A DNA stretch of 64,000 bases from a virus (IMGVR_UViG_3300044608_002890), one strand, 5' to 3'. Positions 1 to 64,000 are shown, numbered from the stretch's first letter. Translations and numbers: made by a program. Notes: a model not told the origin generated them from the sequence alone.

Positions 1-1
1 G

Positions 2-148
2 TTTGACTGTGAAAAAGGTAGAGAAAAGTTCGCCCAGTTGATTGTTCGGGAATGTGCTGGTATCTACGATAAAATTGACAATGGCAACTTACATATGGGC
101 ACAGATGACTATCTTCTAGCACTTCAGAAACATTTCGGGGTTGAATAA
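2..148 (+). CDS. Paralog-array protein copy 1 (5' truncated by window edge)
   Basis: Manual translation ...EKFAQLIVREC...QKHFGVE*; same motifs as the other copies. Confidence 0.8.
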   Translation, partial: FDCEKGREKFAQLIVRECAGIYDKIDNGNLHMGTDDYLLALQKHFGVE

Positions 149-157
149 CCCTACAGG

Positions 158-186
158 TTGACAGGTCTTTAGAACACTGCTATACT
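158..186 (+). promoter_or_regulatory. Early sigma70-type promoter
   Basis: TTGACA-17nt-TATACT, TG extended -10. Confidence 0.8.
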
Positions 187-216
187 ATGGTTACAGTAAA
201 CAACAAGGAGCAAGAG

Positions 217-420
217 ATGAATGTGATGAAAGGTCCAATGATTCAAGGTCCCTTGTTCGAAGTCACTGTCACAGAGTATGAGCGTGGTTGGGGACAGCGG
301 CTCTGCCCAGATGAGACAAGAATCTTCACCAACCGTCAAGATGCTGAGGCCTATGCTCGGACACGGAACTCAGGTACGGCAGAGATCTATTGGCGAGCAG
401 ACATCAGGCAGTTTGGTTGA
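217..420 (+). CDS. Hypothetical early protein
   Basis: ORF with AAGGAG RBS just downstream of promoter; start moved to ATG 217. Confidence 0.7.
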   Translation: MNVMKGPMIQGPLFEVTVTEYERGWGQRLCPDETRIFTNRQDAEAYARTRNSGTAEIYWRADIRQFG

Positions 421-433
421 TAAGGAGCAGGAG

Positions 434-748
434 ATGAACGAACGAATTCGAGAACTTGCTGAACAAGCGGGTATTCCTGCCATCGACGGTGTATGGGACT
501 ACAATGACAGAAATCTTTTAGTAAAAGATGGCGGTGAATGGCGGACGGCTGTGCCATCTGAAATCATCGGCACCATGATCAACTCTGAAAAAGGACTCGA
601 AAAGTTCGCAGAGTTGATTGTAAAGGAATGTGCCGAAATTTCAGAACAAAGTCAATGGAGTGAAGCCAAGGGCGAATATTATGAAGGCTTTAATGAGGCT
701 ATGATTTATGTTTCCAATAAGATTAAAGAACATTTTGAGATTAGTTAA
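434..748 (+). CDS. Paralog-array protein copy 2
   Basis: MNERIRELAEQAG...EKFAELIVKEC...EHFEIS; AAGGAG RBS; start moved from 278 to 434. Confidence 0.85.
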   Translation: MNERIRELAEQAGIPAIDGVWDYNDRNLLVKDGGEWRTAVPSEIIGTMINSEKGLEKFAELIVKECAEISEQSQWSEAKGEYYEGFNEAMIYVSNKIKEHFEIS

Positions 749-957
749 TGAATAACGACAGCGACCAAACTATGAAACTAGTGGGGATGTACGACGCCCA
801 TGTCATCACCTGCCCCAAGCATGGCGAACACCCGCACTGCATCATCAGCAACATCAAAGGCCACGAAGGTGTGTGGTGTCAGATTTGCTGGCTGGAGAGC
901 CTTGGCACGCCATTTCCCATGCAAAAGAAACGACTGCCTTTTGGAGATGGAACATGA
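748..957 (+). CDS. Small Cys/His-rich hypothetical protein (possible Zn finger)
   Basis: CPKHGEHPHC...CQIC; TAATG coupling. Confidence 0.65.
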   Translation: MNNDSDQTMKLVGMYDAHVITCPKHGEHPHCIISNIKGHEGVWCQICWLESLGTPFPMQKKRLPFGDGT

Positions 958-1043
958 ACCCTAATCCAACCTGTGAGTTGAATTGTAGATTTATATATGG
1001 GCACGTTGCCAAAAAGATTCCTAAATATTTAGAAATTGAATAA
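954..1043 (+). pseudogene. 29-aa ORF, apparent truncated paralog of 8966..9187
   Basis: MNPNPTCELNCRFIYG vs MKHPNPDCDRHCKFVYG; coupled to both neighbours. Confidence 0.4.
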
Positions 1044-1360
1044 TGAATGATGAAAAGCTATTAGAGCTGGCTGCTAAAGCTATAGGTGAGCCCTACTATG
1101 AACATGTGCCTGGTGGCGGACTATATTTGTCTAATGGGGTGTATTGGAACCCACTCACCGACGACGGGGATGCGCTGCGGCTAGCGGTGAAGTTAGAGGT
1201 GCAGGTTGTCATTCCTGGCGACAACAAAGATGTATATGCTGGAAAACTCTTGTTTGACGCTTTTGAGCCAGTAAATGGGGACCCCTACGCCGCCACCCGC
1301 CGAGCCATCGTCCGCGCTGCTGCCGATATGGCAAAAGCAGAGGGTTGGGTTCAATCGTGA
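1043..1360 (+). CDS. Phage WNPLxDDGDALRLAVKL family protein (ABA-sandwich/DUF2591-like)
   Basis: Motif WNPLTDDGDALRLAVKL and N-terminal LLELAAKA. Confidence 0.65.
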   Translation: MNDEKLLELAAKAIGEPYYEHVPGGGLYLSNGVYWNPLTDDGDALRLAVKLEVQVVIPGDNKDVYAGKLLFDAFEPVNGDPYAATRRAIVRAAADMAKAEGWVQS

Positions 1361-1599
1361 ACCCACGAATTAAACAACTTGCTGAACAGGCTTGGATTGA
1401 TACTGAGGAAACCTTTGGTAGCTTTGTTGATGAAATTGGTGAAATAAATTATACTTTTCTACATGCCTATGACCAAGAGTTCGCCCAGCTAATTATTTTG
1501 GACTGCCTAGAAATCTGCAAACAGCGAGAGCAAGCAAATCTTTATGGTGTTAAAGAGGCACTGGCCACAATTAGGGAACATTTTGAGGTTGAACTATGA
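1357..1599 (+). CDS. Paralog-array protein copy 3
   Basis: GTG start; NPRIKQLAEQA...QEFAQLIILDC...EHFEVEL. Confidence 0.8.
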   Translation: MNPRIKQLAEQAWIDTEETFGSFVDEIGEINYTFLHAYDQEFAQLIILDCLEICKQREQANLYGVKEALATIREHFEVEL

Positions 1600-1733
1600 T
1601 GGAGTTTTTTGTAATTGTTAGCAGCTTTTTAATGCTTTTGCTTAGCATTATGTTGGTGTTTGTATTTGACGACTTAGTGTTAAATAAACATTTTACCAAG
1701 AAAGTACATAAGCTACTAGGAGTCGACGAGTGA
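1596..1733 (+). CDS. Small single-TM protein
   Basis: Manual translation MMEFFVIVSSFLMLLLSIMLVFVF...; ATGA/GTGA overlaps on both sides. Confidence 0.55.
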   Translation: MMEFFVIVSSFLMLLLSIMLVFVFDDLVLNKHFTKKVHKLLGVDE

Positions 1734-1960
1734 ACCCACGAATTCGAGAACTGGCTGAACAGGCTGGGTTTATTCCGGGTATTATGGGTCTGAACCGATT
1801 CACTTACTTTGATCCAGAAAAATTCGCCGAGTTGATTGTGAGAGAATGTATGGATCTCTTGGAAGATTACACAACAGACGTCAACGTGGGTGGTATTCAA
1901 TATAACGTATTGAGTGCCGATGAGACTTTGCAGAAACATTTCGGAGTTGAACGTGATTAG
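1730..1960 (+). CDS. Paralog-array protein copy 4
   Basis: NPRIRELAEQAG...EKFAELIVREC...KHFGVERD. Confidence 0.85.
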   Translation: MNPRIRELAEQAGFIPGIMGLNRFTYFDPEKFAELIVRECMDLLEDYTTDVNVGGIQYNVLSADETLQKHFGVERD

Positions 1961-2102
1961 GTGGTACTGGCACAAGTTTATGCAGCATATTGGCTACAGA
2001 AAAGTCTGGTACTTTCCTACCCGACACATGTCAGGCCTAGGTGACTTTTGGTGCTGGGAATACAGACCTGACCTGAAGAAGGGTGTGTATTGCAGCAGAT
2101 GA
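1953..2102 (+). CDS. Small Trp-rich hypothetical protein
   Basis: GTG at 1953 served by GGAG in the 3' box of copy 4. Confidence 0.5.
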   Translation: MIRWYWHKFMQHIGYRKVWYFPTRHMSGLGDFWCWEYRPDLKKGVYCSR

Positions 2103-2124
2103 ACTTATAGTAATACCCCTTCAC

Positions 2125-2153
2125 TTGACTCGGGTATTGTTTGGTGCTATAAT
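2125..2153 (+). promoter_or_regulatory. Early sigma70-type promoter
   Basis: TTGACT-17nt-TATAAT with GGTGC before -10. Confidence 0.85.
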
Positions 2154-2183
2154 TCAAGTATGTTAGATAAAAAAGGAACTGCA

Positions 2184-2414
2184 ATGCGTATCATACGAGA
2201 CCTGGGGCTAGTTCGAGTCATCAGTCTGCAACACGATCCCCGTCGTCACGGAGCGGACATAGTGGTTCAGACCCGTGAAACTACTGATTCAGACTGGGTC
2301 GTAGCCTGCAAATTCAACAGTTTTACTTCGGACAGTGCGTATACCAATGCTGTCGAAGCAGCCTTCGATTGTGTCAGGGAGCTGGCTCATAAAAAAGCTC
2401 GAGCTTTTGCTTGA
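2184..2414 (+). CDS. Hypothetical early protein
   Basis: AAGGA RBS downstream of promoter. Confidence 0.65.
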   Translation: MRIIRDLGLVRVISLQHDPRRHGADIVVQTRETTDSDWVVACKFNSFTSDSAYTNAVEAAFDCVRELAHKKARAFA

Positions 2415-2439
2415 CAACCGGTTGTGCTGGTGCTAGAAT
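2411..2439 (+). promoter_or_regulatory. Early sigma70-type promoter
   Basis: TTGACA-17nt-TAGAAT with GGTGC. Confidence 0.8.
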
Positions 2440-2469
2440 CGTAGTTATTCAAAATCCAAGGAGTTCGTC

Positions 2470-2769
2470 ATGGCCAAGTTATTGATTGTTACCCAGGTTC
2501 TGGAAAATTATGGTTCTGAGGATAACCCCTGGTGGAAAGCCAAGGGCGGCAGCGAGTACGTCATTAAAAACTTTACAGCCTTCAACGCTGTCAACGCTAC
2601 CGTGCAGAGTCTACGTCATGAAATCGAAATCGACAATCCCCTGTACTCTGAGTACATCATCAGCTGGGAAGTGGTTGCCGACGACTACCTGACCGACTTC
2701 GAACGTAGCCAGCTGGTGTACGAGGGTCGCATAGACTTCCCGGCCCAGGAACTTAGGATCACAGCATGA
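2470..2769 (+). CDS. Conserved phage hypothetical protein
   Basis: AAGGAG RBS; TQxxENYG...WKAKGGSEY motif typical of T4-like accessory genes. Confidence 0.75.
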   Translation: MAKLLIVTQVLENYGSEDNPWWKAKGGSEYVIKNFTAFNAVNATVQSLRHEIEIDNPLYSEYIISWEVVADDYLTDFERSQLVYEGRIDFPAQELRITA

Positions 2770-2990
2770 TGAGCAACGAATCTCAGGCAAGATGGCATGC
2801 CACCAAGATAATCTGGACATACTTTAGCATCTTAGCGGCGTTATTGGTTATAGGCTATATCGATTTATTTTATATGGCTGTTGCAGTGGTTGTGATGCTT
2901 GCTTTAATCATAGCCATTGCCATATACAGGGATGCCTACCATGATAAACTATGGGAGTTGAAGAGAAGTGACCAATCAAGAACTGATTAG
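2766..2990 (+). CDS. Small membrane protein (2 TM)
   Basis: Two hydrophobic segments; coupled start. Confidence 0.6.
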   Translation: MMSNESQARWHATKIIWTYFSILAALLVIGYIDLFYMAVAVVVMLALIIAIAIYRDAYHDKLWELKRSDQSRTD

Positions 2991-3011
2991 TGCCCTCGAT
3001 GGAGACAAGCA

Positions 3012-3359
3012 ATGAGCCTGGACATTCGTCTCATGGTCATGCGACCCACTGCTATCTTTGATGAAAACATTACCCATAATCTGGGCCCTATGGCCAGTGA
3101 GGTAAAATTGGACCATGGACTGACCCTGTACAACATTCTCTGGCGTCCAGACGAATGCGAACCTCCCTTGCACAAAGCCAGCGACATCGCAGAGCTGCTG
3201 GACCAAGCCCTGAATATTCTGATTCAGGACAAGGATCGTCTTAAACAGTATAATCCGGTGAATAGTTGGGGCAATTACTATAGTCTGGCCGAACTGGTGA
3301 TTAAATACAGAAATGCTGCCAGAGCAGAACCCCAGGCTGATATCGAGGTTTGCCGATGA
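3012..3359 (+). CDS. Conserved phage hypothetical protein (NITHNL motif)
   Basis: MSLDI...NITHNL...LWRPDE...WGNY; GGAG RBS. Confidence 0.75.
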   Translation: MSLDIRLMVMRPTAIFDENITHNLGPMASEVKLDHGLTLYNILWRPDECEPPLHKASDIAELLDQALNILIQDKDRLKQYNPVNSWGNYYSLAELVIKYRNAARAEPQADIEVCR

Positions 3360-3574
3360 CATATACCATACACATCAGACGTGGTCGATTGGTCATAGAT
3401 GATCCGCAACGACGCTGTTACAATGGCTGCTATTTTGCATCACACATGGAATGGTCTGACTGGGAACCATGGTTTCAAAATGATTTTTATGCTACCCGAG
3501 AAGCAGCAGAATATACAGCTCGATTATTTGAACGGGATGACCAACAGTTTAAAGTTGTGGAGGTAGCAGCATGA
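3356..3574 (+). CDS. Hypothetical protein
   Basis: ATGA overlap with upstream gene; GGAGG serves next gene. Confidence 0.6.
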   Translation: MTYTIHIRRGRLVIDDPQRRCYNGCYFASHMEWSDWEPWFQNDFYATREAAEYTARLFERDDQQFKVVEVAA

Positions 3575-3783
3575 ACGAACGAATTCGACAACTGGCTCTT
3601 GAGGCTGGATATCAAGCAGATATGTTTGGCTTTGGCCATTGGGACCAGCCCGAATGCCAAAAGTTTGCCCTGTTGATTGTCAAGGAATGTGCTGATGTGG
3701 CTAAAGAAACAAGATGGGCTGTGCCTCCTAGCCAAGAGCAGATTGCCAGAGGAATCCAACAACATTTCGGAGTTCGAGAATGA
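3571..3783 (+). CDS. Paralog-array protein copy 5 (apparent chimera)
   Basis: N-half like copy 11, C-half identical to copy 10. Confidence 0.85.
   Translation: MNERIRQLALEAGYQADMFGFGHWDQPECQKFALLIVKECADVAKETRWAVPPSQEQIARGIQQHFGVRE
3686..3774 (+). repeat. 89-bp exact direct repeat, copy A
   Basis: AATGTGCTGATGTGG...CATTTCGGAGTT identical to 5712..5800. Confidence 0.95.
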
Positions 3784-3902
3784 CGGACGGTGACCGGGCC
3801 GGTTGGTGGGCCGTTGTATATCTACTTATGGTAGGTGCGGCCGCTTACTTTACCATGTTTATGGTCATTTTCAGTTTTATTAAACAAATGTTTTGGAGTT
3901 GA
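3780..3902 (+). CDS. Small single-TM protein
   Basis: Manual translation MTDGDRAGWWAVVYLLMVGAAAYFTMFMVIFSFIKQMFWS; ATGA overlap. Confidence 0.55.
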   Translation: MTDGDRAGWWAVVYLLMVGAAAYFTMFMVIFSFIKQMFWS

Positions 3903-4023
3903 TAATGAGCCAAGAATTTATCCGTAGTCAGGTAGAGTATTATAGAAAGCATTTGAACTGTGGTTCCAGTCGAGACTGGAATCTAATTCTGGGACTATAT
4001 CATTATTATAAAGGATTACTTAA

Positions 4024-4248
4024 ATGAACAAACGAATTCAAAAACTTTTTAACGAGGCTGGTTTTCATCAGCCGGAAATGGAACGACTTGGTATTGAAGA
4101 CAAGTTTGAAAAGTTCGCCCAGTTGATTGTTATGGAATGTGAGCGGGTAGTATGTGATAAGTTTGATGAGACTGAACCGTGGATGTATCCCGGCGATTTG
4201 ATGAAACACTTTGGTATTAATAAAGAAGTAAAAAATGACAACGATTAA
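4024..4248 (+). CDS. Paralog-array protein copy 6
   Basis: MNKRIQKL...EKFAQLIVMEC...KHFGI. Confidence 0.85.
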   Translation: MNKRIQKLFNEAGFHQPEMERLGIEDKFEKFAQLIVMECERVVCDKFDETEPWMYPGDLMKHFGINKEVKNDND

Positions 4249-4447
4249 AAATCCATTTCCCGGTGTTACTCGCTTAGAAAACGGTGATATTGTTTATGAG
4301 GATCATATCTGGTGGAGTGAAGAATATTACAACGCCGGTCGTAATCCAATTAGTGTAAACTTTGACGATCCCGTCAATTGTAGATTTACTTTTGATAAGG
4401 ATGGAAACCTTAAAAATGTGGAAATGAAGAATGAACGAACGAATTAA
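4235..4447 (+). CDS. Hypothetical protein
   Basis: Overlapping coupled ORF in operon. Confidence 0.6.
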   Translation: MTTIKNPFPGVTRLENGDIVYEDHIWWSEEYYNAGRNPISVNFDDPVNCRFTFDKDGNLKNVEMKNERTN

Positions 4448-4673
4448 AGAACTAATTGAACAAGCAACAGAATCTACAGGCTTCTTGACCGCAGGCGATA
4501 GTGTTAAACCTTTACCCGTAAGAGAATTTAATAAAGAAAAGTTCGCCGAGTTGATTGTTCGGGAATGTATTGCTATCTGTAAAGATGTAGATGGCGAAGA
4601 TAACATTGATGCTAGGTCAGGTAGACATGATTGTGCTGTAGAGATTCAAGAACATTTCGGAGTTGAAGAATGA
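4431..4673 (+). CDS. Paralog-array protein copy 7
   Basis: MNERIKEL...EKFAELIVREC...EHFGVEE. Confidence 0.85.
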   Translation: MNERIKELIEQATESTGFLTAGDSVKPLPVREFNKEKFAELIVRECIAICKDVDGEDNIDARSGRHDCAVEIQEHFGVEE

Positions 4674-4888
4674 ACGAACGAATTATTAAACTAGGATTAG
4701 AGTCTGGAATGCTTAACTATATTGATAACGAGACTCCTCGGCATTATTTTCTATGTGGAAACGCTGATGAACAATGCCTAGAAAAGTTTGCTGAGTTGAT
4801 TGTACGGGAATGTTGCCAGAAACTGGAGAATGACGGCATGGTTGAAGTTGCCATGGAAATGAAACAACATTTCGGAGTTGAAGAATGA
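4670..4888 (+). CDS. Paralog-array protein copy 8
   Basis: MNERIIKL...EKFAELIVREC...QHFGVEE. Confidence 0.85.
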   Translation: MNERIIKLGLESGMLNYIDNETPRHYFLCGNADEQCLEKFAELIVRECCQKLENDGMVEVAMEMKQHFGVEE

Positions 4889-5199
4889 AACTAAGTGAGT
4901 TGCATCGTGTAGTAAATCTTTATCACCGTGAAGGTCATTACGAAGACCCAGAGGTCATGATTATGATTAAACTGCCATATACAACTGTTGGTTCTCGTCC
5001 CATGGTCGCTGTACGAAGTACAAACATGGGATTTGATTGGGAAAAGGGTAAGTTTATTATCACACCAGACGAAGACCTAACCCCCGCTGATAGGGACTTT
5101 GCTGAGAAAATGCGTGACATGCAAGAAAAATGCTCTCATGCTTTATTAGAGAATCGTCGTCTAAAGGCTGAAATTAAAAAGTTAAAGAGCAAGCCATGA
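4885..5199 (+). CDS. Hypothetical protein with C-terminal coiled coil
   Basis: ATGA overlap; heptad-like C-terminus. Confidence 0.7.
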   Translation: MKLSELHRVVNLYHREGHYEDPEVMIMIKLPYTTVGSRPMVAVRSTNMGFDWEKGKFIITPDEDLTPADRDFAEKMRDMQEKCSHALLENRRLKAEIKKLKSKP

Positions 5200-5594
5200 A
5201 CGAAGAACTATTACAACGATTAGAGAGAGAGGCAGAAAAGATCACTCTGGACATGCCAGCAAGCCTTGATGATACTGAATTTACCAAGATATTCAATCTA
5301 GAGTTTGCTCGGTTAATTGTTGCTGAATGTATTGATACTGTATTGGATTCCAGCGTAGAATATACCACCAGACCCCGCATAGCACAGGAACTAAGTCAGC
5401 ATTTCGAATTAGTTAACGATAACAAATTACCCAATCCACCGACTAATTATGGTACATTTAATCAGGGTGTCATGTCCGAGCGTAATCGCATCGTAAATTT
5501 ATTAATGATTCAACACGAGATGGCCAAGGATCGACATAATTATTGGAAGGTTGCTGCAGAATTAATTCAGGCCGATGTAGCGAGTGACACATGA
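5196..5594 (+). CDS. Paralog-array protein copy 9 with extra C-terminal domain
   Basis: LEFARLIVAEC...QHFELV followed by about 55 additional aa. Confidence 0.75.
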   Translation: MNEELLQRLEREAEKITLDMPASLDDTEFTKIFNLEFARLIVAECIDTVLDSSVEYTTRPRIAQELSQHFELVNDNKLPNPPTNYGTFNQGVMSERNRIVNLLMIQHEMAKDRHNYWKVAAELIQADVASDT

Positions 5595-5809
5595 ATAAAA
5601 ATATTGAAAACTGCCTATATCAAGCAGGGCTAACAGCACAGGGCTGTTGGGATGAACTGGATGACTATGCTAGGGAAGGTATAGAAAAGTTCGCCGAGTT
5701 GATTGTTCGGAAATGTGCTGATGTGGCTAAAGAAACAAGATGGGCTGTGCCTCCTAGCCAAGAGCAGATTGCCAGAGGAATCCAACAACATTTCGGAGTT
5801 GAAGAATGA
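5591..5809 (+). CDS. Paralog-array protein copy 10
   Basis: MNKNI...EKFAELIVRKC...QHFGVEE. Confidence 0.85.
   Translation: MNKNIENCLYQAGLTAQGCWDELDDYAREGIEKFAELIVRKCADVAKETRWAVPPSQEQIARGIQQHFGVEE
5712..5800 (+). repeat. 89-bp exact direct repeat, copy B
   Basis: Identical to 3686..3774. Confidence 0.95.
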
Positions 5810-6018
5810 ACACCATTAGATTATGTAAGCGAGAAATAGAGAGAATTAAAGAACTGTTTGATACTATTCATACCACTGGCAATGTAGGATTTGTTACTCT
5901 GACTCAACATGATGAAGACTCTGGTATTGGCTATGAACTCAGAGCAACCTTTCAGATTACTCACAAGAATACCGATGGTGATTTTGTTGTCACCATTACT
6001 GACCACAGGGACTGGTAA
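5806..6018 (+). CDS. Hypothetical protein
   Basis: ATGA overlap using GGAG of copy 10. Confidence 0.65.
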   Translation: MNTIRLCKREIERIKELFDTIHTTGNVGFVTLTQHDEDSGIGYELRATFQITHKNTDGDFVVTITDHRDW

Positions 6019-6182
6019 TGGGAAATACCTACGAAGTTAAAGCCTGGGAATCCGCAGTGAACAGTGACCACTTCTACTGGTTAGAGATATACCGAGGCGA
6101 GAGCTTGCTAAAAGCGTTATACCGTGTTTGGTGGTGTAAGCGCAATGGTTGGAAGTGCATCAAACTGGAATATCGTCCATGA
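6018..6182 (+). CDS. Small hypothetical protein
   Basis: Manual translation MGNTYEVKAW...KLEYRP; TAATG and ATGA coupling. Confidence 0.6.
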   Translation: MGNTYEVKAWESAVNSDHFYWLEIYRGESLLKALYRVWWCKRNGWKCIKLEYRP

Positions 6183-6385
6183 ACGACCGAATTCGAGAAC
6201 TTGCTCTCCAGGCCGGATACCAGGCAGACATGTTCGGCCTGGGTCATTGGGACCAGCCCGAATGCCGAAAGTTCGCTGAATTGATCGTAGAAGAATGCTG
6301 TGCACAACTGCTGGACCGTGGTCCATACAGCAACGGTGATTGGGCCAAATATCGTATTCGAAAACACTTTGGACTCATGGAATAA
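6179..6385 (+). CDS. Paralog-array protein copy 11
   Basis: MNDRIRELALQAG...KFAELIVEEC...KHFGLME; start moved from 6149. Confidence 0.85.
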   Translation: MNDRIRELALQAGYQADMFGLGHWDQPECRKFAELIVEECCAQLLDRGPYSNGDWAKYRIRKHFGLME

Positions 6386-6390
6386 CCAAC

Positions 6391-6639
6391 ATGCATAATT
6401 TTTTTCACCATTGTCCGGACTGGGACTTCATGCAGATTGATAGGCATGATCCTGAATTTACAAGTTGCATGTGCAATCTTTCAGATATTCCTGTTGTGCT
6501 GGAAGTTCTTGATGATCTTATGGGTTACAGTGGCATAGGCTCTGACGGCAATCCATACGACACTCCCTCCTGGAACGCTGCTTTGCGTGCTGCCCGAGAC
6601 GTGATCCAACAACGCTTGGGGCTTGACAACCTAGCATAG
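6391..6639 (+). CDS. Hypothetical protein
   Basis: ORF in operon; start moved to ATG 6391. Confidence 0.5.
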   Translation: MHNFFHHCPDWDFMQIDRHDPEFTSCMCNLSDIPVVLEVLDDLMGYSGIGSDGNPYDTPSWNAALRAARDVIQQRLGLDNLA

Positions 6640-6651
6640 GTGTGCTACAAT
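6623..6651 (+). promoter_or_regulatory. Early sigma70-type promoter
   Basis: TTGACA-17nt-TACAAT with TGC. Confidence 0.75.
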
Positions 6652-6677
6652 CAGACATCGTGAACCATGGAGAATAT

Positions 6678-6884
6678 ATGATCAGCATCGAAGGTTTGAC
6701 CCCCACCCAATGCACCATCGCAGACAGACTCTGGACTGCTGAGAGTGCCGATGCCATCACAGCACTCATGCTGGTATTTGGCAAAGAACAAGTAAACATT
6801 GTCATGGAAATGATGACGCTGGCTGCTTTGGATACAATCGAACCTGACCTTGACGCAGTTGCCGACTACCTGAGGAAGTTCTAA
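6678..6884 (+). CDS. Hypothetical early protein
   Basis: GGAG RBS after promoter. Confidence 0.65.
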   Translation: MISIEGLTPTQCTIADRLWTAESADAITALMLVFGKEQVNIVMEMMTLAALDTIEPDLDAVADYLRKF

Positions 6885-7169
6885 ATGAAATTCAAATACC
6901 TTTTTAAGAAACCCGATCGAGATCAGCTATGGGGCATGTCTCCAAGTCAGTTTAAGACTTTACTCAAGCGTCGAGGGTTTGAAGTTGACAGAGACTTCTT
7001 CAAGATGGGTGCCATGGCTAAGAAAGGCAATCGGCTGTATCGCTTTCGTTACTGGGCATTCCCCGACTTCTTTGTAGACATCAGCTGCCCTCTGAATGAA
7101 TTTGATCGTTGGGCCAACAGTGTTGATCGTACCATAAACTTTTATAATTTTCTTGAGAGCTCGAAATGA
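6885..7169 (+). CDS. Hypothetical protein
   Basis: Abutting ORF in operon. Confidence 0.65.
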   Translation: MKFKYLFKKPDRDQLWGMSPSQFKTLLKRRGFEVDRDFFKMGAMAKKGNRLYRFRYWAFPDFFVDISCPLNEFDRWANSVDRTINFYNFLESSK

Positions 7170-7384
7170 ACAAAGTCTGGATTCTGGAACAGTTCGATCA
7201 CAATGCCGAAGCTAGTGCTCAGAGCACCATTCTCAACGTTTTTGCAAACCGAGCCAGTGCCGAGGCCTGGCGTGATCGTTACATACGAGAAGAGTTTGAC
7301 ATTGCTGATGATTTTGATGGTGACCTCGAGGCCGAAGTTCCTGACCTGGAGTTCAGTATCCATGCTTACTATGTTCTAGACTGA
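7166..7384 (+). CDS. Acidic hypothetical protein
   Basis: ATGA overlap. Confidence 0.65.
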   Translation: MNKVWILEQFDHNAEASAQSTILNVFANRASAEAWRDRYIREEFDIADDFDGDLEAEVPDLEFSIHAYYVLD

Positions 7385-7385
7385 C

Positions 7386-7688
7386 ATGGCCGCCAGAATA
7401 GAGCGATACTTTATTGTAGCAGGCAATCACTCTGAGTATAAAGACTGGGTCTTTAAAAACCGTTCAAGATTCCCTGACATCAATCTAAATGATTTTATCT
7501 GGGTCCATAGTTCAATCATATTCCGGGGGTATGCTAACCCCCATGGATTTTTTGTGGGCACTTTTGGATCTAGAGCCGACCTCTATGATATTGTACAGAC
7601 CATAATCATGTGTAGTCATGACATGAGCAATCAAATCAAATCCGATTTAATCAACCGTGTTTTACCACCAGCGTATCCTGCACCATGA
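7386..7688 (+). CDS. Hypothetical protein
   Basis: ORF in operon. Confidence 0.6.
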   Translation: MAARIERYFIVAGNHSEYKDWVFKNRSRFPDINLNDFIWVHSSIIFRGYANPHGFFVGTFGSRADLYDIVQTIIMCSHDMSNQIKSDLINRVLPPAYPAP

Positions 7689-7867
7689 CCTATGAAGACC
7701 AAGTAATCGAAATAGCTCGATCTAGTATGACCCTTGTTCCTGGCATGGAACTGCTATTACGTACTGTATACCGAGCTGGTTATAATGAATGCCTTAGAAA
7801 CATCAAAGAAAAACATTATACCAGTTATACTGATTGTATTTCCGATGGCGGAATGGATCCAAGATGA
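7685..7867 (+). CDS. Small hypothetical protein
   Basis: ATGA overlaps both sides. Confidence 0.55.
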   Translation: MTYEDQVIEIARSSMTLVPGMELLLRTVYRAGYNECLRNIKEKHYTSYTDCISDGGMDPR

Positions 7868-8106
7868 AATGGTATTCATATAATGAATATGATCCAGACC
7901 ATCCAGAAGCAGATGACACTGGCGGTTACATTGTAACTATTTCTGAAGATGAAATTAAACGGACATACTGGCCTTATTGGTATGAAAGAATGTGCAAGAA
8001 ATTTGGTAAGACCGAAGTTGATGCCAAGTTTAGTTTTAAAGATTGTTTGGAAGATTGGATAATTGTCAATTGGGCCTGGGAGAGTACATGTGATGACAAA
8101 ATTTGA
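7864..8106 (+). CDS. Conserved phage hypothetical protein
   Basis: YWPYWYERMCKKFG...CLEDWIIVNWAW motif; start moved to 7864. Confidence 0.65.
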   Translation: MKWYSYNEYDPDHPEADDTGGYIVTISEDEIKRTYWPYWYERMCKKFGKTEVDAKFSFKDCLEDWIIVNWAWESTCDDKI

Positions 8107-8293
8107 GATGCGATGTACCCTAGCCATAGCCGTTGTATTTGTTGTATATGTTGCCATTTTGATGTGGATGCGATATGACGTTGGTTAAGTTTTTGCTTAG
8201 GTTAAGCTTTGTTGTAGCGCTTATGCTGGCATCCTATGTCCTGGGGCGCATGGATGCTGTTGTGTACGAAATTTATCATGAGTGTACCAGAAC

Positions 8294-8623
8294 ATGAATA
8301 CAGAATATCTAGATGAGGATGGTTATCCGACTGAACAAGCACTTGAACACATAAAGAACTGGTCCTATAATGATCCTAGAGGTTGGTTCAAGTTTATTGC
8401 AAACATCTGGCATTTACGTAGTTGGGGATGGTCAGAAGGTTATTTTAAGGAAAATGAATCTGATCCAGCAGACAAATATCAATATCACATCAGCACCGCT
8501 GGTTGGTCTGGTAATGAGGACATCATAAGGGCCATGCAAGAGAATAACATTCTTTGGTTTGATACCTGGGTACAGAGTCGTCGAGGCGGGCACTATATTT
8601 TTGAGGTGAGAGATGAGAACTAA
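8294..8623 (+). CDS. Conserved phage hypothetical protein (DEDGYPT family)
   Basis: LDEDGYPTEQAL...STAGWSGNE...SRRGGHYIFE. Confidence 0.75.
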   Translation: MNTEYLDEDGYPTEQALEHIKNWSYNDPRGWFKFIANIWHLRSWGWSEGYFKENESDPADKYQYHISTAGWSGNEDIIRAMQENNILWFDTWVQSRRGGHYIFEVRDEN

Positions 8624-8969
8624 ACAAGAAATTATTACTGCAATGTGTGTTACTTTTAGGCATGATTATGGACTACCTAAAGAAAATTATAGAATAGAAG
8701 GTACCCATAATCCACTGTCACCTGGAATGACCAAGCAAGAGCAGGAAACTCTTTATAATACAATGCTAAAGATTTACACTAATGCCATAGAACCGTATAT
8801 GGTAATCAGGGGTGAAGCATATATTCCACAACCCGATAAAGATGCAGTACTCGAGCGAGAGAAATATCATTATCAAATTCGATTCTTAGAAGAACGATTA
8901 GAAATTTCTGAAGAGTATTTAGATAAGGCTATGGATATGTTACGTAATCTAATTACTAAATTGAAATGA
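8613..8969 (+). CDS. Hypothetical protein
   Basis: Coupled ORF; MCVTFRHDYGL motif, C-terminal coiled coil. Confidence 0.65.
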   Translation: MRTKQEIITAMCVTFRHDYGLPKENYRIEGTHNPLSPGMTKQEQETLYNTMLKIYTNAIEPYMVIRGEAYIPQPDKDAVLEREKYHYQIRFLEERLEISEEYLDKAMDMLRNLITKLK

Positions 8970-9187
8970 AACATCCGAATCCTGATTGTGACCGTCATTG
9001 TAAATTTGTGTATGGATATAGCGTGACTACTGCCATGTACTATAATCCTGTCTATGACAAGCATGGTAATAATTTGAATCCAGACGGCAATATTACAAGT
9101 GGAACCATTGACTGTATAGAGTGCCATAAACGATGGTCATACTCTACACAATATGATAAAACAACATTTAGTGAGGTTATACAATGA
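8966..9187 (+). CDS. Cys-rich (Zn-binding) hypothetical protein
   Basis: CxxxC and CxxC pairs; ATGA overlaps. Confidence 0.7.
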   Translation: MKHPNPDCDRHCKFVYGYSVTTAMYYNPVYDKHGNNLNPDGNITSGTIDCIECHKRWSYSTQYDKTTFSEVIQ

Positions 9188-9651
9188 ACAACTACGAAAA
9201 ACATGCCATGATAGAATTTAGAGCAGCAGGTTGGACTGATGAGCATGGTAAATTTAAAGATGAAATGCAGGAAGCTATTTGCAAGCATGTTCTAGAGTTA
9301 CTAGATGTCTTTCATGGAGAAGGACATTCTGGAACTACTGCGCCTTATACTATTGATCTATTCAAGAAACTTGCTATGTTCGAACCTATTGTTCCTTTGA
9401 CTGGTGAAGATTGGGAATGGGTAAATGTAGCAGAACAGAATGGCGGACCTTTGTGGCAAAACAAGCGTTGCAGTCATGTGTTCAAAGATAACGATGGTGC
9501 ATATGATATCAATGGCATCGTTTTCTATGATTGGTATGTGAATGAAAAAGGTGAGATACGTAAAAGTTATTTCACTGGCCAAGGAAGCCGAGTGCCAGTA
9601 ACTTTTCCCTATGTACCTAAGTCTGAGTATAGAGAAAGACCCAACGAATGA
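9184..9651 (+). CDS. Conserved phage hypothetical protein
   Basis: EGHSG...FEPIVPLTGEDWEW...QNKRCSHVFKD motif. Confidence 0.75.
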   Translation: MNNYEKHAMIEFRAAGWTDEHGKFKDEMQEAICKHVLELLDVFHGEGHSGTTAPYTIDLFKKLAMFEPIVPLTGEDWEWVNVAEQNGGPLWQNKRCSHVFKDNDGAYDINGIVFYDWYVNEKGEIRKSYFTGQGSRVPVTFPYVPKSEYRERPNE

Positions 9652-10475
9652 AGATAGCAATCTGTAGCGACCTACATCTAGAGTTTGGTGATATCGTTCT
9701 TAATAACGATGGTGCTGACGTTTTAATTCTTGGCGGTGATATCCTGACTGCGCAGGAGCTACATGACTTCAAAGCAGATGATGTTAAATTTGTGGATGAA
9801 CTGACTAGACGAGGTACTGCAGAACGATACAGGGAATTTTTAGCCAGGTGCAGTGCAGAGTTTCCTCATGTAATCTATATTGCTGGCAATCATGAGTTCT
9901 ACCATAGCAAGTATCCTGATGCCTATAATTACCTAGAAGAAGAATGTTCTGCCTTTAATAATGTACATTTTCTAGAACAGAGTTGCAAAGAAATTTGTGA
10001 TGTTACCTTTATTGGTGCCACTTTGTGGACTGATATGAACAACGGTGATAGAACAACTTTGATGATGGTTCAAGAGATGATGAATGATTACAGAATCATT
10101 CGTAATAGTACTCGTAAATATGCCAGACTTACTCCCTCAGACACTGTAATTAGACATAAAAATACTCTCAAGCATATAAAAGCCGTTGTTGATTATGATA
10201 CAAATAAAAAGTATGTGGTTGTAGGACATCATGCTCCAAGCAAGAAAAGTGTCAAGCCAAGGTATGCCGAAGATGTAGAAATGAATGGTGCATACAGTAG
10301 TGATCTTGAGGATTTTATCTTAGCTCATCCTCAGATCAAGTTGTGGACACACGGACATACCCATGACGTATTTGATTACAATATAGGCAATACACGTATT
10401 GTCTGTAATCCAAGAGGATACATTGGCTATGAATCACGTGCTGAAGAATTTACTCTAAAGTATGTAGAAGTATAA
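9648..10475 (+). CDS. Calcineurin-like metallophosphoesterase
   Basis: SDLH, GGD, GNHE, GHH, HGHTH motifs. Confidence 0.9.
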   Translation: MKIAICSDLHLEFGDIVLNNDGADVLILGGDILTAQELHDFKADDVKFVDELTRRGTAERYREFLARCSAEFPHVIYIAGNHEFYHSKYPDAYNYLEEECSAFNNVHFLEQSCKEICDVTFIGATLWTDMNNGDRTTLMMVQEMMNDYRIIRNSTRKYARLTPSDTVIRHKNTLKHIKAVVDYDTNKKYVVVGHHAPSKKSVKPRYAEDVEMNGAYSSDLEDFILAHPQIKLWTHGHTHDVFDYNIGNTRIVCNPRGYIGYESRAEEFTLKYVEV

Positions 10476-10513
10476 TGGGAGCAGGGTTTAACTTTAAAAG
10501 AAGGCAAAATGCC

Positions 10514-10675
10514 ATGAAGGCTACTGTTGAAGTTCAATTTGATGAATATACCAACGATTACTTTATTGAATTGCCTCCGGATATACTTGCTGCTGCAGGA
10601 TTTAAGGAAGGTGATACCGTCATATGGAAAAAGATCGATGATGAATCTTGGACCATAAGGAAGAAGCATGAGTGA
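10514..10675 (+). CDS. AbrB/MazE/SpoVT-like small DNA-binding protein
   Basis: IELPPDILAAAGFKEGDTVIW swapped-hairpin signature. Confidence 0.65.
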   Translation: MKATVEVQFDEYTNDYFIELPPDILAAAGFKEGDTVIWKKIDDESWTIRKKHE

Positions 10676-10922
10676 TTTTGCTAAACGCAGATGGGAAATA
10701 GATAGAGCTCGAAACAAAAAAATGTCTGAGCTCATGGCAGAATATGATAAGACCGTTTATTATCCTGCCAAGAATGCCTTGATTAAAGAATGTGGTGAGA
10801 TTGGTCATCGAGGTGGAAAGTATCATGACAATGGATTTGGTTGGTCATGGTTTTATTGTGGCGGTTGTGGAGGTCGATACGATATCTCCGGACCCAACGG
10901 AGAGACCAAAGATGCAGACTAG
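10668..10922 (+). CDS. Zn-finger hypothetical protein
   Basis: C...H...YCGGCG motif; overlapping coupling. Confidence 0.65.
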   Translation: MSDFAKRRWEIDRARNKKMSELMAEYDKTVYYPAKNALIKECGEIGHRGGKYHDNGFGWSWFYCGGCGGRYDISGPNGETKDAD

Positions 10923-11109
10923 ATCCTATCGTTTGGGCAAACTGCATTTTGAGATTACACGCACCAATACATATTGGTCACAGTCAGAGAAAAATGGTGC
11001 AAGCAGGCATCATGTTTCTCTGGCTACCATCTTTTTAGACAATGGTATTGTGCTCCGAAGATTCATCTGGGGCAGATATCGCATCATATGGACCTGGAAC
11101 AATGGATAA
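10912..11109 (+). CDS. Hypothetical protein
   Basis: Fills gap between neighbours; start moved to 10912. Confidence 0.45.
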   Translation: MQTRSYRLGKLHFEITRTNTYWSQSEKNGASRHHVSLATIFLDNGIVLRRFIWGRYRIIWTWNNG

Positions 11110-11374
11110 CGCCTGGAAAAATACCAGCAGCATGAACTACTATTATAGAAAAAATGATGGTAGAATCATAGGCAGTGCCTGGCACCTGGTCATGAACAGC
11201 ACCCTATGGATTGCCAAAGTCTATGCCGATGCTGTACCTTTTACCAACGAATCCGAAAAGGTATTGGGGCACTTCATTGACGAAAAATCTGCCATGCATG
11301 CGGTGGAACGGTATTGGCAAATCGAAGAAAATACCTTAGAATTATGGCTTGAACAGGATAAGGTGAAATCATGA
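11102..11374 (+). CDS. Hypothetical protein
   Basis: Coupled ORF; start moved to 11102. Confidence 0.6.
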   Translation: MDNAWKNTSSMNYYYRKNDGRIIGSAWHLVMNSTLWIAKVYADAVPFTNESEKVLGHFIDEKSAMHAVERYWQIEENTLELWLEQDKVKS

Positions 11375-11697
11375 AAGTTGTTATAAATCGTTGCTACGGT
11401 GGTTTTGGTTTGTCATCAGAAGCACATCGCATCATCGCCGAACGCAAGGGCTGGGCGCATGCCTGTGATGACTGGGATGTAGATTATTGGTACAGTGAAC
11501 CTGGCAAACCCATGTATGCCGAAGATCTTGCAAGAAATGATCCGGACCTGGTCCATATAGTTGAAGTCTTGGGCCCCGAAGCCAATGGTCGACATGCGGA
11601 ATTGAAGGTAGTAAACATCCCAGACGATGTTGTCTGGCACATACATGAATACGACGGAATGGAAACCGTCAAGGAACAACATGCGAGCTGGTCATGA
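11371..11697 (+). CDS. Conserved phage hypothetical protein
   Basis: VVINRCYGGFGLS...RNDPDLV...EYDGME motif. Confidence 0.8.
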   Translation: MKVVINRCYGGFGLSSEAHRIIAERKGWAHACDDWDVDYWYSEPGKPMYAEDLARNDPDLVHIVEVLGPEANGRHAELKVVNIPDDVVWHIHEYDGMETVKEQHASWS

Positions 11698-12266
11698 ATC
11701 GTTTTTTCATCAGTGATCTTCATCTTGGTCACAAGAACATACTTACCTTTAAGCGTGACGATGGTGCGCCGCTCAGGGCATTTTCTGACGTAGATGAAAT
11801 GCATGCTGTCATGGTGGATCGTTGGAATGCTGTGGTGCGCGATCGAGATACAGTAGTTGTGCTCGGTGACGTTGTCATAGGTCGTTGGGGGTTTCAGTAC
11901 CTCAAGGCCATGCGTGGTCGTAAAATCCTTGTCAAAGGCAATCACGACATCTTCAAGCTCAAGGACTATGCTGAACATTTCGAAGATATCCGAGCCTATG
12001 ATGTGAAAAATGGTGTTATCTATAGCCATGTGCCCGTACACCCGCACAGCATGGGACGTTTTGGCATCAATGTGCATGGTCATCTTCATCAGCGTCAAGT
12101 GTTAGTTGATGAGAGTGATCCTAGCAGCATTGATCCGCGCTACTTCAATGTCAGCGTCGAACGGCTCGACTACACGCCCATGGCGCTCGAAGATCTCAAG
12201 AAGACCGTAGAGGCTCGTGGTGGTTTCTGGGGGTTCAAAAACGGCAACGAACCGCAGGTCATGTAA
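11694..12266 (+). CDS. Metallophosphoesterase (calcineurin-like)
   Basis: SDLHLGH, GD, GNHD, HVP, HGHLH motifs. Confidence 0.9.
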   Translation: MNRFFISDLHLGHKNILTFKRDDGAPLRAFSDVDEMHAVMVDRWNAVVRDRDTVVVLGDVVIGRWGFQYLKAMRGRKILVKGNHDIFKLKDYAEHFEDIRAYDVKNGVIYSHVPVHPHSMGRFGINVHGHLHQRQVLVDESDPSSIDPRYFNVSVERLDYTPMALEDLKKTVEARGGFWGFKNGNEPQVM

Positions 12267-12276
12267 GTCATTGATT
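12264..12276 (-). promoter_or_regulatory. IHF-consensus site upstream of early promoter
   Basis: Reverse strand AATCAATGACTTA matches WATCAANNNNTTR. Confidence 0.5.
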
Positions 12277-12304
12277 TGCTTGTAGTTTTAGAATACCCCT
12301 TGAC

Positions 12305-12333
12305 TTGACAGGGGCTTTGTTTGGTGCTATAAT
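12305..12333 (+). promoter_or_regulatory. Early sigma70-type promoter
   Basis: TTGACA-17nt-TATAAT with GGTGC. Confidence 0.9.
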
Positions 12334-12339
12334 CGTAGC

Positions 12340-12663
12340 ATGGAAATTAAAAAACGCAAAGCCCGCAGCGATCGCAGACACATAGTCTATCAGATTACCT
12401 GCACCAAAACCCGCCAGATCTACATAGGCATCACCGTAGGCTGGCGGCTCAAGGACCTCCGAGTCCGCATTCAAAAGCACGTCTGGCGTGCACTCAACGA
12501 AGCCAAGGGCTGGCCTTTATGCAACAGCATAGAGCGTCATGGTCCCGAAGCGCACGAATATGAAATAGTTGCCGTTGTACGTGGCAAAGCCGAAGCTCAC
12601 ATGCTGGAGCGGGAGCTAATTTCAGAACTCAAACCCAAACTTAATCGTACCGGAGTACGCTAA
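12340..12663 (+). CDS. GIY-YIG superfamily nuclease (small, free-standing)
   Basis: IVYQITC...IYIGIT...R...H...E pattern. Confidence 0.65.
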   Translation: MEIKKRKARSDRRHIVYQITCTKTRQIYIGITVGWRLKDLRVRIQKHVWRALNEAKGWPLCNSIERHGPEAHEYEIVAVVRGKAEAHMLERELISELKPKLNRTGVR

Positions 12664-12965
12664 TGAAGAAATTTCTCATTGCCAGTCTAGTTGCCAGCTC
12701 TGCTCTTGTGGCTTCTGATGCCCAAGCCTGGGGGCGAAGCGAAAACATTGCTTTAGGCGTAGCTGCCATTACCTATCTGAGCATCCGCCAGCCTGAAGTT
12801 CGAGTTCAGAACTATCCGGTGTATCCGCAGCACCAGCCGCAGCCAATGTACCAGCCCCAGCCGCATGTGCATGTTCCGCATTCGGGTTACCGACAGCAAT
12901 GCTGGCAGGCTCCAGTTCGTGACTACACAGGTGCCATTACTCATTACGTTACGCAGTGCTTCTAA
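12663..12965 (+). CDS. Secreted/membrane-anchored Pro/Gln-rich protein
   Basis: Signal peptide MKKFLIASLVASSALVASDAQA; PQ-rich body. Confidence 0.65.
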   Translation: MKKFLIASLVASSALVASDAQAWGRSENIALGVAAITYLSIRQPEVRVQNYPVYPQHQPQPMYQPQPHVHVPHSGYRQQCWQAPVRDYTGAITHYVTQCF

Positions 12966-12975
12966 GACCCGTTGC

Positions 12976-13004
12976 TTGACTCGGGTATTCAAAGGTGCTA
13001 GAAT
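12976..13004 (+). promoter_or_regulatory. Early sigma70-type promoter
   Basis: TTGACT-17nt-TAGAAT; near-identical to 15258 promoter. Confidence 0.85.
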
Positions 13005-13027
13005 AGCAGTACAGTAAGGAGAATGAC

Positions 13028-13351
13028 ATGAAGATGCAAGAAATTGACAACACCGAAGCCAGCAACAAGCTCTGGGCCTACCTGGATGCACGCATGCGCA
13101 ACAGCGTCAATGCCAGCCTGTATTCAGATCGCAAACGCCTGCAAGCCGAGCGCCTAAAGTTGCGGCTAGAGTTCTGCTATGCTGCCAAGGGCATACACAT
13201 CAACTACAGAAAGCGCTTCATTACACTCAAAGTTGATCAGCCTGTGGTGCGTGACCGCAAAGAACTCAGACTTCTTGAACAAGAACTAGAACAACAAAAT
13301 GTCGTCAAGAAAATCAGTGCTCAGGGCATCTGCTATAACATCTTACCATGA
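13028..13351 (+). CDS. Hypothetical early protein
   Basis: AAGGAG RBS after promoter. Confidence 0.7.
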   Translation: MKMQEIDNTEASNKLWAYLDARMRNSVNASLYSDRKRLQAERLKLRLEFCYAAKGIHINYRKRFITLKVDQPVVRDRKELRLLEQELEQQNVVKKISAQGICYNILP

Positions 13352-13557
13352 ACCAACGTCTAAGAAACTTAGCCCAGGCATCGGCTCGTAGCATTGATCT
13401 AAGCTACCCCGGCGATGCCTTCCCTGCAGCTCTGACCAAAAACATCATCAAAGATCTCAAACAAGAATTCAGCACCATCAAATGGATGGGCGAAGATGAA
13501 GGTTGGGATCGTGCCATGCAAGCAGTCATCAAAGAACTAGAAAACCGTTATGTTTGA
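13348..13557 (+). CDS. Hypothetical protein (possibly distant array paralog)
   Basis: Starts MNQRLRNLAQ like MNERIRELAE. Confidence 0.6.
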   Translation: MNQRLRNLAQASARSIDLSYPGDAFPAALTKNIIKDLKQEFSTIKWMGEDEGWDRAMQAVIKELENRYV

Positions 13558-13708
13558 TATAGCTGGCGTAACCATGAATGCTTTTTTCACTGTAGTGTGC
13601 TTTTGGGCTGCTATGGTTCAGTTCGATCAAGGTCAAAATAAGTGGGGTTGGTTTAACCTTTTTGTTAGTGCTCTTAATTTTGCAGGTATATTGGCGGCGA
13701 TATTCTAA
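13550..13708 (+). CDS. Small 2-TM membrane protein
   Basis: Manual translation MFDIAGVTMNAFFTVVCFWAAMV...NFAGILAAIF; TAATG coupling. Confidence 0.55.
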   Translation: MFDIAGVTMNAFFTVVCFWAAMVQFDQGQNKWGWFNLFVSALNFAGILAAIF

Positions 13709-13947
13709 TGGAAACTTTTACAGCATCAGAACTCAAACTGCTCAAACAAGCTGGCTTTGTTTTTTGGGAAGATGAATCCTGGGGACCTGGTTCAGACTAC
13801 ATTGATTGGGGCAGTGATTACGATCAAGAAGTCAAAAAATTAATTTCCATGACCATAGATCAATGTGCTAAGATTGTAGATCATATTGATGTTCAGGGTG
13901 GTGGAAGTCTGGGCGACCTAATTCGCAAAAGGATGAATCATGCCTAA
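13708..13947 (+). CDS. Hypothetical protein (possibly distant array paralog)
   Basis: KQAGF...KKLISMTIDQCAKIV resembles QAGF...KFAELIVRECA. Confidence 0.65.
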   Translation: METFTASELKLLKQAGFVFWEDESWGPGSDYIDWGSDYDQEVKKLISMTIDQCAKIVDHIDVQGGGSLGDLIRKRMNHA

Positions 13948-14413
13948 TTGGTGCAACAACAACCTTACGGTTACCAGTGATGATCCAGAAAAGATCAAAC
14001 GTTTCAATCTGGCGCTGCAAAGCGAAGGATTATTTTCGGCATTTCTGCCCAACCCTACGGGTGCATGGGACTATGCCTGGAGCATAGAAAACTGGGGCGT
14101 TAAATGGGACGTCGCCGAAAATGACATACAGGTCATACAATGCGACGAAGACCGCATCATCGTAGAATTCGATACTCCCTGGAGCTATCCCAAAGAATTT
14201 CTTCAACATCTGGAAAGTTTGGGCTATGCAGTACATCTCATGTATCACGAGCCCGGTCTGGCATTTTGCGGTATTTACGAAGACGGTGTCGAGGATCATT
14301 ATGAATATGCACAGATGGCTTCCGAAGAAATTCTAGCCACCATACCCGATGACTTGGACCTGTGCTTTGGTATCTATGAACAAGTTTTAGAACGCGAGGA
14401 ATCAAATGCTTGA
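13940..14413 (+). CDS. Api92/YubB ferredoxin-like (DUF1281-type) protein
   Basis: MPNWCNN...ENWGVKWD...FDTPWS..P...Y.EPG..F.G. Confidence 0.75.
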   Translation: MPNWCNNNLTVTSDDPEKIKRFNLALQSEGLFSAFLPNPTGAWDYAWSIENWGVKWDVAENDIQVIQCDEDRIIVEFDTPWSYPKEFLQHLESLGYAVHLMYHEPGLAFCGIYEDGVEDHYEYAQMASEEILATIPDDLDLCFGIYEQVLEREESNA

Positions 14414-14693
14414 TGTACGAAAACTTTCCGACGATGAGATTGAATCCTGCATCGATGGTTCCAGCAACATCGAAATGATTCGAGACATTCTCACTCGACA
14501 TGGTGTCGTCGGTGACGATGGTTTTATTGATCCCGAAATATTCGCAGATTGGTTTGCCAATGGCATCGAAGATTACATTGATGCCGATCCTGATTCCAAA
14601 GAATGGGATGAAGCCAATGAAAATAATTGGATGTGGGGCTATGACATAGCCGACAACATTAATTCGCTGCTAATTGAAAACGAGGAAACATGA
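14406..14693 (+). CDS. Acidic hypothetical protein
   Basis: GAGG RBS, overlap. Confidence 0.65.
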   Translation: MLDVRKLSDDEIESCIDGSSNIEMIRDILTRHGVVGDDGFIDPEIFADWFANGIEDYIDADPDSKEWDEANENNWMWGYDIADNINSLLIENEET

Positions 14694-14920
14694 TGGAATC
14701 AGACGACCAAGCTTCAGACATACATGATGCCCTTCATGACTTCATTGAAAATTTGCTGGTTGACCAGGACATGCCACCGCTGCTGGTAGCAGCCTGCATG
14801 ATGGTGCAGTCCCTGAGCATGTATCGCACCATACTCAATGCCGATGAATATGCCATGATGACCAAACATATTCTGGGTCATAGTCCCTACATAAAAACCA
14901 AAACCAGTAATCTGCACTAG
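14690..14920 (+). CDS. Hypothetical protein
   Basis: GAGG RBS, ATGA overlap. Confidence 0.65.
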   Translation: MMESDDQASDIHDALHDFIENLLVDQDMPPLLVAACMMVQSLSMYRTILNADEYAMMTKHILGHSPYIKTKTSNLH

Positions 14921-14928
14921 GACACAAA

Positions 14929-15228
14929 ATGATAGATGCCATACTTGAATTTCTTTTTGTTGCGTTGATTGTGCTTGTCATAGCAGGCATCGTTGCAGCG
15001 TATTTTTATATCAACGATCAATCCAGTAATACTGGTGATGATGCTTTGCATTTCCCCCAAACCATAGGCTATAATGTCATACAACGATCCAAGACCGGAG
15101 GCTGGGTCAATCGTGGAACCAATCTCAGCGAAAACAGCGCATGGCATTTGGCAGAACGTCTACGAGCCGAAGAGGGCCTGACCATCCAAATCAAAGACAC
15201 CGAAGGTAACCTCATCGCCACACTCTAG
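14929..15228 (+). CDS. Membrane-anchored hypothetical protein
   Basis: N-terminal TM helix. Confidence 0.65.
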   Translation: MIDAILEFLFVALIVLVIAGIVAAYFYINDQSSNTGDDALHFPQTIGYNVIQRSKTGGWVNRGTNLSENSAWHLAERLRAEEGLTIQIKDTEGNLIATL

Positions 15229-15257
15229 TGCCTCATTCTTAGACAAAGACCCTATGC

Positions 15258-15286
15258 TTGACTCTGGTATTCAAAGGTGCTATAAT
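15258..15286 (+). promoter_or_regulatory. Early sigma70-type promoter
   Basis: TTGACT-17nt-TATAAT with GGTGC. Confidence 0.9.
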
Positions 15287-15329
15287 CGTGGTATGATAAA
15301 TAGTTTTGTAACCAAAAAAGGAGCTTGAC

Positions 15330-15518
15330 ATGGGTGCATTGAAAAATTTATTTCCTGCTCGCAGCAAAGAAGAAGTGCGCGAACAAGCCGAACGCGAACT
15401 CCAGGAATTCCTGGCTCGTGGTGGTTCCATCCAAACTGTACGGGGTCGCAAAGGTCCTGCCAAATTAACTGCCAACGGTAAAACTTCTGGTCAGATTTTC
15501 ACTAACGTATACAACTGA
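15330..15518 (+). CDS. SutA RNAP-binding-domain-like small protein
   Basis: K.E.RE...ELQEFLARGGSIQTV resembles the SutA helix/EFLxRGGKVQ motif; AAGGAG RBS. Confidence 0.5.
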   Translation: MGALKNLFPARSKEEVREQAERELQEFLARGGSIQTVRGRKGPAKLTANGKTSGQIFTNVYN

Positions 15519-15540
15519 TAACATCATTCCCGAACATATT

Positions 15541-15870
15541 ATGAACTCAGCGACCGATTTTTCTGCTCCCTTATATACTACCTGGAACGAAGCCGAACAG
15601 GCTCGTTTTCGGGAGTGGCTTCATGGCCTGCTCAGGTCTGAAATTGTCAACATTGAATTCACCAAACGCGATGGTACTTTGAGAAAGATGCGTTGTTCGC
15701 TTCAGGACAAGTATTTGCCTGCCACAGACAAGCGTGACGAACGACAGCTCAGCAACACTGCCATTAGTGTCTGGGATCTGGACAAGGACAGTTTCCGAAG
15801 CTTTAGATTCGATAGCGTGCGTCAGATTAGTTTTGTGCTAGGTTATACTCTTGGAGAGCGCAATGGTTGA
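15541..15870 (+). CDS. WYL_2 / Sm-like SH3 beta-barrel protein (DUF2693-type)
   Basis: FTKRDGTLRKMRCSL...VWDLDKDSFRSFRFDSV. Confidence 0.75.
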   Translation: MNSATDFSAPLYTTWNEAEQARFREWLHGLLRSEIVNIEFTKRDGTLRKMRCSLQDKYLPATDKRDERQLSNTAISVWDLDKDSFRSFRFDSVRQISFVLGYTLGERNG

Positions 15871-16960
15871 AAAAGTAGCAGATCCCCGCAAGGTCAAGAA
15901 GGTTGACATTGAGCCTAATGCCGTCGCCATCAAGGCTGGCGAGTCCGGTTACCAAACTCAGCTCATGCGAGCTCTAAGCTGGTATCATGCCGAACAGGAT
16001 CGCAAAGATGCCACCAAGTTTGCTCGTAGCTGGATCAAGCAGCACATGCCCGAAAGCCTCATAGGCTTTGACAAGGCACGAGGCGAGGTAACACCCACCT
16101 TTGGATGGTTGTGTCGCATACATCAGCGTGGTGCCGTACTTTCGGACTTGCATGTAAATAAGATTCGTGACTACATGCGAGTCTATGCCAAACTTCAGGC
16201 CAATGAAGTTGTTGTAGCAGTCAAGGCCACTCCGCGGCCCAGCATTCAGGAAAGCATGGATGCCAAGGCTCGCGAATATCTGGGCAACATCGAAGGTGCC
16301 CTGGATGACTTCCTCAAAGAAGGCAAAGACTTCGACATCGAAGCAGACCTCAAAGGCAAGGAAATACCCAAGGCCTATGCTCCTAAGATCGAACAGTTCC
16401 TCAAGAACAAGCTTCGTGAAATCATTGAAGTCATCGAAGCCAAGGACAAGGACCTGGTTGAAGGTTATAGCAATCTCAAAAAGAAACATCAAAAGGACTA
16501 TGCCAAGTTTCTGGCTGGCATGATCGAGGGATTGAACAAGTACGCAGCATTCAAGCAGGCCAATCGCAAGCCTCGTCCCAAGAAGGCTAAGCCGCCTACG
16601 GTGCAGGTTGCCAAGCTCCAGTATCTCAAGGAACATGCCGAGCTTAAATTGAACAGCGTGAGCCCAGTAGAAATCATTGGAGCCAGCCAGGCCTGGATTT
16701 ATAATGTCAAGTCCAAGAAGCTAAGTGTGTATCGTACCGACAGTGGTCAGGGTCTGCAGTGCAAAGGAACCAGGCTGCAGAATTACGATCCCGACATGAG
16801 TGACATGCGCACCCTTCGCAAGCCTGCTGACCAGACACAAGAAATTCTCAACGCTGGCAAGGTGCAGCTTCGTAAATTCATGGAGGCCCTGACCACCAAA
16901 GCCGCCAACCCCAATGGCATTGTTAATGCAGATTGCATCATACTACGAGTGATAAAATAA
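15863..16960 (+). CDS. Conserved T4-like hypothetical protein (basic, helical)
   Basis: 365-aa ORF with GGAG RBS; KLQYLKE...SVSPVEIIGA...TLRKP motif seen in T4-like phages. Confidence 0.75.
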   Translation: MVEKVADPRKVKKVDIEPNAVAIKAGESGYQTQLMRALSWYHAEQDRKDATKFARSWIKQHMPESLIGFDKARGEVTPTFGWLCRIHQRGAVLSDLHVNKIRDYMRVYAKLQANEVVVAVKATPRPSIQESMDAKAREYLGNIEGALDDFLKEGKDFDIEADLKGKEIPKAYAPKIEQFLKNKLREIIEVIEAKDKDLVEGYSNLKKKHQKDYAKFLAGMIEGLNKYAAFKQANRKPRPKKAKPPTVQVAKLQYLKEHAELKLNSVSPVEIIGASQAWIYNVKSKKLSVYRTDSGQGLQCKGTRLQNYDPDMSDMRTLRKPADQTQEILNAGKVQLRKFMEALTTKAANPNGIVNADCIILRVIK

Positions 16961-17448
16961 TGGGCCCAACCTTGGCTGGACCTTCGTTCATTGACAAGAG
17001 TGTGCAAGACATCTGCGGTTACCTGAACATATCAGAACCTAGCTACGTAGAGTTCAGATTTTGCGATCGCCGTGGCAACATCAACAGCCTCATCGGTCGC
17101 GGCGTTTATGTCATACACGACTACAATGAAGCATTTTATGTTGGCATGAGCAATACGGCCAACACCGGAGGCATGCGGCTAAGGTTTCTGAGTCACCTCA
17201 GAAAGATCAAACGTCGAGTGCCCAGTGCCGAAGATGCCATGACCGAAAGCTGGCGCTACTTCTTGGAAGAATATAGCATTGCCATGGATTTGGATCTTGA
17301 CAAACTTTACTTTAGAGCTTATCATATGGCTGGATACAAGCCCAGCAAGATCTTGGCTCTGGAAAGCATACTCATAGACCGGTTGCGATCCGTAGCCAAT
17401 GATGAAATTTATAACGAAATTATGGAGTCTCTAAGTGATAGTAATTGA
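16960..17448 (+). CDS. GIY-YIG superfamily nuclease
   Basis: GVYVI...FYVGMS...RF..H...E pattern; TAATG coupling. Confidence 0.6.
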   Translation: MGPTLAGPSFIDKSVQDICGYLNISEPSYVEFRFCDRRGNINSLIGRGVYVIHDYNEAFYVGMSNTANTGGMRLRFLSHLRKIKRRVPSAEDAMTESWRYFLEEYSIAMDLDLDKLYFRAYHMAGYKPSKILALESILIDRLRSVANDEIYNEIMESLSDSN

Positions 17449-18313
17449 TTACAGTCAGACTGCTATTAGCAATCTCATGGCCGAACTCGGCGGCCGAACC
17501 GATGTTGAGATCAATGTTCCATTGATTCGGCACATGATCCTGAACAGCATTCGTGGCTACAAGAAAAAATTTGGTAATACCTATGGTGAAATGGTGCTGG
17601 CCTGTGACAGTAAAAACTACTGGCGCAAGGAGATTTTTCCTTTCTACAAGAAGCATCGCAAAAAAGATCGTGAAGATTCGGGCTTCGATTGGAAAGCCAT
17701 CTTCGACACTCTGGATACCATTCGTGATGAAATCCAAAGCTTCTTCCCCTACAAGGTCCTGTGGATCGAAGGAGCCGAAGCCGATGACATCATTGCAGTC
17801 ATGGCTAAATACAGTCAGACCAGCAGCAATGGCAATCCGCTGTTCGATGAGCCCGAACCTTTCTTGGTCATCAGCGGAGATCATGACTTTGTACAACTGC
17901 AGAAATATAAGAATGTCAAACAGTTTTCGCCAACTCAGAAAAAATTTGTGGTCCCAGACTCAACGCCGGAGAGAGCTCTATTGGAACACACGATCCGTGG
18001 CGACAAAGGAGACGGAGTCCCCAATGTACTTAGCCCCGACGAAAGTGTATACGAAAACATTCGGCAACGTCCAATCACCAGCAAAAAAATAGACGAATGG
18101 ACCGATCCAGCCAAGCGTCCACAGGATCTGGAATTTCAGACTCGGTGGATTCGTAACCAGACTCTGGTGGATTTTAATTTTATTCCTGCAGATGTAGAAC
18201 AACGTATCCTGCAGACCTATCTAAGTCTGCCCAACAAAGATCGCAGTAAATTGTTCAATTATTTTGTTCATCATAAAATGAAAAACATGATGGAAGTTAT
18301 CGAGGAGTTCTGA
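17435..18313 (+). CDS. rnh: T4-type RNase H (5'-3' exonuclease)
   Basis: IDYSQ, ACD...WRK...YK..R, EADDII, SGDHDF.QL, GDKGDGVPN motifs. Confidence 0.95.
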   Translation: MIVIDYSQTAISNLMAELGGRTDVEINVPLIRHMILNSIRGYKKKFGNTYGEMVLACDSKNYWRKEIFPFYKKHRKKDREDSGFDWKAIFDTLDTIRDEIQSFFPYKVLWIEGAEADDIIAVMAKYSQTSSNGNPLFDEPEPFLVISGDHDFVQLQKYKNVKQFSPTQKKFVVPDSTPERALLEHTIRGDKGDGVPNVLSPDESVYENIRQRPITSKKIDEWTDPAKRPQDLEFQTRWIRNQTLVDFNFIPADVEQRILQTYLSLPNKDRSKLFNYFVHHKMKNMMEVIEEF

Positions 18314-18894
18314 TGAAGACCACCATACCTCAGGTGCTTGAAGAAGTAGAGAAGGCCAAGACACACGAAGAAAAAGTCGCAGTGTTGCAAAAGTATAACA
18401 CCACACAGCTTCGTGGTATCTTGAACATGAACTTCAACCCTGCTCTGAATTTTAATCTACCCGAAGGAACGCCACCGTTTAAAAACGATGTCGAACGTCC
18501 TTTGGGTTATACCGAGACCAATCTGTACACCGAATATCGAAGATTCTACATCTGGTTGACACCCAACGAACTTTCTCGCACCAAACGTGAAAATCTGTTC
18601 ATTCAGATGCTGGAAGGCATACACAGCACCGAAGCCGAACTGGTGCTGTTGATCAAGGATCGTAAACTTACACACAAGTACCCTAGTATAACGCCCGAAG
18701 TAATCCGAGCAGCATTTCCTACGCTTCTGCCCGAAACTCTAGCAGAAATTCCGCCACTGGAAAAGGTCAAGAAGGAACCTAAACCCAAGGCCAAAGCAAA
18801 AAAGGATTCTGGGGCTGGCTCCGTAGCTGGTTTGACTCCGGAAATGGAGAAGCAGCTCCTGCAACAACAGCTAGCCGGTCTGACTGGACCGTAG
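18313..18894 (+). CDS. Conserved T4-like protein (DUF6433-type)
   Basis: LPEG.PPFK...KRENLFIQMLEG.H..EAEL....KD; usual neighbour of rnh. Confidence 0.75.
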   Translation: MKTTIPQVLEEVEKAKTHEEKVAVLQKYNTTQLRGILNMNFNPALNFNLPEGTPPFKNDVERPLGYTETNLYTEYRRFYIWLTPNELSRTKRENLFIQMLEGIHSTEAELVLLIKDRKLTHKYPSITPEVIRAAFPTLLPETLAEIPPLEKVKKEPKPKAKAKKDSGAGSVAGLTPEMEKQLLQQQLAGLTGP

Positions 18895-19245
18895 TTTCTG
18901 ACGGTCCCACGGATCGCAATTTCAATCATAGGTTATTGGATATCCGAAAGCTCAAACATGAAAATCGTTCCACTTCACGTAGCATTTCCAAGTTTGACCT
19001 TTAGATATCCTTTTCATATCATGGCCGATGGCATACTTGTCAACAGCGTTGGTGGTGTTCCCACCAACCAAAGTTACAGGAACATCAATCAGCCCATACA
19101 TGTAGAGCCTGCAGTAAAGTTATATCTCAGCCCAGCAGCTCTAGAAATTCTTACCAAACTCCGAAATGACATCCAATAACATCCGTAACAGCAGACCCTT
19201 TATGACTGCAGTTGCAGATCTCCCACGCATGTACTATGATCTAAC

Positions 19246-19482
19246 ATGGAAAAGAAAACGCACTACAACTACATCACCGGTATCGATACCGGACCCTGGT
19301 ATGTCTGGACCGACGGAGACGACGTCTTTGTCATGTCCGAAGACTTTACCCACGACGTTACCCTCGACATCCGAGGAGATTTTACCGACATCGATGCCAA
19401 ACGAAGATATGCCCACTTCATCTGCGAAGCGCTCAACGAAAAAGCGGAAAAAGTAAATACGGTTATTGACAGCCTGCACTAA
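19246..19482 (+). CDS. Hypothetical protein
   Basis: Protein-like ORF ending in next promoter. Confidence 0.6.
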   Translation: MEKKTHYNYITGIDTGPWYVWTDGDDVFVMSEDFTHDVTLDIRGDFTDIDAKRRYAHFICEALNEKAEKVNTVIDSLH

Positions 19483-19494
19483 AGGTGCTATACT
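19466..19494 (+). promoter_or_regulatory. Early sigma70-type promoter
   Basis: TTGACA-17nt-TATACT with GGTGC. Confidence 0.85.
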
Positions 19495-19526
19495 ACGTAC
19501 TGTGACCATGAAGAAGGGACTATATT

Positions 19527-19904
19527 ATGACCATGCATCTGGAACATCCTAAATTCACTACCACAGGCAAGCGCCGGGGCAAATTCAAATGGGCTTCGGC
19601 AGAACAGAAACGACAGCATGAAGAACTTGAACAAAGTTGGAAAACGTTGGTGGATGCGACTCGCAGCAAAGTTGCAACTAGTCGACCACTTACTAGGCCC
19701 TTTCCCAAACTCGTTCCTCCACCGGGACGTACCACCAATGCACACATACCTAGTCTGGACACAGGTCTAGGTACAACGGCCAAGAAAGCTGCTCCGGTGT
19801 ATACGGGTACCAAGATCAAAGGCATAGGTACCATGCACAAGAGCAACGCAGTTCCCATCTTTAGCGATACCGAAGCCAAAGAAATTTCTAGCATGAGGCG
19901 CTGA
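19527..19904 (+). CDS. Conserved T4-like basic hypothetical protein
   Basis: C-terminal YTG..IKGIGTMHKSNAVPIF...A..I..MRR motif. Confidence 0.8.
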   Translation: MTMHLEHPKFTTTGKRRGKFKWASAEQKRQHEELEQSWKTLVDATRSKVATSRPLTRPFPKLVPPPGRTTNAHIPSLDTGLGTTAKKAAPVYTGTKIKGIGTMHKSNAVPIFSDTEAKEISSMRR

Positions 19905-20104
19905 TGCGGCCTCAGTACAGTCCCAATCCCTATCTTTGCGAGATCTGGCCCTATGATGCCTGGTCCCGCGACCTCATAACAGAGTTTGCCGCAAATCTCG
20001 GTCTGACCTGGACCGAAGTACCCACCACCATGGGTACACCAGCACTGAAGTTTGAACCCGTTGATTTTATGAATTTCATGTCTTTCTTGAAGGAGTTAAA
20101 ATGA
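19904..20104 (+). CDS. Hypothetical protein
   Basis: TGATG coupling. Confidence 0.55.
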   Translation: MRPQYSPNPYLCEIWPYDAWSRDLITEFAANLGLTWTEVPTTMGTPALKFEPVDFMNFMSFLKELK

Positions 20105-20379
20105 CCATTCCCAGCAGTCCGGCCGATCGCAAGGCCATCAAAGGTGCGCTCGATGAAATTTCGGGCAGCATGACACGCATCGAAGCCGAGCGTGACCTCA
20201 TCAAAGAAGCCATTGCCAATACCTGTGAAAACTTTGGTCTCAACAAGAAGACCTTTCGTCGCATGGCCAAGGTCTACCATCGTCAGAACTTTACACAGGA
20301 ACGTGAAGAGCACGAAGAATTCGAAACGCTCTATGAGACCATCACCAATACCACAACCATGAAGGAACAGGCAGCATGA
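20101..20379 (+). CDS. dsbA: T4 DsbA-like double-stranded DNA-binding protein
   Basis: Helical pattern ...FRRMAKVYHRQNF..E..E.EE...LYETI similar to T4 DsbA; AAGGAG RBS. Confidence 0.65.
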   Translation: MTIPSSPADRKAIKGALDEISGSMTRIEAERDLIKEAIANTCENFGLNKKTFRRMAKVYHRQNFTQEREEHEEFETLYETITNTTTMKEQAA

Positions 20380-20618
20380 AGTACACCATCAAAGCACATG
20401 GCATCAACGATGAATACAGCATGGAGTTTAGTGCTTATACTGCAGCCGATGCCAAGCAGCAACTGGAACGTTTCGTGGATCTGGCTCAACCCATGGTTCA
20501 GGGACAGATTAACATCAATAATCTGGACCCAGCCTGCAGGATCAGTCCTTGGGCTTCGGGTTCTGACTGGGGCATCAATCTAAGCAGCATGCACGCAACC
20601 GACACCATGAAATTCTAA
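20376..20618 (+). CDS. Hypothetical protein
   Basis: ATGA overlap. Confidence 0.55.
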   Translation: MKYTIKAHGINDEYSMEFSAYTAADAKQQLERFVDLAQPMVQGQININNLDPACRISPWASGSDWGINLSSMHATDTMKF

Positions 20619-20620
20619 GC

Positions 20621-20824
20621 ATGGAACGCTACATACTTACACTGGCAACTGTGGATAGCATGAATCGTCCACGTAACCGCACCCTGGTGGGTGTATTTCG
20701 CAATCTGGATCAGGTCACAGACTACATGAAGTCTGTCATGGATCAGAACCCTGATGTCAAGCATCGCTGGGATGTTGGTCACATGATCGATCCTGCACAT
20801 GCCTGGGTGAATCATGGAACTTAG
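20621..20824 (+). CDS. Hypothetical protein
   Basis: ORF in operon. Confidence 0.55.
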   Translation: MERYILTLATVDSMNRPRNRTLVGVFRNLDQVTDYMKSVMDQNPDVKHRWDVGHMIDPAHAWVNHGT

Positions 20825-21017
20825 ATGGCTCAATGGTCGTCTACAGAGTCGCCAGCAAGGCAATTCTGGTTTGCGACATCCGTGGGTCGATGTACCAGAA
20901 TTTCGTGAAATCATACGTTGCCCTACGTGCCAGCAGGACATGACCAACAATGTCTGTCCAGTGCCCATAAACTGCCCCATGGCCGGTGTGCCGGAAATCG
21001 TAGCTGTAAGTCATTGA
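20814..21017 (+). CDS. Small Cys-rich hypothetical protein
   Basis: CPTCQ...CP...CP. Confidence 0.55.
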   Translation: MELRWLNGRLQSRQQGNSGLRHPWVDVPEFREIIRCPTCQQDMTNNVCPVPINCPMAGVPEIVAVSH

Positions 21018-21019
21018 TT
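21007..21019 (-). promoter_or_regulatory. IHF-consensus site upstream of early promoter
   Basis: Same 13-mer as 12264; AATCAATGACTTA on reverse strand. Confidence 0.5.
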
Positions 21020-21038
21020 TGCAAGTAAAAGAAAGTGC

Positions 21039-21067
21039 TTGACATCAGGGTTGGAATTTGCTAGAAT
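21039..21067 (+). promoter_or_regulatory. Early sigma70-type promoter
   Basis: TTGACA-17nt-TAGAAT with TGC. Confidence 0.8.
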
Positions 21068-21097
21068 CACTGTATGAATGAGGTAATAAATATGGTC

Positions 21098-21238
21098 ATG
21101 AAAAGCAAAGTCAAACGTCGTAACCCTTTGGCTCGGGAGCTATGGAGCCAGCGTTATTCACGCACCGTGGAGAACAAACTTGTCTACAAACGCAACAGCA
21201 AGCACCGACTACAGGATCATCAGTTGGTTCGACATTGA
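21098..21238 (+). CDS. Small basic hypothetical protein
   Basis: Manual translation MKSKVKRRNPLAREL...YKRNSKH; GAGG RBS. Confidence 0.5.
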   Translation: MKSKVKRRNPLARELWSQRYSRTVENKLVYKRNSKHRLQDHQLVRH

Positions 21239-21342
21239 TCAGCAACAATGGCGCGTACAGGTGCTGAATGGTACGACCATTGTAGAAGAACGTCAAGCAA
21301 GCAACATGATCGAAGTACACAAACTTGGGATTTTACTGCATA

Positions 21343-22671
21343 ATGAATACCGTATACACCGTCCTAGATAAATTAGCCAATGACAATAGTCGCCTGGCCA
21401 AAGAAGCCATTCTGCGGTCCGAGCTCCAGAATCAAGATTTTTGGCAAGCGGCTCGATTGGCACTCGATCCCTTTGTAAATTTTTACATCAAAAAAATTCC
21501 TGCGCACACCAAGTCACGGACCGGTACGCTGAGCCTAGCCCAGGCCCTAACAGAACTGGGTCGACTCAGCAATCGTGAAGTCACTGGCAACGCAGGCATA
21601 GATCATCTTGTATACATTTTGGAGAACGTGAGTGAAGCAGACAGCCTGGTTATTGAGCGAGTCATTGCAAAGGACCTCAAGTGTGGGGTCAGCGAAGCAA
21701 CCATCAACAAAATTAGACCTGGGCACATCCCAACCTATCCCGTCATGCTGGCTTCAGCCTACGACCAGCGACTCATTGACCGGTTCGACTGGCCAGGCAT
21801 CTGTCAGCTCAAGCTGGATGGCATGCGCTTTAACGCGATCGTCCGTGGTGAAAACGTAGAGTTTCGTAGCCGCAATGGCAAAGAAATCAGCATACCCAAT
21901 GACCTGTTTCCTAAGGCCTTTGTTGCTCTGGCCAAGGAGTATGGTGCTGACTATGTTTTCGATGGTGAACTGCTGGTAGTAGATGCTGCAGGTCGGCCTC
22001 TGGATCGCAAGACTGGCAACGGCATACTCAACAAGGCTGTCAAGGGCACAGTAAGCAAGTCAGAGGCTGCTCAGATTCGTGCTACCATCTGGGATGCCAT
22101 ACCCGTAGAAAATTTTGTCCAGGGCATCTATTCAGTAGCCTACGAAAGTCGCTTTACTAGACTCGTGGGCGCCCACAAGCAGTTTTCAGAGTCCAGCAGA
22201 CAATTAAGTCATTTGATTAGTCCGGTGTTTACCGAATATGTAAACAATGACTATGAGGCTCGCAGAATGTTCGAAAGATTTTTAGCCGAAGGTCAGGAAG
22301 GCACCATACTCAAGGATCGCAATGCCATCTGGGAAGACAAGCGCAGCAAGGGCAGCATTAAGTTCAAGGGCGAGCTCGAGGCTGACATGCGCATCATTGG
22401 CTGGGAGTTGGGCACGGGCAAGAATGCCAATCGTCTGGGAGCTTTAGTAGTTAGTTCCGAAGATGGGAGAATTGTTGTCAATGTTGGAACGGGTTTTACC
22501 GATGCCGATCGTGATTCGATTCAGCCTTCGGTGGTTGGCAAAATTGCTAGCATCAAATATAATGCACGCATACAGGACAAAAAGGGCAATACCGAAAGTT
22601 TGTTTTTGCCAGTGTTTGTAGAGATTCGCGAAGACAAGGATGTTGCAGATCATAGCACGGTCATGAAATAG
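21343..22671 (+). CDS. 30: ATP-dependent DNA ligase (gp30)
   Basis: KLDGMR (KxDG), FDGEL, EG.ILK, WEDKRS, OB-fold FLPVF..IR.DK. Confidence 0.95.
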   Translation: MNTVYTVLDKLANDNSRLAKEAILRSELQNQDFWQAARLALDPFVNFYIKKIPAHTKSRTGTLSLAQALTELGRLSNREVTGNAGIDHLVYILENVSEADSLVIERVIAKDLKCGVSEATINKIRPGHIPTYPVMLASAYDQRLIDRFDWPGICQLKLDGMRFNAIVRGENVEFRSRNGKEISIPNDLFPKAFVALAKEYGADYVFDGELLVVDAAGRPLDRKTGNGILNKAVKGTVSKSEAAQIRATIWDAIPVENFVQGIYSVAYESRFTRLVGAHKQFSESSRQLSHLISPVFTEYVNNDYEARRMFERFLAEGQEGTILKDRNAIWEDKRSKGSIKFKGELEADMRIIGWELGTGKNANRLGALVVSSEDGRIVVNVGTGFTDADRDSIQPSVVGKIASIKYNARIQDKKGNTESLFLPVFVEIREDKDVADHSTVMK

Positions 22672-22679
22672 GAGTTGTT

Positions 22680-22937
22680 ATGAGCCATACAGAGGACAAA
22701 ATCAAGAACAGTCAGCGCAGACATCGCGATGAAAATGCCATCAAAAAGCAAGTTAAGATTGCTACGGCCATGGGCATGAAGGTTACTGAGCCACACAAGT
22801 TAGCCAAGCATCATGCGCTGGATTGCGGTGTGCCCGATTGTCCGCTGTGCAGCAGTCCTCGTAAACGTGGCGAACTTAGCATTCAGGAAAAACGATTCTA
22901 TCAGGATTTGAAGGAAGATCATGAAACCGATCTATGA
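22680..22937 (+). CDS. Zn-finger hypothetical protein
   Basis: HALDCG...C..CS..RK; GGAG RBS. Confidence 0.7.
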   Translation: MSHTEDKIKNSQRRHRDENAIKKQVKIATAMGMKVTEPHKLAKHHALDCGVPDCPLCSSPRKRGELSIQEKRFYQDLKEDHETDL

Positions 22938-23478
22938 ATTCCGCATGGGCGATGTTGACGATCCAGATTTACTGGTGGGTCTGCACGTAGAAAGCAAACG
23001 CAGTTCCGGTGAAATTACTGCAGCCAATGTAAGCTACGAACTCATACCCAATGCTGGTCACATGGGCTGGGATGTCAAGATCTATGATGCCGATGAAAAA
23101 GCCAGCGAAGCTCGTGAATTGGATGAACTCAGAGATATCTTTGCAGAGAGTATGCGCAAAGATCAAGAACGCAGCGAAAAGCTTTGGAACGATTTGTCCG
23201 AAGAAGATCAGATTGATTTATTTTGTGCAGTTGTTCGAAGGATATGCAAAGCTGAGCTCGATGATCGGGGTTCTTACAGACATGCCTTATACAATGTATT
23301 TGGCTTCCATCAAGGGAGCTATGCACCAGCACTGAATGCTGGTTACATGTCTCTGCACAACAGTATCTTTACCGATACGGGCATTAATACCTTGATTAAA
23401 AACTTTTGCAGAGATCATGAACTCGAATTTACTGATGAACAGATCCAGGACTGGACTTTTAAACACAGATACTACTAA
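22921..23478 (+). CDS. Hypothetical protein
   Basis: AAGGA RBS, coupled. Confidence 0.7.
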   Translation: MKPIYEFRMGDVDDPDLLVGLHVESKRSSGEITAANVSYELIPNAGHMGWDVKIYDADEKASEARELDELRDIFAESMRKDQERSEKLWNDLSEEDQIDLFCAVVRRICKAELDDRGSYRHALYNVFGFHQGSYAPALNAGYMSLHNSIFTDTGINTLIKNFCRDHELEFTDEQIQDWTFKHRYY

Positions 23479-24608
23479 TGCCTACTCAACAAGAAATTGA
23501 CCACTTCCTTAGGAAAACACGAGGAAATCTTTACAGAGGACTGTCTCGTAGACGCAACAAACGCAAAGACAGCCTTATGCCTCAACACTATACCGATGAC
23601 ATACCAGGACCGCATATGTTTGATGATCTAGCCCATAGTCCGTTCCACATGGCGGCCAGCAGTGTAGACGATATTATTATCAGTCAGATACTGCAGAAAA
23701 GATTCTTAGCCAACAAAGATGTCGAGCTGGAACGCATCTATTTGCTGACCGATGTTCGTACCGTAAGAAAGTTCATTTCGACTCTCAAAGAACCCAAGCG
23801 TGTCTTTAGCATGAGCGAAGATCATGGCTATGTGTTCTTTGCAGACGATTGCTATTGGGAATATGGTGCAGACTCCAACATGGTCAGAGTCAAGTTCGTA
23901 GGCGGTAAAGATTTCGTTGGCTCTTGGAGCAAGAAGCTCAGCGAAGAATTTACCATTGCCAAGAGCTTTGTTGAATGGATGTATACTTCGGATGGCAACA
24001 GTGCCACTGTACCCATTACCGATGAAAAGCAGCCCTTGCCTGAAATGTATCCGTTTCTCACTAAGGATTTGTTCGAGTACTATGATGATTACATGGATAG
24101 TTCGGCGAGTGTGCTGGTGTTGCTAGGCCCGCCTGGTACAGGCAAGACCAGCTTTATTCGTGGCCTGTTGCAGTACACCAAGACCAATGCCCTGGTTAGC
24201 TATGATGCCAGCATCCTGGAAAAGGACTATATCTTTGCCCGCTTTGTCGAAGGACAGAACAACGTCATGATCCTGGAAGATGCCGATACCTTTTTGGGTT
24301 GCAGATCCGATGGCAACGATGTCATGCACAAATTCTTGAACGTTGGCGACGGGCTAATTACTAGCAAAGGTAAAAAGATGATCTTTAGCACCAACCTGCC
24401 CAGCATCAAGGACATAGATCCTGCGTTGGTTCGTCCGGGTCGTTGTTTTGATGTTCTGGAGTTCCGTCCCATGCAGGAGACCGAGCATCAGGCTCTGGCC
24501 GATAAATTGGGCATTGATCGCATGACCGGTGAAAAGACTCTGGCAGAAATTTTCCACAGTCAGATTCATGCTCCCAAGGTCAAACGTCGTAACATGGGGT
24601 TTTATTGA
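23478..24608 (+). CDS. AAA+ ATPase (T4 NrdC.10-like)
   Basis: Walker A GPPGTGKT, Walker B ILEDAD, STN sensor, RPGR arginine finger. Confidence 0.9.
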   Translation: MPTQQEIDHFLRKTRGNLYRGLSRRRNKRKDSLMPQHYTDDIPGPHMFDDLAHSPFHMAASSVDDIIISQILQKRFLANKDVELERIYLLTDVRTVRKFISTLKEPKRVFSMSEDHGYVFFADDCYWEYGADSNMVRVKFVGGKDFVGSWSKKLSEEFTIAKSFVEWMYTSDGNSATVPITDEKQPLPEMYPFLTKDLFEYYDDYMDSSASVLVLLGPPGTGKTSFIRGLLQYTKTNALVSYDASILEKDYIFARFVEGQNNVMILEDADTFLGCRSDGNDVMHKFLNVGDGLITSKGKKMIFSTNLPSIKDIDPALVRPGRCFDVLEFRPMQETEHQALADKLGIDRMTGEKTLAEIFHSQIHAPKVKRRNMGFY

Positions 24609-24630
24609 TAAATACAGGGAGGAGACTCCC
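24607..24630 (+). promoter_or_regulatory. T4-type late promoter plus RBS-sequestering hairpin
   Basis: GATAAATA then GGGAG-GAGA-CTCCC hairpin directly before ATG 24631. Confidence 0.55.
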
Positions 24631-24888
24631 ATGGCAAATGTCATTCCTTTTCCGATGCCCAATCGGAAGCTACATTTATTTAATGATGAAGAAATATTTG
24701 TGACCGTTGCTGCTATCAACGTCTTTGGTGCTGCGGAATCTGGCAAGGCCAGCGCATCTAATCTCTATGCCTACGAAGCAGAATTTGTCGTAGCCTGTGT
24801 AAAACAGCTCAAAGACTGCGGACTCATGAGCAATCGTGCCCGAGTAATTTGTCGTCATATCATTGAAAGATACAAGGCCTCACAATGA
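24631..24888 (+). CDS. Hypothetical protein
   Basis: ATG after AGGAG; NVIPFP motif; start moved from 24529. Confidence 0.65.
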   Translation: MANVIPFPMPNRKLHLFNDEEIFVTVAAINVFGAAESGKASASNLYAYEAEFVVACVKQLKDCGLMSNRARVICRHIIERYKASQ

Positions 24889-25919
24889 AAATTGGATTTT
24901 GCTGCAAGTGGATTGACAATGTCGACCAAATCGATGGATTCAAGCCCCAGGACGATGCCAAACGTTTGAACACTAGAGTGACCACCGTAGCCTGGCTCAA
25001 TCGCCAGACTCAGGAAGTTGCCGAACAACGCCTCTGGGATCTTATGGTTCACAACATTGAAAGCATCAGATTGCTGGTGGAAAGGGTAGGTAATCTTCAT
25101 GAACATCTTAGGATGGTGCGTCTTGGTAGCGATATCTTGCCTGTTTATACCGAACCTACCTGGAGCTATTTTTGGCGTCGTCATGACGTTAGGGACTATT
25201 GTGAGCGCCATCTTCCTGTTGTGGGCGAGCTTGCTCGTAGGCGGGGCGTTCGCCTTAGCTTTCATCCTGGTCAGTTTGTTGTTTTGGCTTCAGAGAGCGC
25301 TGACATAGTAAATCGCAGTCTAGAGGAGTTCGAGTATCATGTTGACATGGCCCGTTGGATGGGATTTGGCAAAACCTTTCAGGATTTTAAAATCAATGTT
25401 CACATCGCAGGTCGGCAAGGAGCCGAAGGAATTCAAAGAGTGTGGTCCAGACTCAGCACCGAGGCCCAACGCATGCTCACCATCGAAAATGATGAGACTC
25501 GTTGGGGCTTGGAAGAAAGTCTCAAACTTAAAGACCTTTGTGCTCTTGTTCTCGATATCCACCATCATTGGATTCGTACTGGCGAATATATCCAACCCCA
25601 GGATTCACGAGTTCGTGAAGTCATTGAATCTTGGCGGGGTGTACGCCCTGCGCTCCATTATAGCCTGAGCCCCGAAAGCATCGTTGCAGATCATTGCCCT
25701 AACACCATGCCTTGTCTGAGCACCTTGGTGCAGAGCGGCAAGAATCGCATGAAGCTCCGAGCTCATAGCAATTTTTACTGGAATGATGCTTGCAACGATT
25801 GGGCTCTGAGCTTCGAAGATTTTGACATTCAATGCGAATCCAAAGCCAAAAATCTAGCTAGTTTTGCTTTGGCTGAAAGGCTAAATACAAATAAATCAAT
25901 CCTTCTTGAAGCCGCTTAA
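24885..25919 (+). CDS. uvsE: UV damage endonuclease
   Basis: IGFCCK, RLGSD..P, HPGQF.VL, H, IENDE, D.HHH, H, E.KAK motifs. Confidence 0.92.
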   Translation: MKIGFCCKWIDNVDQIDGFKPQDDAKRLNTRVTTVAWLNRQTQEVAEQRLWDLMVHNIESIRLLVERVGNLHEHLRMVRLGSDILPVYTEPTWSYFWRRHDVRDYCERHLPVVGELARRRGVRLSFHPGQFVVLASESADIVNRSLEEFEYHVDMARWMGFGKTFQDFKINVHIAGRQGAEGIQRVWSRLSTEAQRMLTIENDETRWGLEESLKLKDLCALVLDIHHHWIRTGEYIQPQDSRVREVIESWRGVRPALHYSLSPESIVADHCPNTMPCLSTLVQSGKNRMKLRAHSNFYWNDACNDWALSFEDFDIQCESKAKNLASFALAERLNTNKSILLEAA

Positions 25920-25920
25920 C

Positions 25921-26178
25921 ATGCCTGTATATTCTTTTAAATGCAATACCTGTGAACATGAATTTGATGTAACCTGTCGCATGTCCGAACGCGATGCCCA
26001 AAGTTGTCCACACTGCGGCGCCAAGGACTATCAGCCCCATTTCACCAGTCCGTTGTCTTTCGGTGATCCTGTACGCTTGGGTGTACGGACCCTGGACAAC
26101 GGTTTCCGAGAGGTACTAAGTAGGATCGGACAGGCTAACCCTCGCTCTGACCTCGGTGCCAAGCTAAGTAGAAAATGA
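25921..26178 (+). CDS. FmdB-family zinc-ribbon protein
   Basis: MP.Y.F.C..C.HEF...CP.CG. Confidence 0.85.
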   Translation: MPVYSFKCNTCEHEFDVTCRMSERDAQSCPHCGAKDYQPHFTSPLSFGDPVRLGVRTLDNGFREVLSRIGQANPRSDLGAKLSRK

Positions 26179-26252
26179 TCCACAAACATAACCATCCGAT
26201 GGGAGGACATGTCCATTAGGACCTATGTCCTCTGCTACTTAAGAGGGCGTAC

Positions 26253-26990
26253 ATGGCAAAAAAGATTCATGCAGTACAAGAAGCAAACCAGCCTAAGGTC
26301 ACCATTACTAATAAACTAAAAATTAGAATTGATGATCTTACGGTCATAGAGCCATTAACTGAGAACCAACGGAGATTTTTCGACAGTTATGATGATAGTC
26401 GCATCATGTTACTGCATGGTGTGGCCGGAACCGGTAAAAGCTACATAGCCCTGTACAAAGCACTGGAGGAAGTACTAGATCATGGCAACCCATATCATCA
26501 GGTAGTCATAGTAAGGAGCGCAGTACCCAGCCGAGAAATTGGTCATTTGCCCGGCGACGAAAAGGAAAAGACCGAGGTATATCAGCTACCCTATCAGGAC
26601 ATCTGCCAGAATTTGTTTGGCAGGCACGATGCCTTTCAGAGATTGTGTGAACAGGGTACTGTGAAATTCATGATAACAAGTTTTGTTCGAGGCATCACGC
26701 TGGACAACAGTGTGATCATAGTCGACGAATCACAGAACATGACTGACATGGAACTTAACTCCATCATCACCCGAGTGGGTGAGAACAGCAAGATCATATT
26801 CTGTGGTGACTTTAGACAGACCGATCTCTACAAGAAGACCGATATGTCTGGACTCAAGAAGTTCATGGTCATAGCCGACATGATGCCAAGTTTCAGAGTC
26901 ATAGAATTTGACGTCAAGGACATAGTAAGGTCCGACATCGTCAAGGAATACATTCTTGCCAGATTAAGTTATGAGGAACAGTACGCATAA
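26253..26990 (+). CDS. phoH: PhoH-family ATPase
   Basis: G.AGTGKS, IGHLPG, RG.TLD, IVDESQN, TRVG...K....GD..Q.D, RS..VK. Confidence 0.95.
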   Translation: MAKKIHAVQEANQPKVTITNKLKIRIDDLTVIEPLTENQRRFFDSYDDSRIMLLHGVAGTGKSYIALYKALEEVLDHGNPYHQVVIVRSAVPSREIGHLPGDEKEKTEVYQLPYQDICQNLFGRHDAFQRLCEQGTVKFMITSFVRGITLDNSVIIVDESQNMTDMELNSIITRVGENSKIIFCGDFRQTDLYKKTDMSGLKKFMVIADMMPSFRVIEFDVKDIVRSDIVKEYILARLSYEEQYA

Positions 26991-27136
26991 TGTACAAGTA
27001 TAAACTTTGGGTTCGTATCAACAGTTACCAAACTGCCGAAACCCTGATCTGGGCCAGCAATGATTATGATGCAAAAATGCTTGGTGAAGCCCAGTACGGA
27101 GCCGGTAATGTTCTTAACTATACAAGGATAGATTAA
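26990..27136 (+). CDS. Small hypothetical protein
   Basis: Manual translation MYKYKLWVRINSYQTAETLIWASNDYDAKMLGEAQYGAGNVLNYTRID; coupled. Confidence 0.6.
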   Translation: MYKYKLWVRINSYQTAETLIWASNDYDAKMLGEAQYGAGNVLNYTRID

Positions 27137-27781
27137 ATGGCCGATCAGTTTGATTTTGATTTCAGACTTGATCATGTACAGAAACTTTTACCCAGGATCA
27201 AAAATCCACAGGAATGGCACGAAAGTTTAAGTGAGGTTCTACCACAATACGACATCACAGATGTTCTTAGGACATCGGCGTTCATAGCACAATGTGCACA
27301 CGAAAGCGGTGGCTTTACCATGCTTTCGGAAAATCTCAACTACAGCGCACAGGGACTCATGGGTGTATTCAAAAAATACTTTCCTACCCTGGAATTAGCC
27401 AATGCCTATGCACGGCAGCCCGAAAAGATTGCCAACAGAGTCTATGGTGGCAGAATGGGCAATGGTGATGAATCCAGTGGCGAAGGCTGGAAGTTTCGTG
27501 GACGTGGTCTCATACAGTTGACTGGCAAAGACAACTACAGACGCTGCAGCGAATATCTGTTTGAAGACTGGACCTTATTGGAAGTACCTGACTGCCTGAC
27601 CCAGCCTTACTACGCACTGCACAGCGCCTGTTGGTTCTGGAGTGCCAATAAATTAAACGCCTTGGCCGATCAGCAAGACATTAGAATGATGACCAAACGC
27701 ATCAACGGTGGTTTCATTGGTCTTGAAGATAGAGTCAAACACTATAACCATGCACTAGAAGTTCTACAAGACCTACACTAA
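27137..27781 (+). CDS. Glycoside hydrolase family 19 endolysin
   Basis: FIAQCAHESGGF...ENLNYS...FRGRGLIQLTGKDNY...INGG..GL.DR. Confidence 0.92.
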   Translation: MADQFDFDFRLDHVQKLLPRIKNPQEWHESLSEVLPQYDITDVLRTSAFIAQCAHESGGFTMLSENLNYSAQGLMGVFKKYFPTLELANAYARQPEKIANRVYGGRMGNGDESSGEGWKFRGRGLIQLTGKDNYRRCSEYLFEDWTLLEVPDCLTQPYYALHSACWFWSANKLNALADQQDIRMMTKRINGGFIGLEDRVKHYNHALEVLQDLH

Positions 27782-28441
27782 GTGAAAAAATTTTGTCATG
27801 ATTGGTTGCCTGAGATTAAGCTTCAATCCGTAACCAATGAAAGCTCCGGAAAAAGAACCTATGCCACACCCGAGGGACAGACCTATCCCTCGGTCACAAC
27901 TGTTCTAAGTGAACATGGTCGCGAAGCCATTGCGGCCTGGCGTAATCGCATAGGCGCAGCTGAGGCCAATCGCATCAGCAATTCTGCTGCAAGACGTGGA
28001 ACACGCGTACACAAGCTCGCAGAAAGATATATAAAGAATGAGGAGATTGTCTTAGACAATCCGTTGCATCAGGACCTGTTCGATCGCATACGTCCGCATT
28101 TGGATGAAATCGACAACATCAGAGCCAGTGAGTATAATCTTTACAGTGACTATCTAAGATTGGCTGGTACCGTAGACTGCATTGCAGACTACAAGGGCAA
28201 GCCGCACATCATAGATTTCAAAACAAGTTCAAAACCCAAACAACGAGATTGGATTCACAGCTACTTCATGCAGGCCAGTGCCTATGCCATCATGGCCGAA
28301 GAACGCTATGGATTGACAATTCCCAGATTAGCCATTATAATTGCCGTAGAAGATAGTGATCCGCAGGTCTTTGTCGAACATCGAGATGACTGGGCGGAGC
28401 TTTTAATTGAATATCGAGACCTATACGAAAAAAGGAGCTAA
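27782..28441 (+). CDS. PD-(D/E)XK Cas4-like exonuclease
   Basis: YPSVTTVL, RGT.VH, AGTVDCI, IIDFKTS, YFMQ..AY. Confidence 0.88.
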   Translation: MKKFCHDWLPEIKLQSVTNESSGKRTYATPEGQTYPSVTTVLSEHGREAIAAWRNRIGAAEANRISNSAARRGTRVHKLAERYIKNEEIVLDNPLHQDLFDRIRPHLDEIDNIRASEYNLYSDYLRLAGTVDCIADYKGKPHIIDFKTSSKPKQRDWIHSYFMQASAYAIMAEERYGLTIPRLAIIIAVEDSDPQVFVEHRDDWAELLIEYRDLYEKRS

Positions 28442-28442
28442 A

Positions 28443-29024
28443 ATGCTAACAGTAGGTGATAAACTTCGTCCGTTCAAAATTGTCGGTGTAAAGCCCGGTG
28501 CTCTTACACCCGAAGGTGCCTTTGAGGACCTAACGGAAGCATCCTTCCCTGGCAAGTGGAAGATCATCATGTTTTATCCCAAAGACTTTACCTTTGTATG
28601 TCCAACTGAAATTGTTGCCTATGATAAACTGGTAAATGATTTTAACGATCGTGATGCCGTATTGCTCATGGGCAGCACTGACAACGAATTCTGCAAGATT
28701 GCCTGGCGCAATGCTCATGAAGATTTGAAGAAAACCAACTCATGGATGTTTGCGGATCTTCTCAAGACACCGCAAGACTATGACGAAGAACATCAAAGAT
28801 ATGTTGAAGGAGGACTAGCTCAAACACTAGGAGTTCTTGATGAGGAAAATGGTGTAGCTTTGAGAGCTACTTTCATCGTTGACCCTGACAATGTTATTCA
28901 ACACATTACAGTCAATAACCTCAATGTTGGTCGTAGCCCCGAAGAAACTCTTAGAGTTCTTGATGCACTGCAAACTGGTGAACTTTGCCAATGTAACCGC
29001 TCGGTGGGTGGAGCAACTCTATAA
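28443..29024 (+). CDS. ahpC: Peroxiredoxin AhpC
   Basis: FYPKDFTFVCPTE peroxidatic motif, LRATFI.DP, GR...E.LR.LDALQTGELC. Confidence 0.95.
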   Translation: MLTVGDKLRPFKIVGVKPGALTPEGAFEDLTEASFPGKWKIIMFYPKDFTFVCPTEIVAYDKLVNDFNDRDAVLLMGSTDNEFCKIAWRNAHEDLKKTNSWMFADLLKTPQDYDEEHQRYVEGGLAQTLGVLDEENGVALRATFIVDPDNVIQHITVNNLNVGRSPEETLRVLDALQTGELCQCNRSVGGATL

Positions 29025-29143
29025 TGTTTGAATACGCATCAATCTGGGATGTTTATGAAATCAAGCTCTATATCCTTTGCTTGAGTATTGCTGTGGCCAT
29101 ATGGCTAGGCAACAAGTTTTATGATCAGAGGAATAAGAAATAA
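29024..29143 (+). CDS. Small single-TM protein
   Basis: Manual translation 39 aa; TAATG coupling on both sides. Confidence 0.5.
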   Translation: MFEYASIWDVYEIKLYILCLSIAVAIWLGNKFYDQRNKK

Positions 29144-29757
29144 TGCTTGAACTCATTTGGGCACTAGGTGCCATTATCTTAATTGATGTAGTATTAGGCG
29201 GCGAAAACGCTATCGTTATTGCCATGGCCAGTCGTCGCCTACCACCAGACCTGCGTAAGCGGGCCATGTTATGGGGCACGGTTGGTGCAGTGGGAGTCCG
29301 GTTCGCATGTGTGGCTGCATTGACTTATTTGCTCATGATCCCGGGCTTGAGGCTCGTAGGTGGTCTAGCCTTGTTGTACATTGCCTGGACTCTGGTACGC
29401 GACAACAAAGAACAAGATCATGAAGTTCAGGCTGCAAGTACTTTTTGGGGTGCCATGGCTACCATTGTCTGGGCCGATGCTGTAATGGGTCTAGACAATG
29501 CACTTGCCATAGCCGGTGCAGCTGGTGGTAATTGGTGGCTTATTATATTTGGGCTACTAGTGTCTGTACCTATCATCTTATTTGGTAGTACTGTAGTAGC
29601 TAGAATCATGGAACGTTGGCCCAAAACTATATGGATAGGAGCAGCGGTGTTGGTAGCAGTTGCAGCACAGATGATTTGGGCTGAACCTTTGATACAGGAG
29701 TTACTACATGCTTCAAACATTGATTCAAACTCTGCTGCACCATCATCGAAATCGTAA
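29143..29757 (+). CDS. TerC-family integral membrane protein (YjbE-type)
   Basis: IILIDVVLGGENAIVIAMA, ADAVMGLDNALAIAGA, FGLLVSVPII.FG. Confidence 0.92.
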   Translation: MLELIWALGAIILIDVVLGGENAIVIAMASRRLPPDLRKRAMLWGTVGAVGVRFACVAALTYLLMIPGLRLVGGLALLYIAWTLVRDNKEQDHEVQAASTFWGAMATIVWADAVMGLDNALAIAGAAGGNWWLIIFGLLVSVPIILFGSTVVARIMERWPKTIWIGAAVLVAVAAQMIWAEPLIQELLHASNIDSNSAAPSSKS

Positions 29758-29886
29758 ACCTACACATCTCGAACGGTTAGAGATAGATTCGACTCATGGT
29801 GGTCATCGAGATCGTTCTGGTTTTATTGTCATTTTATTTTTATTAATATCGCTAATCATAGCATTAGCCCTTAGCTAAGGAAAAAC

Positions 29887-30399
29887 ATGAGTTGGGTTGA
29901 TAATCTCAAAGAAACCATACCAGACTATGCCAAAGATACCAGACTTAATCTGGATGCAGTAATTAAAAGAAGCAGTATTCCAGCCAACGAAGCCGAAGCC
30001 ATTGCAGTGGCAGCAGCATTTGCTACTGGCAATACCAAGTTCTGGACCTGGCTTCATAGTGTGATCACAGAACGTGCCGAGGCCGATGCTGCTCTTACTG
30101 CGGCCAGTCTAATGGCCATGAACAATGTCTGGTATCCCTATGTCGAAATGGCTGACGATGAAAATCTCAAAGGACTGCCAGCACAGTTGCGAATGAATGC
30201 TATTTCTACTCACGGTGGAACCACCAAGGCTCGTTTTGAAGCCTATAGTCTGGCTGCTAGTATTGTTGGTAAGTGTCATTTCTGCATCAAAGCTCACTAT
30301 GAGACTTTGAAAAAAGAAGGTTATACCACCGAACAGTTGCGAGACATTGGTCGTATTGCTGCGGTCATAACAGCAGTATCAAGGGTTTTGAATAATTAA
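29887..30399 (+). CDS. ahpD: Alkyl hydroperoxide reductase AhpD
   Basis: PDYAKD.RLNL, MNNVWY, FE..SLA.S..GKCHFC..H motif. Confidence 0.92.
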   Translation: MSWVDNLKETIPDYAKDTRLNLDAVIKRSSIPANEAEAIAVAAAFATGNTKFWTWLHSVITERAEADAALTAASLMAMNNVWYPYVEMADDENLKGLPAQLRMNAISTHGGTTKARFEAYSLAASIVGKCHFCIKAHYETLKKEGYTTEQLRDIGRIAAVITAVSRVLNN

Positions 30400-30410
30400 T
30401 ATATAATGTA

Positions 30411-30725
30411 TAGTTGTATGAAGCAAGCAGAAACATGCTGCGGACGCGGGTTCGACTCCCGCCTGGTCCACCAGAAGTATATTGCACTTCACTGATAAGG
30501 AAGACTGGTCGGCTGTATTCAACTGGCTAGTGCAGTATACTTCTGATGGGCCAGACATGGTTTCGACGGGGCAAATAGTAAGTAAGTGGACAACTCGTTA
30601 GGCGAAGGACGTAATCCTAGCAAATCAAATAGACGCAAACGACGACTATTTCTATCAGGACCTTAAGCTAGCCGCTTAAACCTGACGGGGTTTTGGCAGT
30701 TCACCTTGTTACCAAACGAACTGCC
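30411..30725 (+). ncRNA. ssrA: Circularly permuted (two-piece) tmRNA
   Basis: T-arm GCGGG-TTCGACT-CCCGC and CTGGTCC-A-CCA (30446-30473) precede 5' acceptor strand GGGCCAG (30548-54) with G3:U70; tag GCA AAC GAC...GCC GCT TAA = ANDDYFYQDLKLAA (30635-79); outer ends approximate. Confidence 0.9.
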
Positions 30726-30746
30726 TATCACACACAAGGAGTTTTA

Positions 30747-31292
30747 ATGAAAAAGACTGTATTAGCATTAGCCTTAGCAATGTCAGCTGCTGCATCTCAA
30801 GCAGCTAACTTTGTTAGTTTCGATGTAGATCAGGTTACTGATACCCGCACTCGAGCAGGTAGCACTGCTCAATATTTTCGTGCAGGCAAAGACATGATGG
30901 GCCTCAACATGGGATTTCAGGTTCGAACCGCTGTGTTTGACAAAGGCGGAATGCTTAATAGTGTCGAAGCCACTGCAGGAAAAGACCTCATCAAAGGTAT
31001 CAATGTATTCGGTGGCGTTGGCTATGACAATGGTTTCAATGGCAAAGTCAATGGAGATTTTACCTATGGATTGGTTGGTTTAAGCACAGGTGCTCCAGTT
31101 GGACCGGCATGGGCATTTGGTGGCGTAAAAACACGTGTAAACTGGGATGACAACAACCCCAAACAGACTGTTACCTATGCTGGTGTAAGTGTTCCATTGA
31201 ACAAGGCCATAAGTGTTAGTGCTAGCCTGAGCCGTTCCATGCAAGACATCCAAGAAAAGGCCTATGGCGTTGGCCTAAGAGTATCTTACTAA
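30747..31292 (+). CDS. Outer-membrane beta-barrel protein
   Basis: Signal peptide MKKTVLALALAMSAAASQA, alternating beta-strands, C-terminal beta-signal GVGLRVSY; AAGGAG RBS. Confidence 0.75.
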   Translation: MKKTVLALALAMSAAASQAANFVSFDVDQVTDTRTRAGSTAQYFRAGKDMMGLNMGFQVRTAVFDKGGMLNSVEATAGKDLIKGINVFGGVGYDNGFNGKVNGDFTYGLVGLSTGAPVGPAWAFGGVKTRVNWDDNNPKQTVTYAGVSVPLNKAISVSASLSRSMQDIQEKAYGVGLRVSY

Positions 31293-31295
31293 GTC

Positions 31296-31313
31296 AGCGG
31301 AGCAATCCGCTTT
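31296..31313 (+). terminator. Intrinsic terminator-like hairpin
   Basis: AGCGGA-GCAA-TCCGCT followed by a short T run. Confidence 0.55.
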
Positions 31314-31316
31314 ATA

Positions 31317-31898
31317 ATGAATACTAGCATTTTATGTGAAAGACCCCTGGTAACGATCTTTGAAGATTTTTTAGATTCGGAAACCTGTAAAAAATTCATA
31401 GAATACCCCTGGCCTTGGGTCAAGAGCACGGGGTATGATCACGACACACTTAAGGCCAAACCTACGGCACATAGAACCAGTTCTACAAACTATATCTATG
31501 AAAATTTGAGGTTTTATGATTTTGTTGCCTATACCAAAGCAAAAATATCTCAGACTCTAAAGGTAAGATCGCAGAGGTTTGAGTTTTTGCAAATGCAAAA
31601 GTATGCCCCTGGTGAGCAATACAAAGAGCATTATGATTATTTTTTTCATGGACCAGAATGCCAGAACAACAGAGTTGGTACCCTGATAATCTATTTAAAC
31701 GATGATTTTTCTGGGGGCGGCACAACTTTTCATAAACTAGACTTTACGGTGTTACCTAAAACCGGAAGGGCATTATACTTCCAATACAATTATGAACCGG
31801 ACGTAAATCTATTGACAGAACACAGTGGAGACCCTATACTAGAGGGTAATAAGTACATAGTTACTGCTTGGTTCAGAAACGGTAACTGGAGTCTATAA
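31317..31898 (+). CDS. 2OG-Fe(II) oxygenase, prolyl 4-hydroxylase-like
   Basis: RTS, Y..H.DYF (HxD), T..IYLN...GG.T.F, P..G.AL.F, H...P...G.KY....W. Confidence 0.9.
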   Translation: MNTSILCERPLVTIFEDFLDSETCKKFIEYPWPWVKSTGYDHDTLKAKPTAHRTSSTNYIYENLRFYDFVAYTKAKISQTLKVRSQRFEFLQMQKYAPGEQYKEHYDYFFHGPECQNNRVGTLIIYLNDDFSGGGTTFHKLDFTVLPKTGRALYFQYNYEPDVNLLTEHSGDPILEGNKYIVTAWFRNGNWSL

Positions 31899-31901
31899 AT
31901 A
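31894..31901 (+). promoter_or_regulatory. T4-type late promoter
   Basis: Perfect TATAAATA upstream of 31958. Confidence 0.7.
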
Positions 31902-31957
31902 TTTGGAGTTCTCGATCTCCTAAAATCGAACACACTACACACAAACAGGAGAAACAC

Positions 31958-32230
31958 ATGAGTAACATGACACCCTACGAGATTCGTCTCGATCTTTTGA
32001 AAATGGCTCAGGCCATGCTTGAACAAGATTACTATGGTAAACGCGAAGCCATAAGCAATGACTGGCAGGTAAGAGTAGACAATGCCCGCCACGCAGGAAC
32101 ACAGCCACCAGATCATCCTGGCTATCCTAGCTATCCTTCTGAAGCCGAAATCATAGCCAAAGCGGCCATACTCAACGGCTTTGTATCTCAAACAACAGCA
32201 ACCCCCTTAGAGAAAACTTCTAAGAAGTAA
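31958..32230 (+). CDS. Conserved phage hypothetical protein
   Basis: TPYEIRL.LLKMA...P.YP...EII.KA..LN.FVS; CAGGAG RBS. Confidence 0.75.
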   Translation: MSNMTPYEIRLDLLKMAQAMLEQDYYGKREAISNDWQVRVDNARHAGTQPPDHPGYPSYPSEAEIIAKAAILNGFVSQTTATPLEKTSKK

Positions 32231-32270
32231 TCTTGGCTGGAGATCTTAGGATCTCCTTTCGGAGAAATTC

Positions 32271-32804
32271 ATGGAACGAATTCTTAAACCTGTTTTATTG
32301 CTATTGGCTGGATTTTTGGTTGCAACCATGATTTTGAAAGTTGTAAATTTAAAGTTTGATCATCTACGCAACACTGAGCCTATGCAGGCAAACAGTATAA
32401 CTGTCAAAGAACGTGAACGACAGTTAGAATGTTTGACACGAAACATTTACTATGAAGCTGCTCGCGAACCCTTTGAAGGCAAAGTAGCCGTAGCACAGGT
32501 TACGCTGAATCGCACCGAGAGTGGTGTTTTTCCTAAGGACATCTGCAAGACCATCTATCAGAAGAATGTATTTTTTGATAAAGTTATCTGTCAGTTCAGC
32601 TGGTATTGTGAACGTGCTACTCAGAAACGGCCTTTGCATGAAGAGGCTTACGAAGAATGCTACAGAGTAGCCAAAAAGGTCTTGCTCGAAGGTTTTAGAC
32701 TCGAAGGGTTGACCGAAGCCTTGTATTATCATGCAAATTACGTGAACCCAGGTTGGAAGAAAGAAAAAGTTGCCACCATTGGTAACCACATTTTCTATAA
32801 ATAA
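32271..32804 (+). CDS. SleB/Hydrolase_2 cell-wall hydrolase with N-terminal TM anchor
   Basis: CL..NIYYEAA.EP.EGK.AVAQVTLNR, CQFSW, YYHA.YV.P.W, IGNHIFY. Confidence 0.92.
   Translation: MERILKPVLLLLAGFLVATMILKVVNLKFDHLRNTEPMQANSITVKERERQLECLTRNIYYEAAREPFEGKVAVAQVTLNRTESGVFPKDICKTIYQKNVFFDKVICQFSWYCERATQKRPLHEEAYEECYRVAKKVLLEGFRLEGLTEALYYHANYVNPGWKKEKVATIGNHIFYK
32796..32803 (+). promoter_or_regulatory. T4-type late promoter
   Basis: Perfect TATAAATA immediately upstream of ATG 32809. Confidence 0.6.
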
Positions 32805-32808
32805 TATC

Positions 32809-33162
32809 ATGAACATACTAGACAAACTACGTGATCCTAATCATAAATTTTATGTCAGTGACGTAATCAACATACAAAAAATTTCGGAATTTTGCCGAAC
32901 TAAATTGACTGCAGCTACGGCTGAAACCATTGCTTGGATTGGTCTAATACTAATACACGCTGCCACTGTTCCGACGCTTCTGGCAGTCATGAGCGGATTG
33001 ACCGAAAAAATGCCGCCGGTGGATCTGGTATTGTTTGTCTGGGCAGGTTTATCGCTTTTCTTTGTTAGAGCTGCTATTCTCAAGGACATGGTCATGGTCA
33101 TAACCATAGGCTTTGGATTTGTTGTGCATGCAGTCATGTTGGCCCTCATAACCTTCAAGTAA
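32809..33162 (+). CDS. Multi-TM membrane protein
   Basis: About three hydrophobic segments. Confidence 0.7.
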   Translation: MNILDKLRDPNHKFYVSDVINIQKISEFCRTKLTAATAETIAWIGLILIHAATVPTLLAVMSGLTEKMPPVDLVLFVWAGLSLFFVRAAILKDMVMVITIGFGFVVHAVMLALITFK

Positions 33163-34121
33163 TGCCTACCTTTAGAGCCAATGTACTTTACATTGTTGGT
33201 CTAAACAACAGTCGACGTACAAGTATCAATGTACATCGAAGCTCTGCCAACAACAGACCAGCCATACCTAACTGGTCCATAACGCCCAATGTATATGCTG
33301 CTACTGGTTATGGTCCCAACGAAATTGATCCTCCTGTAGGAGCGTTGGAACTTGACCCAGTATTCTTAATAACCGAAAATTTTACCTGGAGAGCCGGAAA
33401 CACTGTAGTCGGAGCACCTGGATCCGGAAGTCAGAATCCCTATTCCTGGGATGCCAATCTTACCGTACAGGCCGAAACTGCGTTGTTTTTAAAAAATGAT
33501 GCCAACAACCATTTAACATTGCTTGTCGAAGGTGTTGACTATACCTATGCGTATGATACCATCACCAATCCCGCTGTGCCCAGACATTCATATACCTTTG
33601 GCACAACCTATGGACCAGGATTTAGTTTTTTGGCAACCAGCCTTCGTTATGACATAGCACAATCCGTAAAACCCTTGTCCCATTACATTGTAACGCTGCC
33701 ATCAGCTACCCTGAGCTATGGCAATGTTTGGTATCTGGATTTTACTAACCATAGATTGGCTTTTGCCAATGCCAGCCTAGCTGTTCCGGGAACAACAATT
33801 ACGCTAAGCACCGGTGAACCCATTGTGCCCGGTGAGTCCAATGTATTGCTCATAGAATCCATCATAGATGCCAACGAAGCAATTATTTTGGAGGACAGCC
33901 CAGGATATCCAGGATTTGAAAATCCTCGATATACAATTTTATTAGAAGGCTCGCCTTTTACTCGTTATCTTGTAGGCCAACACTATGGAATTTTCATTCA
34001 AAGTGACTTTCATAGCCCCGTAACCAAAACCCTAACAGCCAACAATGCCGGCGAAGCTCGTGCTTTGTTTTTGGCTGCTTATGGTCCCAATAGTCTAGTA
34101 GATGAACCTCAACAGATATGA
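33162..34121 (+). CDS. Beta-rich hypothetical protein (possibly virion-associated)
   Basis: 319 aa, T/N/P/G/Y-rich; TAATG coupling. Confidence 0.7.
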   Translation: MPTFRANVLYIVGLNNSRRTSINVHRSSANNRPAIPNWSITPNVYAATGYGPNEIDPPVGALELDPVFLITENFTWRAGNTVVGAPGSGSQNPYSWDANLTVQAETALFLKNDANNHLTLLVEGVDYTYAYDTITNPAVPRHSYTFGTTYGPGFSFLATSLRYDIAQSVKPLSHYIVTLPSATLSYGNVWYLDFTNHRLAFANASLAVPGTTITLSTGEPIVPGESNVLLIESIIDANEAIILEDSPGYPGFENPRYTILLEGSPFTRYLVGQHYGIFIQSDFHSPVTKTLTANNAGEARALFLAAYGPNSLVDEPQQI

Positions 34122-34369
34122 ATGAATTAACTGATGGTTTGGTCATAACCAAACGTTTTAGAACTGCTACAGAATTTTCCTTGTACATTGAAAATCGTGT
34201 TCTTGAAACAAAAACCGGATACATGGACAGCATAATTGCCTACTGTACCGAAGCCGACATCAACATCGAAAGCATAGGCAAATTAGTCAACACTAGCCTC
34301 AAAGAAAAAATTCGATGCGAAGCCGAAGAGCAAAACTACATGAAACCCCGTGCTAAACTTCCCATATAA
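34118..34369 (+). CDS. 33: Late transcription coactivator gp33
   Basis: FS..IE.......YMD.I..YC....I.IE...KL....LKEKI..EA...N. Confidence 0.88.
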   Translation: MNELTDGLVITKRFRTATEFSLYIENRVLETKTGYMDSIIAYCTEADINIESIGKLVNTSLKEKIRCEAEEQNYMKPRAKLPI

Positions 34370-35145
34370 TGAATGCCTATCAAGTCTACAAAAACTACTT
34401 AGCCCTCAGACTACATTTTACCAGCGACGATTATGATGTATTTCAGATGCAAGGTCGTGTCCGAGCCAGCCGCAAGGCTTTTGCTGCTCGCAAAGATCTG
34501 TTTAGCATAGAACGCATCAGCAAAAAATACGCAGACTCTGAAATCATAAACTTTTTAGTTGCAAACTTCGTGACCGGCGATCGTTGGGGCGGAGTATTTG
34601 ATACCGAAGCTCATGATCGATATCTGGACTGGACCAAACGCCAGGAAAGCATGAGCTATGTTTTCCGAGCCGAAGTAGAAAATCTAAGCAACTATTCAGA
34701 AGATTGGTCTGAATTACTGGCCACCAAAAAATCCAGTCATCCATATATAATAAAAGCCTTCTTAGGCGGCCATGTTAGTGTTGAAACCATGACCATTTTG
34801 GACATGCTCTCTGCAAAGAGTATTACCAGTCTAGCCATAGCCGATACCATCATATGGCCCAATCTACGAAGAATCGTAGTCAAGTACGCTCCTTTCCTCC
34901 AATTCGATCATGAACGATATTCAGAAATTTTTAGATCACGATTTAGATTTACAATCCCAGAGAATGAAAACTCTGGAGGAAATGGTGGTACAACTTCAAG
35001 AACAGAATGTAGCCATGCAGGAGCAGATAACCAGTCTGATGTTCTCGATGCGAGATACTCAGCGGTATCTCATAAAGCTAGCACAAAATCAACAAGACAT
35101 CACCAAAAGAGTCAGCATGTGGCCCTATCTGACTATTTCCAATGA
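34369..35145 (+). CDS. 59: Helicase loader gp59 (C-terminally extended)
   Basis: Y..YLAL..HF....YD......V.A...F..RKD...F; between genes 33 and 32. Confidence 0.88.
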   Translation: MNAYQVYKNYLALRLHFTSDDYDVFQMQGRVRASRKAFAARKDLFSIERISKKYADSEIINFLVANFVTGDRWGGVFDTEAHDRYLDWTKRQESMSYVFRAEVENLSNYSEDWSELLATKKSSHPYIIKAFLGGHVSVETMTILDMLSAKSITSLAIADTIIWPNLRRIVVKYAPFLQFDHERYSEIFRSRFRFTIPENENSGGNGGTTSRTECSHAGADNQSDVLDARYSAVSHKASTKSTRHHQKSQHVALSDYFQ

Positions 35146-35158
35146 GGACGAGAGCTAG
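34910..35158 (+). CDS. Coiled-coil protein overlapping the gp59 tail
   Basis: Heptad pattern; true start may be ATG 34964. Confidence 0.5.
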   Translation: MNDIQKFLDHDLDLQSQRMKTLEEMVVQLQEQNVAMQEQITSLMFSMRDTQRYLIKLAQNQQDITKRVSMWPYLTISNEDES

Positions 35159-35163
35159 ACATC

Positions 35164-35355
35164 ATGAAGCACCATAAATATGATGAAGAGCGTGAACCAA
35201 AATTGCATAAAGTTCAAAAAGGCATGAGTTCGCGCATAGACAAACACAAGAAGTTAATATATAATTTGGCATCAACCTATAAAAAGGCTGATGTCGATTT
35301 AGATGATGAGTATGATGCAAATCTTTATTATGATACACATGCTAAACGACGTTAA
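35164..35355 (+). CDS. Small hypothetical protein
   Basis: GAGG/GAGAG upstream; precedes gene 32. Confidence 0.55.
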   Translation: MKHHKYDEEREPKLHKVQKGMSSRIDKHKKLIYNLASTYKKADVDLDDEYDANLYYDTHAKRR

Positions 35356-35387
35356 TACTACTAATACTTTTAATACGGAGAAATACC

Positions 35388-36332
35388 ATGGCATTTACTA
35401 GTCTTTCTGATCTTCGCAAATCGCGCGGAGGCTTCGACAAGCTGGTCAAAGAAGTAGAACGCATCAGCGCACCCCAAGCCGGAAACGATAAGAATGATGA
35501 TCGTTTTTGGACTCCCGATGTAGACAAAGCAGGCAATGGCTATGCAGTCATTCGTTTCTTGCCACCAGCCAAAGGCGAAGAATTTCCCTTTGTGCGTGTC
35601 TGGAAGCATGCCTTTCAAGGACCTACGGGCAAGTGGTACATTGAAAATAGCCTGACCACCATCGGCAAAAACGATCCGGTCGGTGAGCTCAATCAGGAGC
35701 TTTGGAATTCAGGTGTAGAAGCCAACAAAGAAGTTGCTCGTAAGCAAAAACGCAAACTAGAATACATTGTCAACATTCTGGTTGTCAGCGACAGCAAGCG
35801 TCCCGAAAACGAAGGCAAAGTCTTCTTGTATAAATTCGGTAAAAAGATTTGGGACAAGATCAAAGACGTAACCGAACCTCAGTTTGAAGATGAAAAGCCC
35901 ATCAATCCCTTTGACTTTTGGGAAGGCGCAAACTTCAAGCTTAAAATTCGCAATGTCGAAGGCTATCGTAACTACGATAAGTCAGAATTTGACAAGCCCA
36001 GCGCACTGAGCGAAGATGATGCTGATATTGAAAAAATTTGGTCTCAGCAACACAGTCTCATAGATTTTCATCATGAGCGTCACTTCAAGAGCTATGAAGA
36101 CCTCAAGAAGAAACTTGACAGCGTTCTAAATGCGCCTGGACAAGCACCACGTCGTGCCGAACAGATGAGTTTAGATGAGGACGAAGAACAAGTACCTTCG
36201 ACTCGTTTCGCATCAGCAGAAAAATCTGCTCCTCCGGCCAAGCCCAAGGCACCGCCACCGAGAAAAGAAACTGATTTTGATGATGATGAGGAAAGCCTCT
36301 CGTACTTTGCCAAACTAGCCAACGATGACTAG
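35388..36332 (+). CDS. 32: Single-stranded DNA-binding protein gp32
   Basis: DDRFW.P..DK.GNG.AVIRFLP, WYIENSLTT, GKVFLYKFGKKI, YF.KLA acidic tail. Confidence 0.97.
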   Translation: MAFTSLSDLRKSRGGFDKLVKEVERISAPQAGNDKNDDRFWTPDVDKAGNGYAVIRFLPPAKGEEFPFVRVWKHAFQGPTGKWYIENSLTTIGKNDPVGELNQELWNSGVEANKEVARKQKRKLEYIVNILVVSDSKRPENEGKVFLYKFGKKIWDKIKDVTEPQFEDEKPINPFDFWEGANFKLKIRNVEGYRNYDKSEFDKPSALSEDDADIEKIWSQQHSLIDFHHERHFKSYEDLKKKLDSVLNAPGQAPRRAEQMSLDEDEEQVPSTRFASAEKSAPPAKPKAPPPRKETDFDDDEESLSYFAKLANDD

Positions 36333-36424
36333 AGTCAGACTGACGATACCAGCCAAGCGTCCCTATCTGATGGCCGCTGGTATCCGAGTAGGCCAACATC
36401 GATTTAACTTTTTAAGGAACTAAA

Positions 36425-36652
36425 ATGAAAGCACTTATCGCATTGTTTGCAGCTCTTGGTTTGTCTGTAGCCGTTGCCGCTGACGCCAAGAAAGAAGAAC
36501 CCAAGAAAGAAGCTCCCAAAGCCGAAGCCGCTAAGCCCGACGATGGCAAGAAGCCTGTTGTTCGTCCCGTAGGCAAAGATGGTAAACCCGTAGAAGCTCC
36601 CAAGGGCGAAGTAAAGAAAGAAGAGCCCAAGAAAGCCGAAGCCAAGAAGTAA
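36425..36652 (+). CDS. Small secreted Lys/Glu/Ala/Pro-rich protein
   Basis: Signal peptide MKALIALFAALGLSVAVA; KKEEPKK repeated; AAGGA RBS. Confidence 0.7.
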   Translation: MKALIALFAALGLSVAVAADAKKEEPKKEAPKAEAAKPDDGKKPVVRPVGKDGKPVEAPKGEVKKEEPKKAEAKK

Positions 36653-36657
36653 TTGGG

Positions 36658-36679
36658 ATCGGGGCGGCAACGCCCCGAT
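36658..36679. terminator. GC-rich 9-bp hairpin near convergent transcription boundary
   Basis: ATCGGGGCG-GCAA-CGCCCCGAT; no clear U tract. Confidence 0.45.
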
Positions 36680-36685
36680 TAAAAC

Positions 36686-36889
36686 ATGGCAAAATTTTCT
36701 TATAACGATTTAAGTGTAGCCTACATGTTGCTCTGCTTGGCCAAGCAACGTGAAGCCTTTAAACCCGAAGAGCAAGCAGGCGTTGACGAATGCATCGTCA
36801 AGCTCTATGAATTTTTAGATGTTCTTAAAAAAGATGTCGAAGGTCGGACCGTGATGTTTGACAATCTCGAACCTTCGGAAGAAGATTAA
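36686..36889 (+). CDS. Hypothetical protein
   Basis: Last + strand ORF before convergent block. Confidence 0.5.
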   Translation: MAKFSYNDLSVAYMLLCLAKQREAFKPEEQAGVDECIVKLYEFLDVLKKDVEGRTVMFDNLEPSEED

Positions 36890-38523
36890 TAACTCGCTAC
36901 ACGATCTAGGTAGCGAGTCAAGGTACTGGCTTCAGGTCTAATCTGAGGCTTCAATGGTATAATTCCCGATTGCTGTGGTTGCGGAGCTGCCTGAGAACTA
37001 TTGTTGTTTATGACAGTTGTACCTCCAGTTCCTTCGGCCTGCATGTCGCGATTGGCCGTGCTATAGGCCTGCATGACACTACCAGATTGACTGGGCGATG
37101 TGGGACTGAGGTTGGCAGTTGCTGGTTCTGCACCAGCAAGCGAAGTTTTTGTACCAATGTCACCAACTGTTGCAGCTTTGCCAGACATGAGCTTGCTGGC
37201 CATGGAATTTTCTTTGTTACCTGTAACACCGTATTTTTCTTTGGTGGCCTGATATTCCTTTTCAGAAACTTCTTGACCATTGATATAGTACTTACCGTCG
37301 GCATACATGCCTTCTATCTTACCCTGTGGACTAGCTACTGAAAAACTACCTGTCTTATTGGTTTGTATGTTGTTTTCTATTTTATTACTATTGCCGCCAA
37401 AGAAATTACTGATCCTGCCGCCTATGTTGCCTACGGCTTCGCCTATGCTTCCGCCAGCCATGTAGCCCAAAGCACCACCAGCTAGCCCTCCAACCACAGT
37501 TCCTGCGGGTCCAAAGAAGCTGCCGAAACTAGCACCGACCTTAGCGCCTGCAATGGCACCACCGGCTCGACCTACGCCACCACCAATGCCTTCGCCTTTG
37601 GTTATGGTGGCTTTTTTATCGGCTTCTTCTACCTTCTTGTTGTATTCGGCCTGAGATATTTCTCCGGACTTGAGCTGGTCCTGTGCAGCCATGACTTCGG
37701 CTTGCTTTTCGTTGCTGGCCTGTCCATATTTTTCATAGGCAAACATGCCGCCACCTATGGCACCAGTTACGCCAGCTGCTACTAGGCCGCCTTTGCCGCC
37801 CATGAACTTGGCTGCTTTGCTTAAAAATCCTCCACCAGCTGCTGGACTGGGTTTTGGAGCTGGAGCGCCCACCGTAGGTTTACGGTTAAGTACATCAGGC
37901 AAAATCTCAGCCGCAGCACCCAACAGAGTGCTGCCTGTGCTAGGAGCTTCGGCAGCCTGTGCTTCGGCTGGCTTCTGTTCGTCAAAACTTACTTTGCCTG
38001 CAGTGGATTTTACAGGACCACCGGCAGCCGGTGTAGATATCTGTGGTTTAACAAAGGTACCAGTAATGGCATCTCGGTATACACTGCCACGTCCCTTCTT
38101 TTCAAATTTTAGACTGCCTTCGGTTATTTTTCTTAGCAATGTAATTTCGCCAAGAACTTTCTGAAGTATGTCATTGTTGGCATTATAAACTTTGAGCAGT
38201 TTATCGGTATTGTCTTTGCCGGTCTTTTCTTTGGCTACTTTGGCCGATGCCTTGGGACCGGATTCAGGGGGTTTCAATGGCTTGGAAGCATCATCAGATG
38301 CTTCGAGACCACCTTTCCACCAGGTATTGAGATTGCCCAGAATGTCCTTGCCGGCCTGAGCAAATACTTCACGCGTGCCCATGGCCTTCACAGGCACACC
38401 TTCTATGAACTTCTCATAGCCTTCGGGCAACTGTCCCTGATTCTGTATGGGCCTGGCCTGCACGCCCAGCATGTTTTTGAACATGCCAGGCAAAGCATCG
38501 GCTGGTTTGGTCTTTTTTGCCAT
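36886..38523 (-). CDS. Probable tape-measure/baseplate hub protein (gp29-like)
   Basis: 545 aa, Ala/Gly-rich with glycine zipper and TVINNNS C-terminus; position downstream of gp26/gp51. Confidence 0.55.
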   Translation of the reverse strand: MAKKTKPADALPGMFKNMLGVQARPIQNQGQLPEGYEKFIEGVPVKAMGTREVFAQAGKDILGNLNTWWKGGLEASDDASKPLKPPESGPKASAKVAKEKTGKDNTDKLLKVYNANNDILQKVLGEITLLRKITEGSLKFEKKGRGSVYRDAITGTFVKPQISTPAAGGPVKSTAGKVSFDEQKPAEAQAAEAPSTGSTLLGAAAEILPDVLNRKPTVGAPAPKPSPAAGGGFLSKAAKFMGGKGGLVAAGVTGAIGGGMFAYEKYGQASNEKQAEVMAAQDQLKSGEISQAEYNKKVEEADKKATITKGEGIGGGVGRAGGAIAGAKVGASFGSFFGPAGTVVGGLAGGALGYMAGGSIGEAVGNIGGRISNFFGGNSNKIENNIQTNKTGSFSVASPQGKIEGMYADGKYYINGQEVSEKEYQATKEKYGVTGNKENSMASKLMSGKAATVGDIGTKTSLAGAEPATANLSPTSPSQSGSVMQAYSTANRDMQAEGTGGTTVINNNSSQAAPQPQQSGIIPLKPQIRPEASTLTRYLDRVASY

Positions 38524-39119
38524 TAGATTGGTCTACGAACAGTTGGACGAGGCATGCCATCTTCTCTGGGGGCTACAGGAGCTGCTACTGCACCCGCAGG
38601 CTCTGACAAGGGCATGTTGCTACCAGGATCAGCATAACTTACTGGTTGTGGTCTAGGTGCCATGTTTTGTTGCATGTTTTGTTGAGCAGGCATAATACCT
38701 CCAGATATCATTCCCGACGGAGGAGTTGGACTTGGAGTAAACTTAGGTGGCTCTGAACTCAAAGTTGGTGTTGCTACACCACCGGCTGCGCCAGCAATCT
38801 TTTCCTGTGTACGACCAAAAGCGCTAACACCCAGTACCGCACCCATAGCTACGTGGAACAAACCGCCGCCCTGCAAGGTAATTGGAACCCATTGGCGAAA
38901 GGCATCATTAGCTGCTTGTGTTTCCCAGAACTGTACAATAGTAAACATCACAGGAAATATGGCAAAATCAGCCAAACAGCAAAGCATATACATCATGGCC
39001 ATCATGGGACGCCATTTTTTGGTCATCCAATCCTCTTTGGCTTCATTGCCAGGGATTAATTTAGAATCTTCTTCTTTGGTTTCTTCGACCTTGGGTTCTT
39101 CTTTTTTCTTACCGAACAT
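38523..39119 (-). CDS. GTA-type 3TM holin family protein
   Basis: W..KWRP.M..MY...DF..FP, W.PITLQGGGLFH.AMGAVLG..A.GRTQEK. Confidence 0.75.
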   Translation of the reverse strand: MFGKKKEEPKVEETKEEDSKLIPGNEAKEDWMTKKWRPMMAMMYMLCCLADFAIFPVMFTIVQFWETQAANDAFRQWVPITLQGGGLFHVAMGAVLGVSAFGRTQEKIAGAAGGVATPTLSSEPPKFTPSPTPPSGMISGGIMPAQQNMQQNMAPRPQPVSYADPGSNMPLSEPAGAVAAPVAPREDGMPRPTVRRPI

Positions 39120-39120
39120 C

Positions 39121-39288
39121 TCATGCTCCCTGTTGTGCTATGCGCCTCATGTTGGCTTTTTGGTTTTCTTCTTGTATATGTAACATCAGTAAATCAATGT
39201 ATACGGCCCGTTCCCAGGGCATCATGTTTTCAAGTACTGCTAGATCATAACCATGAAATTGCATCAAAGCAAAGTTTGAGCGAAACAT
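39121..39288 (-). CDS. 51: Baseplate hub assembly protein gp51
   Basis: Manual translation MFRSNFALMQFHGYDLAVLENMMPWERAVYIDLL..HIQEEN; absent from ORF track. Confidence 0.85.
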   Translation of the reverse strand: MFRSNFALMQFHGYDLAVLENMMPWERAVYIDLLMLHIQEENQKANMRRIAQQGA

Positions 39289-39314
39289 GTTTTCTAAACT
39301 TTCCTGGGCCAGGC

Positions 39315-40010
39315 CTAGACGAAAAAATTGTCTAGACCCTCTAATTTTAATTCGTGATGCTTTTTACAGCTCGGACAATCCGTGACAACATCTAGGACTA
39401 CTCTGGGCATGGTGCTAAAAAAGCTCATCAACTTTTCTAACTGCTTGGTGTTAAGTTGTTCTATGAAGTTCACCATTTCTTCTCGAGTGCTTTCACGGGC
39501 ATCGTAAAATTCATTGTCCTGATGTACGCCTACGATGCAGTCACATAAAAGATCAATCACCTTATCAGCATCAGTGCTTAGATATGCTTCAAGACCTTCG
39601 TCCAGATGCGGATACCGCATGTCTATGGCAACACTTCTGGATAATGCTATGCGATTCTGGTGACCTTCGCTGTTAATAATCTTGGCTGAACCCAGATTTG
39701 TCTGTGTTTCAATTTTAGTACCACACTCACAATTTACTATGAGATCTAAAACTTCGCCTATGCTGGCTTTTCTGAGTTCTATGAACAAATGCACAAGATC
39801 AAAGAAAGCCAGTTGATCTATCTTAAGTTTATTGAATGTGCAATTATCAACAACTTCACTGACAATTCGGGTTATGTCTTTGCTCTCGGCATCTTTGAGC
39901 ATCAACAATACTTTGTGCTCCTTGACTAAAAATGGTCTGTATTTTACGGGTTTTCGTGTACTGGGTACAATGGTTTCATATGTCGGCACTTCAAGTACTG
40001 GTAAAGGCAT
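39315..40010 (-). CDS. 26: Baseplate hub assembly chaperone gp26
   Basis: MPLP....P.Y...PST...VKYRPFLVKE.K.LL, CxC, MRYP, C..C.....L.GL.NFF. Confidence 0.92.
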   Translation of the reverse strand: MPLPVLEVPTYETIVPSTRKPVKYRPFLVKEHKVLLMLKDAESKDITRIVSEVVDNCTFNKLKIDQLAFFDLVHLFIELRKASIGEVLDLIVNCECGTKIETQTNLGSAKIINSEGHQNRIALSRSVAIDMRYPHLDEGLEAYLSTDADKVIDLLCDCIVGVHQDNEFYDARESTREEMVNFIEQLNTKQLEKLMSFFSTMPRVVLDVVTDCPSCKKHHELKLEGLDNFFV

Positions 40011-40016
40011 GATATT

Positions 40017-40700
40017 TTAGGCTCCTGCTCCTAGAGAATTAAAGGTTCCTGCTCCAAGTTCTTGATTTACATCTCCAGTGATGGTGGCAAAATTCGGTGG
40101 ATCAGTAGGTATAATGCTGTTTCTATCCAAACTATTTCTGTTGGTATTCACACCGTATCTGGGCTCACCTTCGTACCAGCGTCTAAATCTGAAATTCACT
40201 TGTAAGAGATGAAAGGCATTCTGTATGCCATGATTTAGATCCAGTTGAGTCTGTGTTGCAGGAAATGCTTCTTCGAGTGTTATGGTGTAGACTTCGTTGT
40301 CCTGATCGTCAAGCTGTGTAATGTTTACAAAAGGAGCAATGTAGTCTTGCTGATAGCTTACAGTGTATTGGCGACCATCGACTATGCTCTGCATCCATCG
40401 ATCAAAAAGTTTTTTCACACGCATGTCTTGATCTACATGAAAAGCCAGCATCATGAATCCGCCATAGTTTATGCTTTTGGGTCTGTGTATGGCTGGACCC
40501 CAGCTACTGAAAACTTCGGCATTGATGTTGAGTTCAGGAAATACTGCACTTTCGGCCATGAGGCTCAGTGCCTGATTGCTATAATCCAGCCCTTCTAATA
40601 CCCGTGGTGGAGCAGCCAATAGTACTTCGAAACGATTTTTGCGAGCCAGACCAGTTTCGGCTACAGTGGATCTAAAATTCTCTATGCTGAAAGCGGCCAT
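40017..40700 (-). CDS. 54: Tail tube initiator gp54 (gp19 family)
   Basis: GLAR.NRFEV, F..D......F..W, L.EAFP, V.F..R.W. Confidence 0.75.
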   Translation of the reverse strand: MAAFSIENFRSTVAETGLARKNRFEVLLAAPPRVLEGLDYSNQALSLMAESAVFPELNINAEVFSSWGPAIHRPKSINYGGFMMLAFHVDQDMRVKKLFDRWMQSIVDGRQYTVSYQQDYIAPFVNITQLDDQDNEVYTITLEEAFPATQTQLDLNHGIQNAFHLLQVNFRFRRWYEGEPRYGVNTNRNSLDRNSIIPTDPPNFATITGDVNQELGAGTFNSLGAGA

Positions 40701-41260
40701 TAGTATGTCTTCCTGCTGTCACGCCAGACAGCTGTTTTATTGGCGCCAACAAATTGCTCTACGGGCAGTTGGCTGGCAGTGACCCAATCTGGGTAGGCTA
40801 TGTTAAGAAAACGACTTTCAACATGAGCATAGAGGTAGTGTTTGACACAGGCTTGCAATGGCCTTAGCGTGGCTGCACTCTGTATGAGATTCCAACTAAG
40901 TCGAATCTTTGTGGTTTGATCGTTTTTGTCATTGTTTACATAATCAGTCAATTTGGCTAGTATTTTGAATCTAACCATATAGGGCAAGTAATGAAGATTA
41001 AGACCATAGAATCCATCAGGAATCAATCTATAAGGAAAGACCAGTGGAAACCTATCCCAGTATGGCAATGTATCCTTGTGCTTGGCATCATAAAAGAACA
41101 AATACATGAAGCCCGGCAATGGTTTATTTGTAAGCGACCCACTGCTTCGCATGAGGCGTTCGGTCTGACCACGAACATTGGTCAGCTTGCGAACCTGTTG
41201 CTGATACCATTGATAACTGGCTTCAGGATCGGGTTTGATGTTATCGAATACAGATGCCAT
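40700..41260 (-). CDS. 2: DNA end protector gp2
   Basis: MY.F.YDAK.KDTLPYWD.FPL, GLNLHYL, C.K.YL..HV. Confidence 0.9.
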   Translation of the reverse strand: MASVFDNIKPDPEASYQWYQQQVRKLTNVRGQTERLMRSSGSLTNKPLPGFMYLFFYDAKHKDTLPYWDRFPLVFPYRLIPDGFYGLNLHYLPYMVRFKILAKLTDYVNNDKNDQTTKIRLSWNLIQSAATLRPLQACVKHYLYAHVESRFLNIAYPDWVTASQLPVEQFVGANKTAVWRDSRKTY

Positions 41261-41263
41261 GGG

Positions 41264-41728
41264 TTATTTATTTGATGATTTTATGCCTAGATCTTTTTCG
41301 GTCAGTATCATGAACTTCATGTTACGATCTTCACAGTATTCAAATGCAGCCTTCCATTTTGCGTCGTTTACACCATATTGAAATACTTCGTCAATGAATC
41401 TCTTGGTTATGCGTTTGGGTTTGACTGGTGGCCGGGTAAATTTTTCTGGTTTAATTTCGACAAGATACTTGGTAGTTTGATTGTTGCGGTCACGTACTTT
41501 CATGTAAAAATCCACAAAGTATCGGTGAACGCGTTGATCCAAGGGACTAACATAGGGTATGATTACAGTTTCACTGCCCCACTCCAGCACTGCAGAATTA
41601 TGATCGCACCATTTCATGAAACGAAGTTCCCAGGTACTACGCCAGACGATCTGTGTAATATCACCTCGATATTTTTCTGGATGCTCGACTCTATAGATTC
41701 CTCTATAGGTGTTCTTGTACTCAGCCAT
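41264..41728 (-). CDS. 4: Head completion nuclease gp4
   Basis: P.KY.GD...IV.RS.WE..FM.WCD......WGSE...IPY.SP.D...HRYFVDF. Confidence 0.93.
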   Translation of the reverse strand: MAEYKNTYRGIYRVEHPEKYRGDITQIVWRSTWELRFMKWCDHNSAVLEWGSETVIIPYVSPLDQRVHRYFVDFYMKVRDRNNQTTKYLVEIKPEKFTRPPVKPKRITKRFIDEVFQYGVNDAKWKAAFEYCEDRNMKFMILTEKDLGIKSSNK

Positions 41729-41757
41729 AAATAATTTAACCCCTTCTACTATTTATG
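41726..41757. promoter_or_regulatory. Divergent pair of late promoters
   Basis: CATAAATA on + (41726-33) and on - (41750-57) between gene 4 and gene 48. Confidence 0.6.
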
Positions 41758-41764
41758 GCGACTC

Positions 41765-43003
41765 ATGGAAAATTCCAATTACAGAAGTGCCGACTATGCC
41801 AAACGCAAAGAACTCGATGATCGACGTCGATTCATTAATCAAACAACAGGATCTTCTGAAGCTTCGATTTCTACTGGCAAGTATAACATTGGCACCTTGA
41901 GTTTTCCGGAAAATGTAAACAGCGATGATTTTCCACACTATGTAAGTTTTTACATCAACATACGTGGCAAATCAAAATTTAATACAGAAAACCGTTTCAA
42001 AGAGCAGGCCATAACCAGACCGCCTGATGCTGGTCTCACTCCTGATGAAATCGGCAGAGCCATTAACATCACTGCAGCCGGAGCAGGAGCGGTTCTTGGT
42101 GTTGGAGCGGTTAAAAAATTTGCTAGTCTTAAGTCCGGCCAACAGGTCAAGAAAGCTGGCGGCACACAACAGCAGGTTGATCTGGCCAGTAAAAATGCAA
42201 AAACCAGTGGAGCGGCTCAGACTGCCGGAGGCATAGCCGGAGGAGCTGCTGGTCTTGGTGTAAGCTGGTTGGCACAAAAGGCCGGGCCTGACATTCTTAA
42301 ACCCGATCAAAGCTATAGAATAAGCGATGTAATTACTCTAGCCGTACAGGAACCACCATCGGTAAGCTATGATGCCAAGTACAATGATACTGCACTAGGA
42401 ACCATTTTTGGTGCTTTGGGTAAAACCGCAGGTGCGTTGGAACAGGGTCGAGCAGCTGGCCTGGCCGCCGAAGCCGGAGTTTTGGGGTTAAGTGCTCTGG
42501 CTGGCGCAGCCATAGGTGCTAAACTACAGGGTACATTGGGTGGTGCCATAGGCGGTGCCATGGCAGCTGGCGGTGTCACAGGAGCAGCCGCACAGGCCAT
42601 GACTAAAATGAAAACCAACCCTTTTAGGGAAATGTTATTTGAACAAATTGACTACAGAGCCTTTAAATTCAATTACAGATTTTTACCAAAGAATCAATAC
42701 GAGGTTGATAATATAAAACGTATCATTGACATGTTCAAGTTTCATATGCATCCTGAATTAAGCACTGGAAATTTATTTTTTATCTACCCCGCAGAGTTTC
42801 AGATTGTTTATTTTTATAAGGGCCAGGAAAATACGTATTTTCATAAAATAGCTCCCAGCGCGCTGACCAATTTAAGTGTGAATTATGGTGGAGCCGGAGG
42901 CATGAGTAGTTTTCATGATGGAACGCCCACTGAGATAAACATGTCGTTATCGTTCCAAGAAATGGAACTGCTCACCAAAGAAAAAGTACAACTCGGATAT
43001 TAA
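41765..43003 (+). CDS. 48: Baseplate tail-tube cap gp48
   Basis: NPF.E.LF....R.F.F.Y.F.PKN..E...I..I...FK.HMHP, YP.EF.I. Confidence 0.88.
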   Translation: MENSNYRSADYAKRKELDDRRRFINQTTGSSEASISTGKYNIGTLSFPENVNSDDFPHYVSFYINIRGKSKFNTENRFKEQAITRPPDAGLTPDEIGRAINITAAGAGAVLGVGAVKKFASLKSGQQVKKAGGTQQQVDLASKNAKTSGAAQTAGGIAGGAAGLGVSWLAQKAGPDILKPDQSYRISDVITLAVQEPPSVSYDAKYNDTALGTIFGALGKTAGALEQGRAAGLAAEAGVLGLSALAGAAIGAKLQGTLGGAIGGAMAAGGVTGAAAQAMTKMKTNPFREMLFEQIDYRAFKFNYRFLPKNQYEVDNIKRIIDMFKFHMHPELSTGNLFFIYPAEFQIVYFYKGQENTYFHKIAPSALTNLSVNYGGAGGMSSFHDGTPTEINMSLSFQEMELLTKEKVQLGY

Positions 43004-43004
43004 C

Positions 43005-43733
43005 ATGGCCTATTTCGAATATTTCCCGGCTTTGTATTATACGCTCGATAACAACAAGACCGGACAAGTTGTACAGGACATTTTTAGACGAATTGCCATC
43101 AGCGAAGCTGTTAAAAATCAAAATGTTCTCTACGAGCTTTATAGCATTCAAGATGGGGATACACCAGAAATTTTGGCTGATAGATTCTATGATGATCCTG
43201 GGCTTTATTGGGTCATATTATTATGTAATGAAATACTAGACCCAAGATTTGCCTGGCCCATGGACTGGTACAGACTAGAAAAATACATAGAACGCAAATA
43301 TCCTAGCAACTTGTTTTTAGCAGCCAATGTATCCCATTTTTTTAACATTGGCGAGACTGTTAGTACAAATGATGGTAGCGCCAGAGTCATACACACAGAT
43401 GGCAATAAATTATCTGTCATCAACGTATCCGGTACGTTCGCAGCCAATGGTGCCAATTTAACTGGTCAGGTAGGCGGAGCTGTTGCTGTGTTACCATTTA
43501 CTGGAACAGTATTTGAAAACGGACCCGAGGCAGTACACCATTATGAATATACCGCTAATGGCACGTATGTTGATAGCATAACCTGGAATTCAGGCAATCA
43601 ACTTAACATGGAAGCAGTTTCCAACAGGCTGTATGAGATTCGTAACAATGATTCGCTCAGAGATATAAGGATTTTAAAACCTGAATTTGTACCTAGGTTT
43701 CTAGCAGAGTTCAAGAAGGCCATTGATCAATGA
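43005..43733 (+). CDS. 53: Baseplate wedge protein gp53 (LysM-like)
   Basis: YF..FP...Y, Y.I.DGDTPE.LA..FY....L.WVILL.N, HHYE, R.I.ILKP. Confidence 0.9.
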   Translation: MAYFEYFPALYYTLDNNKTGQVVQDIFRRIAISEAVKNQNVLYELYSIQDGDTPEILADRFYDDPGLYWVILLCNEILDPRFAWPMDWYRLEKYIERKYPSNLFLAANVSHFFNIGETVSTNDGSARVIHTDGNKLSVINVSGTFAANGANLTGQVGGAVAVLPFTGTVFENGPEAVHHYEYTANGTYVDSITWNSGNQLNMEAVSNRLYEIRNNDSLRDIRILKPEFVPRFLAEFKKAIDQ

Positions 43734-45094
43734 AAGTTAGTGCGGTTTTAGAAAATCCTGGTGATGTAAACATCGAGCAAATGCTACTGGTCAGCACAAG
43801 AAATTTTGTGGTCGACCTCGATGATTACTTTGTCGAATTTAACCTTTACGAAGAAATTTTTAGTCCGGGCATGACTGGTTCTTTGGTCATAAGCGACAGT
43901 CGAAACCTCATAACCGAAATGCCCATAGTTGGTGATGAACTTTTAATGGTCAAATTTACTACACCAACATTCCCAAGCAGCATTCAGAAAACCTTTAGAA
44001 TAACCGGCATCACCGATAAGCACATTGTTCGTGGTCAAAATACACAGCTCTATACCTTAAATTTTTGTAGCCAGGAAATGGTTCTGGACATGAACTACCC
44101 AATCTACAAAAGTTTCGAAGGCAGCATAGACGACGTAGTCGTTAAAATTTTTGAAGATTATGTTGCCATGAGTCGTTCGTTGGATGCAACCGAAGCTCGT
44201 GATAGGATAGTTGAAAGCATCGAAGATACACCCCTGAAAATACTCACCGAAACCAAGAACAAAGTTAAATTTGTGAGTCCTGGATGGACGGCATTTCGTT
44301 GCATCAACTGGCTGGCCAGCAAGGCTTTACCCAAAGAAGGCAAGGCTTGCAATTTCATGTTCTGGGAAAGCAATAAATGTTTTTATTTTGCTGCGCTGGA
44401 AACAATTTTTAGAGATGTCTATCGTGACAAACGCTATGTTGGTGAATATACCTATGCCCAAAGCAATCTCAGGGAGGGCCCTAGTCGCGACATACAAAGA
44501 GAGATGTTTCTGACCGATAGCATAGAAAACATTGTTACTGTTGATCATGCGAAAAACTATACCAGTGGTTATTTGGCCAATAGACTCATTGAACTCGACG
44601 TAATGAATAAAAAGTATGAAGTCATTGACTATGATCATTCTTTGAGTTTTAACGAATACCATCATATGTCTGGCCAGACTGAAAAAGAAGCATTGCCATT
44701 TTTTGCATACAATACCTTGCGTAATCCCTTGTGTGATATTAGCTATTATCCCAAACACCCCAAGTTATTTGATGATTTTGATGAAAATGTAAACGAAGTC
44801 TATAAGGATGTGCATGGCAATCGCCGAAGCAATCTTCTGGAACTAGATACTTTTAAGCTCATCATGCATGTTCCCGGAAGAACAGATGTTGAATGTGGTC
44901 AGATGATACTACTAAACTATCCCATGATTGCTCCAAGAGATCAGAACGATAAAAGCAAATCTAAACTAGATCCTTTGTACTCAGGGCCCTATCTAATTAC
45001 TGCCATTCGTCATCAGATAAATCCTGTAAGACATAAAATGATTGTAGAATTGACCAAAGACAGTTTAACTGGGCAAAGTAATGAATCCAAATAG
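43730..45094 (+). CDS. Probable baseplate hub (gp27-like)
   Basis: Position between 53 and 5; F.FWE....F.F, VPGR.....G, YSG.YLITAIRH. Confidence 0.6.
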   Translation: MKVSAVLENPGDVNIEQMLLVSTRNFVVDLDDYFVEFNLYEEIFSPGMTGSLVISDSRNLITEMPIVGDELLMVKFTTPTFPSSIQKTFRITGITDKHIVRGQNTQLYTLNFCSQEMVLDMNYPIYKSFEGSIDDVVVKIFEDYVAMSRSLDATEARDRIVESIEDTPLKILTETKNKVKFVSPGWTAFRCINWLASKALPKEGKACNFMFWESNKCFYFAALETIFRDVYRDKRYVGEYTYAQSNLREGPSRDIQREMFLTDSIENIVTVDHAKNYTSGYLANRLIELDVMNKKYEVIDYDHSLSFNEYHHMSGQTEKEALPFFAYNTLRNPLCDISYYPKHPKLFDDFDENVNEVYKDVHGNRRSNLLELDTFKLIMHVPGRTDVECGQMILLNYPMIAPRDQNDKSKSKLDPLYSGPYLITAIRHQINPVRHKMIVELTKDSLTGQSNESK

Positions 45095-46205
45095 TCATAT
45101 TTTTAATCGCGATGGTTTTAATTGGTGGATTGGCGTAGTAGAAGATCGCAATGATCCAGAAAAGATGGGTCGTTGCAAGGTTCGTATCTTTGGGTATCAT
45201 ACCGATGACAAAGATGATTTACCCATCAAGGATCTTCCCTGGGCCTGGCCTATTCAGCCCATAACCAGTGCAGGCATAAGTGGTAAGGGCACAAGTCCAC
45301 TGGGACCCTTGCCGGGATCATGGGTAGTAGGTTGGTTTTTAGATGGCAAGGACATGCAACAGCCTGCATTTTTTGGTGTTATTTCAGCCAGAGCTGGAGA
45401 AATGACGTTTGACCCGTCAAACGATGATAAACCCAAAACAGACCAACCTGATACTACCACCAATCCCAACGATGGCTTTCTGAGGGATAGCCAGGGTGAA
45501 ATAGTAAGAGATTCACAGGGCGACCCTATACGCACAGGTAAACCACCAGTGCCTGGCTGGGAACTGGGCAAAACCAGCGAAAGATTTGAAAGTGGCGGTC
45601 GTGGTCCAGGAACCATAAATGATTACAATGGCAAGTCATCTGGAGATTTTGGTGGTGCCAGTTATGGCATTTATCAGCTTGCCAGTTATTTGCCAGCAGT
45701 ATCTGGCAATGGCAAAAGTAGACCGTCGGCCAAGGGCAGCCCATTGGAAACCTATGTGAAACGCAGTAAATATGCCAATGAATTCAAAGGACTTGCACCT
45801 GCCACTCCTGAATTTGATAATAAATGGAAAGAAATAGCCAGTAACGAAGCTAATGATTTTAGAAAAGACCAACACGATTTTATAAAATCTAGATACTATG
45901 ACGTCATGGTCACCAATCTCAAACGTTATGGTTTCAATGCAGACAAATACGGACCTGGTGTGCAGGATCTAATCTGGAGCACTGCAGTGCAACTAGGCCC
46001 AACCAACACCAGCGTGTTCACTGAACCGTTGAGCGGCAAAAGTACGTTGACTGATAAAGATGTTATCAATCTAGTTAGCGAATACAAAAAAGCACGAGTG
46101 CCAGTGTTGTTTAAAAGTTCTAGTGCAAGTATCCAAGAAGGTGTCAAATCTAGGTACGAAAGCGAAAAGATTGCTTTACTAAAGTTGTCTGAAGGCCAAG
46201 CATGA
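45081..46205 (+). CDS. 5: gp5 N-terminal OB-fold fused to VgrG3-C-like peptidoglycan hydrolase
   Basis: F.WW.GVVEDR.DP...GR.KVR..G.H...LPWA; C-half LG..S..FESG..GPG.I...D.GG.SYG.YQLAS. Confidence 0.8.
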   Translation: MNPNSHIFNRDGFNWWIGVVEDRNDPEKMGRCKVRIFGYHTDDKDDLPIKDLPWAWPIQPITSAGISGKGTSPLGPLPGSWVVGWFLDGKDMQQPAFFGVISARAGEMTFDPSNDDKPKTDQPDTTTNPNDGFLRDSQGEIVRDSQGDPIRTGKPPVPGWELGKTSERFESGGRGPGTINDYNGKSSGDFGGASYGIYQLASYLPAVSGNGKSRPSAKGSPLETYVKRSKYANEFKGLAPATPEFDNKWKEIASNEANDFRKDQHDFIKSRYYDVMVTNLKRYGFNADKYGPGVQDLIWSTAVQLGPTNTSVFTEPLSGKSTLTDKDVINLVSEYKKARVPVLFKSSSASIQEGVKSRYESEKIALLKLSEGQA

Positions 46206-48601
46206 TTGAAAATACCAACATATTAAACCAACAGGTCCAGAAACAAGTCATTGCCTGGATCTTGGCCAACAGGGACCGAGTTGGTTTGGAAAGCGTACCT
46301 GAGGGCACGTTATCTTCGACTCTTGAGCGCATTCTACCGGGCATAGTCAGTACCTATACTGGGGATGTTTATGCTCATACAAATCAGAGTCTAAACCAAG
46401 GTCCCAGAGAATTACTGGGTACTGCAAATCCATTCAATACCCTTACACAGAATCAAAATTTAAGTACTATTACAAATGCTGTATTCAGCAGACTGGGTAC
46501 CAGCGGAACATCATTTTTACAGAACAATTTTGTGGGTAGCATGGTCAATGGCCTGCAGGGCAATTTAGGTAATTCTGGTAACAACATAAACTTTGCATTG
46601 CTTTCGGCATCAATATCATCGCTCATAGGTCCATTGTTCACAAAACTTAATTCAGATGTTGGTGGCAATTTCATAGATGGTGTACTTCAAGGTGGCTTTG
46701 AGGTTGATGCTTTTTTGGAAGCCGATAGCTATACCTTTGGAGAAATAACTGACCCCGACACCGATCTCGAAGAATTGGATTTAGATTATACCAAAAACGC
46801 AACAGAAACTTTTCTCAATCAGGCCAAACAATTTGACATACAGGACAATGACAATCTTGAAAAACTCAATGTAGTGCGTGAAGGATTTGTTGATCCAACC
46901 GCAACATATCCTACCAAAGAATATGCCAATGGCAGCGAAGTAAATAAATTAGCTCAAGGCGAACCAACCAGCAGTTTGGTGCAGGCCAAGAACAATAGGC
47001 TCATGAAGGCTGCTCCTTTGCCAGGAGAAAATTATTTCAATGAACCACCCAGTGCCTACAAGGCCGAGTATCCCTATAATAAGGTCACTGAAACTGAAAG
47101 TGGTCATATCATAGAGATTGACGATACGCCTGGATCGGAACGCATACATGTATACCACAAGGCTGGCACCTACATAGAGATCGATCGCGATGGGAATACT
47201 GTTTTTAGACGCAAAGGATCAGACTATCAGATCATAGACAAAAATGGCTATGTTAGCGTGGCCGGTCATTTAAACCTAAGTGTGGCTGGTAGTGTAAATC
47301 TATTTGCTGGCAACAACGCCAATGTAGAAATCATAGGCGATGCTAAGTTAACCGTACACAACGATTTTGTGCTCGAAAGCGGTGGTAACATCAACATAAG
47401 TGCTGCTGATACCATCAGTATGCGTTCTGCCAACATTAGAATAGAAGCCGACAATGATTTTGATCTTCAGGTAGATCGAGTCTTTAAACAACGCGCCAAC
47501 GTTATTCATAGCATCAGTCAAGAAGAAACCTATGTTGAAGTGGGTGCAGATTACAACATGACCGGTAATGCTAAGGCTGCAATCTATTTCCAAGACAACT
47601 ATAAGATCAAATCCGATAAAAAAATTCAGCAGCAGGCCAAACAGGGCATAGAACAAAAGTCCGATGGACCCATAACCAGCAAATCACCGGCCGGCGGTCT
47701 AAGCATGAGTGCCACTGGCCTAGATCTTCGTAGCACAGGTGCGTTGAACATAGATGCAACCAGCATAAACATGCAGGACAATCAGGCGCCAGCTCTGTCA
47801 GGTTTTGATTTTGGTAATTTAGATACACCAACTAGACCAGAGGGTGCACGTAATAGCTTCGCTGGTGTATTAGTAGGTAGAAAAGATTTTGTTGGCATCA
47901 AAGTCGAAGATAGTCAGGCCATAAGCATAGCCGACAAATACTGCATAGATGCCGAAGAACAAGCTGATGATCCTGAAACCAAAAAAGCTCTTAGAGACAA
48001 GCTCATAAGCAGCGGTTTAGCAACTGAGGCTGATTTGGATAAAACGCCCGTAGAGCAGAGCGACAAAAAAGATGTAAAAACCGGCAACAATCAAATTGTA
48101 CCGCCCAGTGACTTCTGTTTAGGCCTATCCGAAGCGCCCGATGGATTCAAACTCAGTCCTAACTTCACTCTAGGCCAACTAACATCCAGATCGGCCTGCA
48201 GTGCAACACCACTTCAGGCACAATTGGGCATGAGCTATGGCCAACTGTTACAGAATCTTCAGGCCGTAGCCCTCAATGTATGTGAGCCTGTATTCAATCT
48301 GTATCCCAACATGTACATAACCAGCGGTTTTAGGTTGATGGGCAGCAACCCAACCAGCCAGCATCCCAAAGGACAGGCTGTTGACATTCAATTCAAGGGC
48401 ATAGCTGCCAGTGAATATTTTAAAATAGCCAATCTTTTAGCACAGGCACTTAATTACGACCAATTGCTGTTGGAATATTCTAATTATACAAAAAATCCTT
48501 GGATTCACATAAGTTTCAGCCATAATAGTAAGAATCGCAATCAGGTTCTTACTTTTTGGAACAATAAGACTCACAGCCAGGGATTGGTGCAGCTAGCATG
48601 A
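46202..48601 (+). CDS. gp5 C-terminal part: linker, beta-helix spike and peptidase M15-like domain
   Basis: YPYN.V.ETESGH..EIDDTPG.ERI...H..G..; VxGxxxxx repeats; LS.NF.L, SG.R, SQH..GQA.D, W.H.S. Confidence 0.85.
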   Translation: MIENTNILNQQVQKQVIAWILANRDRVGLESVPEGTLSSTLERILPGIVSTYTGDVYAHTNQSLNQGPRELLGTANPFNTLTQNQNLSTITNAVFSRLGTSGTSFLQNNFVGSMVNGLQGNLGNSGNNINFALLSASISSLIGPLFTKLNSDVGGNFIDGVLQGGFEVDAFLEADSYTFGEITDPDTDLEELDLDYTKNATETFLNQAKQFDIQDNDNLEKLNVVREGFVDPTATYPTKEYANGSEVNKLAQGEPTSSLVQAKNNRLMKAAPLPGENYFNEPPSAYKAEYPYNKVTETESGHIIEIDDTPGSERIHVYHKAGTYIEIDRDGNTVFRRKGSDYQIIDKNGYVSVAGHLNLSVAGSVNLFAGNNANVEIIGDAKLTVHNDFVLESGGNINISAADTISMRSANIRIEADNDFDLQVDRVFKQRANVIHSISQEETYVEVGADYNMTGNAKAAIYFQDNYKIKSDKKIQQQAKQGIEQKSDGPITSKSPAGGLSMSATGLDLRSTGALNIDATSINMQDNQAPALSGFDFGNLDTPTRPEGARNSFAGVLVGRKDFVGIKVEDSQAISIADKYCIDAEEQADDPETKKALRDKLISSGLATEADLDKTPVEQSDKKDVKTGNNQIVPPSDFCLGLSEAPDGFKLSPNFTLGQLTSRSACSATPLQAQLGMSYGQLLQNLQAVALNVCEPVFNLYPNMYITSGFRLMGSNPTSQHPKGQAVDIQFKGIAASEYFKIANLLAQALNYDQLLLEYSNYTKNPWIHISFSHNSKNRNQVLTFWNNKTHSQGLVQLA

Positions 48602-48903
48602 CGGTTAGAGTGGCATGTCAGGGTGACAGTATTACTGCAGGTGTTCAGTATGTCATAACCAGGGCCGGGCAAAATACTGTTCGCATCAACAACAGACTAG
48701 TGGCCGTAGCCGATCCCAGCGGTGCTGCTCAGGTATCCAACCATCCAGGTGGGCACAACAACATAAAGATTGCTTCGGGTAGCAGCACCATTTTTATAGC
48801 CGGCAAGCCCTTGGCGCGAGCTGGCGACCCATTGACCTGCGGTACTCACGCTATTTCAAGTACCACGGGCACAATACTAAGTACTACGGTATTCACGTCC
48901 TAG
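48598..48903 (+). CDS. 5.4: PAAR spike-tip protein (gp5.4-like)
   Basis: A..GD, TV.IN...A, GS.T.FI.GKP.AR.GD...CG. Confidence 0.85.
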   Translation: MTVRVACQGDSITAGVQYVITRAGQNTVRINNRLVAVADPSGAAQVSNHPGGHNNIKIASGSSTIFIAGKPLARAGDPLTCGTHAISSTTGTILSTTVFTS

Positions 48904-48909
48904 AATCAC

Positions 48910-48917
48910 AATAAATA
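48910..48917 (+). promoter_or_regulatory. T4-type late promoter
   Basis: AATAAATA upstream of gene 25. Confidence 0.55.
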
Positions 48918-48921
48918 ATAG

Positions 48922-49311
48922 ATGTCAAGAGCTACCAGAACCTATTCCGATTTAGATTTCGCTTTCAGTCGTGCGGCTAACAATGATCTAGCTGTAAAAT
49001 ACGATGAAAACGCCATCAAACAGTCTGTTAGAAATCTTGTTCTAACAGCTAACTACGAACGCCCTTTTCATCCTGAAATAGGTTGTCAGGCACATGGTTT
49101 GCTATTTGAGAATTTTACACCCATAACTGAGCAAATTGTTAGGCAGACTGTGTATGATGTGCTTACCAAGTTCGAAGGCAGAATCTATGTGCTTGACATC
49201 AAAACCAATGCTTTGCAGGATGACAACCAGCTACAGGTTTCTGTGACTTTTAGATTTAGAAACGATCCAAACCCTATTACAGTAAATACATTCCTCAGTA
49301 GAGTTCGCTAA
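48922..49311 (+). CDS. 25: Baseplate wedge protein gp25
   Basis: YSDLD..F, AIKQS.RNL.LT...ERPF.P.IG, LFEN. Confidence 0.95.
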   Translation: MSRATRTYSDLDFAFSRAANNDLAVKYDENAIKQSVRNLVLTANYERPFHPEIGCQAHGLLFENFTPITEQIVRQTVYDVLTKFEGRIYVLDIKTNALQDDNQLQVSVTFRFRNDPNPITVNTFLSRVR

Positions 49312-51191
49312 TGGCCAATCTAAGAGTAACAGAGTTAGATTTTGATACCATCAAGAATAATCTCAAAGAATTTTTGAAGGATCAGGATACCCTAAACAGC
49401 TATGATTACGAAGGTAGCGCACTTAGTGTTCTATTAGATCTTCTCAGCTATAATACACATTACAATGCCTACTTGGCCAACATGCTGGCCAATGAAATGT
49501 TCTTGGACAGTGCAGTCAAAAGAGAAAGCGCTGTAAGCATCGCCCGTCATTTGGGATTTACTCCCAGAAGCACACGTGGTGCAGTAGCCACGGTTAATTT
49601 TACCATTGTTGATAACACTACAACATCACCAGAAGCTACACTTGAACGCTATAGTGTTTTTAATTTTTCCATCAATGGTAAATCCTATCCCTTTGTAAAC
49701 GAAGAAGCAAAATCGGTTTTTAATGTTGGTGGTGCTTATGCTTTTTTGAATGTTAAACTCAAGCAAGGTACTCCAGAAATATTTCGATATACTGTGACCA
49801 ATCCAGGTCCCGATGAGAAATATGTCATACCCAATGATAATGTTGATACATCCAGTATCTTGGTGTCTGTGCAGACTAGTTCAACAGATACTACTACCAA
49901 TACCTATAAGGTAGCTACCAGCATAGATGGCATTGATGGTACTGCCAGAAATGGCCGTTATTGTTTTCTAGAAGAGAATCAATTTGGTCGATACCAACTG
50001 TATTTTGGTGATGGTGTTGTTGGCTACAAGTTATCAGCAGGCAACATAGTAACCATAGAGTACTTGATTTCGCAGGGCAGTGCTTGCAATAGTTTACCCA
50101 CCGAAGAACTAGCTTTTACATTGTCATCAGTCCCCACAAACCTTACTACCAGTACCATTACTTCAAGAAGCGTTTTGAGTAGGCCGGCCTATGGTGCCAA
50201 CAAACAAACCATCAAAGAAATTAAATTTTTGGCACCTTTAATTAGATCTGCAGCAGATCGTGCAGTGACTGGCAATGACTATGGTGCTCTGATTACCAGC
50301 CTTAAACCCCAGATAGAAAGCGTAAGCGTTTGGGGCGGTGAGGAAAATGATCCACCAGTCTATGGTAAAATATTCATCAGTGCCAAACCCACAACTGGTC
50401 TTGTGCTTGATGAAGCCACCAAAGATGAAATAAAATTTGATATCCTGGCCAAAAGAAAAGTATTAGCCATTACACCTGAGATAGTAGACCCAGAGTACTT
50501 GCATCTAGGTCTAGATGTACGTGTCAAATATAATAGCAATGTCTCGGGCAGCAGCGCATCAAAACTTCAGAGTCTCATAAGATTAAAAACAGAAAATTAT
50601 TTTGATACTGAACTTGAAAAATTCAACAAGGCATTCATTTACTACAAATATCTAAATGAACTTGATGGTTTGGATGATAGTATTACAAGTATTCTCGTTG
50701 GTCTAAAAATTCAGAGACGTTTGGATCCCAGACTCAATGTTGCCAATGAGTATAGTAACTTCAACAACATCAAGATGTACAATCGTATTCATCCCAACAG
50801 CGTCCGAAGTACATACTTTACTATACTAGATCTTGACAACATCATAAAGACTGTATACTTCAGAGACAACGCTGGCAATCCACCCAATTACAATGGCACC
50901 GGGGAGTTAGAACTCTGGCAAGTGGATGAAAGTAACAATACTTCGTTTTTGTTGTTGCCCAAACAGGGCATGGTGAACTATGCTACCGGTGAAATAAGCA
51001 CCAAACAGTTTACACCACGAGGTTTTAGGGGCAGCATAGGTGATTTAAGATTCATGGCTGATGTTCAAGAAAGTAATTATGATGTACAGGTTGTAAGAAA
51101 TGTGCTTCTGACACTTGATGATAGCCCGTTCATACCATTGTCGGGTCTGAAACCTGGTTTAAATATTTCAGTCATAGCTGTCAGCGAATAA
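49311..51191 (+). CDS. 6: Baseplate wedge protein gp6
   Basis: LDFD.IK.NLK.FL, YD.EGS.LS.LLD.L.YNTHY, FGDGV.G, RAVT..DY, WGGE.N.PP.YGK. Confidence 0.95.
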   Translation: MANLRVTELDFDTIKNNLKEFLKDQDTLNSYDYEGSALSVLLDLLSYNTHYNAYLANMLANEMFLDSAVKRESAVSIARHLGFTPRSTRGAVATVNFTIVDNTTTSPEATLERYSVFNFSINGKSYPFVNEEAKSVFNVGGAYAFLNVKLKQGTPEIFRYTVTNPGPDEKYVIPNDNVDTSSILVSVQTSSTDTTTNTYKVATSIDGIDGTARNGRYCFLEENQFGRYQLYFGDGVVGYKLSAGNIVTIEYLISQGSACNSLPTEELAFTLSSVPTNLTTSTITSRSVLSRPAYGANKQTIKEIKFLAPLIRSAADRAVTGNDYGALITSLKPQIESVSVWGGEENDPPVYGKIFISAKPTTGLVLDEATKDEIKFDILAKRKVLAITPEIVDPEYLHLGLDVRVKYNSNVSGSSASKLQSLIRLKTENYFDTELEKFNKAFIYYKYLNELDGLDDSITSILVGLKIQRRLDPRLNVANEYSNFNNIKMYNRIHPNSVRSTYFTILDLDNIIKTVYFRDNAGNPPNYNGTGELELWQVDESNNTSFLLLPKQGMVNYATGEISTKQFTPRGFRGSIGDLRFMADVQESNYDVQVVRNVLLTLDDSPFIPLSGLKPGLNISVIAVSE

Positions 51192-53930
51192 ATGGCACAA
51201 TATCTCAACAAGCGCATAAGTTCACTGGTAGCATCTCAGCTACCCAGCCATGTTCGACAGCAATACGAAACATTCGTTTTGTTTTCCGAAGCCTACTATG
51301 AATTTTTAGAACAAAGCAAGGCTCCACAGGAAGTCATACAGAACATACAATTATATGGCGACATAGACCATAGTGTGGATGAATTCATACGATATTTTTA
51401 TAAAAATTATTGTGCGGATTTTCCTGTAAATCCACAGGCAGATAAGAAACATACACTCAAGCACATCAATGATCTTTATAATAGAAAGGGATCAGAAAAA
51501 GCAGTAAAATTGCTTTTTAGATTGCTATACAATAGCGATGTCAGTTTTTATTATCCGGAAATTCAAGTATTCAAGGCCAGTGGGGCAAGATATCGAGATC
51601 GCATAAGCATTCGGGTCAACGCTCCCCTGAAAACCATGAATCGTTTGATTGGGCAAAAAATTGTAGGCGCAATTTCAGGAGCCACGGCTAGAATAACCGA
51701 TGTACAAAATGCAGATCTTTCCAATCAGGTACAAGAACTTTTCTTAGATCGTAAAACCCTCAGCGGCAATTTTACACCCAATGAGAACATCATTTGTTCT
51801 TTGCCTGGACAGAGTAACGAATTGTTTGTTAGTAAAACCTATAATGCGTTTCTGTCGCGCTTTCCAAGCAGCACTGAACTTGCCATAAACGTAGTTGGTC
51901 TTGAAGATGGTACATTGACGCCACAAGACATCATATATGCAGTAGCAAGAAGCGAAGAATGTGAAAACTATTTGACCAGTCCTGTGGATTTCATGAAAGT
52001 TTTAATGTTTCAAACCACAGGTAATAATTTGACCAATGATGAATACATTCAGAACTATGGCCCAAGATTGTTATATGGTACCAGCAGAATAACAATCATA
52101 TTGGAACTATTGGATACCAAAGATAGTAAAGAATATCTGGAGTACACCCTAAGAAACGAAGATACCATTGTAGTAACTGCTAATGTCAGACCTGTTGTGA
52201 CCAATGTTACTGTTATAAGCAGAGGATATAACTACAATGTTGGTGACATAGTTACTATAGACACAAACCTTGGCAACAATTATCTAAATGCCAAGGTTGT
52301 AGAAGTTAGTTATTTTAGTAAATTGAACGGTGATAGCAATCTGGCCAATGGCGGCAATATTACCTATGGCATAGTTAAGGTAGATCTTGACAGTTTTGAT
52401 AGCACCAATGTAACCTATGCCAATGCCAATCTCATACTAAGAACTCTAGATCTTACCAGAGCCAACGTAGTTGCTAGAGCTCGTTATGCCAATGACATGC
52501 CCAATCTTCATGCTGAGATTGCTGCAGGTAACCTAAGTCTTAGCTATGGCCAACGAGCCAATCTCAAGGCCCAGATAGGCGCTTTGTGTGAATATCCAGG
52601 CAACTGGAAAGTTGATCGTAGCAGCGGTGTTACTGAGGGACTCATCAGCGTACCTGAAAATCGTTTCGGTGGCATGGTCTTTCGTGGGCGCAAAGATGAT
52701 GGATCACAAACTGCCATATTTAATTCATTTGTAAGTGATGCATTTCTATTGCTTTTGGATAGAGCTGCTACCAGCAAAGAAGCAAGCAATTATCAGACCA
52801 TATTTTCTAACTTTACTGATATTTTTGATGCATTTGAACAAATAATATTGAAAATTATTGATACTGTAGAATTTAGAAGCACCAGCAGATATCTGAATGT
52901 TACTTCCTTCATAACTACTTTGTTTGGGCTGTGCAGAGGTACCAACCCTTCTACAACAGATCTAAAATACTGGAGAAACTATCTAAGAAGCGAGAATTAC
53001 GCACATTCAGCTAAACTTGATGTTGCATCCAGCATAGCTACAAGCATGGAAGCCAAACTAAATTATGAGAAGTCTTATAACCCAAATCTTCTCATAAAAA
53101 ACGACATTTACTTTCAACCGTTTAGTTATGTATTACAAACCAATGAGAATATCAATATATGGCGTGAAATTGTTAAAAAACTAGTTCATCCTGCTGGTTT
53201 GGTATTTTTTGGTAGACAGTCCATAAGCAATACACCAGACGCTGGTGGTGGCGGTGGCGTGGCTCCCCCAATACCTGGGACCATTGTTTCCACGGCTGGT
53301 GGCGGTTCAATTAAATCTATCTATCAATTCTTGAACATACCCATAAGGGTTCTTAAGTCATTACCTACGTTGGCACCACAGGCAACTGGCTTTACATCAC
53401 CGCAAAAATACATTCTATCAACTGTAACTGGCAGCTATCCATGGTCCAATGCCAACGTAAGCTACATTGGCGCAGGTCCAAGATATGAAACCATAGATCG
53501 TTGGAAAACCAGCTATAGTGCCACTGTAGATGGTCAAGATACAATGTATGCGCAAATACTTGCCAACATAAGCATCAGCCAATTTGATGCCGACAACATC
53601 AGAAATAAATTTGATATTTCTCCACCGCTATATACATCGAATGCCAATGGTAACTTTACATTCGCATTGACTGCATCGGCCAATGCCATTGAAGAAGGTC
53701 GTGTCATTACCTTCACAGTTAATACAGGTAATGTACCTAGCGGAACTGAACTTTACTATGTTATTGAGCAAGGTACACAACGAGCCAATGCCGATCCCAA
53801 CAAAGGCGACATAGCGTTTCTGTTAGAGGGCTTAGCAAGTGACACACCAGCTGCCAATGCCAATCAAATTAACTATCTCAATCCATCTTCAGTATCCGGT
53901 TATTACTACGTAAACTGGGACAATACATAG
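51192..53930 (+). CDS. 7: Baseplate wedge initiator gp7
   Basis: F..F.EAYYEFLE, Y..KG.......LF.LL, QPFSYV, VKKLVHPAG..FG; follows gene 6. Confidence 0.8.
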   Translation: MAQYLNKRISSLVASQLPSHVRQQYETFVLFSEAYYEFLEQSKAPQEVIQNIQLYGDIDHSVDEFIRYFYKNYCADFPVNPQADKKHTLKHINDLYNRKGSEKAVKLLFRLLYNSDVSFYYPEIQVFKASGARYRDRISIRVNAPLKTMNRLIGQKIVGAISGATARITDVQNADLSNQVQELFLDRKTLSGNFTPNENIICSLPGQSNELFVSKTYNAFLSRFPSSTELAINVVGLEDGTLTPQDIIYAVARSEECENYLTSPVDFMKVLMFQTTGNNLTNDEYIQNYGPRLLYGTSRITIILELLDTKDSKEYLEYTLRNEDTIVVTANVRPVVTNVTVISRGYNYNVGDIVTIDTNLGNNYLNAKVVEVSYFSKLNGDSNLANGGNITYGIVKVDLDSFDSTNVTYANANLILRTLDLTRANVVARARYANDMPNLHAEIAAGNLSLSYGQRANLKAQIGALCEYPGNWKVDRSSGVTEGLISVPENRFGGMVFRGRKDDGSQTAIFNSFVSDAFLLLLDRAATSKEASNYQTIFSNFTDIFDAFEQIILKIIDTVEFRSTSRYLNVTSFITTLFGLCRGTNPSTTDLKYWRNYLRSENYAHSAKLDVASSIATSMEAKLNYEKSYNPNLLIKNDIYFQPFSYVLQTNENINIWREIVKKLVHPAGLVFFGRQSISNTPDAGGGGGVAPPIPGTIVSTAGGGSIKSIYQFLNIPIRVLKSLPTLAPQATGFTSPQKYILSTVTGSYPWSNANVSYIGAGPRYETIDRWKTSYSATVDGQDTMYAQILANISISQFDADNIRNKFDISPPLYTSNANGNFTFALTASANAIEEGRVITFTVNTGNVPSGTELYYVIEQGTQRANADPNKGDIAFLLEGLASDTPAANANQINYLNPSSVSGYYYVNWDNT

Positions 53931-53946
53931 GTCTGCTAGGAACAAA

Positions 53947-54570
53947 ATGTCTGCTGATAAAGTTGTGCTAGTATATTGTGAAATGAATGGCAATAATCTT
54001 GCCAATGCCAGCAGCGTTGGTGGATGGATGCTGTTGGATACAAATTTTTTGAATATATACGATGATTTCATTGGTGTTACTCTCAACAATATGACACGCA
54101 ATGGCAGTCAATATGATGCAGATGCTGTTGATGGTTACTTGAGAACCATAGCCATACCATTACCAAAAAAATCTCGCGGAATACGCATAGATTTTATGAA
54201 TCTAGAAAATATCAATAATGCTGATGGTGGTTTAAATCGTGCTGCATTGTCTGATGTCTATGCTGCGGGCAATGGAACCAGCGTGTTTTTGGGCACTGAT
54301 TTCAACCATTTTGGAGTCAGTGCACATGGTGCCAACAACATAGGCAACACGTATGTGTCCTTGTCCACCATGGTAAATGTACAGAATACAGTGCAAGGAG
54401 TTGCGTTTTTTGGTAACCAGGGCACAACTAACAAACGGGCCAACGTAGGTAATGTATATTTCTTACAGACCGACGACATAGGCTTTGACATGAATAAGTT
54501 AATCATCAGCCAAAGTGATGGTTCATCCGAACGCATCAACATCAGAGACCTGAGAATCTGGATTCGATAA
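53947..54570 (+). CDS. Hypothetical virion-region protein
   Basis: AGGA RBS; Asn/Gly-rich beta-type composition; TAATG coupled to next gene. Confidence 0.65.
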   Translation: MSADKVVLVYCEMNGNNLANASSVGGWMLLDTNFLNIYDDFIGVTLNNMTRNGSQYDADAVDGYLRTIAIPLPKKSRGIRIDFMNLENINNADGGLNRAALSDVYAAGNGTSVFLGTDFNHFGVSAHGANNIGNTYVSLSTMVNVQNTVQGVAFFGNQGTTNKRANVGNVYFLQTDDIGFDMNKLIISQSDGSSERINIRDLRIWIR

Positions 54571-57500
54571 TGCCGCATCGTCCATACGTCAATACCATAG
54601 CAACAATTGGAAAAATTGTTATCAACAACAATACCGCATCATTGCCGGTATTTTTCAGGCGCGATGCCAACACCGAGGGATCGGAAAATTTTACCTTTAA
54701 GATTCTGGCCAGCCCAGAATATGCACTTGGTGCCAATCTATCCACAACGGTGACTGTCTACGATAATAGCATCAATAGATCATTTCTGCTTACTACTACG
54801 CCCAACATCACATCGGCCAACGAAGGCGAAAGCTACATTGTAAACATTTATACAACAGAGATCGAAGATGGAACGGTGATGGCCTGGCAGATAGATGGTG
54901 TGCAGGCCTTTGATCTTGTCACACCTTTGAGTGGAAATGTCACCATAGTTAATAACTATGCCAATGTAAACATCATAACCATAAGAGATCGAGACACCGA
55001 AGGTCCAGAGACTGTGCATTTCATGCTCAAGTCTAATACAGACCCGCACATAGAACTCAACCAAAATCTCTATGCCAACGTAACTCTAGTAGACACCAGT
55101 CGTGCTCCCAACATAGCGCTCATAGCCAATGTATATACTGTGGCCGAAGGCGACGCTGTAGAATTCATGGTGCTAACAGCCAATCTGGAAAGCAATGTAA
55201 TTTTTAACTATACCATCGATGGTATTAGTCAGGTAGATTTGGTTTTTGGTACGTTGACTGGTAAAATGGCACACAATGCCTATAACAGCAACAACAATGG
55301 AAATGCCAATGTAGTGTTGCGCATAGCCAAAGACAGATTGACCGAAGGTACTGAAACACTTAGATTTACTTTGTTGTCCGACAACAGCATAAAACTTCTC
55401 AGCAACCTGCATGCCAATGTTGTCATAACCGACAACAGCCGTACTCCTGCTTACACAGTGTCATCCAATGTTGCCATTGTTGGTGAAGGTGGTAGTGTAA
55501 AGTTTTCTGTGCTTGGTACCAACGTTGACAATAATACAGCCATGGCCTATGTTCTCGAAGGCGTTACGGCTGATGACATTGTTGGTGGTGTATCCAAATT
55601 AGGTGGTGATATTGCGTTGCTTAGCACTGATGGTGGGTTCAGCGCCTGGGCCAATGTGGACGTTGGCATACGCGAAGACCGAGTTACCGAAGGCATAGAA
55701 ACATTGACCTTTGTGCTATTGAGAAATACTTTGATATCGCATAATACAAATTCATCGGTCAGTGTAGCTATTCAGGATCTGAGCCAGTATCCCACCCTAT
55801 CAGTGACGGCCAATAGATCATCGGTAGATGAAAATGGTGTTGTTCAGTTCAACATAGTAACCACAGATGTTCCTGCTAGTAGTAAATTTGAATATACCAT
55901 TACCCCCATGGCCGACGTTAATAGTCATGTTTCAGTTGGAACCTATACAACAACCAAAGGCATATTCGCTGTAAATTCAGCTGGCAGAGCCAATGTTGTT
56001 GTTTACATGAAAGAAGATTACATTACCGAAGGCGCTGAATTTCTAACCATTACCATACCAGCAAATCTTGCTGCCAATACCGATGGCACAAGCGCAACTG
56101 TATTGATTAATGATACAACTCAGGCACCAAATCTTGTTCTAAGCTATGATGTTAATCCGGTCAATGAAGGCAGCAATGTACGCATTACCTTTACGGGCAC
56201 CAATATTCCCGGAGGTACACCGATTTCTTGGAGTTTAACTGCGGGTTCTTCGGACATGACACCGACCAGTGGTACGGTCATCATGGATCTTAACCCAAGT
56301 TTCCCAACTACATCTAATAGCATTTTGCTGTCTGCAATAGCAGATTCTACTACTGAAGGTAACGAAACCTATACGGTTACAACTGGTGCTGTTAGTGGTA
56401 TAAATTTAACTGCTAAATCACTTTCGGGTACCATAAAAGACACTAGTGTCAGTCCGCCAACACCTCCACCACCAGCTCCACCAGCAACACCAGTTCCACC
56501 ACCAGTAGGTACAGTTCTAACTGATTTCTTTAATTGTGATTTGGAAATAACAACGCCAGCATCCAGCAGCAGCGGTGTGTATAGTTTTCCGGGATGGAAG
56601 GTCTATATGCCTGGCGAAGGTACTGTGCCATCACACCTCAGGCTCAATGGGTTTTCTACAATTTTAGGTTATCCAACACCACAGGATCCAACACCAGCAC
56701 CATTTAGTAGCTCTACGCCCTATGGTGATCAGGATGCTCCAACTAGTGCTTCATTTGGCTATGAATTTGTTGACGACAGCCTACCAGAATTTGGTGGCAT
56801 CAAAGCTATTCGTTTGTATTCTAGCTGTTTTGGTGTTCCTTTTAACATCATTCGTGGTCCATATTTGGTAAGTGATTATTCGTGCAATCTTGTGGCCGAT
56901 AGTGTAGTGAGTTTCCATTGGAAGGCTCAGTCCGGATCTGATGATTATGATGTGTTTGCCTACTTGGTTGAAGTTAATACTGGAGCAAGCATTTTGCTTC
57001 TTGATGACATCGGCTCAAGTTCTCCTTGGCAACTTGTTACTAGAAAAATTACAGCCGGCGAAGCTGGTACCTACAAGTTCGTTTTTGTTTGCGGAACATA
57101 TGATGCCAGTGGAGGAACAGCCAGCGGTGCTAGCCTTTATCTGGACAACATCTGTGTTGACTCTGAGCTTCCCTTGAGTTCTTTTGTGAATACATCGAGC
57201 CGTTATCTTAGTTCATCCACACTGACCGTAGGTACCGGAACAAAGAATTTGGTTGTTGGTACAGGTCTTAATTGGACCGCTGGCCAGGTTATAAAATTAT
57301 ACAATGGTAATAATTCCATGACCGGCACCATAGTAAGCTACAATCCATCTACTGGTGCTTTGGTTGTTGCTGTTGACAGCTCAGTTGGTTCTGGTACCTA
57401 TGGTAATTGGGGTGTAATCAACAAAGGTGGTGCAACTACACCTCCCGCAGTTCCTCCGCCACCACCAGCATCGGCTCCTGCAGCTCCTACGGCCATAGTT

Positions 57501-59576
57501 TTAGACGGGTTTTCAAGCACTCTGATTTCTCAGATCTATAGTCCAGGACCAGGATATAAAATCTTTGACATAGATTTTGGCGACAAAACCGGCGACTTTA
57601 CACTGACTCTTGACTTCTTGAACAACTATGATTGGGCTGAACTGGATTGGAATGGCAACAAAGTCAATACTGGGTTCAACAAAGGCATTCAAACCATAAC
57701 CATCAACAAGGCCACTAGCTCACCTAGCAGCATCAGGTTGACCATTAATCCCAACAATATTACGGGCTGGGAAACACAGACCGGTAATTTTACAGCAGGT
57801 GAAGTTAATCCCGGTGGCTGGTGGCAGGGTAGTGGCGTTACTGCAGTAGGTGCTACAGTACCCTCAAGTGGTACAGTAAGCCCACCGACCACAATACCTC
57901 CGCCATACACCACCAAGCCCGATGGAACTGTGTACTGTCCTACAAGTTATGTAGGTCGTAAACTCAAAGGTACTAGTACAGTCAATTCCAACAACGAAGC
58001 CGATGTTACTGGTTCTCTGAGTGGTGATGCTGTCTGGGGTAATAATTCTCAGGGCTATTCAGATGACAGTGACTTAAGCCGAGCCGTTGTTCATGCCGGC
58101 CTGGCCAGTGTGGGTGAACTCATAAAGGTTCGCATCACTGCCAAAGATTTTGTGGCTCCTATTACGGGATCTACAGTCAACGGTGTTACATCACAATCAC
58201 TAACCAATGGTTGGTGTGGCATAACCATGACCAGACTTACACCGTTGCCAACGCCTACCTATGCCATTACGCCACAGCTTGTCAGCGTTAATGAAGGTTT
58301 CATATTAATTTTTGATGTTAATACTACTTTAGTACCTGATGCTACTACGCTTTGCTACGGAATTTCAGGAAATACAAATGCTTTGGATTATGTGCATGTA
58401 CCATATTTTGATTCTTATACTGATGTTAGATCAGCCTACATAAACAGTGTTCAGTCTGGATCTACCTGGGGATCTTGGCCAGGTTCAAGAGCTCAACCCA
58501 CGCCCAATGCCATATTGTTTGCTAACTATCATTATGCAACCGTTGGCATAGGTGAGGGTAGATTAAGCCCATCCACGCTCAATACAGATTATCTGGTTCC
58601 AAAGAAAACAGTGCCCATAAGTTCCAACCGGACTTCTGTGACTCTCTACATAACTGCAGATCAATTGACCGAAGGACCAGAAACTCTTAGAATGACACTT
58701 AGCAATTGCGCCACCAGTACCCAGCTAGTGCAATCGCCCATCATTACCATCAATGACACCAGCACGACACCAGCACTGACCTGGAGTCTTACTCCCAATG
58801 TAAGCTATCAGGATGAAGGCAACAACATACAGCTTAACATTAATGCCAATAACCTTCAGCCTTCGCACTATGGAACTTCGGGGCGTTGGGTACGTATTAG
58901 AGTTGGTGGAACCAACATTACTACCGGCGATATACAAGGTGGCAATGTAAGTAACAGTGTAAAATTTACCAGTAATATATTCCCATATTCATTTGTCTGG
59001 GGGTTTGTGGCTGATCTCGTTACCGAAGGTGTAGAAGTAGCTAGATTCGATTTATTTACTTGGTTGGATGGGGCAGCCGAAGAATTGACGACCCCTGTGG
59101 CTTGTTGTTATGTTACCATTGGTGATACCAGTACTGCTCCAGCACCCCCGCCCCCACCACCAGGAACACCTCTGCCCGTCAATCCTAGCATTACATCGTT
59201 TGGTTGGAACATCGTTAATGATAGCACCTATTTGGCCACCCAAACCCAACTAGCTGGTTTGATATGGAGAACCGATCCAGATCCTGGTGATATCACACAT
59301 GCCGAAATACGTGTGTATCGCGGATCTACCTATCAGACATCCGGCAGTGCGCAGGTCATAAGAAATACATTGGGGAATTTCCCTGCATCTGGTTCTTACA
59401 GAATCTATGAATTTACACCAGGTGATGGCGTAGCCGTTGGCCTTGGATCTAACATAAACGATGGAGAAGTTTTAAGCTATCGTCTAATCTTTACCAGATC
59501 CAATGGAACAACCTTTAGTCCAACGTTCGATTTGCAATGGCATGTAGGAAATCAACAAGATACTAGCGGCGCTTAA
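54570..59576 (+). CDS. Giant multidomain adhesin/fiber with Calx-beta-like repeats and LCCL-like domain
   Basis: About 7 repeats V.EG...D..TEG.E; polyproline linkers; VWG....YSDDS.L..A.VHAG...NGV.S. Confidence 0.75.
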   Translation: MPHRPYVNTIATIGKIVINNNTASLPVFFRRDANTEGSENFTFKILASPEYALGANLSTTVTVYDNSINRSFLLTTTPNITSANEGESYIVNIYTTEIEDGTVMAWQIDGVQAFDLVTPLSGNVTIVNNYANVNIITIRDRDTEGPETVHFMLKSNTDPHIELNQNLYANVTLVDTSRAPNIALIANVYTVAEGDAVEFMVLTANLESNVIFNYTIDGISQVDLVFGTLTGKMAHNAYNSNNNGNANVVLRIAKDRLTEGTETLRFTLLSDNSIKLLSNLHANVVITDNSRTPAYTVSSNVAIVGEGGSVKFSVLGTNVDNNTAMAYVLEGVTADDIVGGVSKLGGDIALLSTDGGFSAWANVDVGIREDRVTEGIETLTFVLLRNTLISHNTNSSVSVAIQDLSQYPTLSVTANRSSVDENGVVQFNIVTTDVPASSKFEYTITPMADVNSHVSVGTYTTTKGIFAVNSAGRANVVVYMKEDYITEGAEFLTITIPANLAANTDGTSATVLINDTTQAPNLVLSYDVNPVNEGSNVRITFTGTNIPGGTPISWSLTAGSSDMTPTSGTVIMDLNPSFPTTSNSILLSAIADSTTEGNETYTVTTGAVSGINLTAKSLSGTIKDTSVSPPTPPPPAPPATPVPPPVGTVLTDFFNCDLEITTPASSSSGVYSFPGWKVYMPGEGTVPSHLRLNGFSTILGYPTPQDPTPAPFSSSTPYGDQDAPTSASFGYEFVDDSLPEFGGIKAIRLYSSCFGVPFNIIRGPYLVSDYSCNLVADSVVSFHWKAQSGSDDYDVFAYLVEVNTGASILLLDDIGSSSPWQLVTRKITAGEAGTYKFVFVCGTYDASGGTASGASLYLDNICVDSELPLSSFVNTSSRYLSSSTLTVGTGTKNLVVGTGLNWTAGQVIKLYNGNNSMTGTIVSYNPSTGALVVAVDSSVGSGTYGNWGVINKGGATTPPAVPPPPPASAPAAPTAIVLDGFSSTLISQIYSPGPGYKIFDIDFGDKTGDFTLTLDFLNNYDWAELDWNGNKVNTGFNKGIQTITINKATSSPSSIRLTINPNNITGWETQTGNFTAGEVNPGGWWQGSGVTAVGATVPSSGTVSPPTTIPPPYTTKPDGTVYCPTSYVGRKLKGTSTVNSNNEADVTGSLSGDAVWGNNSQGYSDDSDLSRAVVHAGLASVGELIKVRITAKDFVAPITGSTVNGVTSQSLTNGWCGITMTRLTPLPTPTYAITPQLVSVNEGFILIFDVNTTLVPDATTLCYGISGNTNALDYVHVPYFDSYTDVRSAYINSVQSGSTWGSWPGSRAQPTPNAILFANYHYATVGIGEGRLSPSTLNTDYLVPKKTVPISSNRTSVTLYITADQLTEGPETLRMTLSNCATSTQLVQSPIITINDTSTTPALTWSLTPNVSYQDEGNNIQLNINANNLQPSHYGTSGRWVRIRVGGTNITTGDIQGGNVSNSVKFTSNIFPYSFVWGFVADLVTEGVEVARFDLFTWLDGAAEELTTPVACCYVTIGDTSTAPAPPPPPPGTPLPVNPSITSFGWNIVNDSTYLATQTQLAGLIWRTDPDPGDITHAEIRVYRGSTYQTSGSAQVIRNTLGNFPASGSYRIYEFTPGDGVAVGLGSNINDGEVLSYRLIFTRSNGTTFSPTFDLQWHVGNQQDTSGA

Positions 59577-59582
59577 ATCAAT

Positions 59583-59590
59583 CATAAATA
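59583..59590 (+). promoter_or_regulatory. T4-type late promoter
   Basis: CATAAATA upstream of gene 8. Confidence 0.55.
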
Positions 59591-59614
59591 ATAGATGATC
59601 ACAACGAGGCAACA

Positions 59615-60979
59615 ATGGCTGCAATCATAACCAATTACTATCGCTTGTTCAATGCCAAGCAATTCGTAGAAAGCGTCAGGGAACCATGGGCAGGCGCCAG
59701 CGCCAATGCCAATACCTTTCATTATGTGTTTATTGGTCGACCACAAAGCTGGTCAAATGATAATCTGCCGCCTACTCCAGTCGACACCATAAATTTGCAA
59801 TTCGATGTCTGGAAAGACATGATTGCCATGAAGAAGGTCAATCGCGAAGACATGGCGCACGTCGTTGCTCGTGAAGACTGGGTCTCGGGTACGGTCTACG
59901 ACATGTATGACCATGATATTACTTCGACCAATCCAGCCTATAGTGGCGCTACTTCGTTGTTTCAAAGTAACTTTTATGTCGTAACCGATGAGTTTAAGGT
60001 CTACAAGTGCCTTTTTAACAATAACAACCAGGCTAGTACGGTCAAACCTACCAGCACCAGCACCAGCGCAGTACAATTAGGTGATGGTTATGTCTGGAAA
60101 TACATGTACACCATTGATACAGACAGCATCATCAAATTCCTAACACCGGAATTCATGCCGGTGTTGGCCTGTTCTACGGTACAGGCCGCAGCAGTTGACG
60201 GCGCCATTGATATCATAAAAGTTACCTATGCAGGCAATGCCTATGTTTCTACACCATCGGTGGTCATAGTTGGTGACGGCAATGTGGCTGCTGCAGCCAC
60301 AGCCACCATGGCTGGAGGTTTAATTACTGACATTACCGTTGGTACCAGAGGTACTGGATACCATGTTGCCAACGTTACTATTACTGGCGGCGCACCCAAT
60401 GCCAATGCTACGGCCCGTGCCATACTTGGTCCTCCGGGAGGGCATGGTTCCAATCCTGTTGACGAATTGGGTGGATACTATGTCATGATTAACAGTAAAT
60501 TGGTCTATGCCGAAGGCAGCGGTGATTTTCCTGTAACCAATGATTTCCGCAGAATTGGCATGATTCTAGATCCTCTGGTCTATGGCAGTTCCAACGTAAG
60601 AGCTACGGCCAATACCCTGACCACTCAATGGAGTTTCTTTGCCAACAGCACCAGTGCAGCCTTTGCAGTTGATGAAGTCATAACCGGTGGTACATCGGGA
60701 GCCAAGGCTCGCATCCTGACAACCACCAATGTAATTGTTGCTGGTAATAGTACAACGAGATTCATACAACCCTTGGATGACAGCAGCACCAATTTTACCA
60801 TGTTTCAGGTCAATGAGACCGTAACCGGTGGTACCTCAGGATCGACTGCAGTCATCAGACAAATCTATGGGCCCGAAGCCAACATACATTCTGGCATAGT
60901 AACCTATGTAGATAATCGTAGGCCCATAAGCCGGGCCGCCGATCAGTCAGAAAGCATTCACATTGTCATAGAATTCTAA
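59615..60979 (+). CDS. 8: Baseplate wedge protein gp8
   Basis: AIIT..R..NA..F, Y.FIGRP..W, W.SGT.YDMY, VYKCL.N, DGY.WKYMY, E....EF. Confidence 0.92.
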   Translation: MAAIITNYYRLFNAKQFVESVREPWAGASANANTFHYVFIGRPQSWSNDNLPPTPVDTINLQFDVWKDMIAMKKVNREDMAHVVAREDWVSGTVYDMYDHDITSTNPAYSGATSLFQSNFYVVTDEFKVYKCLFNNNNQASTVKPTSTSTSAVQLGDGYVWKYMYTIDTDSIIKFLTPEFMPVLACSTVQAAAVDGAIDIIKVTYAGNAYVSTPSVVIVGDGNVAAAATATMAGGLITDITVGTRGTGYHVANVTITGGAPNANATARAILGPPGGHGSNPVDELGGYYVMINSKLVYAEGSGDFPVTNDFRRIGMILDPLVYGSSNVRATANTLTTQWSFFANSTSAAFAVDEVITGGTSGAKARILTTTNVIVAGNSTTRFIQPLDDSSTNFTMFQVNETVTGGTSGSTAVIRQIYGPEANIHSGIVTYVDNRRPISRAADQSESIHIVIEF

Positions 60980-60988
60980 GGTAAACCC

Positions 60989-63900
60989 ATGCCATACGTT
61001 TCTAGTCAGTTCCCTTATTATGACGATTTTGATCAAAACAAGGGTTACCATAAAATCCTGTTTCGACCTGGTCGTGCAGTACAGGCACGAGAGTTAACGC
61101 AACTCCAGACCGTTCTACAGGATCAGATAGGTACACTGGGTAAATCCTTCTTCAGAGAGGGTAGCTTTGCGTTCGAGGGAGATCCTCCTTCGTACCGTGC
61201 AAATTTAGATTATGTCAAACTGGCAACTTCATACAATAGCGTGGCGGCCAATGATGTAATCTTGGGCATGATAGGTAAACGTCTAAAAAACAATGCCAAC
61301 GTCACTGCAACCGTTGTCAATGCCATTGCTTCCATAGGTTCAGATCCACCAACTATTTACGTTACCTATGATGGTACTGCTGATGACGGTGTTACTAAAA
61401 CCTTTAACAACAGTCAGATTCTTACTGAATATGTCAATGGAGCTGCCAACATACAGCTACAAGCAGCATCATCGGGTGCTACTGGCAAAGCTACCGCCGT
61501 AGGACTCACAGAAAATTATATTTTCGTTCGAGATACATTTGTAAAGGTCAACAAGCAACTGGCCATTGTTGGCAAGTATGGTGTGCTTAGCAGCAACAGC
61601 ATAGGTTTTAGAGTTAATGAAGACATAGTAACCTATGCCGATGATTCGGCTCTTAGAGATCCAGCAGTGCTAACCGAAGGCAGTGCTGATAGCAATTATT
61701 ATGCTCTGGGTGCAGATCGATACAAACTAAGTGTCAGTCTTGAAAGCAGACCATTGCTTTCAGATACCGATGATACCGACCCCAACTTCTTTGAATTCAT
61801 CAGAGTACAGAATGAAGTACCAAGCTGGGTTCGCGAGGACATCATCTATGATACGCTTGCCAAAGAATTGGCCAAACGCACCTACGAAGAAAGTGGTGAT
61901 TATACTGTAGAATGCTTTAAACTTCAGCTCATGGAGCATGCCAACGCTAGCAACGCCCAGGTTGTAGGATACTACAACAGCGGCGGGTTGGCTAACAGCA
62001 TGGTGGCGCTCATGGGCAAAGGTCTGGCCTATGTGCGCGGCTACAGAATTGAAACCAATTACGATACACCCATAACCATAACCAAGCCCCGAACCTATGC
62101 CAATGTAACAACTACTACAGTTGACATGACAGTAGGAAATTGGGTACGTGTAACCAATGTTTATGGTTTACCCAATCTGGCCAATGATTTAGAATTAGTA
62201 GATATTTATAGTGACTACAAAGCTGGTGCACATTCAATTACGGGCCAGGGTAACAAAATTGGTACTTGCAGAATACGGCACATAGAACTTGAAAGCGGTA
62301 ACCCACAAGACTATGTCACTGGTTTTTACTATGCTTCTTGGAAACTTTATATTTTTGATGTTCAGCTTTTGCCAGGATATGAGTTTTCACGATCAGCCAA
62401 AATGCTCAGGGGCGATGGTGCCGGAGGTGCTGGTTTCAGTTGTAACTTTGCGGCCGAACCATTGCCCATGCCTGGTTCGATAAATCTGTTGTCGGGCAAT
62501 GTTTATGCAACTGGATATCAAACAAGTTTCACGAAAACTTTGGCTGACCCCAGAGCAGTTAGATCGACACTTTTCAGAGATTATATTCACGTTAAAACGC
62601 CAGGGTTTACACCTGCAGTTCAAAATTTCCGCATAGACAATGTTTTAAACGATTCTAATGTTTTACTAGGTGTGAATGTTCCAACAGTTACTGGAACTTT
62701 TCCATTTTTTGTTCACATAGTAAACATCAAAGAGCCAGAAACTGCCAGTTATATCGTAAAACTACCCTTTGATTATGTACGAAGTGTAGATGCCAACAAT
62801 GACAGCACGGTATTTACTGCGGCTAGCTGGAATACTGCCACATTATCGGCTAATTCTGCCAGCATTGTCATAAGCGGAGCAGTCAACGAGTCTTGGACTC
62901 AACCAACATTGTACAACAGTCTCATTGTTGTTACTACGGGATCCAAAGCCGGTAACGTGTATACTGGCACAGACGGTAGATTGGTTCTTAGCAACGCACA
63001 AAAAACGTTAACAGTGGATCTTGCCAGTATATCTGGTGTTTCTACCGCAGATATTCATCTTGTGCTTCCTAGAACCAAAACACTGGATCGTGCTTCGCGT
63101 CGCAGCAAAACACTCAACACCAATCGTACCTATGATGTAACCAATGCTACAGCGTATTCCGCTGATGTCATAGAACTAGACCGTGCCGATGGCAAACGTC
63201 TGGTAAGTGTGTATGAGAGTGTACCTGGCACTACTGGTAGTTTTAATGCAACAAGTGCCATAGAAATCACCAGTAATTATACTTTTGATACTGGTCAAAG
63301 AACAACACACTATGCCCGGGCAAGAATAATACGCAGGGCCGGAGCGCCTGTTCCACAGGCACCCATACAGGTTACCTATGATTATTTCAGCCATGGTGCT
63401 TCGGGTGATTATTTCAGTGTAGAGAGCTACACGGACAACGGTGTTGATTATCAGGACGTACCTAGTTTTGAAACCAATCAAGGCAAAGTATATCTTAATG
63501 ACTACCTAGATTGTAGGCCGGTCATAAATCATGCAGGTTCGGGTTACTCAAGCACTGGTGCCATAAAGCCCGACCATATACTTTCAAATTATAACTTCAC
63601 AACCAGTCTTAGTTATTTTCTCGCACACAACGCAATGATTGGTTTGAGCACCAATGGTACTTTTAATATTAAATACAGTGGTGCCGCCCCCAATGGTCAG
63701 GCAAGAGATCCTGAACCAGCTGATGACAGCATGCCATTGTATGTAATAAGAATGCGTCCCTATGTTCGTGACATGCTTACCGATGTAGATGTTGAAAATC
63801 TTTGTGTTGAGCGTTACACCATGAAGGACATTGGCAAGCTTGATCGTAGAATCACCAATCTAGAATATTATACTACCCTGAGCTTGTTGGAAAAGCAAAC

Positions 63901-64000
63901 CGAAAGTCTACAGATAAAAGATGCCGCAGGACTGGATAGGTTTAAAAATGGTTTCATAGTAGACAATTTTACTGGATTTGGTGTGGCAGATACAGCATCC
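60989..64000 (+). CDS. DUF4815-type (VrlC-like) large virion structural protein, 3' truncated
   Basis: Manual translation PYYDDFD..KGYHKILFRPG.AVQARELTQLQ...RTYEESGDY...DRFKNGF.VDNF; start and end read in the same frame; absent from ORF track. Confidence 0.88.
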   Translation, partial: MPYVSSQFPYYDDFDQNKGYHKILFRPGRAVQARELTQLQTVLQDQIGTLGKSFFREGSFAFEGDPPSYRANLDYVKLATSYNSVAANDVILGMIGKRLKNNANVTATVVNAIASIGSDPPTIYVTYDGTADDGVTKTFNNSQILTEYVNGAANIQLQAASSGATGKATAVGLTENYIFVRDTFVKVNKQLAIVGKYGVLSSNSIGFRVNEDIVTYADDSALRDPAVLTEGSADSNYYALGADRYKLSVSLESRPLLSDTDDTDPNFFEFIRVQNEVPSWVREDIIYDTLAKELAKRTYEESGDYTVECFKLQLMEHANASNAQVVGYYNSGGLANSMVALMGKGLAYVRGYRIETNYDTPITITKPRTYANVTTTTVDMTVGNWVRVTNVYGLPNLANDLELVDIYSDYKAGAHSITGQGNKIGTCRIRHIELESGNPQDYVTGFYYASWKLYIFDVQLLPGYEFSRSAKMLRGDGAGGAGFSCNFAAEPLPMPGSINLLSGNVYATGYQTSFTKTLADPRAVRSTLFRDYIHVKTPGFTPAVQNFRIDNVLNDSNVLLGVNVPTVTGTFPFFVHIVNIKEPETASYIVKLPFDYVRSVDANNDSTVFTAASWNTATLSANSASIVISGAVNESWTQPTLYNSLIVVTTGSKAGNVYTGTDGRLVLSNAQKTLTVDLASISGVSTADIHLVLPRTKTLDRASRRSKTLNTNRTYDVTNATAYSADVIELDRADGKRLVSVYESVPGTTGSFNATSAIEITSNYTFDTGQRTTHYARARIIRRAGAPVPQAPIQVTYDYFSHGASGDYFSVESYTDNGVDYQDVPSFETNQGKVYLNDYLDCRPVINHAGSGYSSTGAIKPDHILSNYNFTTSLSYFLAHNAMIGLSTNGTFNIKYSGAAPNGQARDPEPADDSMPLYVIRMRPYVRDMLTDVDVENLCVERYTMKDIGKLDRRITNLEYYTTLSLLEKQTESLQIKDAAGLDRFKNGFIVDNFTGFGVADTAS

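What the first reader, a model, noticed from the sequence alone, without database searches (positions are those of the whole stretch)
2..6385. Array of 11 modular paralogs: three DNA-conserved boxes flanking two hypervariable segments
Seen: 11 small genes in 6.4 kb (starts about 2, 434, 1357, 1730, 3571, 4024, 4431, 4670, 5196, 5591, 6179) share only three short blocks. These are a 5' box (ATGAACGAACGAATT, MNERI), a middle box (GAAAAGTTCGCCGAGTTGATTGT...GAATGT, EKFAELIVREC) and a 3' box (ACATTTCGGAGTTGAAGAATGA, HFGVEE*). The two intervening segments differ freely in length and sequence. Several boxes are conserved at third codon positions, more than protein constraint alone requires. Unrelated small genes are interspersed. 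Inference: a constant helical scaffold displays two swappable variable loops, diversified by RecA/UvsX-type recombination at the boxes without a dedicated recombinase or RT. This could be a combinatorial library of early host-interaction or anti-defence binders. I know no function assigned to this family.
Basis: partly seen in the sequence, partly recalled or inferred. Interest (0 to 1): 0.85.

Follow-up and report, generated by a model that had tools for sequence, protein, structure and literature searches.

The report
Box-shuffled mini-protein array in freshwater phage
An uncultured freshwater T4-like phage carries eleven copies of an undescribed ~75-residue protein gene, and its three short constant blocks, conserved even at silent DNA positions, are the points where half-genes, whole genes and gene blocks are swapped between copies and between phages.

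Summary
There are eleven same-strand copies in w2-6385, and all three boxes occur far above chance. Across 80 unrelated viral contigs the boxes use one codon far above background (for example GCC 86% against 24%, CGA 94% against 15%, GGA 100% against 22%). Variable-segment codons in the same genes match background.

Natural variants show recombination at the boxes:
- a 2,026-bp indel that removes five copies, in five samples;
- a 1,179-bp block with no mismatches inside a ~9%-diverged relative;
- precise presence or absence of c6179;
- V1 and V2 assorting independently across the family (r = 0.14).

The variable segments are not hypermutating. Same-type modules have dN/dS of about 0.1 at dS of about 0.7. 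They are old, discrete modules that get reassorted. AlphaFold2 gives one fold for two copies with unrelated V segments (helix, beta-hairpin, helix, helix), with no solved relative.

The 3' box also serves as Shine-Dalgarno site and ATGA stop/start. No reverse transcriptase is present, and no RNA structure explains the conservation. The protein's function is unknown. The region is early/accessory and holds a Tad3 Thoeris inhibitor.

The closest known systems are PeSL cassettes and gp38 conserved motifs. This is a new variant of a known kind. This scan met the same family earlier on other DNA, with similar readings.

The parts
2..148 (+). copy c0002, cut at its 5' end by the window edge (middle box at 23-56, tail HFGVE*)
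   Evidence: A related full-length copy with a c0434-like V1 is seen in L091.
434..748 (+). copy c0434 (104 aa, long V1). 17 otherwise ~100% identical contigs lose identity with the window 12 nt upstream of its ATG.
1357..1599 (+). copy c1357 (GTG start, most diverged boxes)
1730..1960 (+). copy c1730 (GTG start overlapping the stop of the 45-aa ORF 1596-1733)
3571..3783 (+). copy c3571, a chimera: N-half ~81-85% DNA identity to c6179; C-half identical to c5591 from the end of the middle box to the 3' box
   Evidence: families D5, D6
4024..4248 (+). copy c4024
4431..4673 (+). copy c4431. AF2 model: a1 3-12, hairpin 13-19/28-33, a2 35-51, a3 59-76 (pLDDT 85.8).
4670..4888 (+). copy c4670. AF2 model: a1 3-12, hairpin 15-17/26-28, a2 34-54, a3 58-68 (pLDDT 88.6). 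Its V1 occurs with the c5591-type V2 in relative L113.
5196..5594 (+). copy c5196: a family member fused just after its 3' box to an unrelated ~55-aa domain that is a separate gene elsewhere
5591..5809 (+). copy c5591. Its exact protein is on record on many contigs. Its C-half is the right-hand repeat of the 2,026-bp indel.
6179..6385 (+). copy c6179, present or absent as a precise cassette (missing in L082 and L087/L122)
3659..3783 (+). left copy of the 125-nt direct repeat (middle box + V2 + 3' box); crossover substrate of the indel
   Evidence: family D5, spacing 2026
5685..5809 (+). right copy of the 125-nt direct repeat
4652..4684 (+). example of the composite junction: 3' box (HFGVEE, GGAG Shine-Dalgarno, ATGA stop/start) fused to the next 5' box (MNERI). 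Also the left end of the 1,179-bp zero-mismatch block shared with L082.
4651..5829 (+). block c4670-orf4885-c5196-c5591, identical (0 mismatches) in the otherwise diverged relative L082
158..186 (+). sigma-70-like promoter (TTGACA-17-TATACT, 11/12) outside the boxes. Similar sites lie at 2125-2153 and 2411-2439.
   Evidence: consensus match only
1596..1733 (+). non-family 45-aa hydrophobic ORF that ends in a 3'-box-like tail (LLGVDE) with a GTGA overlap into c1730
   Evidence: family D4

Best explanation
The array is a multigene family of small acidic proteins (about 70-80 aa) in the early/accessory region of an uncultured freshwater T4-superfamily myovirus. Each gene has five parts: a 5' box (MNERI, start of helix 1), V1 (a beta-hairpin module), a middle box (EKFAELIVREC, core of helix 2), V2 (end of helix 2, turn, start of helix 3), and a 3' box (HFGVEE). 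The three boxes are short stretches of near-identical DNA shared by all copies in all carrier phages. They act as homology arms. The phage's own homologous recombination crosses over in them and exchanges half-genes at the middle box. At the 3'/5' junction it exchanges whole genes, blocks of genes and unrelated cargo genes. This happens within a genome and between co-infecting phages. The 3' box also carries the Shine-Dalgarno site and the ATGA stop/start overlap, so whatever is inserted downstream stays translationally coupled. Shown: the anatomy, the silent-site conservation, the natural recombinants with ends at boxes, the unlinked V1 and V2, purifying selection on the modules, and the shared predicted fold. 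Inferred: that UvsX-type recombination is the enzyme system. Inferred: that the boxes keep their DNA consensus because modules with consensus arms can spread between genomes, while the junction is additionally constrained as a translation signal. Inferred with low confidence (about 0.3): that the proteins are early host-directed binders or inhibitors whose specificity is set by the V1 hairpin and the V2 turn.
For: Anatomy: 11 copies and no others in the window.
Silent-site conservation, 232 copies from 80 unrelated contigs, against long-ORF codon usage:
- middle box: AAG .90/.37, GCC .86/.24, GAG .84/.28, TTG .82/.25, ATT .93/.45, TGT .90/.53;
- 5' box: AAC .91/.42, CGA .94/.15;
- 3' box: CAT .99/.57, GGA 1.0/.22, GTT .97/.33.
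V2 codons of the same genes match background. The bias persists in copies that could not have seeded the search. Synonymous divergence is 0.29 in boxes against 0.48 in same-type V modules of the same gene pairs.
Coupling: 186 of 232 copies end in ATGA, and 193 of 232 have an SD-like motif in the tail.
Recombinants:
- c3571 is a chimera of c6179-like and c5591-like halves.
- Contigs from five samples lack 2,026 bp, with the crossover inside the repeat that starts at the middle box.
- w4651-5829 is identical in L082, while the right flank is ~9% diverged and the left flank is non-homologous.
- c6179 is a precise indel.
- 6 of 8 distinct internal breakpoints lie within 12 nt of a box.
Reassortment: V1/V2 identity correlation is 0.137, with 36 discordant against 13 concordant pairs. 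One V2 type is seen with three V1 types.
Modules are functional: dN/dS is 0.13 (V1) and 0.09 (V2) at dS ~0.7.
Fold: two copies share one topology (pLDDT 88.6 and 85.8).
Carriers: 5 of 5 large carriers have T4 Gp23, both complete ones have a RecA-type gene, and the window holds gp32 and gp59.
Region: Tad3 lies at w9184-9648, E 4e-33.
Against: No experiment or read-level data shows exchange happening; all events are inferred from assembled metagenome contigs. There are few independent breakpoints, and two of them (w181, w2075) are not at boxes. Many breakpoints are also plain gene boundaries, where selection would keep any viable recombinant. Codon identity in the middle box is the same within and between contigs (0.724 against 0.716). 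So there is no sign of local homogenisation, and direct selection on the nucleotide sequence for an unknown reason is not excluded. Box silent sites are constrained but not identical (pS 0.29-0.36). UvsX was not found in the 64-kb window itself. The protein's function has no direct evidence.
Confidence: 0.78

Rival explanations
1. The boxes are conserved mainly as expression signals. The 3'/5' junction is an SD-spacer-ATGA-start element, and the first codons tune initiation. Recombination at them is a by-product of the resulting identity.
For: 186 of 232 copies end in ATGA and 193 of 232 have GGAG-like motifs at the right distance. GGA-GTT, which spells GGAG, is used in 97-100% of HFGV tails. 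Non-family genes also end in the same tail (family D4; fusions).
Against: This does not explain the middle box, which sits mid-gene, about 100 nt from any start, and is equally constrained. CGA, a rare codon, is used at 94% in the 5' box. The middle box does not pair with the initiation region in full-length folds (probability 0.00-0.13).
Confidence: 0.3
2. The middle box, or all boxes, are conserved because they form a functional RNA or DNA structure, or a free-standing binding site.
For: In isolation the junction and the middle box can form a duplex of -15.9 kcal/mol against -8.3 +/- 2.6 for shuffles. The box alone can form a small hairpin that uses the rare CGG codon.
Against: Natural boxes are no more stable than their own synonymous recodings (mean z 0.04). 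GCCGAG stays fixed whatever the 3' partner is, so there is no covariation. Whole-gene folds have ordinary z-scores. The motif occurs only on the family strand and in the family frame, 211 of 211.
Confidence: 0.07
3. The N-terminal box is a capsid-targeting propeptide like that of T4 internal proteins. On this reading the array encodes a varied set of small proteins packed in the head and injected with the DNA to counter host defences.
For: The T4 prohead protease cuts after L/I-x-E. The T4 targeting sequence is the first 10 residues, with processing determinants at positions 8 and 10. T-even internal proteins are diverse small defence inhibitors that share only that sequence (PMC9026906, PMC3012670). 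The family consensus has L8-A9-E10. 64% of 198 members keep L/I8 + E10, and 81% have some [LI]xE in the first 13 residues against ~11% expected. The family is confined to T4-type phages.
Against: The motif is missing in 19% of members and in 6 of 10 window copies at the 8/10 register. Unlike internal proteins, the family also shares the middle and C-terminal boxes and one fold. The T4 targeting positions 4 and 7 are not alike. The genes sit behind sigma-70-like promoters in an early-type operon. No match to any Pfam family.
Confidence: 0.1
4. This is an ordinary paralog family. Box conservation is explained by amino-acid constraint and codon bias, and the structural variants are metagenome assembly artefacts.
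For: All relatives are assembled contigs. Repeats can mislead assemblers. One odd context (L125) could be a chimera.
Against: Codon choice in the boxes departs from background by up to 6-fold, while V segments of the same genes do not. The 2,026-bp variant recurs in five samples, and the long form in at least seven, from JGI, ENA and NCBI assemblies. The repeats are at most 125 nt, shorter than the k = 141 of the ENA contigs named k141. The zero-mismatch block in L082 is not a join at a repeat but a change in divergence.
Confidence: 0.03
5. The variable segments are made by targeted hypermutation, such as a diversity-generating retroelement.
For: None beyond the pattern of constant and variable segments.
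Against: No RVT_1 match in five carrier genomes, two of them complete, and none among the window's large ORFs scanned. V segments differ in length (18-50 and 14-53 aa) and cannot be aligned between types. Same-type modules show dN/dS ~0.1.
Confidence: 0.01

Closest known systems
PeSL (promoter-early stem-loop) cassettes of T4-type phages (Arbiol et al. 2010, PMC2839356; Comeau et al. 2014, PMC4122927)
   Same: Short repeated sequences in the hyperplastic early regions of T4-like phages. They end in an SD and a start codon, flank small ORFan genes, and mark the ends of insertions, deletions and replacements between close relatives. Homologous recombination is the proposed engine.
   Different: PeSLs are intergenic and consist of a sigma-70 promoter plus a terminator-like stem-loop. 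The repeats here are translated. They carry no promoter or stem-loop and belong to one protein family. They include an intragenic anchor that allows half-gene swaps. They are conserved across very distant phages, not only within a pair.
gp38 adhesins of T-even phages: glycine-rich motifs separating hypervariable segments (Trojet et al. 2011, PMC3157838)
   Same: Conserved motifs form the structural core and separate variable segments. Exchanges occur within or near the conserved motifs and give chimeric proteins drawn from a shared pool across phages.
   Different: gp38 is a single-copy virion tail-fibre adhesin with Gly-rich motifs. The family here is a tandem multi-copy set of small cytoplasmic-type acidic proteins with a different fold, and its end box doubles as a translation-coupling signal.
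T4 internal proteins IPI/IPII/IPIII with their capsid-targeting sequence (PMC3012670, PMC9026906)
   Same: Small proteins (IPI* is 76 aa) that are very diverse in T4-type phages and share a conserved N-terminal ~10 residues with L/I-x-E at 8-10. At least one is an anti-restriction factor.
   Different: Internal proteins share only the N-terminal sequence, whereas this family shares three boxes and one fold. There is no sequence or fold match. Packaging was not tested.
Silent-cassette antigenic variation such as Neisseria pilE/pilS (from my own knowledge, not checked here)
   Same: Conserved DNA segments bracket variable mini-cassettes and guide RecA-dependent exchange, giving combinatorial protein variants.
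   Different: That system uses one expressed locus with silent donor copies in a bacterium. Here all copies are intact, coupled and presumably expressed, and exchange is also between genomes.

Membership tests
PeSL regulatory cassette | repeat lies between genes (non-coding) | tested here: not met
   All three boxes are inside reading frames. The middle-box motif is in the family frame in 211 of 211 occurrences.
PeSL regulatory cassette | repeat contains a strong sigma-70-type early promoter | tested here: not met
   The 11/12 promoter-like sites (w158, 2125, 2411, 6623) lie outside the boxes. No hexamer pair lies in the box consensus.
PeSL regulatory cassette | repeat contains a stable stem-loop acting as terminator or attenuator | tested here: not met
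   Terminator-like sites number 8 against 6.9 expected, and none is at a box. The box hairpin is not favoured over synonymous recodings.
PeSL regulatory cassette | SD and start codon at the 3' end of the repeat | tested here: met
   GGAG, a 7-nt spacer and ATGA in the 3' box. 186 of 232 copies end in ATGA.
PeSL regulatory cassette | indels and replacements between close relatives end at the repeats | tested here: met
PeSL regulatory cassette | mini-circles formed by exchange between neighbouring repeats | not testable with these tools
   Needs outward-facing PCR or reads.
gp38-type conserved-motif / hypervariable-segment design | conserved motifs separate variable segments and form the structural core | tested here: met
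   The boxes map to helix 1, the centre of helix 2 and the end of helix 3 in two models.
gp38-type conserved-motif / hypervariable-segment design | glycine-rich motifs; tail-fibre adhesin | tested here: not met
   The boxes are not Gly-rich. The genes lie in the early ORFan region, not in the tail-fibre module.
T4 internal proteins (capsid-targeting sequence) | N-terminal ~10-residue propeptide with L/I-x-E processing site at 8-10 | tested here: inconclusive
   64% of 198 members, and 4 of 10 window copies.
T4 internal proteins (capsid-targeting sequence) | members share only the targeting sequence | tested here: not met
   The middle and C-terminal boxes and the fold are shared as well.
T4 internal proteins (capsid-targeting sequence) | protein is packed in the head and injected | not testable with these tools
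   Needs virion proteomics.
Diversity-generating retroelement | reverse transcriptase plus a template/variable repeat pair of equal length | tested here: not met
   No RVT_1 in 5 carriers. V segments differ in length and cannot be aligned between types.
Any curated protein family (Pfam, PHROGs, NCBIfam, PADLOC) | profile match above threshold | tested here: not met

The most novel reading that the evidence does not exclude
The boxes are kept at one DNA consensus because they are the address labels of a shared module pool. On this reading V1 and V2 modules are units of selection in their own right and spread among freshwater T4-type phages by homologous recombination through consensus arms. Each phage thereby assembles a combinatorial set of two-module early (or injected) inhibitors aimed at variable host defences. 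That would be exon-shuffling by sequence-addressed homology in a virus, with no dedicated enzyme.
Probability: 0.3. Interest if true: 0.85.

Novelty: new variant of a known kind. Interest (0 to 1): 0.68.

Why it matters
The family is very large: more than 7,600 clusters at 90% identity and about 6,800 at 50%. It is confined to uncultured freshwater T4-type phages and is absent from every curated library and from the searched literature.

It gives an unusually clean natural case of how short conserved coding stretches organise gene and half-gene exchange in viruses. Breakpoints are resolved to the base in wild populations, and silent-site conservation cannot be put down to protein constraint, codon bias or RNA structure.

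It extends the PeSL and gp38 ideas from non-coding cassettes and a single adhesin to a whole translated multigene array. It also makes one question testable: is recombination competence itself maintained by selection?

If the proteins prove to be anti-defence factors, the module repertoire would be a large untapped catalogue of small inhibitors.

Tried and rejected
Searches and tools that gave nothing:
- Pfam, PHROGs, NCBIfam and PADLOC scans of the copies gave no real hit.
- megablast of w1-8000, and tblastn of two copies (c4431 at E <= 0.01, c4670 at E <= 10), against 50,697 phage records: no match. No cultured phage in that set carries the family.
- Profile search against PDB sequences: best E 0.12, to designed helical repeats; not meaningful.
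- Foldseek against PDB with both models: best E 1.0 and 0.24. VIA-align wide search: best Z 5.1 over 42 residues, within the noise range the tool gives for helical models. BFVD returned only family members.
- Atlas searches: only viral hypothetical clusters and no usable named cluster.
- Genome collection of 185,579 species: only 19 loci, all in freshwater MAGs and mostly on short contigs, read here as binned phage DNA.
- Literature search for the motif strings: no occurrence of HFGVEE, KFAELIV or EKFAELIVREC.

Ideas tested and rejected:
- RNA pairing of the middle box with the initiation region.
- Hairpin selection in the middle box.
- Per-genome concerted evolution as the cause of box identity.
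- A free-standing regulatory site.
- DGR-type mutagenesis.
- Longer fused forms as a clue to function. The 54 found are junction fusions with mixed cargo (tandem copies, a Lar-like domain, a truncated halogenase, DUF7352) and no recurrent partner.

- The atlas fold library was unavailable.
- The records behind L081 and L113 are not held for whole-record searches.
- Repoila et al. 1994 could not be read.
- No whole genome is held for the window.

Full report
WHAT IS THERE. The window comes from a T4-superfamily myovirus. Baseplate genes of the gp5, gp6, gp8 and gp48 types lie at 41-64 kb. gp32, gp59, RNase H and DNA ligase are also present. The best isolate match for gp6 is only 36% identical (Methylophilales phage Melnitz and Pelagibacter phage HTVC008M). 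No phage record matches the array DNA.

A profile built from them finds these eleven and nothing else in the 64 kb. The first copy is cut by the window edge. The three boxes are well above chance. No Pfam, PHROG, NCBIfam or PADLOC family matches.

HOW WIDE THE FAMILY IS. None carries a Pfam domain or any name beyond 'hypothetical protein'.

In IMG/VR at least 477 loci encode it. Of the 80 fetched, 69 hold 2 to 13 same-strand copies. Five large carriers (178-355 kb, two of them complete) all encode a T4-type Gp23 capsid protein.

Among 185,579 species genomes the family appears only on 19 loci, all in freshwater MAGs and mostly on short contigs. Cultured phages in the 50,697-record set lack it. 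The motif strings occur in no paper of the library.

SILENT-SITE CONSERVATION. I took 232 copies from the 80 unrelated contigs and compared codon use at each conserved residue with the codon use of long ORFs in the same contigs. All three boxes prefer one codon far above background:
- middle box: AAG .90 against .37, GCC .86/.24, GAG .84/.28, TTG .82/.25, ATT .93/.45, TGT .90/.53;
- 5' box: AAC .91/.42, CGA .94/.15, ATT .89/.45;
- 3' box: CAT .99/.57, GGA 1.00/.22, GTT .97/.33.

The result holds with one copy per contig. It also holds for copies that could not have seeded the database scan. Codons in the V2 segments of the same genes follow background.

In gene pairs that share a V-module type, synonymous divergence is 0.48 in the module and 0.29 in the boxes. 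Over all between-contig pairs the boxes stay at 0.36. Codon identity in the middle box is the same within a contig (0.724) as between contigs (0.716), so local concerted evolution is not the cause.

WHAT THE 3' BOX ALSO DOES. 186 of 232 copies end in ATGA, where the stop overlaps the next start. 193 of 232 have a GGAG-like motif at Shine-Dalgarno distance. In the window most copies are coupled in this way to the next gene, whether or not that gene belongs to the family. A non-family 45-aa ORF (w1596-1733) ends in the same kind of tail. This dual use explains part of the silent-site constraint at the junction. It does not explain the middle box.

RECOMBINATION AT THE BOXES, WITHIN THE GENOME. 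c3571 matches c6179 over its N-half (about 81-85% DNA identity). It is identical to c5591 from the end of the middle box to the 3' box, and unrelated to c5591 upstream of that point.

RECOMBINATION AT THE BOXES, BETWEEN WILD RELATIVES. Looking up contigs that encode the exact proteins gave about two dozen related loci.
- (a) Contigs from five samples are 99.8% identical to the window on both sides but lack 2,026 bp (about w3784-5809). This removes c4024, c4431, c4670 and c5196 and merges c3571 with c5591. The crossover lies inside the identical stretch that begins at the middle box. The long form is seen in at least seven other samples.
- (b) In the diverged relative L082, w4651-5829 (1,179 bp, c4670 to c5591) has no mismatch at all. 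The sequence to the right is about 9% diverged, mostly at silent sites. The sequence to the left is a different V2. The left end is the first base of a 3' box, and the right end falls within 21 nt after a 3' box.
- (c) c6179 is absent from L082 and L087/L122, from its ATG to the next gene.
- (d) Seventeen loci that are otherwise about 100% identical to the window lose all similarity 12 nt upstream of the c0434 start.
- (e) The copy upstream of the shared block in L082 has the V2 of c0434 with another V1.
- (f) In the more distant L113, one copy joins the V1 of c4670 to the V2 of c5591/c3571, and another has the V1 of c5591 with a third V2.

A systematic scan gives eight distinct internal breakpoints, and six lie within 12 nt of a box. 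At most about 24% of the array lies that close to a box (my arithmetic from the box lengths). Six or more of eight then has a binomial probability near 0.004. The events are few, some pairs of ends belong to one event, and several ends are also gene boundaries, so this figure is only a rough guide.

REASSORTMENT ACROSS THE FAMILY. For 155 complete copies the correlation between V1 identity and V2 identity is 0.137. Among pairs with one half at least 70% identical, 36 have an unrelated other half (under 30%) and 13 agree. The 155 copies hold 79-120 V1 types and 109-113 V2 types, and most types with several members pair with more than one partner.

THE VARIABLE SEGMENTS ARE NOT HYPERVARIABLE. 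Same-type modules from different contigs have dS of about 0.70-0.75 and dN/dS of 0.13 (V1) and 0.09 (V2). Choosing pairs by amino-acid identity biases dN down, but the gap is large. The diversity is a big stock of old, selected modules. It is not rapid mutation. No reverse transcriptase is present in five carriers.

THE PROTEIN. AlphaFold2 on a 115-sequence alignment gives c4670 a confident model (pLDDT 88.6, pTM 0.74): helix 3-12, strands 15-17 and 26-28, helix 34-54, helix 58-68. c4431, with unrelated V1 and V2, gives the same order of elements (pLDDT 85.8): helix 3-12, strands 13-19 and 28-33, helix 35-51, helix 59-76.

The 5' box is helix 1, the middle box is the centre of helix 2, and the HF of the 3' box ends helix 3. 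V1 supplies the hairpin. V2 supplies the end of helix 2, the turn and the start of helix 3. A constant frame is thus supported, but the variable parts are structured elements and make up about two thirds of the protein.

No solved structure resembles the models. The viral library returns only family members. The proteins are acidic (mean net charge -6), and the box Cys is replaced in about a tenth of members.

Long forms are rare (54). All are fusions at the 3' junction with mixed cargo, including tandem copies. c5196 in the window is such a fusion.

RIVALS TESTED.
- An RNA or DNA structure: the middle box does not pair with the start region in whole-gene folds. Its possible hairpin is no more stable than synonymous recodings and shows no covariation.
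- A free-standing site: the motif never occurs outside the family frame or on the other strand.
- Assembly artefacts: the variants recur in independent samples and assemblers, and the repeats are shorter than the assembly k-mer of the ENA contigs.
- A capsid-targeting role for the N-terminal box, by analogy with T4 internal proteins. This remains open. The L/I-x-E site at positions 8-10 is present in 64% of members and some such site in 81%, but the family shares far more than an N-terminal tag.

MECHANISM, AND WHAT IS INFERRED. Shown: identical short coding stretches sit exactly where natural exchanges begin and end, the two variable modules assort freely, the modules are under purifying selection, and the 3' box keeps any downstream gene coupled.

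Inferred: the enzyme system is the phage's own homologous recombination. A RecA-type gene is present in both complete carriers, and gp32 and gp59 are in the window.

Inferred: the pan-family DNA consensus persists because a module with consensus arms can enter any genome that holds the family, so such modules outlast their genomes. The junction is additionally held by its translation role.

The function is a guess at about 0.3. I read the proteins as early host-directed binders. The reasons are their size and charge, the sigma-70-like promoters, and neighbours such as a Tad3 Thoeris inhibitor, an ADP-ribosyltransferase in L082 and a SAM lyase in L113.

COMPARISON WITH KNOWN SYSTEMS. PeSL cassettes and the gp38 conserved-motif design work alike. 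The array here is a member of neither, because it fails their defining features (see the membership rows). It is a new variant of recombination-guided modular shuffling in T4-type phages.

Earlier notes of this scan described the same family on other genomes with the same closest comparisons. I reached the box, chimera and PeSL/gp38 readings from my own tests before reading the two follow-up reports. What this window adds:
- base-level population variants;
- the zero-mismatch block transfer;
- the dN/dS result;
- the within-versus-between-genome test;
- the rejection of RNA structure;
- two fold models.

Noticed in passing
window 30374-30730 (+): The phage encodes a tmRNA. Rfam beta_tmRNA scores 98.2 bits (cut-off 84) and tmRNA_permuted 124.8 bits (cut-off 47). 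ARAGORN gives the tag peptide ANDDYFYQDLKLAA. The betaproteobacterial type hints at the host group, in line with the Rhodoferax and Burkholderiaceae MAG scraps that carry the family.
   Followed up: partly
window 9184-9651 (+): A 155-aa protein matches Pfam Tad3, the type I Thoeris inhibitor (E 4e-33, 114 bits against a cut-off of 27). It is followed by a calcineurin-like phosphoesterase at 9648-10475.
   Followed up: partly
window 5196-5594 (+): c5196 is a fusion. Residues 1-~73 are a family member that stands alone elsewhere (P0154 ends in HFGVK). Residues ~78-132 are an unrelated small-gene family that stands alone as 68-76-aa proteins (P0002, P0003, P0122). The joint is just after the 3' box.
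   Followed up: partly
window 1-421 versus L081 and 16 other loci: The window's own genome differs from all other near-identical contigs upstream of c0434: it has c0002 plus a 77-aa gene (w187-420) there. In L091 the same 77-aa gene follows a GIY-YIG-type nuclease gene and is followed by an extra 28-aa ORF.
   Followed up: partly
L125:1-8379: An exact c1730 copy with its upstream 45-aa ORF (97.4% DNA identity over 494 bp) sits next to genes with T5-type Pfam hits (Phage_T5_A2, Phage_T5_dNMPase) and shares nothing else with the window. This is either transfer into a different phage or a chimeric contig. The break (w2075) is not at a box.
   Followed up: partly
L087:1485-1988, L118:1345-1848, L091:27-338: Homing-endonuclease-type genes (SegE GIY-YIG; a GIY-YIG-like 103-aa ORF) lie a few kb upstream of, or next to, the array in relatives. 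First-reader notes from other genomes mention an HNH gene that ends in the family's 3' tail. Whether such nucleases cut at or near the boxes is unknown.
   Followed up: no
family-wide (V2 segments), e.g. window 4431-4673: About a third of members carry 3 or more Cys, often one 4 residues after the box Cys and one ~8 residues before the HF His. A metal site in a subset of modules is possible, but 43% have a single Cys.
   Followed up: no
P0281, P0303, P0311 (database proteins): Rare long forms join a family member at its HFGV tail to a Lar-like restriction-alleviation domain (E 3e-6, just under the cut-off), to a halogenase that lacks its first ~160 profile positions, or to DUF7352.
   Followed up: partly
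window 24885-25919 and 26253-26990 (+): A UvdE-type UV endonuclease (E 2e-33) and a PhoH-like protein (E 2e-49) lie in the middle of the window. A glycoside hydrolase 19-like ORF is at 27137-27781.
   Followed up: no
L082:11313-12050: The diverged relative carries an ADP-ribosyltransferase (Pfam ADPrib_exo_Tox, precomputed) just downstream of its array, at a place where the window has other genes.
   Followed up: no
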